Assembly: GCA_963810055.1 (NCBI GenBank)
Contig: CAWEME010000008.1
Span: 174,124-198,123 of the forward strand
Direction of reading: 5' to 3'
Length of the DNA: 24,000 nt
Source: an uncultured Alphaproteobacteria bacterium
GTDB lineage: Bacteria; Pseudomonadota; Alphaproteobacteria; ATCC43930; CGMCC-115725
The position numbers and the translations under genes were made by a program. Below, one piece after another: positions 1-24,000 of the stretch. Positions within the stretch are counted from its first letter, which is position 1, and the number at the start of each line of letters is the position of its first letter. Under the pieces are notes generated by a model that worked only from the letters and a program-made list of their open reading frames with translations, was not told where the DNA came from and ran no database searches.

Positions 1-78
1 ACGTTGATAGGCCGGGAGTGGAAGTGCGGCAACGCATGAAGCCAACCGGTACTAATAGCTCGAATGCTTGATCGCATC
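1..78 (+). rRNA. rrl: 23S rRNA, 3'-terminal fragment (gene continues upstream of window)
   Basis: ACGTTGATAGGCCGGGAGTGGAAGTGCGGCAACGCATGAAGCCAACCGGTACTAATAGCTCG is colinear with the conserved 3'-terminal helices of bacterial 23S rRNA (E. coli ...GATAGGCCGGGTGTGTAAGCGCAGCGATGCGTTGAGCTAACCGGTACTAATGAACCG...). The exact 3' end is uncertain by about 10 nt. Confidence 0.85.
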
Positions 79-227
79 GTCTCTTGGCTGCATTGCCTTG
101 CAGAGCAAGAGAGCCTTTCGCTTGCAGAGCCAAGCCCCGCGATCGAGGATCCCGCTTGAAGGCACTCTTCATTCCATGCGCAAAGACGCCGGCCAGGCCG
201 GCGCGGTTGCAAGCGCGACGCTTGATT

Positions 228-346
228 GGCTTGGTGGTTATGGCGGGGGAGTAAGCACCCGATCCCATCCCGAACTCGGCCGTGAAAGCCCTCAGCGCCG
301 ATGGTACTGTGTCCTAAGACACGGGAGAGTAGGTCGCCGCCAAGCC
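228..346 (+). rRNA. rrf: 5S rRNA
   Basis: Terminal helix GGCTTGGTGG / CCGCCAAGCC. Internal blocks CCCGATCCCATCCCGAACTCGGCCGTGAAA and GGGAGAGTAGGTCGCCGCCAAG match the universal bacterial 5S pattern. Length is about 119 nt and the position between 23S and tRNA is as expected. Confidence 0.9.
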
Positions 347-446
347 TATCAAGCGCCGCGTTTTCCTCTACGACGTTTCCGCATACTCCCTTTTCAGCCT
401 TGTCAGTTCGTGTTTTGCGCCGCCTAGCTTTGCGCATCGATGGTGA

Positions 447-525
<79 letters not shown>

Positions 526-594
526 TTTTTCAAATATATATCAATAAGTTAGATAATAATTTGTGTACCGGATATGTTCGTTTTCCCATTTGCA

Positions 595-613
595 GGAAGC
601 ATACCGGAAGCAC
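595..613 (+). promoter_or_regulatory. arm-type repeat pair 1 (GGAAGCAT-N3-GGAAGCAC), putative integrase arm-binding sites
   Basis: GGAAGCAT at 595-602 and GGAAGCAC at 606-613, 11 bp start to start. The same motif pair recurs at 690-708 and 16586-16604. Confidence 0.5.
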
Positions 614-645
614 CTGGACCGAATTAAATCAAGCAACAAGCAATT

Positions 646-671
646 AGCCCACCAAATTGGTGGGCTTTTTG
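646..671 (+). terminator. rho-independent terminator downstream of tRNA-fMet (inside the island arm)
   Basis: 9-bp stem AGCCCACCA / TGGTGGGCT around a 3-nt loop, followed by TTTTGTT. Confidence 0.6.
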
Positions 672-689
672 TTCTACTGGCGTTTTTGT

Positions 690-708
690 GGAAGCACTGT
701 GGAAGCGG
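690..708 (+). promoter_or_regulatory. arm-type repeat pair 2 (GGAAGCAC-N3-GGAAGCGG)
   Basis: GGAAGCAC at 690-697 and GGAAGCGG at 701-708, again 11 bp start to start and in the same orientation as pair 1. Confidence 0.45.
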
Positions 709-723
709 TCGCCAAGTCCTTGA

Positions 724-769
724 TTGACATCCAAGCTACATGCTATACATTGATTACGATAGTGTATAG
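724..769 (+). promoter_or_regulatory. candidate sigma70-type promoter plus inverted-repeat operator upstream of the RHH gene
   Basis: TTGACA (724-729), a 16-nt spacer, then TACATT (746-751). The perfect inverted repeat CTATACA (743-749) / TGTATAG (763-769) overlaps the -10 and lies just before RBS TAGGAG and ATG 779. Confidence 0.4.
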
Positions 770-778
770 GAGTTTGCT

Positions 779-1705
779 ATGGCTCAGGAAAATCGGTCGG
801 TTCAGGTCAATCTTCGATTGCCGCCGTCGTTAAAAGAAGGGGCAGAAAAGGCCGCCGCTCAGGATCATCGGTCACTAGCCTCGCTGATCGAGAAACTGCT
901 CGCCGATCATCTCCGGACGCGACCAACGCTTGAGGAGTGGCATGAGCGGGCGCTGGCCCGATTCTCCGCGGGGGTCGCGGAAAAAAAGTCTCAGGAAGCC
1001 AAGCTCGGAATTTTCGCGCGCTCTTACGCCATAAACACCAAAGATGGAGACCGCATCGAGCCTGCTCAATTGGCCAGAAATTTGCGCGCCGTCTATGATT
1101 CCCTAGGCCAAGTGGTGCCTCGCGGCGACCTGTTCTATGTGTATCACAATAATCCTGACCTAATTCCGTACTTTACCTCTGATGATAAGATATTCCGGAA
1201 AAGCATGGACGAGCTCTTGGAATTTCTATCGATAGACACAAGAGACCGGATCGGTTTTTGGCGAGTTTCTCCGGTTGGAATGGCGACCCAAATAGGGTCG
1301 CATCTTGAAGACAAAGAGGTACCAGCATTTTCTCAGTACGGTCTACATCCCGGCAAATGGTTCTGGCCGTACCGCCTTACGTGTAATCTCGCGGAATTGG
1401 TATTGCACGCCAGCGAATTTAGCCAGAAATTCTCTTCGGCTGAGAACGTCGAATTTCGATGCGAATGGTCTGGGCTGCGGGAACGGAAAATTTCCGACCC
1501 GGACCAGATGGGTTTTGAATCCGGGAAAGTTGCTCGGATCGACCATCGTATAACGGTAGGAGAATGGCCGATTATCGAGCTGCGCCGGTCGTGGCCTGAG
1601 ATAGTTAGCGTCTTGGGCGGTCCAGTGATGCGGCTTTTTGACAATGACTGCGAGTACTCACCAGAGTTCATACGGAAGTCACATCTTCCTAGGATGAGGG
1701 GCTAA
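779..1705 (+). CDS. ribbon-helix-helix (CopG/Arc-like) N-terminal domain protein with about 260 aa of uncharacterised C-terminal region
   Basis: ATG is preceded by AGGAG. The N-terminus VQVNLRLPPSLKEGAEKAAAQDHRSLASLIEKLLADHL has the strand-helix-helix pattern of RHH DNA binders. No motif was recognised in the rest. Confidence 0.7.
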   Translation: MAQENRSVQVNLRLPPSLKEGAEKAAAQDHRSLASLIEKLLADHLRTRPTLEEWHERALARFSAGVAEKKSQEAKLGIFARSYAINTKDGDRIEPAQLARNLRAVYDSLGQVVPRGDLFYVYHNNPDLIPYFTSDDKIFRKSMDELLEFLSIDTRDRIGFWRVSPVGMATQIGSHLEDKEVPAFSQYGLHPGKWFWPYRLTCNLAELVLHASEFSQKFSSAENVEFRCEWSGLRERKISDPDQMGFESGKVARIDHRITVGEWPIIELRRSWPEIVSVLGGPVMRLFDNDCEYSPEFIRKSHLPRMRG

Positions 1706-1918
1706 GCTACCAACGGGGCGCGGGATCGATCCGGACGACGCTTATACTCTCTATGCAAGAGATCGTAAGTCTAAAGTGGAGAAGCGATTAGAGAAGCCAA
1801 AACGTATAAGCAGAATGATTTGAGGCACCGAAAATGCAGTGCAGAAAAACGAGCCGTGAAATCCGTCATGCCAGTTTTGGCTATCGCATTTTTGACGTTG
1901 AAAAATGGAGGCTAGAAA

Positions 1919-2077
1919 ATGAGAACCCTTGATTATGTCCTTCATCTCATTTGGCGCATCGGTTTCTTCCCGTTTGCCATGCTGGGGCTTTTTATCGTGG
2001 TCGGATTCCAGGGCGCATTATCGATTTTTTGCGTCGGCCTGATCCTATTCGCCTTGAGACATGTGCCTTCGCCGTAG
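1919..2077 (+). CDS. small hydrophobic membrane protein (52 aa), paralog of 10165-10353
   Basis: Below the ORF-track length cutoff. ATG 1919 is preceded by GGAGG and the product reads MRTLDYVLHLIWRIGFFPFAMLGLFIVVGFQGALSIFCVGLILFALRHVPSP. The first 40 aa are 37/40 identical to the ORF at 10165-10353, and most nucleotide differences are synonymous (tat/tac, att/atc, ggt/gga, ttt/ttc, atc/att, gca/gct, tta/ttg), which indicates purifying selection on a real peptide. Confidence 0.6.
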   Translation: MRTLDYVLHLIWRIGFFPFAMLGLFIVVGFQGALSIFCVGLILFALRHVPSP

Positions 2078-2394
2078 CGCCTTTGATCGACCAGGCCGTA
2101 TTATCATAAAGCTCATAAAGCAAGATCGGTAAGCAGCGGGTGGTTAAGTCTCTCCTTCCGTGACCACACGGTTGACCACATCGGGCTTGGTTTTCGACCA
2201 ATCCATGGAATAGTTCCTAGCGCGCCTTTTTTAGTTGCTGCGTCCGCTTCGGTTTCTCCGTCACGCGATGCTGCGGCCCCGCCTTCGCCACGTCCTTGAT
2301 GAATCGCTCGAAGCGCGGCCACGCATTGGGAAGAAGTTCAATTTCTTGTAGCTCGGCGCGTGTTTTTTTAACTTGCTCATGAAGGGACTATACC

Positions 2395-3057
2395 ATGTCG
2401 CCTGGTAAGAAGCCGAGGATCAAAAAGCCACCTCCACCGCCCACGCCAAAAACGCCAAAGCCTTGGGACGTGCCACCTCAACCAAAAATCGGGGATTCTG
2501 ATCGTGAGATTACATATGCCGCTGTAGGACGTGCGCTTTCTCAGTGGGAGTTGTTTGAATCAAACTTATTACAGTTGTTCGTGGTTTTTGTCGGCTCCGG
2601 TCCGACGGCACTTCTAACCGCAGCTCGGGCCTATGGAACAATCCAAACGTTCCGCGGTCGCGCCGATATGATTGAGGGCGCCGCTGAGGTGTTCTTCCTA
2701 ATTTACAAAAACAGTGATTTAGAGAAGCGCATAAGCGACTTCATGGACATTGCCCGCAATTATGCGGCACGGAGAAATGAGATCGCTCACGGAATTGTTT
2801 GGACAACTCATTGGGCCGGGACACAGAAACAAGGGAGCGCACTTTTCCCGGCGCGATACGCGAGCAATAAAAACAAAATCGGCAGCTTCCCGCTGGGTGA
2901 AACAGGCGCCCAAGTGCCGACCCATGTCTATTCGTCTGCCGAAATTGGGATGTTTACGAGCCGGTTTTTGGAATTAACAAGTCAGGCGCACAAGATTTAT
3001 ATCCAGACGGCCCGTTTTCATTATGCAAGTGCCAATAAGGAGAAGCTTCCAACATAG
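2395..3057 (+). CDS. HEPN-motif protein (putative RNase / abortive-infection-like), Pro/Lys-rich N-terminus
   Basis: ARNYAARRNEIAHG contains R-N-x-x-x-H, the Rx4-6H HEPN signature with a polar residue after the Arg. The region before it looks helical. The N-terminal 30 aa are KKPPPPPTPKTPKP low complexity. ATG is preceded by GAAGGGA. Confidence 0.65.
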   Translation: MSPGKKPRIKKPPPPPTPKTPKPWDVPPQPKIGDSDREITYAAVGRALSQWELFESNLLQLFVVFVGSGPTALLTAARAYGTIQTFRGRADMIEGAAEVFFLIYKNSDLEKRISDFMDIARNYAARRNEIAHGIVWTTHWAGTQKQGSALFPARYASNKNKIGSFPLGETGAQVPTHVYSSAEIGMFTSRFLELTSQAHKIYIQTARFHYASANKEKLPT

Positions 3058-3193
3058 TACCGCCTCAAGTGGTGACGTAATGCCGCCCCATATGCAGCAT
3101 AGCAAAAACCGGTGATTATCGCTTATCAGACGGATTGGGGCTAAATCGCTTTATCCTTCCGCGACTCGATAAGATGGGGGCAGAGTTTGGTCT

Positions 3194-3766
3194 ATGCGCG
3201 ATCTTTTCGGATTTGGCACGGCAGCGCTTATAGCCTTGGCTTCCCTCGCGCTCCAGCCTTGGTCATTAGCTTGGTGGATCGGCATGGCACTTGCCGCGGC
3301 CCTCGTCGTTCTATCGGGGGGCGATTTGTTATACAGGCGCTTCCTGTCGTGGCAAGTACGGCAGCATTTAAAACCCGTGCGCCAAACCCCTATATGGAAA
3401 GCGGTCGCACATATACGGGACGCTATTAACGACACGAGCCACGGCGAGTGTTACCCCGAAACTCTCAAAGCCATCCGGCAAGCGGCGCTCGATGGCAAAA
3501 TAAAATTGCGGGGACGCCCAGAGATTAATACCGACGGCCCTCAAAAATTCAGCGACGTTAGTTCCGACATCCCGCCGGAATATTGGAGGGTTTCATTGAT
3601 CGGCGCGATGGCGACTGATGAGCGATGCTACGGCGTCGGCTATCCCCATACAAATCCCGAAACGGTTTACGCATGGGGACAAAAGGGGGTTTACGAAAAG
3701 AAGCGTTACTCCGATCTGACTGTGAACATGCAAGAAATCAAACGTGAATGGCCGTCTGAAACATGA
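3194..3766 (+). CDS. membrane protein, two N-terminal TM helices, uncharacterised soluble C-terminal domain
   Basis: Hydrophobic stretches FGFGTAALIALASLAL and SLAWWIGMALAAALVVLSGG. It sits directly downstream of the HEPN gene on the same strand. Confidence 0.6.
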   Translation: MRDLFGFGTAALIALASLALQPWSLAWWIGMALAAALVVLSGGDLLYRRFLSWQVRQHLKPVRQTPIWKAVAHIRDAINDTSHGECYPETLKAIRQAALDGKIKLRGRPEINTDGPQKFSDVSSDIPPEYWRVSLIGAMATDERCYGVGYPHTNPETVYAWGQKGVYEKKRYSDLTVNMQEIKREWPSET

Positions 3767-3857
3767 TGCATATATGCGACCGTGGTCGCTCCTCCCTAAA
3801 AGCCTTGCATTGTAGGCGTCTCCTTCCCATGTTATCGACGCCGCCATTAAGTAGAAT

Positions 3858-3944
3858 GGCAGGGTTGCAGAGCGGTCGATTGCGCTTCCCTGAAAAGGAA
3901 GTGAACTCGAAAGAGTTCCGAGGGTTCGAATCCCTCCCCTATTC
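3858..3944 (+). tRNA. class II (Ser-like, long variable arm) tRNA-like gene with anticodon GAA (Phe); non-canonical acceptor stem, no encoded CCA
   Basis: Hand fold. D arm is GCA-GAGCGGTCGAT-TGC, which includes G18G19. Anticodon arm is CTTCC-CTGAAAA-GGAAG (U33, GAA, A37). The 18-nt variable arm has a perfect stem GAACTC-GAAA-GAGTTC. T arm is GAGGG-TTCGAAT-CCCTC. The acceptor is GGCAGGG/CCCTATT (two G:U pairs and one C.A mismatch); an alternative is an 8-bp GAAT[GGC]AGGG/CCCTATTC stem starting at 3854 with a 3-nt bulge. An 11-bp terminator hairpin follows immediately. Confidence 0.55.
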
Positions 3945-3945
3945 C

Positions 3946-3985
3946 GAGGCCCGCTCCAGTTCGCCGTAGAGCGGGCCTCGCTTTT
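3946..3985 (+). terminator. rho-independent terminator immediately after the tRNA-like gene
   Basis: Perfect 11-bp stem GAGGCCCGCTC (3946-3956) / GAGCGGGCCTC (3969-3979), a 12-nt loop, then GCTTTT. Confidence 0.7.
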
Positions 3986-4054
3986 ACAGATTTTGTTGGT
4001 GCGAAAACCTATAGAGGATCGGCGCAACCATGCTCTTATTGAGGAGACAGCAGC

Positions 4055-4933
4055 GTGGATCAACGTGTGAAGGCCTTTCTTGCAAAGCGTCAGGCTTCCA
4101 ATCCCCGTGCCTTGGCCTATTACACCAGTCTTTGGGACGGGCATATGGCTGCCGGATTGGTGAACAATCATTTTGTGTCCGAGCTCACAAGCGGCTCTGA
4201 CCCCAAGTTTTTTCAACGAGTGTGGGAGATGCTCTTAGCCCGTCATTTGACCGCCTGCGGTCACGACATCACTTCCAGTCCAGAGGGCGAGCCTGACTTC
4301 TGCTTCGAACACGCGGGCGTCGTCGTATGGGTGGAAGCCGTTTCGCCCGAGCCTGGTCCCGATCTTTCTCGCAACCCTCCTACGACTGGAAGGAACGTTC
4401 CGCATAGAGAAACGCTTCTTCGTTGGACCACCGCTTTAGACGCAAAATGGAAGAAGGGTTCCGCTTATCGACGCGATGGTGTCGTCAAGCCGCAAGATGC
4501 ATATGTGATAGCAATTGATGGAAGCCAGCTAGGCTGGTTTCCCCTTGCGCACGGCCATTCTCGAATGCCATACCTCGTTGAGGCTACGTTTGCCATGGGA
4601 CCGCTGGCATTCGAGATTAACACAACGACTGGTGCATTTGTCGGGACTTCCCCCACGGTAAGTTTCTCCACTGCGAATAGAAATAATTCTCCAGTCCGAA
4701 CGGAACCCTTTTTCAATCGCAACTATTCCAACGTCAGTGCTGTTATTGGTTGTGTGCCGCCCATGTTTTGTGAGTCCATCCTGCCGATCCAAGTTGCTTA
4801 TAATCCGCTCGCAGATGTTTCCCTAAAGCCAGGCTGCTTTGGTCAGTCCGCCGAAGAATGGACAGCGGAATTGGTTGGTACTGATGCTGAGGGGCAAGAC
4901 TGGAAATTGAGGCGGCTCAATACTGTTGCATAA
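4055..4933 (+). CDS. hypothetical protein, weak PD-(D/E)xK nuclease-like pattern
   Basis: GTG start 8 nt after GAGGAGA. The segment GEPDFCFEHAGVVVWVEAVSP resembles the PD...E core of restriction-endonuclease-fold proteins, but no Lys follows. No other motif was recognised. Confidence 0.65.
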   Translation: MDQRVKAFLAKRQASNPRALAYYTSLWDGHMAAGLVNNHFVSELTSGSDPKFFQRVWEMLLARHLTACGHDITSSPEGEPDFCFEHAGVVVWVEAVSPEPGPDLSRNPPTTGRNVPHRETLLRWTTALDAKWKKGSAYRRDGVVKPQDAYVIAIDGSQLGWFPLAHGHSRMPYLVEATFAMGPLAFEINTTTGAFVGTSPTVSFSTANRNNSPVRTEPFFNRNYSNVSAVIGCVPPMFCESILPIQVAYNPLADVSLKPGCFGQSAEEWTAELVGTDAEGQDWKLRRLNTVA

Positions 4934-5071
4934 TTTAAGAATTTTGCACCAATTTTAGGCCGTTGAAAGAACGGGGCTTTTCTGGTGCAGAAATCCGGTG
5001 CAGAATCGCCGCATGATTTACGTCTATCCGCCGTCAGTTCGGGGGGCCTTGATCGCCAAGGGCAACGCCGC

Positions 5072-5863
5072 ATGAGCGGCCCCAATGCCAAAAAGCAGAG
5101 GGCCGGTTGGGAGACCCTCGACAGGCTGTTCGCCGAGGCTGCGAATGTCTGGGTCATCCACTACTCGTGCGAAAGTTTCTACGACCGGCCTAACGGCCGG
5201 TCGCCGAGAATTACGTCAATTGCAGTGCGCAAGCTCAACTCCGCGCAGACGCGCTCCTTCTCAATTCATCAGGTCGCTGAACGCCGTAATGTTCCATCCG
5301 ACGAGATCGAGGCGCACTACGACAGTCTTGAGCGAGAGATGCTGGACGCCTTCTACGATCATGTCCGCAGCTTCCAGGGAATGAAATATCTCCACTGGAA
5401 TATGCGAGACATCAATTTCGGATTCGCCGCCATCGAGCACCGCTACCGCGTGCTGGGCGGCGATCCGGCTGTCATCGAGGACGAAAGGAAGATCGACCTC
5501 TCCCGCTTGCTGATCGACATATTCGGGGTTGGCTATATCGGCCACCCTCGCCTTGAGAGCCTGTTGACTAAGAATTCTATCCGGCCTCTCGACTTCCTGA
5601 CTGGCGCTCAGGAGGCCGCAGCGTTCGACCAGAGGAATTTCGTCGGCTTGCATCAATCGACGCTGCGCAAGGTGGACGTGCTGGCGAATATCGCCGATCG
5701 TGCCCACAACCGACATCTCAAGACCAACACGACCTGGTGGGAAATGCACGGCGGCAGGGTTCGATCTGTATCCGTCTGGATTGCTGAAAACAGGTGGATT
5801 GCACTCGCGGCGAGCGTCGCCAGCATTATTGGTCTTTATTTTGTATTATGGCCAAGAAAGTAA
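5072..5863 (+). CDS. hypothetical protein with degenerate DEDD/RNase H-like exonuclease pattern and C-terminal TM anchor
   Basis: The ORF opens at GTG 4985, and ATG 5072 (MSGPNAKK...) is the more likely start. VIHYSCESF, YLHWNMRDINFGF and GLHQSTLRKVD are spaced like the ExoI/ExoII/ExoIII motifs of DnaQ-like exonucleases, but with non-canonical residues. The C-terminus WIALAASVASIIGLYFVLW is a TM helix. Confidence 0.65.
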   Translation: MSGPNAKKQRAGWETLDRLFAEAANVWVIHYSCESFYDRPNGRSPRITSIAVRKLNSAQTRSFSIHQVAERRNVPSDEIEAHYDSLEREMLDAFYDHVRSFQGMKYLHWNMRDINFGFAAIEHRYRVLGGDPAVIEDERKIDLSRLLIDIFGVGYIGHPRLESLLTKNSIRPLDFLTGAQEAAAFDQRNFVGLHQSTLRKVDVLANIADRAHNRHLKTNTTWWEMHGGRVRSVSVWIAENRWIALAASVASIIGLYFVLWPRK

Positions 5864-5875
5864 GCAGGCTACGGG

Positions 5876-7390
5876 GTGGAAATGGGCGGCACGGGCATCG
5901 AACAGAGAATGGCCATTCTCCGGAGCGCGGCCGATCAGCAGATCGTCAAGCCCTTTCGCACTCATGGGTGGGCGGCAGAGATTACTGAAGCTAAACAGGA
6001 CGGCGAATATCTCGTTATTAAGGCCGTAAAGGCCGACGTTACGCGATGTGTTGCGCTACTGTATTCCTCTGCCACCGATAACAAATATTACAAGAAACTT
6101 GATTCAGAAGTTGATCGTATATTCACTAACGGTGAATTGTATATGATTGAAAGCTTCGCTCACGGGTTGAAGAAGCCAGTTGTCCCTGTAGATCAATTTT
6201 TCCCCGTCCTCGTCGCATGGAATAAAGAATTACATCCTCAGACCAGGCGGCCTCCCGTGAAGCCGCGCCCATCAAGCATCCATTCAATCAAAGCCGAAAA
6301 TCCGCTTCTCAGCATTTGGAGTCGTCTCGACCAATTCGCAAGCACGCACTTAGCAGAGAAGCTCATTAGACGTCGCGCCAAAGAACAATCAATCGATATT
6401 TCTGACGAAAAAGTCACCAGTAAGGGGGCTGGCGTCGCGTTTGCACTTAGGAGTGCATCAGATTATTTCCGCTCAGTTCCGTTCGAGAGCCTGAATAAGA
6501 GAATTATTAGCATCTATTACGGCGGGCTTGTACTGTCCTTCGCAGAAATGCTTGCCTCTCCAACTGGTCCCGCCGATCTGGATGAGATTGAAGGGTACAC
6601 CAAGGTTGGGCATGGATTTTATACGTTCGGCACCGAGTCAAGAGGTTTCAGCGAACTCGTCGTGGGTGTCTTGGCAACGGGATTCCTACCGCGTTGGGCG
6701 GACTTTCTCGAACATGACGTACGTAGCTATCCAAAAGAGAAGGCAAAATCCGAAGAAGGGGTGTCAAAGCTTCCGCGCGATACATTCTGCACGCTCCGGA
6801 AGCTGCTATCCGCAGTTCCGGAGATTTCCGACCTATTCTCAGAAGCATTTGATAGTGAGCCATCTTGGATCATGCCGGTGCTGGACGTGGAAGCAAACAG
6901 TCCACGCTCGTTTATCCGCCAACCGGTGCTGAACAGTACTTACATCAAGCTCATAGATCGGTCGGGTCAGATCGCACAGACAAGACTTGAAAGCGCTGGA
7001 TGGCCCATTGCCGAGATTTCACAGGACAGTGATAGGCGAAATGGCCAAATATTCCGCGCACGTGTAGATCATCCGGAAAGCAATCACTGGTCTGAAGCTC
7101 TACCGATTCATCGTAGCCCATTTGAAAATAGCGGTGCATTGATATTGCCTCCCTTGAGTGATTTGTACGAATACCGTGTCGTCGCCATGGCCGTACTCTA
7201 TGCTTTGTCGATCTTGGTTCGTTATATGCCGCGCACATGGAGGCGTGTGGAGGGCGGAGACCTCGATCAACATCTTGCGCTTGTCAAAACGACGATCGGG
7301 GTGTTCGAGCGCATCCTTCCTCAGGAATTCCTAGAAGCGATCACCGGAGAGCGCGTTATCGCGACCCAACCCGGAGGGCTTTTCAACTGA
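5876..7390 (+). CDS. hypothetical 504-aa protein (possibly YaaC-like C-terminal region)
   Basis: Long ORF beginning 13 nt after the previous stop (GTG 5876 or ATG 5882). The C-terminal YRVVAMAVLYALSILVRYMPRTWRRVEGGD recalls the ...LS.L.RY.P..W... segment of YaaC-family proteins. This comes from memory only and was not verified. Confidence 0.7.
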   Translation: MEMGGTGIEQRMAILRSAADQQIVKPFRTHGWAAEITEAKQDGEYLVIKAVKADVTRCVALLYSSATDNKYYKKLDSEVDRIFTNGELYMIESFAHGLKKPVVPVDQFFPVLVAWNKELHPQTRRPPVKPRPSSIHSIKAENPLLSIWSRLDQFASTHLAEKLIRRRAKEQSIDISDEKVTSKGAGVAFALRSASDYFRSVPFESLNKRIISIYYGGLVLSFAEMLASPTGPADLDEIEGYTKVGHGFYTFGTESRGFSELVVGVLATGFLPRWADFLEHDVRSYPKEKAKSEEGVSKLPRDTFCTLRKLLSAVPEISDLFSEAFDSEPSWIMPVLDVEANSPRSFIRQPVLNSTYIKLIDRSGQIAQTRLESAGWPIAEISQDSDRRNGQIFRARVDHPESNHWSEALPIHRSPFENSGALILPPLSDLYEYRVVAMAVLYALSILVRYMPRTWRRVEGGDLDQHLALVKTTIGVFERILPQEFLEAITGERVIATQPGGLFN

Positions 7391-7454
7391 GGGGGGTCGC
7401 ATAGCCGGTGCGGGAGATCGCCGACTGCTACAACGTCGGCCCCAGGCTTGAGTC

Positions 7455-7898
7455 ATGACCGATACGCGCACCCCCGAGCAGCGCCGTGCCATCATGCAGG
7501 CAGTGCGAGGGAAAGACACCGGCCCCGAGATGATCGTGCGGCGACTCGTCCACGGTATGGGTTACCGCTATCGCCTTCACGTTGCTGGCTTGCCTGGCCG
7601 ACCCGACCTCGTGTTCCCGAGTCGCCGCAAAGTGGTATTCGTGCATGGGTGCTTTTGGCACGGCCACGGATGCCGCTATGGACAGCTCCCCAAGTCCAGG
7701 CTTAACTTCTGGACGGCCAAAATCGGGCGCAATCGGCGCCGCGACCGCACCCTTGTAACCGCCCTCAAAAAACAAGGCTGGGCCGTCCTCATCGTCTGGC
7801 AATGCAAGACGCGGCAACTCGATCAACTCGGACCTTTACGGCAACAACTCGCAAAATTCTTGTCCGTTTCCCCACAATCCCGATCTACATCCGCCTAG
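7455..7898 (+). CDS. vsr: very-short-patch repair endonuclease (Vsr)
   Basis: RRAIMQAVRGKDTGPEMIVRRLVHGMGYRYRLH...LPGRPDLVFPSRRKVVFVHGCFWHGH...NFWTAKIGRNRRRD matches the Vsr family signatures (PE..R, DhVF, FV.GCFWH.H, FW..K...N..RD). It lies immediately upstream of a C5-MTase. Confidence 0.9.
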   Translation: MTDTRTPEQRRAIMQAVRGKDTGPEMIVRRLVHGMGYRYRLHVAGLPGRPDLVFPSRRKVVFVHGCFWHGHGCRYGQLPKSRLNFWTAKIGRNRRRDRTLVTALKKQGWAVLIVWQCKTRQLDQLGPLRQQLAKFLSVSPQSRSTSA

Positions 7899-7937
7899 CT
7901 ATCCGTTAGGATTCCCGAATCAGTGAGGATGGGCTGG

Positions 7938-9275
7938 ATGACCAAGCGACCGATCGGGATCGATCTTTTTGCCGGAGCGGGAGGAATGAGCCTCGGCTTC
8001 GAGCAGGCGGGTTTCGACGTGGTTGCCGCCGTCGAGATCGATCCCGTGCATTGCGCTGTCCACAAATTCAATTTTCCCAAAACGGCCGTGCTGCCCCGAT
8101 CGGTAGTCGGCCTGAAAGCCGCCGACATCCGCATTGCGGCTGGCATCGGTCGAAGCCCGATCGATTGCGTATTCGGCGGGCCCCCCTGTCAAGGATTCTC
8201 GTTGATCGGCCATCGCGCGCTCGAAGACCCGCGCAACAGCCTTGTGCTCGAATTCGTGCGCCTGGTAGCTGAACTCGACGCCCGCACCTTCGTATTCGAG
8301 AATGTCAAAGGACTTACCTTAGGGAAACACAAACCGTTCTTAGACGAGCTGGTCGCCGCCTTCCATCGAGCCGGTTACACAGTGCGGTTGCCGTGGCACG
8401 TTTTGAATGCCGATCGCTACGCCGTTCCGCAGCACCGCGAGCGATTGATCCTGTTCGGCGCAAAAAAGGGCGAGAATATTCCGAACTACCCCGTTCCTCT
8501 CGTGAATCCGATTGACGATCGGAAATCTATCCCCGGCTTGCCGATCGGTCCGAGTTGCATTGCGGCGCTAGCCGATCTTCCCGACGCCGATCGCTTCGAC
8601 ACGCTTATCGAAACGGACGCCGTTCGCACGACTTCATTCCGCACGCCGTCACCCTACGCCGCCGAATTTAGGTGCCTTACGAACGATGCGTGGCACCGTG
8701 GTTACGTTAGAAATTGGAATCCAGCCGTTTTGACTTCCAGCGCCCGCACGAGCCACACCGCCATTTCGCGCCGTCGATTCGAAGAAACGACGCCCGGCAA
8801 GGTCGAGCCTATCAGCCGCTTTTTCAAACTTTCGCCCGGCGGCTTGTCGAACACTTTACGCGCTGGAACCGACGGAGCGCGCGGCGCGTTCACCAGCCCG
8901 CGCCCCATCCATTACAAATACCCCCGTTGCATCACCGTGCGCGAAATGGCCCGGCTCCATGGCTTTCCCGATTGGTTCAGATTCCACGCGACCAAATGGC
9001 ACGGCGCGCGACAGATCGGCAATGCCGTTCCGCCGCCACTCGCAAGAGCGATCGCCGGCGCCGTCGCAAAGGCGCTGCGAATCCGCCCGTCGCGTCCCTC
9101 TCGTGTCGTCGATCTTGGGGATGTGGCCTTGCTGTATATGGAAATGTCAGCGGCGGCAGAGCACTTCGGCGTCGAACCTCCGAACGGCCGCCGTGATCGC
9201 AAAAGCGGTGCGCGCAAGCGCAAACAGCACGAGATCGAGGAAACGCGCCGCCGCTTGAGGATCGTCTATGCCTAA
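7938..9275 (+). CDS. dcm: DNA (cytosine-5)-methyltransferase
   Basis: Motif I IDLFAGAGGMSLGF, motif IV GGPPCQGFS, motif VI FVFENVKGL, motif VIII QHRERLILFG, motif IX ITVREMARLHGFPDWFRF, motif X RQIGNAVPPPLA. The ORF opens at GTG 7923; ATG 7938, preceded by GAGGA, is the preferred start. Confidence 0.95.
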   Translation: MTKRPIGIDLFAGAGGMSLGFEQAGFDVVAAVEIDPVHCAVHKFNFPKTAVLPRSVVGLKAADIRIAAGIGRSPIDCVFGGPPCQGFSLIGHRALEDPRNSLVLEFVRLVAELDARTFVFENVKGLTLGKHKPFLDELVAAFHRAGYTVRLPWHVLNADRYAVPQHRERLILFGAKKGENIPNYPVPLVNPIDDRKSIPGLPIGPSCIAALADLPDADRFDTLIETDAVRTTSFRTPSPYAAEFRCLTNDAWHRGYVRNWNPAVLTSSARTSHTAISRRRFEETTPGKVEPISRFFKLSPGGLSNTLRAGTDGARGAFTSPRPIHYKYPRCITVREMARLHGFPDWFRFHATKWHGARQIGNAVPPPLARAIAGAVAKALRIRPSRPSRVVDLGDVALLYMEMSAAAEHFGVEPPNGRRDRKSGARKRKQHEIEETRRRLRIVYA

Positions 9276-10080
9276 GAAACCACACGCCCTCAATCGCTAC
9301 GAGTCTCTTATCGAGAAGATATTTTTCGACCATTACAAGAAAGGCGCCACCCAATTCGAATTCGATCGAGAGGAGCTGATCGCCGCCGCTGCTGCATTGG
9401 GCTTCGATACCGTCAAGAATGTCGGCGATGTGATCTACACCTTTCGTTATCGGAAAAGTCTTCCCGACAAGATTCTTGCCACTCAACCGGAAAACAAGCA
9501 CTGGCTCATTCTCGGCGCCGGCGATGCGCGCTACCGATTCCGTCTCAGCAACCTCGCCTATATTCACCCGACGCAAGGGCTGATCGTTCGCAAAATTCCG
9601 GACTCAACGCCGGAAATCATCGAGCGTTACGCCTTCACGGACGAACAGGCGTTGCTAGCAAAGATTCGTTACAATCGCCTGATCGACATTTTTCTTGGGA
9701 TCACGGCGTATTCTCTCCAAAACCATCTTCGCACCAACATCGCCAATTACGGACAAATCGAGATTGACGAACTTTATGTCGGGGTAGACGCACGCGCCGC
9801 TCAGTACGTTGTGCCGGTTCAGGCCAAGGGCGGTAAAGATGTGATCGGCGTTATCCAAACGATCCAAGATACCGTTTTTTGCGAGGCCGAAACCCGTTAC
9901 GCTAACTCTATCCCGCGTCCCGTGTCCGCTCAATTCATGGAGAACGATACTATTGCCCTGTTCGAATTGCATTTCGACGGCGACGACGTTTCGATCATTC
10001 AAGAGCGCCATTACAGGCTCACGGAATCCAAGGACATCACCGGCAAAGACCTAAAGGCGTATCGCAAGAATAAGGTCTAA
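9268..10080 (+). CDS. putative type II restriction endonuclease (cognate to the C5-MTase)
   Basis: The start overlaps the MTase stop by 8 nt (ATGCCTAA), implying translational coupling. EIDELYVGVD...YVVPVQAKGGKD fits a PD-(D/E)xK D...QxK core. Specificity is unknown. Confidence 0.6.
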   Translation: MPKKPHALNRYESLIEKIFFDHYKKGATQFEFDREELIAAAAALGFDTVKNVGDVIYTFRYRKSLPDKILATQPENKHWLILGAGDARYRFRLSNLAYIHPTQGLIVRKIPDSTPEIIERYAFTDEQALLAKIRYNRLIDIFLGITAYSLQNHLRTNIANYGQIEIDELYVGVDARAAQYVVPVQAKGGKDVIGVIQTIQDTVFCEAETRYANSIPRPVSAQFMENDTIALFELHFDGDDVSIIQERHYRLTESKDITGKDLKAYRKNKV

Positions 10081-10164
10081 CTCGGTCGCGCCCCCTTGAT
10101 CGAGTGCCCGGAGCGTACCGCGCTGGGCGGGCGCAGCCTTATCCCATCGAGAGGAAACCCTTTT

Positions 10165-10353
10165 CTAAAGCATGATCTTGGCGCGCCGCGTTTCGGCGCG
10201 GCCAGACTCTACACGCCCGCCGGTTAGGAGTAAGCCGACACCAAAGATCGACAAAGCGCCCTGGAATCCGACCACAATAAAAAGCCCCAGCATGGCGAAC
10301 GGGAAGAATCCGATGCGCCAGATGAGATGAAGGGCGTAATCAACGGTTCTCAT
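10165..10353 (-). CDS. small hydrophobic membrane protein (62 aa), paralog of 1919-2077
   Basis: MRTVDYALHLIWRIGFFPFAMLGLFIVVGFQGALSIFGVGLLL... About 160 bp, including the GGAGG RBS, is roughly 85-90 percent identical to 1885-2045 in inverted orientation. Confidence 0.65.
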   Translation of the reverse strand: MRTVDYALHLIWRIGFFPFAMLGLFIVVGFQGALSIFGVGLLLTGGRVESGRAETRRAKIML

Positions 10354-10462
10354 TTATGGCCTCCGTTTTTCTCACATCAAAAACGCGACGGTCGATATTA
10401 TCACCAAAGATTTCATGGGCCGGTTTCCATGATATAAAAATTTGAACCCCATTTATTCGGCA

Positions 10463-11503
10463 TCATATCATTTTGGATACGTGTTTTCGCGGTTTCTCCG
10501 GCTTCCCGGTTTTGAAATTCCTTGGCCACTGTAACAGAATTGCCGCGTCTCTCGGTTCCACCGGGGAATCCAATTCGAATTCAGGCTTTCGGGAGGCATT
10601 CACGGTCTTTTCGTATATCCAGAGCCATCGCTTTGAGAGCCCGTAAAAGTCTCGCAGATGTTCGGGGAATTCTGTTAGCGGGGTATCGATGGCACTGCTT
10701 TCTTTGGTTTCGCGCCGATTGGGGGGAAGGCCGAGGCATTGGAGCACCAAATTGTCGTATATTCCGGCGAGTTCCTGTTTTCGCGCGGTTTTGAACGGTA
10801 TTCCATGCCGCCAGGCCTCGTCCGCCGCCGTCGCCAAAAGCATTTGAATGGCATTTCGGACGGTTTCCCTGGCATTTGGGATTTCGAGCCTGGGGGAAAG
10901 CAATTCGACGGCCCGCTGAATAACCGTTTCCCTGAATTCAAAATAGGGTTTCGCCCCGGCGGGCTTGCTCATCGCAATTCGAATGGCCAATTCGGTCACG
11001 CCTAGGGTGGAGCCGCTCATGGTACTGGCGATAACCTCATCCACCAGCCGGTGGACAATCGCTTGAGGAGTCGCATCTTTCCAGGATTCGGGGTCCATCG
11101 CCCGGTTGAAAGCCCTGGTCATCTCCCGAAAGGCCACAAGCACCAGGGCATATTCGAAGGCCCGTTTGCTCGGGAACCTTCGATAAAATGTATCGGGCGT
11201 ACTGCCGGAATCCCGGCAGATCATCGCGACCGAGACTTTCTTGAAATCCTCCCAGGCGAGCCGCTGGACGGCGAAATTGAAGAAGATCATGGTCAGACCG
11301 TGCCTGCCGCCATGACCCGTCACACGCTGTTCCCGGTGCCGCTTTCCCCGCCATGCTGGCGCACCGGGGTTGTGCTTCCTCTCCTCCATGCGAAGTTTGA
11401 ATATTGCCTTCCTCGCCGCCTTCTTGCGATCTTCGACCGTTGTCTCCACCTTCGTCCTCTTCACCCGGCGCTTCGCCGGAAAGACCCCGGAAAATTGCCC
11501 CAT
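10463..11503 (-). CDS. TetR-like HTH regulator with about 70 aa of highly basic N-terminal extension
   Basis: WEDFKKVSVAMICRDSGSTPDTFYRRFPSKRAFEYAL matches the TetR N-terminal HTH pattern (..tv..Ia..aGvs.gtfYrhF.sKeaL). It is preceded by the Lys/Arg-rich KRRVKRTKVETTVEDRKKAARKAIFKLRMEERK. Confidence 0.65.
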   Translation of the reverse strand: MGQFSGVFPAKRRVKRTKVETTVEDRKKAARKAIFKLRMEERKHNPGAPAWRGKRHREQRVTGHGGRHGLTMIFFNFAVQRLAWEDFKKVSVAMICRDSGSTPDTFYRRFPSKRAFEYALVLVAFREMTRAFNRAMDPESWKDATPQAIVHRLVDEVIASTMSGSTLGVTELAIRIAMSKPAGAKPYFEFRETVIQRAVELLSPRLEIPNARETVRNAIQMLLATAADEAWRHGIPFKTARKQELAGIYDNLVLQCLGLPPNRRETKESSAIDTPLTEFPEHLRDFYGLSKRWLWIYEKTVNASRKPEFELDSPVEPRDAAILLQWPRNFKTGKPEKPRKHVSKMI

Positions 11504-11513
11504 TTACCCCTCC

Positions 11514-11744
11514 TTACCCGGAATCTTGATTCTGCTTTTGGACGATCGAAAACGAGCGATTTCCGGCCAAATTTCGAGAAAGGATTTCAGAATCTATATC
11601 TGAATTAAAAAGTATAAAGTTGGGGAGGGAATCGTCTTCCATGATTACGAATGCGTACTTCTTTTCGGTATCAAATCCATTTGTATATGTGATTTCGAAA
11701 TGGCCTTGCCTGTTTCCTCGATTGCGACTTTCTTTTTTTCTCAA
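11514..11744 (-). CDS. hypothetical small protein (76 aa), AT-rich codon usage
   Basis: The ORF ends 10 nt before the TetR-like start on the same strand. Local composition is clearly more AT-rich than its neighbours. No motif was recognised. Confidence 0.4.
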   Translation of the reverse strand: MRKKESRNRGNRQGHFEITYTNGFDTEKKYAFVIMEDDSLPNFILFNSDIDSEILSRNLAGNRSFSIVQKQNQDSG

Positions 11745-11867
11745 AGAAAATAGCGGCCTTTTGCGGGTCTATCCCGGGCCTTGGCTTGCGCGGCGAATTG
11801 ACGGAAGATTTCCGAGATCGTCTGCGTCGTGGACGGTTGTGAATTGATGCAGAAGGCCGCTTGATAT

Positions 11868-12161
11868 TCATTGCCGCTCCTTTATGTTAGGCGTCCTGTC
11901 GGAGCCCGGCTGACCACCAGAAGGCCCTGACTCAGAGGTGCTCGACCTGAGATGCTCCTCAATCCATGCGAGGAGGTCTCTGCGACGATATCGGATGGAA
12001 CGAGATGAGACTTTCACGAAGCGTGGACCGCCACCCCGAATGCGCCAATTTTGAAGAGCGCGAACGGTGTAACCCAGAAACGCAGCCGCTTGGCGTTCAT
12101 CGACAAGCCGATCTAGCTCGGGATCGAAACCAGGCTTTGGAGAAGGTGGAGACATGTCCAT
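11868..12161 (-). CDS. AlpA/excisionase-family helix-turn-helix protein (putative Xis/regulator of GI-1)
   Basis: LVDERQAAAFLGYTVRALQNWRIRGGGPRFVKVSSRSIRYRRRDLLAWIEEH is the typical AlpA/MerR-type excisionase HTH pattern (aa.yLg.s..tl..w...g.gP.f.k.g.r.vrY...dL..W). Confidence 0.75.
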   Translation of the reverse strand: MDMSPPSPKPGFDPELDRLVDERQAAAFLGYTVRALQNWRIRGGGPRFVKVSSRSIRYRRRDLLAWIEEHLRSSTSESGPSGGQPGSDRTPNIKERQ

Positions 12162-12246
12162 CGCTCAAACCTCGTCACTTGCGATGGTCTCTTAAATAAT
12201 CCTAATCGGATCAATAGTCCCATATGGCAATCGGCAAGAACCCGCC

Positions 12247-13014
12247 TCAGTTTTGTGCACGGTTGTTGCGAGGGGAGCGGTTACGGCGTCCCTGTGCATC
12301 GAAATGGCTAGACCCGATCACCTTCCGCATGGCGGTGACGAGCTCAGCGGCCCGTAAAGTCGGGTCCAGGGGCGTCAGCGCGGCCCAGCAAAATTCATAG
12401 GCTCGCGATTTCTTAATATTGCCATAGGCGGAGTACGTGAACGGCCTGCCTAAAGTCACTTCCCAAAAATGCTGTGCATTGAACACCCATGTCCAAAGGC
12501 CTAAATCGAGCGGATGGCCGCTCTTCTTTCGTTGCTTGAGAGCATACTGCGCCAAATTCCGCAGGATTTTGACGGCCTCAAGAATCTGGCGCTCTTTCAG
12601 GAAACTGACCGTTTCCGTGTTGGGTTCATTTCGATATCGGATAATGGTGTGACCAATAGGAGTTTTTTCATTTTTATCATCATCTAAATCAACGAATTCA
12701 TTTTCGAACGGCCGTATTCGAAGATGCCGTTGTTCCCACCAAAGAAACTCTGACGCTGAATCGCTTAGGGACGCGAGTTTCGTATCCAATTTATCAGCCG
12801 CTTTTTGAATGCTGCGAATCTCATTGCGAATTTTACGGGATGACTTTTTGCCAGCAATATCGTTCTTGAAATCTCGGTAGTGTATGGCTCCGAGGTGCAG
12901 AAATTTTCGCAGCGATCGGACGTGGCCCGGGTCTTGAATATCAAAATATCGTGCCAATTCCCGAACCATGGCTGGCGGGTAGCATTTCAAATTGGCACGG
13001 TAATTTGGTGTCAT
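12247..13014 (-). CDS. hypothetical protein (255 aa)
   Basis: Long ORF with no competing overlap except the upstream extension of the + ORF. No motif was recognised. Confidence 0.55.
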   Translation of the reverse strand: MTPNYRANLKCYPPAMVRELARYFDIQDPGHVRSLRKFLHLGAIHYRDFKNDIAGKKSSRKIRNEIRSIQKAADKLDTKLASLSDSASEFLWWEQRHLRIRPFENEFVDLDDDKNEKTPIGHTIIRYRNEPNTETVSFLKERQILEAVKILRNLAQYALKQRKKSGHPLDLGLWTWVFNAQHFWEVTLGRPFTYSAYGNIKKSRAYEFCWAALTPLDPTLRAAELVTAMRKVIGSSHFDAQGRRNRSPRNNRAQN

Positions 13015-13076
13015 CGCCGTATTTCGATCATTCCCTTTTCGAATTTCTCGGAAAGACGCCTACGAGAATGATTATA

Positions 13077-13820
13077 ATGGCCAATAAATCGGAAAAGGAG
13101 TCCGCTATGCTAGGAAAAGAAGCAGTAGAGTCAGCGATTGGTGTTCTTGAGGGCGCCTCGGCCACCATCGACACATGGCTTCTGATCTTCACATTCATTG
13201 TGGCGGTCGGCGTGGTTGGAGAGGCAGTATTTGGCGTTGCCCACTTGATTAACGCCCATAAGTTACAACCACTTCGTGAACGGCAAGCCCAATTAAATGC
13301 GTTGGAACTTTCTGGACTAAATAGCAAAATAGCCGACGCAAATGAGCGCGCCGCCGAGGCCAATCGGAAAGCCGCTGAAGCGGCTTTAGCATTAGAGAAA
13401 TACAAAGCGGCACGGGTAATCAAACCAGGTGGCCTAGCTCGCATAACCGCAGCGCTGTCACCGTTTGCCAAAACAGAATTTGATGTTGCCGTTGGTCCAA
13501 TGGGCGATCCTGAGCCAGAACTTTTGGCAACCGCTATTACCTCTGCTCTCACAAACGCCGGATGGCTCCAAATTGCCTGGAAAACATCGGATGCCCAACT
13601 AACGCTTGAGAAACCGGGCAAACCAACTTTTGGCTTTGCAGCAGTCACAAATGTGATTGTGGATATACACCCAGGGCAGGCGACGCGCCTCTGGCCGATT
13701 GCAAGAGCTGTCGCAGCGGCCCTAAACGCTGAGGGGATCGCCGCCGACGCCCAACAAGGCTCTGGCGGCAGAAACACGAACGAGAATGCGATCCATATAA
13801 TGATTGGCAGGAAAATGTGA
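13077..13820 (+). CDS. membrane-anchored coiled-coil protein, uncharacterised
   Basis: The ORF opens at 12951, but that stretch overlaps the divergent gene, so ATG 13068 or 13077 (MANKSEKES...) is the likely start. There is a TM helix WLLIFTFIVAVGVVGEAVFGV followed by the Ala/Glu/Lys-rich helix ANERAAEANRKAAEAALALEKYKAA. Confidence 0.6.
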   Translation: MANKSEKESAMLGKEAVESAIGVLEGASATIDTWLLIFTFIVAVGVVGEAVFGVAHLINAHKLQPLRERQAQLNALELSGLNSKIADANERAAEANRKAAEAALALEKYKAARVIKPGGLARITAALSPFAKTEFDVAVGPMGDPEPELLATAITSALTNAGWLQIAWKTSDAQLTLEKPGKPTFGFAAVTNVIVDIHPGQATRLWPIARAVAAALNAEGIAADAQQGSGGRNTNENAIHIMIGRKM

Positions 13821-13852
13821 GAGCATCGTCCGTCAAGTGCGGGATCATCGCC

Positions 13853-14170
13853 CTAATTTGACGGTTTAGGCGGTTTGCCACCCAGTTCGTGCCAGAATGC
13901 CCAAGCCGCGTTAACAACTTCCTCAAGGGGATGTTGCTGGCACCATTGGTAAACCCACGCCCTCATTCCTGCCCTGTCATAATGCCGTATCTGATCGGCG
14001 TTGAAGCTGTTGATGCCATTGACATAGCCCTCAATCCACTCTTCGTACCGCCAATAGTTCGCTGTTGCCTCCCACGCTTGAGCGCTCCCATTTTCTCCGC
14101 TTACGTAGGGCCGATAGGCATCAACAGCTTCCAGAAATTTTCCACATGACGCGGTGCCGGCTCCATACAA
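13853..14170 (-). CDS. hypothetical protein (105 aa), Trp/Tyr-rich
   Basis: ORF with a TTG start. Composition is sensible (WRYEEWIEGYVNGINSFN, WVYQWCQQHP). No family was recognised. Confidence 0.45.
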   Translation of the reverse strand: MYGAGTASCGKFLEAVDAYRPYVSGENGSAQAWEATANYWRYEEWIEGYVNGINSFNADQIRHYDRAGMRAWVYQWCQQHPLEEVVNAAWAFWHELGGKPPKPSN

Positions 14171-14319
14171 CGTGCCAGGAACCCCCCTGCGCGCTGACAG
14201 GAAGGACCATTGATCCGAATCCGATCCCGCAGAGTATCGCAGCCTTCAAAAGCAACGCTTTCAGGATTCCTCTCCTCGTGCTTTATGTTCCGCCACGATA
14301 ACCGAGAGGAGATCGCGCC

Positions 14320-14565
14320 ATGCCGATACGAAATCTCGATCCTAACAATCTCGGGCACAGTGAGGACTGGGAGGGCAATAATGTGGCATTGTCATGTCCG
14401 GCCTGCAAGAAGGTATTCATTGTCAGTGACACCAGAATGCATGTGGGGCCTGACGGGACAAAAGGCTACCGCAAATGTCCGGGGTGCGGGAAGTCGGTCG
14501 GGCGCGTGAAGGGTGGCAGAAAATCCGGCGGATCAGCCAGTATCGAATGGGCAAATTCAAATTAG
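14320..14565 (+). CDS. small zinc-ribbon protein
   Basis: Two CxxC pairs (CPACKK ... CPGCGK) spaced about 30 aa apart, with a Gly/Lys-rich tail. Confidence 0.5.
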   Translation: MPIRNLDPNNLGHSEDWEGNNVALSCPACKKVFIVSDTRMHVGPDGTKGYRKCPGCGKSVGRVKGGRKSGGSASIEWANSN

Positions 14566-14608
14566 GGGAATTATCCCTTTGGCTCCCTTACTGTGGTAAA
14601 ATTGTTTC

Positions 14609-14926
14609 ATGCAAGAGCTGTTCAGGATTATAGCGGCGCTGGTTGCCGCCTTCGGCCTATTTCTGTTTATCGGTTTCGCGCCGGCACTCGCGCAGGACTG
14701 CACCAATGGCGATACCATGAGGACGGTTAACTGCATGATCCAACAAGACCAGCAGATGGAACAGCAGCGGGAGATAGATGACCTGCGCCTAGATCAGGAG
14801 TTGAGCGGGCCGGAATGGCATAGCCATTACGAGCCTATGCCGTTTCCACAGTACGACAGTGACGGATCAGAGGGTCAGGACAGTAGGGCCGAGCAGCAGT
14901 GTATAGAGAGTGGCGAGTGCCGGTGA
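14609..14926 (+). CDS. small secreted protein (signal peptide), acidic/Gln-rich
   Basis: The N-terminus LFRIIAALVAAFGLFLFIGFAPALAQD looks like a signal peptide with an ALA-Q cleavage site. Confidence 0.5.
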   Translation: MQELFRIIAALVAAFGLFLFIGFAPALAQDCTNGDTMRTVNCMIQQDQQMEQQREIDDLRLDQELSGPEWHSHYEPMPFPQYDSDGSEGQDSRAEQQCIESGECR

Positions 14927-15072
14927 CGCCCGTTTAACTACCCAGCAGCGCAATCTTGGCACGGTGCTTGCGCTCCATCGCCACGCGCTTCGCGGTTTTC
15001 ATAGCGAGCCGTTGGGGTGACGCACTTTATTGGATGCGCTCTTGCCGCAGGCCCCGAGACGTAGGAGGTTAG

Positions 15073-15336
15073 ATGCGAATATCCGTCTCTCTACCCGTCG
15101 CGCTACTGGTTGTTGCTGCCGCAGTCCTGGTTGCTGCCGGGACGCTCGCCTTTGTCTATCGGTATGATTATGTGCACGACCGAGCGATCATCGTTCGGTT
15201 CGACAATTGGACTGGAACCGGCGTGAGGTGCGATCCTGAGGTGCCACCATCGGGCTACGGCCTTCCCGTACCCTCGGATCATCTTTTTGGCGAACCTGTG
15301 CCGATCCCGATCCCTCCCGTATACGTTTGCAAATAA
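15073..15336 (+). CDS. small membrane-anchored or secreted protein
   Basis: The N-terminus ISVSLPVALLVVAAAVLVAAGTLAF is hydrophobic. RBS GGAGG lies upstream of ATG 15073. Confidence 0.45.
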   Translation: MRISVSLPVALLVVAAAVLVAAGTLAFVYRYDYVHDRAIIVRFDNWTGTGVRCDPEVPPSGYGLPVPSDHLFGEPVPIPIPPVYVCK

Positions 15337-15415
15337 AGCTACCTAGATTGCCGCGAGACGTTCCCGCGAGGGAGTTAAGGGAGTTAAAGGTATAAATCCC
15401 CAAATTAGGACACTA

Positions 15416-16564
15416 CTAGGACCCGAGAGCTTTTCCCAGGCTTCCGGCCACTTGCGCAGCGGCGTCCCTAACAGGCTTATCCGCCAAATGCGCATAGCGC
15501 ATTGTCGTCTGTATCTGGGTATGGCCGAGAAGCCGGCCGACAACCACGATATTCACGCCCTGCATGACCGCATTCGAAGCGTAGGTATGGCGTAGATCAT
15601 GAATTCTAACGTGTTCGAGGCTGGCCTTCTTGCGGATGCGTTGCCAAGGCGGCTGAATATCGGTCGCATGCTGGCCAGGCACATGGCCCGCGATGACATA
15701 TTCATTGTCCGGCAGGCGGGGCAGGGCAGCGAGTACCTTGGCGGCCTCCTCGGGCAGGGGAATACGGCGCGGTCCGGTCTTCGAATCGGGCAGCTTTATG
15801 TAGCCGTCGCTGATATAGGACCATTTCAGGGTTTGGATTTCCCTCAGGCGGCAGCCGGTCAAAATGAGAAGTTGAATTGCCGCAATCGCATAAGGAGATT
15901 CGGAACCATCGGCGCCCGCTTCATTGAGTGCCTGCCCCAATCGTGTTAGCTCTTCCGTGCTTAGGAAGGTCTCGCGCTTGCGTTCGGGAAATTTTTTGAT
16001 GTGTCGGCAGGGATTGGAGCCGTCCGGCCGTAAGCCCCACACCTCGCACAGGTTGAACAGCTTGGAAAGCACACCCAAGGTCCGGTTGGCCTGATAAGGT
16101 TTTAGGCGCATTTGGTGATGGAGCTGCGCCATATCGGCGCGGGTCACGTCAACCACCTTAAATGGCCCAATCGCCGGATTGATGAACAGGTCGATAGACC
16201 GGCGATATTCGCGTTGCGTGTTCGGCTTGCAATGTTCGAGCACATGATCGCGGTAGAAGCGCTCGCACATCGTGGCGACAGTGACTGACCTACGGTGATC
16301 GTGAATCTCCTGGGCCGGATTTTGGCCGTGAGCAACAGCGCCGAGAAGTTCTTTAGCGCGCTTCCGCGCTTGCTCGGCGGTTAGAATGCCGTGCCGGCCG
16401 ATCTTGACCCGGCGCGTGCGTCCGCCGCTGCGATATTGGACGAGATAGGTCTTCTTGCCGCTCGGCCAGACACGCAAGCCGAAGCCCTTCACTTCATCAT
16501 CGAATATGATAAGCTCGCGTGTCTCTGGTGATATGGCTTCGACGCTACGCTTGGTAAGTTTCAT
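15416..16564 (-). CDS. int: tyrosine-type site-specific integrase (P4-like, DUF4102-type N-terminal arm-binding domain)
   Basis: The N-terminus FDDEVKGFGLRVWPSGKKTYLVQYRSGGRTRRVKIG is the DUF4102 pattern. Catalytic residues are in TGCRLREI, HDLRHTYAS and LLGHTQIQTTMRYAHL (R...HxxR...Y). Confidence 0.95.
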   Translation of the reverse strand: MKLTKRSVEAISPETRELIIFDDEVKGFGLRVWPSGKKTYLVQYRSGGRTRRVKIGRHGILTAEQARKRAKELLGAVAHGQNPAQEIHDHRRSVTVATMCERFYRDHVLEHCKPNTQREYRRSIDLFINPAIGPFKVVDVTRADMAQLHHQMRLKPYQANRTLGVLSKLFNLCEVWGLRPDGSNPCRHIKKFPERKRETFLSTEELTRLGQALNEAGADGSESPYAIAAIQLLILTGCRLREIQTLKWSYISDGYIKLPDSKTGPRRIPLPEEAAKVLAALPRLPDNEYVIAGHVPGQHATDIQPPWQRIRKKASLEHVRIHDLRHTYASNAVMQGVNIVVVGRLLGHTQIQTTMRYAHLADKPVRDAAAQVAGSLGKALGS

Positions 16565-16585
16565 CGGTGCCTGCGAAATAAAAAC

Positions 16586-16604
16586 GGAAGCACATAGGAA
16601 GCAT
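16586..16604 (+). promoter_or_regulatory. arm-type repeat pair 3 (GGAAGCAC-N3-GGAAGCAT), 22-40 bp upstream of the int start codon
   Basis: GGAAGCAC at 16586-16593 and GGAAGCAT at 16597-16604, with the same 11-bp phasing and orientation as the pairs at 595-613 and 690-708. Confidence 0.5.
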
Positions 16605-16732
16605 ACGACGGCGGATTACACGTAAAAGTATGAGCGTCAGGCGCAGAGCGCGTCCAGCCAAATCATTCTTACTAAAGCGTTTTTGTGTGGTGAGTGGTTG
16701 TAGAGGGAAACCAGCGTAATGAATTTATTTTT

Positions 16733-16779
16733 CTCATAACCTGAAGGTCGGAGGTTCAAATCCTCCCCCCGCAACCACC
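16733..16779 (+). repeat. attR of GI-1: displaced 3' part of tRNA-fMet (47-bp perfect direct repeat of 479-525)
   Basis: Character-by-character identity with 479-525. It lacks the 5' half of the tRNA, so it is not a gene. Confidence 0.9.
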
Positions 16780-18392
16780 GAGAGTCTAACTCCGGTTAGG
16801 TCTTTGTTCTTCTTCCCTACCAGCATCAGGATACCTGCCAGGTCACCGTGCAGCGTGGCCGGGATCTCGCCGCGTTTGGGGCCTGGCAGGAGGCTCACTT
16901 TGCTCACCAGTGAGCGTATGAGCTCAGCCGCCTCGCGGGCCGCCTCCGGGTCTTCCAGTGCCGCCGAGAGGTGCTCGATCTTGGCACGGTAGACCTCGGC
17001 CATGTTCGGGTGAACATCCGGGAAGTCCTGTGGGGCATTGGCCAGCCTGAAACTGGCTTCGGCCTTTTCCCGTTCCAATTTGCCGAGGCGATCGAGCAGG
17101 GCAGGGGATTTACCCCCGTCTACGATGATATCAACGGCCTTCTCGATTTGCCTTTCTACCCGCTCCAATGTTCGTTTATCGGCTTCGGCGGCTGCCCGCC
17201 GCTCGTGATTGAGCCGATTGGTTTCCTCTTGGAAGTCGCGGACTGCTTTCTCGGCGGCTTGCGGCGTGACAAGAATAGCCTTCAAGCCGTCGAATATGCG
17301 TTTTTCGATTACGTCACGTTTGACCGTGTGCCCGTTCTTGCAGGCCCCACGCCGGAAATGATTGGCGCAGCCATAGCGGTCGTTTTGAATGACCACGTAA
17401 TTGCCGCCGCACATGCCGCAACTGAGCAGCCCAGAGAACAGGAAGCGCTTGCGATGTTGCCCATTGAGGCGGTTCGCGAAGCTCTCCCGCACTGCCTGGA
17501 TGCTCTCTTGGAACTCTATGGCAAGCGCGGCCTGGCGGCTCTTTGCGGCTTCCCAAGCCGAATCCTGGACAATCCGCAACTCCGACACGTCCTGAATGAT
17601 CCACTCAGATTTCGCGTTGATTCGGGAGATTCGCTTGCCGGTATCCGGATTCTTGACGTAGCGCAGCCGGTTCCAGACCAGCTTGCCGATATAGAGCTCG
17701 TTATTGAGGATGCCCGTGCCGCGCGAGGCGTGGCCGCGAATGGTGGTATCCATCCAGGCTCCGCCATGCGGGCCGGGAACATGTTGGGTGTTTAAGTCGC
17801 GGGCAATGGCGCGCGGCGATTTGCCAACGGCGAATTCGCGGAAAATGCGGCGGACGATTTTGGCTTCGTCTTCGTTGATGGTGCGGTCACCCCGGATCGG
17901 CTCGCCCTTGGCGTCCAGTTTCGTGACGGGGCGATAGCCGTAGCAAAGCCCGCCGCCGGATTTTCCTTGTTCGACCCGCCCTCGAATCCCGCGCCGCGTC
18001 TTGTCGGCCAAATCCTTGAGGAAAAGGGCGTTCATGGTGCCCTTCAATCCAACATGAAGGTGGGTAATTTCGCCTTCGGACAGGGTGACAATCTTGATGC
18101 CGGCGAAGCTCAGCCGCTTGAAAACCCCGGCCACGTCCTCCTGGTCGCGGCTGATGCGGTCCAGGGCCTCGGCAAGCACCATGTCAAACAGGCCCCGCGA
18201 GGCGTCCGTAAGGAGCGCCTGGATTCCTGGCCGGATAAGGCTAGCTCCGGATTTGGCGCGGTCATTGTAGCCTTCAACCACGTGCCATCCCTGCTTTTTG
18301 GCGTATTCGCGGCAAAGCCGAAGCTGGTCCTCGATTGAGGCGTCCCGCTGATTGTCCGAGGAATAACGGGCATAGAGCGCAACACGGATCAT
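16734..18392 (-). CDS. large serine recombinase (resolvase/invertase N-domain, recombinase domain, zinc ribbon, coiled coil)
   Basis: MIRVALYARYSSDNQ carries the catalytic Ser motif. Also present are LAEALDRISRD, the zinc ribbon CGMCGGNY...YGCANHFRRGACKN and a long helical C-terminus. Preferred start is ATG 18392, 8 nt after GGAGG (the ORF opens at 18410). The last 16-18 codons (..VVAGGGFEPPTFRL) are read from the antisense of the tRNA-derived repeat. Confidence 0.9.
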   Translation of the reverse strand: MIRVALYARYSSDNQRDASIEDQLRLCREYAKKQGWHVVEGYNDRAKSGASLIRPGIQALLTDASRGLFDMVLAEALDRISRDQEDVAGVFKRLSFAGIKIVTLSEGEITHLHVGLKGTMNALFLKDLADKTRRGIRGRVEQGKSGGGLCYGYRPVTKLDAKGEPIRGDRTINEDEAKIVRRIFREFAVGKSPRAIARDLNTQHVPGPHGGAWMDTTIRGHASRGTGILNNELYIGKLVWNRLRYVKNPDTGKRISRINAKSEWIIQDVSELRIVQDSAWEAAKSRQAALAIEFQESIQAVRESFANRLNGQHRKRFLFSGLLSCGMCGGNYVVIQNDRYGCANHFRRGACKNGHTVKRDVIEKRIFDGLKAILVTPQAAEKAVRDFQEETNRLNHERRAAAEADKRTLERVERQIEKAVDIIVDGGKSPALLDRLGKLEREKAEASFRLANAPQDFPDVHPNMAEVYRAKIEHLSAALEDPEAAREAAELIRSLVSKVSLLPGPKRGEIPATLHGDLAGILMLVGKKNKDLTGVRLSVVAGGGFEPPTFRL

Positions 18393-18416
18393 GGATTTAG
18401 CCTCCAACAAACCAGC

Positions 18417-18842
18417 TTACTCTTTTGTCCAGGGGTCCAGAATGGATTTCAGCGAGGTCTTGAAATCCGAGACGTTATGGGTCACGAGCGTCAGATCATG
18501 GACTTCGGCAGTCGCGGCAATGAAGGCGTCCATCGCTTCAATAGGCCTGCCGGCGGCCTCACACCGTGCGAAAATCTTCCCACAAGCATCCGCAACTGTG
18601 CCGTCAACCGGTAAGATTCGATCTTCGAAACGCAACGGTAGCTCCTCCCGCAACCATTCATCGAGTTGTTTCCGCTTTACGCCAGCGGGCAGCCGCTCGA
18701 TCCCGTAGCGAAGCTCCGCCAATGTCACGGCGCTAATGAACACGCGGTCTTCATCTACCCCCTCCGTCCAGGTGATTAGGCCTGGATTGGGTTGCGGCTT
18801 GACCCACTCTGAAACCGCGTTGGTATCGAGCAGGAAGGTCAC
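18417..18842 (-). CDS. vapC: PIN-domain toxin VapC (type II TA)
   Basis: The N-terminus LLDTNAVSE carries the first acidic residue. The conserved ISAVTLAELRYG and DAFIAATAEVHDLTLVTHNVSDF segments are present. There is a 4-nt overlap with the upstream antitoxin gene. Confidence 0.9.
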   Translation of the reverse strand: MTFLLDTNAVSEWVKPQPNPGLITWTEGVDEDRVFISAVTLAELRYGIERLPAGVKRKQLDEWLREELPLRFEDRILPVDGTVADACGKIFARCEAAGRPIEAMDAFIAATAEVHDLTLVTHNVSDFKTSLKSILDPWTKE

Positions 18843-19093
18843 AACTCGACCTTACGCAGACGGCCTTTGATGCGCTTGATTTTCAGCCCGGAGCCGCGAA
18901 GCGGGGAACTGGCGAAGAACTCGGCCAGATTGCCGACTCGCTTGGTCTTCCGCTGCCATTCCTCGGCCGCCACAACCACCACGGCGCTGCGGCCGTGCTT
19001 GGTGATGGTCTGCGGCCCTCGGGATTTGGCCTGGTCAATGACTTCGCTGAATTTCGCCTTGGCTTCCGCGACGGTCCAGGTACCTGTGTTCAT
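18839..19093 (-). CDS. Phd/YefM-type antitoxin partner of VapC
   Basis: WTVAEAKAKFSEVIDQAKSRGPQTITKHGRSAVVVVAAEEWQR is the classic Phd/YefM N-terminal pattern. It overlaps vapC by ATGA-type coupling. Confidence 0.85.
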   Translation of the reverse strand: MNTGTWTVAEAKAKFSEVIDQAKSRGPQTITKHGRSAVVVVAAEEWQRKTKRVGNLAEFFASSPLRGSGLKIKRIKGRLRKVEL

Positions 19094-19106
19094 GGTTCAC
19101 CTCTTA

Positions 19107-19134
19107 TGACTCAATATAGTCACTATAGTCAGTA
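19107..19134 (-). promoter_or_regulatory. candidate TA operator: overlapping palindromes upstream of the antitoxin gene
   Basis: TGACTcaatatAGTCA and TATAGTcACTATA overlap within tgactcaatatagtcactatagtcagt, 14-40 nt upstream of the antitoxin ATG (19093). Confidence 0.4.
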
Positions 19135-19156
19135 TCGTCCGCAAATACAACAGGAG

Positions 19157-19360
19157 TCACGTCTCCGATTTAGGCTGCTGATTAGACTGGGTTTCTGCCG
19201 CCAGGAGTTCCTTGAATCGCTCGCGCGCAATCAAACGGCCGATCAAGCCGGCAAGGGCCAGGATACGGGGATCGAGCGGAGCTTCCGTATCTCCGTCAGT
19301 CCCGTTGGGCGCCGTCGCCGGCTCCTGGCCGGCGGACGAGCTCTCCCGGTTATCCGCCAT
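19157..19360 (-). CDS. hypothetical small protein (67 aa)
   Basis: ATG 19360 with GAGG 7 nt upstream. The N-terminus is acidic and Thr/Pro-rich, followed by an amphipathic helix. No family was recognised. Confidence 0.4.
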   Translation of the reverse strand: MADNRESSSAGQEPATAPNGTDGDTEAPLDPRILALAGLIGRLIARERFKELLAAETQSNQQPKSET

Positions 19361-19493
19361 TACGAACCTCGCAGACCAATCCCGACTATGGCCTTGCGCC
19401 TTGTGGCGCGCCCTAGGCCGCAGTCGAAATCATGTTCAAGGCGAGGTTCGCTTTTTTAGGGGCGGGGATCGAAACCCATAAATCCACAAACCT

Positions 19494-19817
19494 TTATAGT
19501 TTGTGGGGAGGCTTTTTGGCCGATTTCAGTCGCGCAAGCTCAGGTGCGAGATATTTGGCGATCACTTTGTCCGACAGGTTCTTATTTCCCGGGAATTGAC
19601 CTGGGAACAGGATATTTACCCGCACCCTTATCAATTCATAATCGCGCTTGCGCGATTGGGTCGGTATCGCTTGTTCATTGATCAATGACCGGATCGCTTC
19701 TGTAATCGCATGTTTTGAGGATGGACGGCCGATCGCTCGGTGCGTGTCTTTCGGCACAAGAGCCTCAATATCCCGGACCCATTTTGGCCGAAATACCAGC
19801 ACTGACGTTGCCCCCAT
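19494..19817 (-). CDS. hypothetical protein whose annotated start codon lies inside the IS terminal repeat (5' end altered by IS insertion)
   Basis: The first five codons ATGGGGGCAACGTCA (MGATS) are the reverse complement of the IS end 19803-19817. The native upstream sequence resumes beyond the IS at 21070. Confidence 0.45.
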   Translation of the reverse strand: MGATSVLVFRPKWVRDIEALVPKDTHRAIGRPSSKHAITEAIRSLINEQAIPTQSRKRDYELIRVRVNILFPGQFPGNKNLSDKVIAKYLAPELARLKSAKKPPHKL

Positions 19818-19820
19818 GTT

Positions 19821-20885
19821 TTATCCAGTAGCGACTGGAGTCTGGCGGTTTTCAACCTGCATATTCGGAGCGACGGGCCAAGGCGCGGAGCCCTCGATCA
19901 GCGCAGCGCCTTGACCTTGTTGCGGTGAGAATTTGGCGGCATAAGCGGCTGGCGTCAGCCAGCCGATGCGAGAATGAGGCCGAACGGTGTTATAGTCGCG
20001 CCGCCATTCTTCGAGGGCGGCACGCGCCTGGGCGAGCGAGGTGAACAGGGTCTCGTTCAAGAACTCGTCGCGCAGCCGGCCATTGAAGCTCTCGATGAAG
20101 GCGTTCTGGATCGGCTTGCCCGGATCGATGTAGTGCCAATCGACGCCCGTTTGCGCCGTCCAGGTCAGAATGGCATTGCTGGTCAGTTCCGTGCCGTTGT
20201 CGCTGCCGACCGTCTTGGGTTTGCCGTGGGCCGCGATGAGAAGATCGAGTTCGCGGGCCACCCGCTTGCCCGAGAGCGAGAAGTCTGCGATCGCGACCAG
20301 GCATTGCCGGGTGCAAACGTCATAGATCGCCAGAATGCGGAAGCGGCGACCGGAGTCAAGTTGATCGGACACGAAGTCGAGCACCCACAAGTCGTGCGGC
20401 AGCGCCGGGACCGGCATGGGCGTTCTTGTTCCCAAAGCCCTTTTGCGACCGCCCCGTTTGCGCACCATGAGCCGTTCCTCGCGATAGATGCGGAATAGCC
20501 GTTTGTGGTTCACGACAAAGCCCTCCCGGCGAAGGAAGATGAGCAAGCGGCGGTAGCCGAAGCGGCGGCGTTCCCGGGCCAAGGTCACAAGCCGCTCGCG
20601 CAGCCTGGGATCGTCGGGCCGCCGGGAGTGGTAGCGGATCGTCATCCGCACGCAGCCGATCACTTGGCACGCCCGCCGCTCGCTCATCTCATGGGCCGCC
20701 TTGAGATGGGCGACAGCTTCTCGCTTCACGGCGGGCGTTACCATTTTTTTGACAGTAAATCCTTCAAGCCCGCGTTGTCGAGCATGGCGTCGGCCAACAG
20801 CCGCTTCAGCTTCGAGTTCTCCGTCTCCAGCGCCTTCAGCCGCTTGGCTTCGGACACGTCCATGCCGCCGAACTTGCTCTTCCAA
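19821..20885 (-). CDS. IS3-family transposase OrfB (DDE), expressed as OrfAB by -1 frameshift at A7 (20744-20750)
   Basis: The DDE integrase core is present: WVLDFV..., [32 protein letters not shown]. OrfA ends TCA AAA AAA TGG TAA, and a -1 slip gives [11 protein letters not shown]..., the OrfB frame. Confidence 0.9.
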
Positions 20886-21004
20886 TTGTAGAAGGTCGCC
20901 TCGCTGACCCCGTGCTTACGGCAGAGGTCCGCCGTCTTGGCACCCAGCTCGTGCTCCTTCAGCACCCCGATGATCTGCTCTTCGGTAAATCGCGAATGCT
21001 TCAT
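20738..21004 (-). CDS. IS3-family transposase OrfA (HTH)
   Basis: [71 protein letters not shown] is the canonical IS3/IS407 OrfA. GAAGGAGG lies upstream of ATG 21004. Confidence 0.9.
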
Positions 21005-21210
21005 AGTCTGGTCCTCCTTCAAGGGCCAGACTCCAGTTCAACCCGGATTAAACGGCGGGGGCAACGTCACCACCAATGCACTATCTTAATACTAACACAT
21101 GGAAAACAAATAATATAAATGGATCAGGCTGTCACCCAATGGATCAATTCATTCGCCGGTCTCGGTCAATGCTTGCCGGCGAAGCCTAGTCAGATGACCA
21201 CAATAAGCGA

Positions 21211-21250
21211 GTTTGACTCTCGGTGGTTGCGAGCCCCCGCAACCACTTTT
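21211..21250 (+). repeat. attR of Element 2: inverted-repeat arm, 13-bp tRNA-end core and T-tract (also folds as a 9-bp hairpin)
   Basis: In gtttgactctcGGTGGTTGCGagccccCGCAACCACtttt, the arm 21211-21231 is 20/21 the reverse complement of 16770-16790, and the core 21234-21246 equals 512-524 of the tRNA. Confidence 0.6.
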
Positions 21251-21462
21251 GTTATAACTCCCTCGAAATCTCGATTTGATGGCCGCGCGCGCCTACAACC
21301 ACCGACGGCATCCGAACTGCGTGCCCGTCTGGGTTTAATCCGGGTCACACATTGGTCGAGACCGCTATCTGGGCTGCTCACATATTCCACTGCGATCGGC
21401 CGCCCGCTAGGGTCGGTAGCAGCGTCATCCGGCGCTGGCTGTCGCCGCGCGCCGGCTACGGT

Positions 21463-22143
21463 TCATGGCTTGGCGGGGTTGATGTCCGTAGCGATGTCCT
21501 TGGCGGTTTGTTCGCCCTTGGCAATCTCTGCCGGAGACATCCGCGTCACGAGATCGTCGCGTAAATGCTTGGCCATGCCGTCGCCGTTGAGCGCGGCGTT
21601 CTCGTACCAGCCATAAGCCTCGGGCAGGTCGCGCGGCACGCCCAGTCCCAAGGCAAAAATGTATCCGAGCTGCCGTTGCGCGGCGCTGTTCCCGGCAACT
21701 GCGGCCTTACGCAGCCAGGTTTGCGCCTTGCCGAAGTCTTGCAATGTTTCATCGCCCTGCAAGTAGAGTTGGCCGAGATGACTCTCCGCAGGCACGAATC
21801 CTTGTGCCGCGGATTTCTCCAGCAGGCCGATCGCCGCTGGCATATCCCGCTTCACGCCCAAACCGTTCTCGTCGATGTCGGCGAGCCAGTATTGCGCTTT
21901 CGGATTTCCCTCGTCGGCCAGCGGCGTGAGCAGGGACACCGCAGTCTGATCGTAGTTCGACCGGAAAGCCTGCAAGGCCATCTGCAGTTTATCCTGTGGC
22001 GTCGGCGGCCGACTTCGTTCTATATATTTGCCGCCGAAAAATCCCGCCATCAACATCACGGCGATAAAGCCGGCCAGCCAGATGCGATTGACCGGGGGCA
22101 TCCTCTGCGGAGGTTGCGGAGATTGCATGGGTGGCTGCGTCAT
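21463..22143 (-). CDS. Sel1-repeat (SLR/TPR-like) protein with N-terminal TM anchor
   Basis: Repeated A.YWLA....G.GV..D...A..WL.KAA..G...A...LG..Y units (KAQYWLADIDENGLGVKRD; AESHLGQLYLQGD; AQRQLGYIFALGLGVPRD; AYGWYENAALNGD). TM helix IWLAGFIAVMLMAGFFGG. ATG 22143 with AAGGTG is preferred over the longer ORF start at 22179. Confidence 0.85.
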   Translation of the reverse strand: MTQPPMQSPQPPQRMPPVNRIWLAGFIAVMLMAGFFGGKYIERSRPPTPQDKLQMALQAFRSNYDQTAVSLLTPLADEGNPKAQYWLADIDENGLGVKRDMPAAIGLLEKSAAQGFVPAESHLGQLYLQGDETLQDFGKAQTWLRKAAVAGNSAAQRQLGYIFALGLGVPRDLPEAYGWYENAALNGDGMAKHLRDDLVTRMSPAEIAKGEQTAKDIATDINPAKP

Positions 22144-22553
22144 GGAGCACCTTTCATATTGTCTTTGCGCCGGGAACACTGCGAGGGCTTCTTTTTAATT
22201 TTGAAAACAACGGGTCAGCAAAGCCTCATTTCATGATCTCCCCCTAATATTATGAATGCGTTGGAATTTAGGCGCGGTGGCGGAATGAACGTTGATCTCT
22301 ATTAATCTTAGCATTTTTCCCGGTTATCAGGCGCAGGGAACACAATAAGCCAGTTTAATACATTGACCTAATTCTCAGATGAACAATGTTTCATCGCTGG
22401 GAAACATGGGCATAAGGTCGTGTCTGCAATATTCCTCGTCAGAGGGTTTTTCGACCCACCCTGAACGGGAGATCCAATCTCTCTATCTCGCTGGTTCAAA
22501 AATCTGTCGGGCCAATCTTGCAACTAACACCGATATGAAAAAGGAGAACCGAA

Positions 22554-23501
22554 ATGAGTAAACCCAGCTCTCTGCCAGCATTGATCTTTGTCGTCATTCT
22601 CGGCATCGGTTTGGCCTTCGCCTATGCAACCTTTGACCTTTTCGATTACGGTGAAAGCCTGATGATCGCCGTTGGTTCCGTAATCTTTGCTTTTATTGTG
22701 TCCTACTCCGTCAAGGTTGCGGATCAATGGGAACGGGTCGTGGTGCTACGGCTTGGCCGCTTCCGCGCGCTCAGGGGCCCAGGCTTGTTTTTCATCATTC
22801 CGATCATCGAAACCGTCGCCTATTGGATCGACACCCGCGTGATCACGAGCGCGTTCAAGGCGGAAAAGACCCTCACCAAGGACACGGTGCCGGTGGATGT
22901 CGATGCGGTGCTGTTCTGGAAGGTCGTCGACCCAAAGAAGGCGGCGCTCGACGTTGCCGACTATGGCAGCGCCATCAATTGGGCCGCGCAGACAGCGCTG
23001 CGCGATGTCATCGGCAAGACCATGCTTTCGGACATGCTGGAAGGCCGGGATAAGATCAGCAACGAGTTGCAGAAGATCATCGACGTGCGGACCGAGCCCT
23101 GGGGCATCAACGTCATTTCGGTCGAGGTCAAGGATGTGCTGATCCCTTCGGCCTTGGAAGACGCGATGTCGATGCAGGCGCAGGCGGAGCGCGAACGCCA
23201 GGCGCGCGTCATCCTCGGCGATTCGGAGCGCCAGGTAGCCGAGAAATTCGTGGAGGCGGCGAGGATTTACGCCAATAATTCGACCGCATTCCATCTGCGC
23301 GCCATGAATATGCTGTATGAGGGCCTGAAGGCGAACGCATCGATCGTCATCGTTCCGAGCACTGCCGTTGAAACCATGCAGCTCGGCAACCTCGCGGGCT
23401 TGACCGCACTGGCCAAGGAGACGATCCAGGAACGCGCCGGCGAGCGCGCGCCAAGCTCATCTTCGGGCCCATGGTCTGGCTCCGCCCCCGCGAAATCGTA
23501 A
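22554..23501 (+). CDS. SPFH/band-7 (stomatin/slipin-like) membrane protein
   Basis: Strong RBS AAGGAG. Two N-terminal TM segments are followed by QWERVVVLRLGRFRALRGPGLFFIIP..., TKDTVPVDVDAVLFWKV and REPWGINVISVEVKDV, the typical PHB-domain blocks. The C-terminus is an Ala/Glu-rich helix. Confidence 0.9.
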   Translation: MSKPSSLPALIFVVILGIGLAFAYATFDLFDYGESLMIAVGSVIFAFIVSYSVKVADQWERVVVLRLGRFRALRGPGLFFIIPIIETVAYWIDTRVITSAFKAEKTLTKDTVPVDVDAVLFWKVVDPKKAALDVADYGSAINWAAQTALRDVIGKTMLSDMLEGRDKISNELQKIIDVRTEPWGINVISVEVKDVLIPSALEDAMSMQAQAERERQARVILGDSERQVAEKFVEAARIYANNSTAFHLRAMNMLYEGLKANASIVIVPSTAVETMQLGNLAGLTALAKETIQERAGERAPSSSSGPWSGSAPAKS

Positions 23502-23623
23502 TCGGAACACCGCGCGGCGCCCTGTACCGGCTAGGCGGCGTTCGTAATTTGGTACCAAACTCGCGGCGAGACGAACGCGCAAGCCGCGTTAAACTTTGCG
23601 AGCAGCATCAAAGTCTTTCCCAG

Positions 23624-23998
23624 TTAAGGCTGGGGCTTTTCGAGCTGCTCATCAGCAGGGCTTTTCCCGGGGGAGGCTACGCAGACGTAGCGCTGGGTTA
23701 GCATATTGCCTATTTGGGATTTGGCACCCTCCGGTTTCGCGTCCCTGTTCCAAGCGAGACACTGTCGTTCCGCTATGGCTTCTGCTTGAGAATCGGGAAT
23801 TCCACGCGGATCCCAACGAACGACCAAAGCGCGTGGGGGCTGAGACTGCGATGGATAAAAAAGTGGCTGGCCTTCGGTCGTGTAAACATAATCGATTGAA
23901 AGCGAGGGAGGCGAGAGAGGTTGGCTCGGTGCGCACGCGAATACGAAGAGACAGCACCCGGCGCACGCCAGACACCGTATTCTTTTGACATGCGTCAA
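23624..23998 (-). CDS. putative small lipoprotein
   Basis: The N-terminus KRIRCLACAGCCLFVFAC has a lipobox-like FVFAC and is followed by Pro/Ser-rich mature sequence. The start lies 3 nt from the window end, so an upstream extension cannot be excluded. Confidence 0.5.
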   Translation of the reverse strand: MTHVKRIRCLACAGCCLFVFACAPSQPLSPPSLSIDYVYTTEGQPLFYPSQSQPPRALVVRWDPRGIPDSQAEAIAERQCLAWNRDAKPEGAKSQIGNMLTQRYVCVASPGKSPADEQLEKPQP

Positions 23999-24000
23999 CT

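Follow-up and report, generated by a model that had tools for sequence, protein, structure and literature searches.

The window, by which we mean the whole 24,000-nucleotide stretch of DNA that was analysed, carries a gene for a 220-aa HEPN-like protein inside an integrative island. It is followed by a gene for a 190-aa protein and by a tRNA-like gene. The features discussed below are as follows.

447-523, tRNA-Met gene, found by tRNA detection
479..525, + strand, attL, the 3′ half of tRNA-Met and the left copy of a perfect 47-nt direct repeat
2220..2380, − strand, small ORF upstream of and divergent from the HEPN-like gene, with the motif L-x-P-N/D-A-W-x-R/K-F-E
2395..3057, + strand, intact gene for the 220-aa HEPN-like protein (ORF call; 7/7 family-invariant residues present)
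2767..2793, + strand, ARRNEIAHG, residues 125-133 of that protein, the R-N-x3-H form of the HEPN Rx4-6H motif (R127, N128, and H132)
3109..3123, − strand, possible relic of an IS right end, a weak candidate with a 14/15 match to the outer part of the inverted repeat of locus L005
3194..3766, + strand, gene for the 190-aa protein, with a hydrophobic N-terminus and a conserved C-terminal domain (ORF call; five homologues)
3858..3985, + strand, tRNA-Ser-like RNA with a GAA anticodon and a terminator-like hairpin, the tRNA-like gene itself being 3858..3945 (ARAGORN, Rfam)
15416..16564, − strand, tyrosine integrase of the island, matching Arm-DNA-bind_3, Phage_int_SAM_3, and Phage_integrase
16733..16779, + strand, attR, the right copy of the perfect 47-nt repeat

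The 47-nt repeats bound a 16.25-kb island integrated in tRNA-Met, and the HEPN-like gene, the 190-aa gene, and the tRNA-like gene all lie inside it. With the 3′ segment of a tRNA gene repeated at both ends and a tyrosine integrase at one of them, it resembles the tRNA-gene-integrated genomic and defence islands with P4-type tyrosine integrases, and shows nothing unusual against them. The mobile-island setting proposed in an earlier reading of this DNA (the sequence-only reading) was therefore borne out. Pfam- and PADLOC-type domain scans of the island cargo identified Vsr together with a C5 methylase, as well as a protein of weak similarity to PD-T7-5. The HEPN-like gene is thus cargo among restriction-modification and other defence-like genes.

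The 220-aa ORF with ARRNEIAHG described in that reading is present, and the N-terminus that it singled out as unusual, poly-Pro/Lys in character, is indeed Lys/Pro-rich (MSPGKKPRIKKPPPPPTPKTPKPWD) and kept across relatives. In an alignment of 56 diverse relatives (22% mean column identity), the Pro-rich N-terminus is conserved as PPPTPK.PKPWD.P, with W24, G33, and D34 nearly invariant. Only seven columns are invariant, and R127, N128, and H132 are among them. A lone Rx4-6H match in 220 residues is near chance (about 0.5 expected, by our own estimate); the match becomes meaningful because the motif columns are invariant across relatives, and not from the match alone. The family as a whole carries the Rx4-6H signature of the HEPN superfamily, commonly R-N/H/D-x3-H. 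It is large, with 145 close clusters and 3,392 representative clusters at E ≤ 1e-3, and mostly alphaproteobacterial in the sample seen. No Pfam model covers it. Searches of the window protein against Pfam, NCBIfam, and PADLOC gave nothing useful, and tblastn against plasmids found no match.

The sequence-only reading had placed the motif in a helical region and taken it for the signature of a HEPN RNase. The first point agrees with the AF2 model of the 220-aa protein (pLDDT 93.4), which has helices at residues 37-66, 70-82, 86-103, 107-132, and 181-217. ARRNEIAHG lies at the C-terminal end of helix 107-132, and is followed by a loop and the final long helix. The Rx4-6H motif of HEPN domains is placed at the end of helix 3 (PMC3710099).

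The second point is plausible, given the invariant motif, its helix-end position, and the pattern of weak profile matches in the family. Thirteen of the 56 members matched PF18737 and seven matched PF18735, while single members matched Cthe2314 and the Csm6 HEPN domain. In PADLOC, family members weakly matched Csx1, Csm6, and CARF_HEPN, with the HEPN parts of Csx1 and Csm6 at E > 0.003. The weak matches fell on HEPN families only and all aligned over the motif region, which in relatives was covered by PF18737, PF18735, and PF09659. However, no HEPN profile reached its curated threshold in the family: the best match, to PF18737, had E = 0.0079 and 16.8 bits against a cut-off of 26.8 bits, and those to PF18735, PF18730, and PF09659 were weaker. 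When compared with the Pfam HEPN subfamilies, as the sequence-only reading had proposed, the window protein itself gave no match, and its relatives matched only below threshold and over the motif. Nor did the window protein match any curated defence-protein model in PADLOC, Abi models included.

Sequence searches of the PDB, with the 220-aa protein and with the family profile, returned nothing. Foldseek searches of the PDB with the 220-aa model returned generic helical bundles (E ≥ 0.46), with no solved HEPN domain among the top hits; the sole good structural match was to one unnamed viral protein in BFVD (E = 0.013). Distant relatives provided no bridge to bona fide HEPN families, since the top 150 matches of an exhaustive search were all close relatives. 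As the database support is sub-threshold and centred on the motif, we describe the 220-aa protein as probably a HEPN-type RNase.

The closest kin available for comparison are the HEPN RNases of PF18737 (MAE_28990/MAE_18760-like) and PF18735 (RiboL-PSP), and the stand-alone Abi-type proteins (Anantharaman et al. 2013, PMC3710099). Like these, the 220-aa protein as modelled has an invariant R-N-x3-H ending a long helix, and an all-alpha core. It is likewise small, single, and borne on mobile DNA, and the weak, motif-centred profile similarity is to these families. It differs from known HEPN families in a beta-rich insert of about 40 residues (134-175) between the motif helix and the last helix, in its conserved Pro/Lys-rich N-terminal extension, and in reaching neither their family thresholds nor a PADLOC Abi match. 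The partners given for those families (ParB with a methylase, ParA, and MNT; PMC3710099) are absent beside the 220-aa gene, and no nucleotidyltransferase domain, as would mark the adjacent MNT antitoxin of a type II/VII HEPN-MNT pair, was found in the flanking window genes. We infer that the protein would act as a metal-independent RNase and, by analogy with characterised HEPN enzymes, that it may dimerise and use R127, N128, and H132 as active-site residues.

To place the gene among its relatives, 32 genome loci with a HEPN-like homologue (L-numbered) were compared, together with further contigs (P-numbered). An IS1595-family transposase (PF12762 + PF12760) lies upstream of the HEPN gene, on the same strand, in 13/32 genome loci, and a transposase also occurs beside close relatives on contigs P0002, P0003, and P0021. 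Terminal inverted repeats enclose both genes in 10-11 loci, and perfect 8-bp target duplications were found for three of ten elements (L005, L018, and L019). The HEPN gene is the last gene within the inverted repeats, next to the right repeat. IS-borne relatives begin with the left repeat and the transposase; an extra gene and a small divergent ORF follow in some of them, and the HEPN gene and the right repeat close the element. The repeat ends (GGnnATTAT-like) resemble, we presume, those of the ISNwi1 subgroup. Besides the transposase, no protein neighbour is conserved across the 32 loci. The remaining 19 loci hold solo HEPN copies without a transposase; these copies (about 60% of the sample) are intact, and several lie among housekeeping genes.

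Passenger genes are known from insertion sequences of the IS1595 family (PMC3129680), and the family has been reported to duplicate 8 bp of target (PMC8101967). Passenger-carrying elements have been named transporter ISs (Siguier, Gagnevin and Chandler 2009, as cited in PMC3129680). The relatives described here have the same build, with a Zn-ribbon and DDE_Tnp_IS1595 transposase, inverted repeats, and 8-bp duplications around one or two extra genes. In these IS-borne relatives the transposase, the HEPN gene, and the repeats move as one unit. They differ from known transporter ISs in that the passenger is a predicted HEPN RNase, and no such passenger was found reported in the literature searched. 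A further likeness is to the toxin-antitoxin passenger modules of Tn3-family transposons, including one HEPN-MNT pair in TnSod9 (Lima-Mendez et al. 2020, PMC7157771), where a predicted RNase toxin also occupies a fixed position in a transposable element and where the proposed role is likewise a benefit to the element. In contrast to those modules, the HEPN-like gene belongs to another transposon family, and is a single gene and not a pair, without MNT or another conserved antitoxin.

The copy in the window is a solo copy, without transposase or repeats, and so differs from the IS1595 transporter ISs in having lost, or never had, both. When nine transposases were compared with the window by tblastn, the only match was a weak, recurrent one at 1942-2055 (best E = 0.046). 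A transposase HMM gave no match in the window, nor did an inverted-repeat profile built from 20 arms. The possible right end at 3109..3123 is insufficient as an IS end because the 20-arm profile misses that site. A complete or clearly truncated IS in the window was rejected, as there was neither transposase signal nor recognisable repeat. With no such remnant in the window, an IS origin for this copy is drawn from homology. The divergences of transposase and HEPN gene are uncorrelated across elements, so the IS association may reflect recurrent capture and not one stable lineage.

Taken together, these data lead us to propose, with a probability of about 0.6, that 2395-3057 is a stand-alone member of a large unannotated and most likely HEPN family, whose characteristic home is the passenger slot of IS1595 elements, and that the window copy is solo island cargo. 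In our view, the most likely role would be that of a selfish-element toxin, or of an abortive-infection-type effector, favouring retention of the element that carries it.

The same architecture could be read differently. The 220-aa protein might be an accessory factor of the IS1595 subgroup, regulating transposase expression or transposition, and not a toxin or defence RNase; the window copy would then be a stranded relic. The HEPN gene keeps its fixed place (last gene, same strand, by the right repeat) although the transposases of HEPN-bearing elements are only 38-61% identical to one another, which indicates an old association. Entire units carry the target duplications, and the conserved N-terminus is basic as well as Pro/Lys-rich. 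No partner able to restrain a toxin is conserved across the family, and the lack of a conserved antitoxin also favours an accessory factor. However, the solo copies are intact, several of them among housekeeping genes, which argues that the protein can function without a transposase in cis. In the pair L019/L025 the HEPN genes are 72% identical and the transposases only 46%, a mismatch that indicates swapping. An invariant catalytic-type motif, moreover, would suit an enzyme. On balance we consider an accessory role unlikely. We are similarly doubtful of a bolder reading, in which the HEPN-like protein would be no random cargo but a long-standing, functionally integrated second gene of the IS1595 subgroup, an RNase whose task would be either to enforce retention of the element or to gate its transposition.

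In another alternative the small divergent ORF just upstream (PDAWxRFE) would be the real partner, and would form with the HEPN gene a toxin-antitoxin or regulator-effector module. Six-frame HMM searches located this small ORF at the same place in L001, L006, L034-36, L055 (intact, 56 aa), and L056 (a fragment). Place and orientation are shared by the window and these loci, which include closer relatives of the window protein and both IS-borne and solo copies; gene calling recovered the ORF in L055, and on the P0002 contig the same place is taken by a gene of about this size. Against this, it is absent from most loci, and compact elements such as L010, L019, and L025 have only 90-220 nt between transposase and HEPN gene. 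In the window its ATG (2380-2378) and the conserved part are in different frames, the break falling at an A7 run (2363-2369), and yet the HEPN gene beside this ORF, which has no in-frame start, is intact. Type II toxin-antitoxin pairs are seldom arranged divergently, and a search for homologues of the small ORF found nothing but the query. We regard such a module as distinctly improbable.

The sequence-only reading had looked downstream instead, pairing the HEPN protein with a two-TM protein and suggesting a functional link to the tRNA-like gene that follows. The 190-aa gene is real, since it has five homologues at 45-63% identity (only these five among 5.8 billion clusters). Two hydrophobic N-terminal segments are present (about residues 5-20 and 24-41), but only around half of the homologues share them. 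What is conserved is a soluble C-terminal domain, spanning about residues 63-189. AF2 modelled the 190-aa protein poorly (pLDDT 53), and the result was unsuitable for structure search.

The tRNA-like gene starts 91 nt past the 190-aa stop codon, in agreement with the spacing of about 90 bp given before. ARAGORN called 3858..3945 as tRNA-Phe(GAA) with a long variable arm, and the Rfam tRNA model scored it at 43 bits (gathering score 29 bits). In this RNA the acceptor stem is weak at its top, CCA is absent, and a terminator-like hairpin is conserved. Relatives occur in L044, L053, and L061, and RNAalifold found changes on both sides in 15/39 pairs, with the anticodon loop CUGAAAA invariant. As judged from these sequences, it is a conserved, selected RNA family that stands on its own. 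Its copies recur in neighbourhoods of defence type, and the one in M. nodulans has an annotated NYN-domain protein nearby; such domains are predicted RNases. Two further signals were discarded: an inverted 19-nt match of 3576-3594 to the tRNA-like 3′ end was at chance level (about 0.6 expected, by our estimate), and a tRNA-Ser(GGA) called by ARAGORN in L025 looks like a false positive.

When the gene neighbourhood was surveyed for conservation, starting from each of the three components in turn, no two of them were found together. Relatives of the 190-aa protein occur beside HEPN homologues in 0/32 genome loci and in none of seven further contigs, and neither a HEPN gene nor a tRNA was found on the five contigs with a 190-aa homologue (0/5). 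The proposed pairing of the two proteins is thus never seen elsewhere. A covariance model of the tRNA-like RNA found no copy in the HEPN loci (0/32), and neither protein occurs at the other loci of the RNA (0/3), which speaks equally against the nuclease-RNA link. Because neither neighbour accompanies the HEPN-like gene elsewhere, the three-gene architecture is not supported as a unit; the conserved setting is instead that of an IS1595-family passenger. A single system of tRNA-targeting nuclease, membrane partner, and RNA mimic, antidote, or replacement tRNA would draw on the adjacency of the three genes on one strand (gaps of 136 and 91 nt) and on a real, selected RNA with its invariant loop and defence-type neighbourhoods, but is highly improbable given the lack of co-occurrence, a 190-aa family of only 6 clusters against thousands for the HEPN-like family, and IS-borne HEPN copies in which the repeat directly follows the gene, leaving partners no space. 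Most simply, the 190-aa gene and the tRNA-like gene are separate cargo that happens to lie downstream, side by side with the HEPN-like gene because the setting is an ordinary tRNA-integrated island of unrelated cargo. More remotely, a HEPN RNase might in this island meet the neighbouring tRNA-Ser-like GAA RNA, whose conserved anticodon loop and deliberately weak acceptor end would fit a role as decoy or sensor of anticodon nucleases.

For the HEPN-like family itself, thousands of clusters with an invariant HEPN-type motif stand without a Pfam model, and the family merits both a model and a name. Its recurrence as an IS1595 passenger offers a concrete, testable case of a predicted RNase moving with a minimal transposon, and is relevant both to the spread of toxins and defence genes and to the question of why certain insertion sequences are kept. 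If the protein were indeed an integrated second gene of these elements, this large unnamed family would be a transposon-addiction or control module of a kind undescribed for simple insertion sequences.

At the start of the window, a ribosomal RNA operon finishes with 5S rRNA (230-345) and tRNA-Met (447-523). A 47-nt repeat and a tyrosine integrase gene define a 16.25-kb integrative island, in agreement with the mobile setting proposed in the sequence-only reading. The island encloses three neighbouring genes, each located where that reading had placed it: an ORF with ARRNEIAHG and a Lys/Pro-rich N-terminus, an ORF with two hydrophobic N-terminal segments, and a tRNA-like gene (43 bits with the Rfam tRNA model vs a gathering score of 29). 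Adjacency inside such an island is weak evidence of a functional link.

Features of the island and its right flank
479-525, attL, tRNA-Met 3' half, left copy of a perfect 47-nt direct repeat
779-1705, 308-aa protein, island cargo, weak N-terminal ribbon-helix-helix signal
2220-2380 (-), small basic ORF of ~56 aa with motif PDAWxRFE, divergent, upstream of the 220-aa gene
2395..3057 (+), 220-aa protein (ORF call)
3194..3766 (+), 190-aa protein, two hydrophobic N-terminal segments
3858..3945 (+), tRNA-like gene, 88 nt; tRNA-Phe(GAA) with long variable arm (ARAGORN)
4055-4933, 292-aa protein, weak PD-T7-5 and PD-T7-1 similarity (E ~1e-5)
4985-5863, second 292-aa protein, unknown function
5876-7390, YaaC-like protein, 504 aa (PF14175, E=1.4e-17)
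7455-7898, Vsr
7923-9275, C5 cytosine methylase
9268-10080, 270-aa protein without Pfam match
15416-16564 (-), tyrosine integrase
16733-16779, attR, tRNA-Met 3' half, right copy of the 47-nt repeat
16734-18410, serine recombinase, beyond attR
18417-18842, PIN protein, beyond attR
19821-20885, IS3-type transposase, beyond attR

The 308-aa protein has a YlcI/YnfO, Arc or CopG-like N-terminus (E=1e-5 to 0.1), no match for its ~260-aa C-terminal region, and no relatives in any locus examined. Likely defence cargo lies in a row downstream of the tRNA-like gene (4055-10080), where the 270-aa protein could be the restriction enzyme. A partial third att copy (21234-21261, 75% identical) and the recombinase, PIN and IS3-type genes beyond attR suggest a second, tandem island.

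Searches of Pfam, NCBIfam, PADLOC and PDB sequences with the 220-aa protein itself gave no match. The protein does have relatives, however: 145 related clusters were retrieved by a word-indexed search, none with a Pfam domain or functional name, and an exhaustive profile search covering 1.84 billion representatives identified 3,392 at E<=1e-3, 777 of them at E<=1e-30. An alignment of 56 family sequences (mean column identity 22%) contained seven invariant columns, G45, W51, E55, R127, N128, H132 and F191. ARRNEIAHG spans residues 125-133 of the translated ORF, and conservation was at least 90% over the entire RRNEIAHG block. The N-terminal segment PPPTPK.PKPWD.P was also conserved, confirming the annotated start codon.

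A confident AlphaFold2 model made with the family alignment (pLDDT 93.4, pTM 0.86) predicts helices at residues 37-66, 70-82, 86-103, 107-132 and, last, 181-217, with a beta-rich insert at 134-175. ARRNEIAHG falls at the extreme end of helix 107-132 in the model, a predicted placement that matches the description of HEPN domains, in which Rx4-6H lies at the end of helix 3 (PMC3710099). When every family member was scanned singly, HEPN_MAE_28990 was matched by 13/56 and HEPN_RiboL-PSP by 7/56 in Pfam, HEPN_Cthe2314 and the Csm6 HEPN domain by single members, and PADLOC gave weak matches to Csx1, Csm6 and CARF_HEPN. HEPN matches with coordinates shown covered ~30 residues, centred on the motif and aligned to the C-terminal third of the profiles. 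None of the Pfam or PADLOC matches reached a curated threshold. Foldseek comparison of the model with the PDB returned only generic four-helix bundles (E at least 0.46); the sole good structural match, to a viral protein that has no name, had E=0.013 and a target-normalised TM of 0.74. For these reasons we grade the HEPN assignment as probable, not proven, at roughly three in four. We consider the sequence-only reading of the motif as HEPN plausible.

Among 32 genome loci encoding relatives, mostly from Alphaproteobacteria, the single recurrent neighbour was a protein of ~315 aa, encoded upstream in the same orientation and identified as an IS1595-family transposase (Zn_ribbon_IS1595 and DDE_Tnp_IS1595, E down to 1e-40). 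It was found in 13 of the loci with a transposase HMM, and also adjoins the closest relatives with readable context, on contigs P0003 (72% identity), P0002 (56%) and P0021. Terminal inverted repeats with the common core ..ATTATATACTTGACA.. flank transposase and HEPN gene as a unit in 10-11 loci, the HEPN gene always being last and directly preceding the right repeat. Perfect 8-bp target duplications occur exactly at the repeat ends in three loci, L005 (AAGCGGAA), L018 (AAAACATT) and L019 (CGATCGGG); 8 bp is the duplication length of the IS1595 family (PMC8101967). The elements measure 1.9-3.6 kb, the longer ones containing an extra gene, such as that for a DUF7946/DUF7947 protein in L005, so that IS1595 elements can hold more than one passenger. 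In that 2.9-kb element the extra gene lies at 4884-5747 (-), between transposase and HEPN gene. The transporter-IS concept was founded on IS1595-family insertion sequences with passenger genes (PMC3129680, citing Siguier et al. 2009); the literature searched gave no account of a simple insertion sequence with a HEPN passenger.

Pairwise identities were 38-61% for transposases and 21-41% for HEPN proteins. Distances of the two were uncorrelated (Mantel p ~0.74), and one pair of elements had HEPN genes 72% identical and transposases only 46% identical, which argues for an old or repeatedly formed association in which elements exchange genes. Solo HEPN genes, with neither transposase nor repeats, made up 19/32 loci, and some additional solo copies sit among housekeeping genes; a role for the protein as an insertion-sequence accessory factor appears unlikely. 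In the window, no transposase remnant was detectable (best tblastn E=0.046 at 1942-2055; transposase HMM blank) and the IS1595 repeat profile found no match, indicating a solo copy. At 3109-3123, 52 nt past the HEPN stop codon, 14/15 positions agree with the outer end of a single repeat, which is only suggestive of a repeat relic.

We regard a pairing of the HEPN gene with the small divergent PDAWxRFE ORF as less probable still. Besides the window, loci L001, L006, L034-36, L055 (6816-6986, -) and L056 carry the ORF upstream of their HEPN gene, but it is limited to a subset of HEPN loci. In the window it is frameshifted at an A7 run (2363-2369), which leaves the conserved part in a different frame from the ATG at 2380-2378. 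One added A would restore a 58-aa ORF; the frameshift reflects either decay to a pseudogene or a sequencing error in the homopolymer.

The sequence-only reading had further raised the possibility that the HEPN protein, the two-TM protein and the tRNA-like RNA form one functional system. Relatives of the 190-aa protein, or of other flanking window proteins, occurred at none of the 32 HEPN loci. Only five homologues of the 190-aa protein were found among 5.8 billion clusters, and the available flanks of their contigs contained no HEPN homologue or tRNA (0/5). A covariance-model search detected the tRNA-like RNA at no HEPN locus; any tRNA lay within 6 kb at only 5/32, differing in kind and position. 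Neither HEPN nor 190-aa protein occurred at the three other loci carrying the RNA. With the three genes together in no other genome examined, both proposed links fail and the three-part system is not supported, its probability being very low. The 190-aa family has a conserved C-terminal domain and retains the hydrophobic N-terminus in about half of the homologues; its AlphaFold2 model was unusable (pLDDT 53). In two of the five homologue contigs, a fragment of an IS1595 transposase in convergent orientation follows immediately after the homologue (L033:626-1334 (-), L042:929-1006 (-)), and this family may also be linked to IS1595 elements.

The tRNA-like RNA of the window spans 3858-3985 with its downstream hairpin. 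Pattern scans and BLAST identified three further tRNA-like RNAs with the same peculiarities.

Further members of the tRNA-like family
L044, 6534-6620 (6534-6662 with hairpin), soil metagenome contig
L053, 5992-6081 (5992-6127 with hairpin), Methylobacterium nodulans pMNOD01, NC_011892.1 near 158.6 kb
L061, 11813-11947, IMG/VR contig

Members scored 106-144 bits against their own covariance model. The body is tRNA-Ser-like (S. meliloti tRNA-Ser(GCU) scored 73 bits), its variable arm is long, and its anticodon loop, CUGAAAA (GAA), is invariant. Between one and three of acceptor pairs 1-3 are not Watson-Crick, the discriminator base is C or U, CCA is absent, and a sequence-conserved terminator-like hairpin follows downstream (GCCCGCTCC...GAGCGGGC). 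The window and L061 RNAs share the acceptor pattern G1·U72, G2·U71, C3×A70. In an alignment of the first three members, 15/39 predicted pairs had changed on both sides, with compensatory changes in every stem, indicating that the RNA is under selection. It would either decode Phe codons as a Ser-type tRNA or be a tRNA that stays uncharged. Restriction-modification genes lie within a few kb of three of the four members: L044 (DUF4238 and an MmeI-like enzyme), L061 (C5 methylase, plus a Vsr sharing 51% identity with that of the window) and the window (Vsr and C5 methylase). On pMNOD01, an NYN-domain protein and a resolvase are annotated nearby. Other GAA-anticodon tRNAs with long variable arms, their anticodon-stem registers read by eye, were seen in IMG/VR viral contigs (L062/L063, L083, L086/L087/L120, L110) and at L050:104-193. 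At least that of L110 has a seemingly well-paired acceptor stem and G73, a Ser-like identity; those of L086, L087 and L120 show mismatches at the two uppermost acceptor pairs.

The best-supported reading is that the 220-aa gene encodes a stand-alone, probably HEPN-type RNase, with IS1595-type elements as the usual vehicle of its family. In the window it would be solo cargo of the tRNA-Met island, and the downstream 190-aa and tRNA-like genes would be unrelated cargo. Tn3-family transposons carry toxin modules (PMC7157771); by analogy with these and with stand-alone Abi-type HEPN proteins, the gene may serve in retention or in an abortive-infection-type role. The tRNA-like family is unusual and merits its own study. 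What is left standing is a HEPN-like family, still without a name, that has a passenger lifestyle in insertion sequences.

Follow-up and report, generated by a model that had tools for sequence, protein, structure and literature searches.

The question raised by positions 3858-3985 of the window, by which we mean the whole 24,000-nt stretch of alphaproteobacterial DNA analyzed here, is what kind of molecule is made from a gene that joins the body of a tRNA-Ser to the anticodon of a tRNA-Phe. The initial annotation proposed a Ser-type class II tRNA fold with a Phe anticodon, and ARAGORN, Rfam, and an arm-by-arm reading bear out both parts of that proposal. ARAGORN calls a tRNA with the anticodon GAA at 3858-3945 on the forward strand, which carries all parts of the RNA gene described below, and the Rfam tRNA family (RF00005) matches 3858-3944 with 43.0 bits compared to a gathering score of 29 (E = 3e-6), while no Rfam family other than tRNA reaches significance at 3858-3944. 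The arms are those that had been drawn by hand, namely a D arm of GCA/GAGCGGTCGAT/TGC, an anticodon arm of CTTCC-CTGAAAA-GGAAG with GAA at 3892-3894, a variable arm of T-GAACTC-GAAA-GAGTTC-C, and a T arm of GAGGG-TTCGAAT-CCCTC, and it is also correct that no CCA is encoded 3' of the acceptor 3' strand. ARAGORN, Rfam, the RNAalifold consensus with its covariation, and covariance model searches place a tRNA-like body (positions 1-69) at 3858-3940, in the order 5' acceptor strand, D arm, anticodon arm, Ser-type variable arm, T arm, and CCCT (66-69). This body is 77% identical to Sinorhizobium tRNA-Ser(GCU), and its D arm and long variable arm have the layout of S. meliloti tRNA-Ser(GCU), a Ser-type variable arm being taken as a 5-7-bp stem with one unpaired base on each side. 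The anticodon is GAA and not one of the Ser anticodons (NGA or GCU). The likeness to tRNA-Phe, a class I tRNA with a short variable loop, is limited to the anticodon, since the variable arm is 18 nt long. The anticodon loop is canonical, with U33, A37, and an A36-A37-A38 run.

The RNA belongs to a family of about 30 non-redundant relatives found on alphaproteobacterial islands and plasmids, in lambdoid prophages of E. coli, and in metagenomes. A copy is carried by 11 sequenced E. coli strains, ECCWS199 (NZ_CP032237, 2729400-2729491) being one such carrier; the E. coli homologue lies inside the prophage nin region, on the strand opposite to its neighbors, and PGAP annotates it as tRNA-Ile. In E. 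coli prophages, an empty-site comparison shows a region too mosaic for the borders of a cassette to be drawn. The earlier suggestion that the structure is maintained rather than decaying holds, because the anticodon, variable, and T stems show compensatory changes across about 25 relatives. Such changes occur in 18 of the 23 consensus pairs, 94% of the cells are paired, and all of the internal stems are kept, giving a covariation score of 0.669, where shuffles score 0.17 and slid partners no more than 0.12. When the family's own covariance model is used for scoring, ordinary tRNA-Ser genes reach 87-93 bits and family members 77-102 bits; the family is separated from true tRNA-Ser by the anticodon, positions 70-73, and the leader, not by the covariance model. 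One match from a genome scan (L014) was left out, being an ordinary tRNA-Ser(UGA) whose anticodon loop has 6 nt, and a search of viral contigs with the D arm only (GCAGAGCGGTCGATTGCGC) was unspecific, returning only ordinary phage tRNA-Tyr and tRNA-Ser genes. A literature search of incomplete coverage found no prior description of the family, which is widespread on phages, plasmids, and islands and apparently undescribed.

The anticodon is not constant in this family. Anticodon-free scans return GAU 13 times, GAA seven times, and UAG, CAA, CAU, and GCG once each, and GAU or GAA is found in 20 of 25 unbiased matches; the matches of one further genome scan, in which the anticodon was fixed as GAA, are uninformative on anticodon preference. 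Between two close relatives, L051 (GAU) and L029 (UAG), 5 of 91 nt are changed, namely those at positions 34, 36, and 37 and two more that compensate each other as one pair. The base at position 37 goes with the anticodon, being A37 where the anticodon is GAA or GAU and G37 where it is UAG. The sequences thus point to an anticodon that is under selection and switches between close relatives. The tracking by position 37 is as expected of a real decoder, and it suits a mimic no better than a translating tRNA.

The acceptor stem, which had been described as odd, is so in fact. In the window, G1.U72, G2.U71, and a C3xA70 mismatch precede four Watson-Crick pairs, and the ATT(C) that follows position 69 (3941-3944) has no Watson-Crick pairing to G1G2C3. 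Among 25 family members, 1:72 is G.U in 24, 2:71 is a Watson-Crick pair in none, and 3:70 is unpaired in 10. The RNAalifold consensus keeps only the acceptor pairs 4-7:66-69 and leaves the columns of the outer three pairs unpaired, and the odd acceptor end is conserved across the family, with the 3' strand running on as AUU and the terminator. A functional acceptor has a 7-bp stem built from both ends and a single-stranded discriminator and CCA, whereas four conserved pairs with no CCA after them are found here. The acceptor identity elements of tRNA-Ser are G2:C71 and G73, and in a linear reading they are absent from all 25 members, the window having G2.U71 and C73; going by the sequence, they would be restored only if a GCC-G-CCA motif in the leader supplied positions 70-76. 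The initial annotation had offered, as another way to close the stem, an 8-bp GAATAGGG/CCCTATTC helix interrupted by a GGC bulge. This helix is present in the window, but relatives keep at most two or three A-U outer pairs, and we rejected it because its outer GAAT/ATTC part is not conserved in them.

The 3' end expected of such a tRNA lies in the leader, which had been missed and which alters the kind of molecule encoded. The leader motif GCC-G-CCA (3840-3846) equals positions 70-76 of a normal tRNA with a 5' GGC. Its GCC is complementary to G1G2C3, it begins 4-5 nt after a -10-like box, and it sits 11 nt before G1, separated from it by the linker TTAAGTAGAAT (3847-3857), which places U at -1. 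Among GGCAGGG-type members, the linker varies from 5 to 11 nt and its sequence is not conserved, and U occupies position -1 in 19 of 29 members. The reverse complement of N1-3 followed by N and CCA is found in 13 of 29 leaders, where 0.3 would be expected and where the maximum in 2000 shuffles is 3. GCC-G-CCA is identical in all six GGCAGGG-type members, in which only 13-16 of 45 positions of the surrounding leader are identical, and GGA-type members have TCC-N-CCA in its place. In addition, of 19 non-enteric members, 17 have a cap triplet that starts 3-6 nt downstream of the -10-like hexamer. Judged by sequence alone, the order of the parts is that of a permuted gene, with the 3' terminal segment upstream and an intervening sequence leading to position 1. 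The co-variation of GCC and UCC is essentially one evolutionary event with a few supporting lineages, and the N-CCA part is missing in 16 of 29 members, the enterobacterial type offering a 5' CC only. The M. nodulans copy has TCC-TTAC-GGA at its predicted 5' end, which would be another capping route, and Bacteroidota members are a mirror image, with UCCG (70-73), a hairpin, and CGGA. A conserved GTTCCTCCAC upstream of three homologues was considered as the Shine-Dalgarno sequence of a divergent gene and rejected, as no conserved ORF follows it; its sequence can be reinterpreted as a TCC-T-CCA leader motif.

RNAfold pairs the leader with U-1/G1-C3, adjoining the 4-bp acceptor helix. With constrained folding, the leader captures G1G2 in 16 of the 28 real sequences, and shuffled leaders lead one to expect 15.6. 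Because folding does not discriminate real leaders from shuffled ones, we do not use energy as support for the cap. Unless it is stacked, a cap helix of 3 bp is marginal, and the cap could be open to cleavage by RNase P at G1.

The sequences on both sides suggest that the RNA has a transcription unit of its own, as had been proposed from the terminator. A -35-like box, TTGCAT, is proposed at 3805-3810, and a -10-like box, ATGTTA or TGTTAT, at 3829-3835, an A/T-rich hexamer 18-19 nt after the former; the consensus scan called neither the -35-like box nor a promoter, and the assignment is uncertain by 1-2 nt. The TTG is invariant in an alignment of five alphaproteobacterial homologues, and a TTGnnn box stands 16-19 nt ahead of a -10-like hexamer in most family members. 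An intrinsic terminator at 3945-3985, with a 12-bp G+C-rich stem, a 12-nt loop, and CTTTT, directly follows the tRNA-like body as described before (CGAGGCCCGCTC...GAGCGGGCCTCG), although its stem is 12 bp and not 11. In alphaproteobacterial homologues and in many of those from metagenomes, the sequence of the terminator stem, GCCCGCTC/GAGCGGGC, is conserved, and together with the conserved spacing of the TTG and -10-like boxes it argues for independent transcription.

The explanation that we consider best, if only tentatively, is that the window encodes a tRNA look-alike that is circularly permuted, is capped at the acceptor, and works by means of its anticodon arm; we regard the architecture as fairly secure, while we infer the transcription start, the pairing of leader and acceptor in vivo, and the function. 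Positions 3805-3985 would form a self-contained small-RNA gene, carried as cargo on an island, with a sigma-70-like promoter, a leader of about 18 nt, an 86-nt body, and an intrinsic terminator. The RNA would derive from tRNA-Ser and would retain the complete L-shape and an anticodon loop of 7 nt that reads Phe codons, but with a rearranged acceptor stem, whose 3' strand would give four pairs (66-69) and then exit as AUU and the terminator. The three terminal acceptor pairs would come from the start of the transcript, where the GCC of GCC-G-CCA would pair with G1G2C3, so that the acceptor tip would be closed by a loop from the would-be CCA end to G1. The RNA as encoded would have no free 3' end at its acceptor tip, and it is probably not an ordinary chargeable tRNA. 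Its most likely function is that of an uncharged tRNA mimic used by mobile elements through the anticodon arm, and the target of such a mimic may be the ribosome, or enzymes and toxins that read the anticodon loops of tRNA-Phe, tRNA-Ile, or tRNA-Leu or damaged acceptor stems.

Closed-acceptor tRNA mimics have a bacterial precedent in YrlA, a bacterial Y RNA that mimics tRNA with tertiary contacts and a closed-loop acceptor stem and that its authors liken to a permuted tRNA (10.1101/312249). In YrlA, a Ro-binding stem takes the place of the anticodon loop, and its gene lies beside rsr (10.1101/312249), whereas members of the window family possess an entire anticodon arm together with a class II variable arm and lack fixed neighbors; none of the scanned window ORFs showed an Rsr/Ro-type domain. 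The break in the family, at 69/70 or 70/71, also resembles, and only resembles, the acceptor cuts made by CdiA-CT tRNases, which cleave tRNA-Ile at 70/71 and 71/72, and an engineered permuted 'nicked' tRNA binds RtcR (PMC10159003, PMC9071432). Unlike tRNA-Ile nicked by CdiA-CT, the window RNA has a tRNA-Ser body, and its ends would carry a triphosphate and a flap, and no link between the family and CdiA-CT/RtcR-type systems was found.

A conventional missense tRNA would be produced if RNase P cleaved at G1, the trailer were trimmed to position 73, CCA were added, and SerRS charged the product through its long variable arm, thus placing Ser at UUC/UUU codons, with the weak acceptor end tuning the activity to a tolerable level. 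A body that the covariance model does not distinguish from tRNA-Ser is consistent with this, as are the canonical anticodon loop, the co-variation of position 37 with the anticodon in relatives, and the common U at -1. However, in type-B members such as that of the window, AUU stands opposite positions 1-3, with two G.U pairs and a C.A mismatch, leaving four stable acceptor pairs only, and no member has the Ser acceptor identity elements. The conserved leader motif would be left without a role, and a constitutive replacement of Phe and Ile by Ser should be toxic. A destabilized acceptor stem beginning with GG is moreover, as Wilusz reportedly found in 2011, a signal for CCACCA tagging and decay. 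On balance we regard a conventional missense tRNA as unlikely.

The comparison with allo-tRNAs that accompanied the missense idea is nevertheless apt. Allo-tRNAs combine a Ser-type long variable arm with many non-Ser anticodons (Mukai et al. 2017, PMC5389517); they occur sporadically, often near toxin-antitoxin or mobile-element genes, and some with destabilized stems are suspected to be non-translating (PMC5389517). The window family is likewise scattered in its distribution, and besides GAA its Ser-type body bears GAU, UAG, CAA, CAU, and GCG, which are Ile, Leu, Met/Ile, and Arg anticodons in the relatives. In allo-tRNAs, a 12-bp acceptor branch is divided 8/4 or 9/3 between the acceptor and T stems, and the acceptor end is open as usual (PMC5389517). 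In contrast, the window family is 7/5 by spacing, with a 7-nt acceptor strand and a covarying 5-bp T stem, its 3' acceptor strand ends after position 69 or 70 with the rest in the leader, and its anticodons are mostly GAU and GAA.

A bolder idea, which we think quite unlikely, is that these are the first circularly permuted bacterial tRNA genes. Each would encode a latent missense tRNA of Ser identity with a Phe, Ile, or Leu anticodon, split at 69/70, which would become chargeable and poison the proteome only after a ligase or repair activity joined its 5' end to position 69; or the RNA would stay capped and, by imitating a nicked tRNA, jam ribosomes, tRNases, or tRNA-damage sensors. In both cases, the anticodon would be a specificity module that is swapped between close relatives.

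A true permuted tRNA gene in the narrower sense would require that the AUU-terminator flap be removed and that position 69 be joined to the 5' GCC by an RNA ligase of the host, such as RtcB, or of a phage, after which RNase P and 3' trimming would open the loop to give the perfect tRNA GGCAGGG...CCCUGCC-G-CCA, which would have complete Ser identity and carry a Phe anticodon; a toxic missense tRNA would thus stay latent until an RNA-repair activity appeared. We judge this to be very unlikely. We know of no bacterial pathway that matures a permuted tRNA by ligation and of no bulge-helix-bulge/splicing-endonuclease route for permuted tRNA genes in bacteria, and no bulge-helix-bulge junction was seen here. 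Neither the 5' triphosphate nor the long 3' flap is ready for a ligase, no ligase gene is linked to the family in the flanking-gene comparison, and the enterobacterial type has no clean junction, just as most leaders are without the CCA. What speaks for ligation is that the leader holds exactly positions 70-72, a discriminator (G in the window), and CCA in the 13 members noted above, that joining would restore G1:C72, G2:C71, and G73, and that the predicted transcript start abuts the break. Keiler, Shapiro and Williams reportedly described in 2000 a two-piece (permuted) alphaproteobacterial tmRNA whose CCA end is linked to G1 by a loop in the precursor. This is a bacterial precedent for a permuted gene, and the window is likewise alphaproteobacterial. 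The pieces of the two-piece tmRNA are held by long helices and the molecule is alanylated, whereas the displaced piece in the window family would be only about 7 nt. Permuted tRNA genes matured through circles are found in Cyanidioschyzon, other algae, and one archaeon (PMC3978253, PMC3218864), and an engineered permuted tRNA is circularized by E. coli RtcB (PMC10159003). The order of a 3' segment, a loop joining the 3' end to G1, and a 5' segment, with an initially closed acceptor, is shared with the algal and archaeal genes. Those genes are broken in loops, have a bulge-helix-bulge junction, and rely on a splicing endonuclease and a ligase (PMC3978253, PMC3218864), while the putative break in the window family is within the acceptor stem and displaces two or three pairs (7 nt with N-CCA).

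The island that carries the gene is about 16 kb long and is integrated at tRNA-fMet, and its repeats at 479-525 and 16733-16779 are the 3' part of tRNA-fMet. The 5S and tRNA-fMet region most resembles replicons of Rhizobium, Shinella, and Phyllobacterium, and a Logan contig is the sole exact match. ORF 2395-3057, a putative defense gene, contains an R-x4-H motif, the 4055-7390 operon includes a YaaC-like protein, and ORF 4055-4933 has weak PADLOC matches to PD-T7-5 and PD-T7-1 (E about 1e-5). The initial annotation had considered the RNA as a partner of the neighboring HEPN-like protein, and an antidote, decoy, or substrate of these putative defense genes (ORF 2395-3057 and the 4055-7390 operon) would accord with the location of the RNA gene between them and with the PADLOC matches. 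We find such a partnership highly improbable, and the absence of conserved linkage largely refutes it: none of 16 tested window proteins has a homologue beside any family member, no flanking protein is shared among members, the adjacent genes differing each time, and none of the members shows the conserved adjacency to a toxin or defense protein gene that is typical of type III TA-like systems. A strong terminator also parts the RNA gene from the downstream operon, and on plasmid pMNOD01, which carries the closest relative for which gene context is available, the neighbors are unrelated. That the RNA is a decaying tRNA-Ser pseudogene or, as had also been raised, a relic of a former tRNA attachment site is scarcely credible, for despite the imperfect acceptor stem, the missing CCA, and the location on an integrative island, the RNA is full length with a fold kept by compensatory changes across phyla, its promoter spacing and terminator are conserved, no 11-mer recurs elsewhere in the window except its own terminator arms, the island repeats derive from tRNA-fMet, and the E. 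coli homologue is inside a prophage.

Annotation pipelines file the genes of this family as ordinary tRNA-Phe or tRNA-Ile. If the permuted, capped architecture is right, the family would be a portable promoter-to-terminator cassette on phages, plasmids, and islands of several phyla, encoding a Ser-tRNA-shaped RNA whose anticodon is exchanged among Phe, Ile, and Leu and whose acceptor end is deliberately disabled or rearranged. It would also be a natural bacterial counterpart of permuted tRNA genes and of engineered nicked-tRNA mimics, and would call for caution in inferring codon usage and the genetic code from prophage tRNAs. The E. coli carriers make this reading directly testable, and the family would be a new candidate player in the conflict between mobile elements and their hosts over translation and tRNA cleavage.

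Besides tRNA-fMet at 447-523, ARAGORN called one other tRNA in the window, at 3858-3945(+), and labelled it "tRNA-Phe" (GAA). The Rfam tRNA model also matches there (3858-3944), scoring 43.0 bits where 29 is the gathering threshold, and both calls bear out the class II Ser-type tRNA with a GAA anticodon described in the initial annotation. A permissive scan of 3760-4010 returned no other credible Rfam match. The sequence reads GGCAGGG TT GCA GAGCGGTCGAT TGC G CTTCC CTGAAAA GGAAG, directly followed by T GAACTC GAAA GAGTTC C GAGGG TTCGAAT CCCTC CCCTATT C. Immediately 3' of the gene lies a G+C-rich terminator hairpin of 12 bp followed by CTTTT (3945-3985), and none of 200 shuffled versions of the region folds as well as the real sequence (z = -3.2). 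As first annotated, the gene encodes no CCA, in contrast to the host tRNA-fMet, which does.

The gene has relatives, which together form a family. By blastn, the copy on Methylobacterium nodulans plasmid pMNOD01 is 77% identical, terminator included, and is also class II with GAA. A genome scan that required the Ser-type D arm together with CTGAAAA, so that GAA was imposed by the pattern, added class II genes with GAA from Rhizomicrobium, Robiginitomaculum, Mycoplana, Bacteroidota, Chthoniobacterales, and Holophagales. Scans of viral contigs and metagenomes with an unconstrained anticodon, anchored on the T arm and the odd 3' end CCCTATT, again gave this body, in distinct sequences with GAU (13), GAA (7), and UAG, CAA, CAU, and GCG (1 each), together with one decayed copy. 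Among 5,426 complete E. coli genomes, 11 carry the GAU form, annotated by PGAP as tRNA-Ile; it belongs to the nin region of a lambdoid prophage, where it falls between replication genes and the Q antiterminator and is oriented opposite to its neighbours. The enterobacterial prophage cassettes lie in mosaic accessory regions with DNA methyltransferases of the N6_N4 and D12 classes and, in L028, an AAA_15/AAA_21 ATPase (L039:1912-2964, L027:3654-4424, and L028:2368-5051), and in one E. coli genome a SAM-dependent methyltransferase replaces the cassette's right-hand neighbour. The genome scan also matched an otherwise normal, CCA-encoding tRNA-Ser(UGA) of Methyloceanibacter marginalis (L014:1730-1818), whose anticodon loop has 6 nt (CTGAAA where CTTGAAA would be normal) and in which ARAGORN sees a 2-nt anticodon; either an assembly error or a true frameshift-type variant may lie behind it.

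The RNAalifold cloverleaf from 25 non-redundant members shows double compensatory changes in 18 of 23 pairs. With the full cloverleaf imposed on the members, 94.1% of cells are paired, compared to 68.9% after shuffling and 39-50% when partners are slid, and the covariation score is 0.669, compared to 0.17 and at most 0.12, respectively. The structure is therefore maintained and not decaying, as had been proposed from the window copy. Genuine tRNA-Ser genes score 87-93 bits with the family covariance model, level with family members, so the body of the RNA is simply tRNA-Ser. Two close relatives, L051 (GAU) and L029 (UAG), are identical but for 5 of 91 positions, namely nucleotides 34, 36, and 37 and two variable-stem nucleotides that form a compensatory pair, and a GAA member (L062) and a GAU member (L068) have a common leader. 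Position 37 tracks the anticodon, being A with GAA and GAU and G with UAG. These comparisons show that the fold is under selection and that the anticodon is the variable module, the main difference between close relatives.

The acceptor stem is odd throughout the family. RNAalifold keeps only pairs 4-7:66-69; 1:72 is G.U in 24 of 25 diverged members, 2:71 is Watson-Crick in none of the 25, and 3:70 is unpaired in 10. The outer part of the 8-bp helix with a GGC bulge, previously offered as an alternative, is not kept among relatives. Two layouts recur, 5' GGAGGGN with 3' NCCCTATT and, as in the window, 5' GGCAGGG with 3' CCCTATT, and a third alphaproteobacterial group (5' GGAC..., 3' ...GATT) follows the same plan. 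Beyond its last paired base the 3' strand is always A-U-U and then terminator. The oddity is conserved across the family and is not a sign of decay. A class II GAA tRNA in a Holophagales MAG (L017:4085-4215, VXZQ01000007), not called by ARAGORN and scoring 75 bits with the family model, pairs its acceptor stem throughout (GGCGGCG/CGTCGCC) and extends it with a leader-trailer helix, GGAGAG/CTCTC; its variable arm consists of a 7-bp stem and a 19-nt loop. In a Chthoniobacterales MAG and an unassigned metagenome contig (L026 and L067), otherwise diverged members are directly followed by the same 12-mer, TTGATTAAATTC, where an obvious terminator hairpin would be.

The leader carries a motif that lies outside the stretch first annotated. 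GCCGCCA occurs 5-11 nt upstream of G1 in all six GGCAGGG-type members (3840-3846 in the window), while GGA-type leaders have TCC-G-CCA, TCC-A-CCA, or TCC-T-CCA. These motifs are exactly the normal positions 70-76 for each 5' strand, with the complement of nucleotides 1-3 first, a discriminator next, and CCA last. The GCC/UCC switch is essentially one co-variation event. The general form, rc(N1-3)+N+CCA, is found in 13 of 29 leaders, compared to a mean of 0.3 and a maximum of 3 in 2000 trials with shuffled leaders; several further members retain TCC alone, the M. nodulans copy has TCC-TTAC-GGA, and enterobacterial members have only a 5'-terminal CC, then a CUUG hairpin. Among GGCAGGG-type members the leader outside the motif is unconserved (13-16 of 45 positions identical between members whose bodies share 83-93% identity). 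In 17 of 19 non-enteric members the triplet starts 3-6 nt past the best -10-like hexamer of the inferred promoter boxes, which would therefore place it at or beside the predicted transcript start. RNAfold pairs the leader of most motif- or TCC-bearing members with U-1/G1-G2-N3, abutting the 4-bp acceptor helix; folding energy did not discriminate real from shuffled leaders. Four Bacteroidota members (L016:4474-4559, L023:268-353, L024:2349-2434, and L019:2640-2725) are the mirror image, apparently permuted the other way: the 3' strand is intact through G73, positions 1-3 are absent from the 5' strand, and CGGA 3' of the downstream hairpin pairs with UCCG at 70-73. In these four the downstream hairpin is strong, and an upstream hairpin competes for positions 4-7. 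The simplest reading is a circular permutation, in which a loop running from the would-be 3' end to G1 would close the acceptor tip and the chain break would lie within the acceptor stem.

The gene is an autonomous, mobile, selected RNA gene with a tRNA-Ser body and swappable anticodon loops that resemble real ones; its 3' strand leaves the acceptor stem incomplete, and the leader could complete it. We infer that the RNA, as transcribed, lacks a free 3' end at its acceptor tip and therefore cannot be charged until processed further; for this reason we favour, at slightly less than even confidence, this architecture together with a function as an uncharged anticodon-arm tRNA mimic. Such a mimic might target ribosomes at Phe codons; its targets might instead be enzymes or toxins able to read such anticodon loops or to sense broken acceptor stems. 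A conventionally processed missense Ser-tRNA, which the decoder-like anticodon loop and the allo-tRNA precedent (PMC5389517) would suit, is unlikely, since it would have an acceptor stem of 4 bp and leaves the leader motif without explanation. Less probable still is a true permuted gene whose transcript matures by ligation into a perfect tRNA-Ser(GAA); we class the gene as no more than a candidate permuted tRNA gene.

The surroundings of the gene bear on two further readings. The window starts with 5S rRNA and tRNA-fMet (Rfam), a region nearest to replicons of Rhizobium, Shinella, and Phyllobacterium. The tRNA-fMet 3' part (479-525) is repeated at 16733-16779, and partially at 21234. Because of these repeats and a tyrosine integrase (15416-16564), we take the tRNA-like gene to be cargo of an integrative island of 16 kb, whose left end is about 3.3 kb away. 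The repeat comprises the 3' 47 nt, from anticodon loop through CCA, of which the last ~13 nt recur at 21234, outlining a tandem pair of integrative elements at tRNA-fMet (447-525, 16733-16779, and 21234-21246). The integrase ends island 1 (~16.2 kb); island 2 encodes a serine recombinase (16734-18410) and an IS3-type transposase (19821-20885), as well as a PIN toxin (18417-18842) whose antitoxin may be the product of the small adjoining ORF at 18839-19093. Near the tRNA-like gene, ORF 2395-3057 has a HEPN-type R-x4-H motif (RRNEIAHG) but no match in Pfam, NCBIfam, or PADLOC. A three-gene operon consists of ORF 4055-4933, with weak PADLOC matches to PD-T7-5 and PD-T7-1, a middle gene (4985-5863), and a YaaC-like gene (5876-7390); it may be an undescribed defence system. 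Farther downstream, a type II restriction-modification cassette is present in full at 7455-10080, where the Dcm-type C5 methylase (7923-9275) and the type II restriction enzyme (9268-10080; PADLOC REase_II, E = 4e-123) are accompanied by their repair partner, Vsr (7455-7898).

That the RNA is a partner of the adjacent HEPN-like genes, an earlier proposal prompted by this neighbourhood, is very improbable: linkage is not kept, and no homologue of 16 tested window proteins lies beside any member, except for a weak integrase match (L025). Members have no flanking proteins in common, and the conserved unit is limited to promoter, RNA, and terminator. On pMNOD01, where IS elements and a recombinase surround the copy, a gene for an NYN-domain protein (predicted RNase; L001:6527-7141) lies ~450 nt away on the opposite strand; none of the other loci compared by BLAST, including that of the window copy, showed an equivalent. 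A pseudogene or att relic is hardly credible. No 11-mer of the gene recurs in the window except in its own terminator arms, which speaks against an att relic, and the island repeats come from tRNA-fMet.

In its logic, a Ser body with a foreign anticodon in a mobile context, the family is closest to allo-tRNAs, as the initial annotation sensed; it shows neither the 8/4 nor the 9/3 geometry, and we reject membership. In topology it is closest to permuted pre-tRNAs or to YrlA, a tRNA mimic with a closed acceptor (10.1101/312249); identity with YrlA is rejected, as the family RNA keeps the whole anticodon arm and shows no association with rsr. RtcR is bound by an engineered permuted "nicked" tRNA (PMC10159003). 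CdiA-CT toxins cut the tRNA-Ile 3' acceptor strand at 70/71 or 71/72 (PMC9071432), near the family's break position, and GAU is the commonest family anticodon, which we regard as a lead and not as evidence. The searchable literature, itself incomplete, yielded no earlier description of the family. The leader motif at 3840-3846 suggests that the gene is a rearranged tRNA look-alike, of a family that is widespread on mobile elements and is presently annotated as ordinary tRNA-Phe or tRNA-Ile.

Follow-up and report, generated by a model that had tools for sequence, protein, structure and literature searches.

Three adjacent genes beside a type II restriction–modification module with Vsr are probably independent single-gene cargo, including a member of a large unnamed family with a degenerate exonuclease-like fold

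Results

Gene layout and surroundings

The window analysed here is a stretch of 24,000 nucleotides from an uncultured alphaproteobacterium. Three open reading frames on the same strand, here called A, B and C, lie in it between a tRNA-like gene and a Vsr–Dcm–REase module, where an earlier note on this DNA had placed them. The features of the locus are as follows.

3858..3945, + strand: tRNA-like gene (ARAGORN; Rfam tRNA 43 bits)
4055-4933, + strand: gene A, GTG start, 292 aa
5072-5863, + strand: gene B, ATG start, 263 aa
5792..5848, + strand: C-terminal transmembrane (TM) helix of B, residues ~241-259, from the modelled helix and hydropathy
5882-7390, + strand: gene C, ATG start, 502 aa
5882-6256, + strand: N-terminal domain of C, residues 1 to ~125, alpha-beta-beta-beta-alpha-beta
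6332-7342, + strand: YaaC domain of C, residues 151-487
7455-7898, + strand: Vsr (Pfam Vsr; PADLOC E = 2e-31)
7923-9275, + strand: C5 cytosine methylase (Pfam DNA_methylase; PADLOC MTase_II E = 6.5e-176)
9268-10080, + strand: type II REase (PADLOC REase_II E = 3.7e-123)

The left edge of the cluster is formed by the tRNA-like gene. Its variable arm is long, giving it a class II shape, its anticodon is GAA and its acceptor stem is imperfect; a terminator-like hairpin follows it at 3959-3976. No att-type direct repeats of the 3' end of this gene turned up in a search, and a megablast comparison of the 4055-7390 block with plasmids gave no match. To the right, the cognate C5-methylase, the REase and the Vsr nicking endonuclease are all adjacent, as in a type II restriction–modification (RM) system with Vsr, and the methylase and REase ORFs overlap at 9268-9275. 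This module (7455..10080) is context for A, B and C and does not form a joint system with them. The three genes are part of a defence island, and mobile-element genes abound in the region; this bears out the defence context ascribed to the locus in the earlier note.

A has 125 full-length homologues, B >3300 and C 248, which identifies all three ORFs as real genes. The mechanical ORF of B spans 4985-5863 (292 aa), but nearly all of its homologues are ~263 aa long and start at residues encoded from ATG 5072, in agreement with the gene caller on locus L129. Because homologue lengths and starts agree, we place the start of B at ATG 5072, in line with the ~264 aa first suggested for it. Gene C can be read as 5876-7390 (504 aa, GTG) or 5882-7390 (502 aa, ATG), the latter being the length of its homologues.

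The tight spacing attributed to the cluster holds for one of its two gaps. B and C are separated by 12 nt to the GTG or 18 nt to the ATG of C, with no + strand terminator-like site between them, and they are probably transcribed together here. The gap between A and B, by contrast, is 138 nt and contains promoter-like and terminator-like (hairpin) sites. Base composition at third codon positions (GC3) also differs, at 0.52 for A, 0.71 for B and 0.53 for C, so that the three genes lack the combination of tight spacing and shared composition expected of an operon.

The motifs quoted for all three proteins in the earlier note are present. Its statement that none belongs to a nameable family was only partly right: C belongs to the Pfam family YaaC, B corresponds to phrog_8766 and A is related to PD-T7-5. 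None of the three matches NCBIfam, and profiles built from the family alignments retrieved nothing meaningful from all PDB sequences.

Gene A resembles PD-(D/E)xK-type defence nucleases

PD-T7-5 and PD-T7-1 are single-gene anti-phage proteins of E. coli, reportedly described by Vassallo et al. in 2022. Gene A matches the PADLOC models of both (PDLC04110 and PDLC04073, respectively), with E = 2.5e-5 for PD-T7-5, a weak match of 21.6 bits confined to profile positions 57-231 of 346, and E = 7.5e-5 for PD-T7-1. Other members of the A family reach 5.4e-12 and 1.6e-9 against the same two models, and scores against PD-T7-5 range from 21 to 43.5 bits; A also matches phrog_8571 (E = 8.8e-11). These matches uphold the view of A as a PD...E nuclease-like protein. 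The Pfam PDDEXK models gave no match to A, and neither did phage genomes.

The matched nuclease core comprises residues 50-231. In an alignment of 34 sequences, the invariant residues include W57, G78, P80, D81, E94, A95, P98, K131 and Y138, together with an LLRWT motif (121-125), and E58 is nearly invariant. At position 96, V, I, T or similar stands in place of the K of (D/E)xK; the invariant K131 lies downstream. A is a distant relative of PD-T7-5 and PD-T7-1, and its scores against PD-T7-5 point to a relationship at superfamily level and not to clear membership.

Both of these proteins are listed as PD-(D/E)xK defence proteins (PMC10952713). The A family shares with them a stand-alone organisation, a length of 290-450 aa, a PD...E core and a location on plasmids and in islands; it differs in that the match is partial and weak and the canonical place of (D/E)xK lacks its K. 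Members come mainly from Alphaproteobacteria, and at three loci (L021, L024, L034) the A homologue lies between hsdS and hsdR.

Gene B belongs to a large, conserved family with an RNase H-like fold

The family of B (phrog_8766, E = 1.2e-73) is large and unnamed, with 1145 clusters at 50% identity. It spans Alpha-, Beta- and Gammaproteobacteria, prophages and plasmids of Firmicutes, and cyanobacteria, and is well conserved, at ~70% identity across many alphaproteobacteria and 46-50% between Proteobacteria and Firmicutes. B itself matched no model in PADLOC (2023 release) or Pfam; weak matches to the Pfam models DNA_pol_B_exo1/exo2 were found in 13 of 70 diverse family members.

The AF2 model of B (pLDDT 88.1) comprises an RNase H-like/PolB-exonuclease-like domain at residues ~25-215, followed by helices and the C-terminal TM helix. 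The order of its elements, b1-b2-b3-aA-b4-aB-b5-aC, is that of DEDD exonucleases, and nearly all informative Foldseek matches in the PDB are DEDD/DnaQ-type exonucleases (Pop2, Cap18, PolB exo, DnaQ, 3'hExo, MAEL), with probabilities up to 0.99, marginal E-values (2.6e-3 and weaker) and TM-scores of 0.3-0.5. The model, the Foldseek matches and the weak Pfam matches agree with the earlier reading of B as an RNase H/DEDD-exonuclease-like protein with degenerate motifs.

The DEDD metal ligands (DxE, D, D) are not conserved, so that the fold is present while the catalytic acids are not. Position 32, where DxE has its first Asp, is occupied by S, A or T in 70/70 sequences; position 34 is E in 56/70 and Q in 11/70; position 113 is D in 52/70 and N or S in 15/70; and D202 is kept in only 26/70. 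Invariant instead are Y31, E87, M111, G117, R124, G178, E181, S196 and K200. On the predicted model, B would share the RNase H-like strand and helix order of DEDD/DnaQ-like exonucleases such as Pop2/Caf1, CBASS Cap18, the PolB exonuclease and 3'hExo, but it lacks the canonical acids and has a TM helix at its C terminus. MAEL has the same fold and has lost its DEDD residues, and in these respects it is a nearer counterpart of B than an active exonuclease is.

The C-terminal anchor noted previously is corroborated by hydropathy (Kyte–Doolittle 19-residue window of 2.01 at residues 242-260) and by a modelled helix at 241-259. A comparable C-terminal hydrophobic segment is found in 113/129 full-length representatives of the family (~88%). 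In three cluster representatives (P0476, P0487, P0455), a TIR domain of the TIR_2 or CAP12/Pycsar type is fused C-terminally to the B domain; P0487 and P0455 clearly have no C-terminal hydrophobic segment. The B-type N-terminal module therefore occurs with alternative C-terminal ends, TM or TIR.

Genes encountered beside B homologues include DarG (DarTG), GajA/GajB (Gabija), pAgo with SIR2, PD-T7-4, mad3-like ATPases and HsdR (type I RM). In Streptococcus Javan prophages, B lies in the lysogeny module, co-oriented with a cI-like repressor and integrase; plasmids of Bacillus, Agrobacterium, Legionella and Calothrix carry B as well. Its sole recurrent neighbour, a mad3/Ppl/TrlF-like ATPase of ~1000 aa that is absent from the window, occurs at just ~5 of 80 loci, on which grounds an obligatory partner of B was rejected.

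Gene C is a YaaC-family protein with an additional N-terminal domain

Pfam family YaaC (PF14175) is named after the uncharacterised YaaC of B. subtilis. The YaaC likeness previously noted in C is confirmed by a match of 64.5 bits (cut-off 27) over model positions 2-307 of 307, and all 28 aligned C homologues match PF14175 too. Residues 151-487 thus correspond to the full-length family model above its gathering score, and C differs from other YaaC proteins in its extra N-terminal domain of ~125 residues, whose topology appears restriction-endonuclease-like. The two parts also occur separately, the YaaC part alone in two homologues (H63, H64) and the N-terminal domain alone in a third (H65). The AF2 model of C has a pLDDT of 88.5; searches found no solved relative of its fold and no solved structure in the YaaC family, no PADLOC model matched C, and a full-text literature search found no functional study of YaaC/PF14175.

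A HEPN assignment was considered and rejected: the R-x4-H string of C (R392-H397) is modelled on a beta strand and not at a helix start, and 28 members gave no HEPN Pfam match even at E <= 1.

The C subfamily is also distinguished from other YaaC proteins by occurring as cargo on ICEs, plasmids and islands, and not as a core gene. It is solitary in Pseudomonas ICEs, stands beside DarT and IS elements in Lichenibacterium, and in F-type conjugative plasmids borders the ArdA/PsiB/methylase leading region, on the opposite strand. This plasmid position is equally compatible with an anti-defence and an establishment role.

The three families do not travel together

The earlier note had put A, B and C forward as one candidate three-gene defence system, a proposal that it held to fall if the genes did not co-occur outside this locus. 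The check covered 137 further loci at which one of the genes has a homologue (42 for A, 80 for B and 15 for C, of which 36, 40 and 12, respectively, have at least 1 kb on both sides), and at none of them were two of the three found. The nearest relatives of A (75% identity), B (86%) and C (85%) are unlinked and have wholly different neighbours, each family occurs alone elsewhere beside unrelated genes, and no neighbour family recurs around A, B or C homologues at more than four loci. A comparison by hhalign among the three families, and of the N-terminal domain of C with A, detected no relationship.

Discussion

Since their homologues never travel together elsewhere, A, B and C are probably three independent, separately acquired single-gene cargo modules that have accreted beside the Vsr–Dcm–REase system in a defence island. 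Shared strand, adjacency within a defence island and the short distance between B and C would favour the alternative of one novel three-component system, made up of a nuclease, a membrane-anchored RNase H-like protein and a large unknown protein. That alternative is already largely refuted and we regard it as extremely improbable, given that even the closest relatives fail to co-occur, that each family stands by itself among unrelated genes, that GC3 is unlike among the three, and that the spacer between A and B holds a terminator-like hairpin. A narrower version, in which B and C were recently assembled in this organism as a lineage-specific pair (B the membrane effector, for instance, and C its regulator or sensor), draws on the same short, terminator-free gap. 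It also draws on the occasional pairing of B with an upstream mad3/Ppl-like ATPase, from which B appears able to work in two-gene arrangements. This too seems distinctly improbable, as C is absent from all 80 B loci and B from all 15 C loci, the GC3 values of B and C are far apart, and both families are overwhelmingly solitary.

A different question is whether the genes serve immunity at all. They might instead provide maintenance or transfer functions of mobile elements, with B as a membrane-associated enzyme that processes nucleic acids for prophages and plasmids, C as a factor for plasmid/ICE establishment or anti-defence, and A as an orphan or degenerate restriction-like nuclease. The position of C beside the leading region of F-type plasmids and inside ICE backbones is consistent with this, as are the carriage of B and C by plasmids and prophages and the absence of a PADLOC match for either. 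Several observations nevertheless make it unlikely: the TIR fusions of B, and its neighbours DarTG, Gabija, pAgo–SIR2 and PD-T7-4, are what immunity genes typically show; A has relatives among defence proteins that were selected experimentally, and its homologues are embedded in type I RM operons; and C is encoded on the strand opposite to the leading-region genes.

Returning to three independent modules, we infer the activities of the genes, and any protection against phages, as follows. A would act as a stand-alone PD-(D/E)xK-type nuclease of the PD-T7-5/PD-T7-1 kind, attacking invading DNA. B may be a one-protein sensor-effector of the abortive-infection type, in which the cytoplasmic RNase H/PolB-exo-like domain, having lost its DEDD ligands, would recognise phage-derived nucleic acid or a replication intermediate and then act through the C-terminal TM helix, with membrane damage and abortive infection as the outcome; TIR-bearing paralogues would act by NAD+ depletion. 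C, built from a YaaC domain and its N-terminal domain, could conceivably serve mobile elements as a stand-alone factor in conflict or establishment; of the three proposals this is the weakest.

The arrangement suggested for B resembles that of Pycsar/CBASS effectors with interchangeable TM or TIR ends, and B likewise has defence-island neighbours. It differs in that the sensor part is RNase H-like, not cyclic-nucleotide-binding or SAVED, in that no cyclase recurred among the neighbours in B loci, and in that B apparently stands alone or occasionally follows an ABC-type ATPase of ~1000 aa. We therefore only tentatively propose that B represents a widespread, unnamed single-protein anti-phage family in which a degenerate exonuclease sensor fires a swappable TM or TIR effector; the TM helix could simply keep a nuclease at the membrane, and a TIR fusion in other members is no proof that this helix is an effector.

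Put more broadly, adjacency inside a defence island does not make a system, and the locus is now split into three single-gene candidates, each testable separately. A would carry the PD-T7-5/PD-T7-1 nuclease group into Alphaproteobacteria, and C would offer a first functional handle on the YaaC family. B is the most valuable lead, as a member of a very large and unusually conserved family that occupies the place in prophages used for protection genes expressed by lysogens. Should the proposal for B be confirmed, one-protein abortive-infection systems would gain a new type of sensor domain, a degenerate exonuclease fold.

The three-gene cluster is part of a mosaic defence island

The earlier note proposed that A, B and C, three same-strand genes at 4055-7390, together form one novel defence system. 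Co-occurrence and synteny were checked by tblastn of all three against 138 fetched loci. The set drew on genomes for A (38 loci), on metagenomes (68 loci), viruses (6 loci) and look-ups for B, on ICE, plasmid, viral and genome contexts for C, and on the loci of the closest relatives of each (A 75%, C 85% and B 86% identity). The triplet was recovered only in L129, a read-level assembly of the same locus and not an independent occurrence. Not one of the remaining 137 loci (42 A, 80 B, 15 C) holds even two of the genes; in 36, 40 and 12 of them, respectively, the sequence extends 1 kb or more to either side. Clustering of the three nearest neighbours per side gave no neighbour family present in more than four loci, and profile-profile comparison detected no homology among A, B and C. 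Separate acquisition is indicated by their third-position GC (A 0.52, B 0.71, C 0.53). The note had itself named a lack of co-occurrence beyond this locus as grounds for refuting its proposal, and such a lack is what these loci show. On these grounds the single-system reading was rejected: the proposed three-gene system is not real, and the locus is a mosaic defence island of the usual kind.

Features of the window (coordinates, strand, description)
230-345, +, 5S rRNA, 3' end of the rRNA operon at the window start
447-520 (or to 523), +, tRNA-fMet, candidate integration site
779-1705, +, ORF 5' of the tRNA-like gene, its N-terminus weakly Arc/RHH-like
2395-3057 and 3194-3766, +, two ORFs without family match, upstream of the tRNA-like gene
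3858-3945, +, tRNA-like gene upstream of A, with a terminator-like hairpin at its 3' side
4055-4933, +, gene A, GTG start, 292 aa
from ATG 5072 (mechanical ORF from GTG 4985), +, gene B, about 263 aa, start set by homologues
5876 (GTG) or 5882 (ATG) to 7390, +, gene C, 502 aa from the ATG, the homologue length
15416-16564, -, tyrosine integrase with Arm-DNA-binding domain
16734-18410, -, large serine recombinase
19821-20885, -, IS3-family (rve) transposase
22554-23501, +, SPFH/Band 7 gene

ORF listing and translation bear out all three genes on the one strand. Essentially all B homologues are about 263 aa long, with N-termini matching the residues encoded from ATG 5072, and the independent gene call in L129 also gives 263 aa; the ORFs at 2395-3057 and 3194-3766 are likewise called there as genes upstream of A. 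The spacers measure 110 nt (tRNA-like gene to A), 138 nt (A to B), 12-18 nt (B to C) and 64 nt (C to vsr). Genes for Vsr, a C5-methylase and a type II REase follow downstream of C, each matched very strongly in PADLOC and Pfam.

The mobile island setting described from the sequence is real, because the window contains the rRNA operon end, a tyrosine integrase, a serine recombinase and an IS3-type transposase. Since the window opens at the 3' end of the rRNA operon, rrn is the immediate upstream neighbour of the entire mobile and defence region. The three recombinase genes follow one another in the window, and this row at 15416-20885 suggests several nested or decayed mobile elements and not one clean island. 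A search for att-type repeats of the 3' end of the tRNA-like gene found none, which leaves the island without defined att borders.

With its long variable arm, UGAACUCGAAAGAGUUC, the tRNA-like gene is of class II shape, yet it carries the anticodon GAA (Phe); it resembles tRNA-Ser(GGA) in which the anticodon has changed at one position. Its acceptor stem contains one C-A mismatch and two G-U pairs, and CCA is not encoded. Two explanations are possible: the gene is a decayed tRNA or an att remnant, or its product is charged by SerRS and mistranslates Phe codons as Ser. No such gene was seen beside A, B or C homologues at the other loci.

Gene A is a candidate stand-alone nuclease

Gene A matches no Pfam or NCBIfam family. 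It is similar to phrog_8571 in PHROGs (E = 8.8e-11) and to the PADLOC models PD-T7-5 (E = 2.5e-5 over residues 55-231) and PD-T7-1 (E = 7.5e-5). Relatives of A match the same two models more strongly (up to 5.4e-12 and 1.6e-9, respectively), showing that the similarity is a family property, not a chance match. Both models represent single-gene E. coli anti-phage proteins of Vassallo et al. 2022, which PMC10952713 lists as PD-(D/E)xK-containing.

In a 34-sequence alignment, W57, G78, P80, D81, E94, A95, P98, L121-T125 (LLRWT), K131 and Y138 are invariant and E58 is near-invariant. In the nuclease-like segment noticed earlier, P80-D81 and E94 form a PD...E core, but the lysine is absent from its canonical position. 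We therefore regard A as a candidate stand-alone PD-(D/E)xK-like nuclease, related at superfamily level to PD-T7-5 and PD-T7-1, as a new member or an outlier of that kind of nuclease.

The neighbourhoods of A differ between genomes. Plasmids of Acinetobacter and Providencia carry distant relatives, and in the three genomes L021, L024 and L034 the gene interrupts a type I RM operon between hsdS and hsdR, where accessory defence genes classically insert.

Gene C is a mobile YaaC-family gene

The YaaC-like segment suspected in C proved to be bona fide: residues 151-487 match Pfam YaaC (PF14175) with 64.5 bits (cut-off 27), as do 28 of 28 aligned homologues, in which no other Pfam family was detected even at E <= 1. 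In the confident AF2 model (pLDDT 88.5, pTM 0.83), an alpha-beta-beta-beta-alpha-beta domain occupies the N-terminus (residues 1 to about 117), alongside a helical core and a beta-rich insertion; the model has no recognisable structural relative in PDB or BFVD, and sequence profiles brought up no PDB relative either. Many charged and aromatic residues are invariant in the family.

Homologues on Methylobacterium plasmids correspond to residues 136-500 only. On an Acinetobacter baumannii plasmid (L138, 3882-5324), the roughly 100-residue N-domain is the C-terminal part of a hypothetical protein of 480 aa that is unrelated in its remainder, which marks the domain as an independently mobile one; the gene lies downstream of a DUF927 primase-like gene. 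Judged from these sequences, the N-domain and the YaaC part are separable, and C is a new architectural variant of an uncharacterised family.

C homologues occur in three prophage-like contigs, stand alone in Pseudomonas syringae ICEs, with an SNF2 helicase on one side and transfer genes on the other, adjoin DarT and IS elements in Lichenibacterium, and border the ArdA/PsiB/methylase leading region of F-type conjugative plasmids on the opposite strand. Two of them, on the E. coli IncFIA plasmid pHNEC46 (L136) and a Leclercia F-type plasmid (L137), sit at the edge of that region, marked by an antirestriction gene, psiB and a DNA methylase. The pHNEC46 copy directly follows a small resolvase and has blaNDM-1/ble about 2 kb away; YaaC-family genes thus travel with clinically relevant resistance plasmids. 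We conclude that C is a mobile-element cargo gene. A literature search found no functional assignment for YaaC. A defence role is plausible; C may instead be an establishment or anti-defence factor.

At one locus (L008), a 73%-identical homologue (7001-8509) lies directly downstream of two IMPDH-domain ORFs (5844-6888). In B. subtilis, yaaC likewise adjoins guaB (IMPDH), and the proximity may be coincidence or a real YaaC-IMPDH association.

Gene B represents a widespread family with a degenerate exonuclease-like fold

The view that none of the three proteins can be given a family name with confidence holds only in part: C is a Pfam YaaC protein, A has its PD-T7-5/PD-T7-1 kinship, and B, which matches no model in Pfam, NCBIfam or PADLOC, corresponds to phrog_8766 (E = 1.2e-73). 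A word-index search for B returned more than 3300 matches, most about 263 aa long and 65-90% identical, and an exhaustive HMM search yielded 1145 representatives of 50%-identity clusters, with E below 1e-30 for 361.

The AF2 model (pLDDT 88.1) comprises strands 26-33, 47-54 and 60-64, helix 80-100, strand 105-108, helix 118-127 and strand 140-142, followed by further helices and a terminal helix, 241-259. DEDD/DnaQ-type exonucleases, together with MAEL, a degenerate relative of these, make up most of the high-probability Foldseek matches in PDB; they include Pop2 (2.6e-3), Cap18, PolB exonuclease domains, DnaQ-Cas2 and 3'hExo (probability up to 0.99, TM-scores 0.3-0.5). Diverse members also match DNA_pol_B_exo1 (10/70) and DNA_pol_B_exo2 (3/70) weakly in Pfam. 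The RNase H-like fold had been correctly anticipated. Across 70 sequences the first Asp position is always S, A or T, E34 is replaced by Q in 11, D113 by N or S in 15, and D202 is Asp in only 26. The invariant set (Y31, E87, L91, M111, G117, R124, G178, E181, S196, K200), with near-invariant H30, C33, H108 and W109, is unlike DEDD. B therefore shows a fold like that of DEDD exonucleases but lacks the signature that defines an active one.

The predicted C-terminal TM anchor agrees with the modelled terminal helix and with a hydrophobic C-terminal helix in 113 of 129 full-length representatives. In three cluster representatives the B domain is followed C-terminally by a TIR domain:
P0476: B domain 1-238, TIR_2 262-393
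P0487: B domain 1-231, TIR_2 240-350
P0455 (815 aa): B domain 29-247, CAP12/Pycsar-type TIR 637-763
P0487 and P0455 lack the C-terminal hydrophobic segment, and P0476 does not fall under the hydrophobicity threshold. In P0455, about 390 aa without family assignment separate the two domains.

The two nearest neighbours per side at about 45 B loci include DarG, GajA/GajB, pAgo with SIR2, PD-T7-4, mad3/mad8-like ATPases, OLD-type ATPases, DUF4145, PIN, integrases and resolvases. In one MAG, B is directly 3' of hsdM-hsdS-darT-darG-hsdR. Plasmids of Bacillus, Agrobacterium, Legionella, Calothrix, Cereibacter and Robbsia also carry the gene. In 17 Streptococcus Javan prophages, a 46%-identical homologue points the same way as the cI-like repressor and the integrase, whereas the excisionase and the early genes diverge from it; protection genes expressed in lysogens occupy such a position. 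At about 5 of 80 loci (L090, L092, L094 and L112 from metagenomes, L128 from an Agrobacterium pusense plasmid), an ABC-type ATPase of about 1000 aa, named 'TrlF family AAA-like ATPase' by NCBI, lies 7-86 nt upstream and matches PADLOC mad3/mad8 (E = 5e-97) or Ppl. The pair may be a two-gene variant of the B system; the window contains no ATPase gene of the mad3/Ppl/TrlF type. In L133, the closest B relative with a usable contig, a DUF559 gene (Vsr-like endonuclease fold, 925-1440) precedes the 86%-identical homologue. The window has a true Vsr 1.6 kb on the 3' side of B, and the parallel is probably coincidental.

In the mechanism we propose, the degenerate exonuclease-fold domain would sense phage-derived nucleic acid or a replication intermediate, and the TM helix would execute the response through membrane damage or abortive infection; in the TIR-fused paralogues the response would be NAD+ depletion. 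Such one-protein sensing with alternative TM or TIR ends resembles Pycsar/CBASS effectors, although the sensor fold differs and is not described for them. Alternatively, B could be a membrane-tethered non-canonical nuclease acting on DNA as it enters. The boldest reading, that B is a new single-protein abortive-infection family, we hold as possible rather than probable. The main remaining interest of the locus lies in B, as an unnamed and very widespread candidate defence family.
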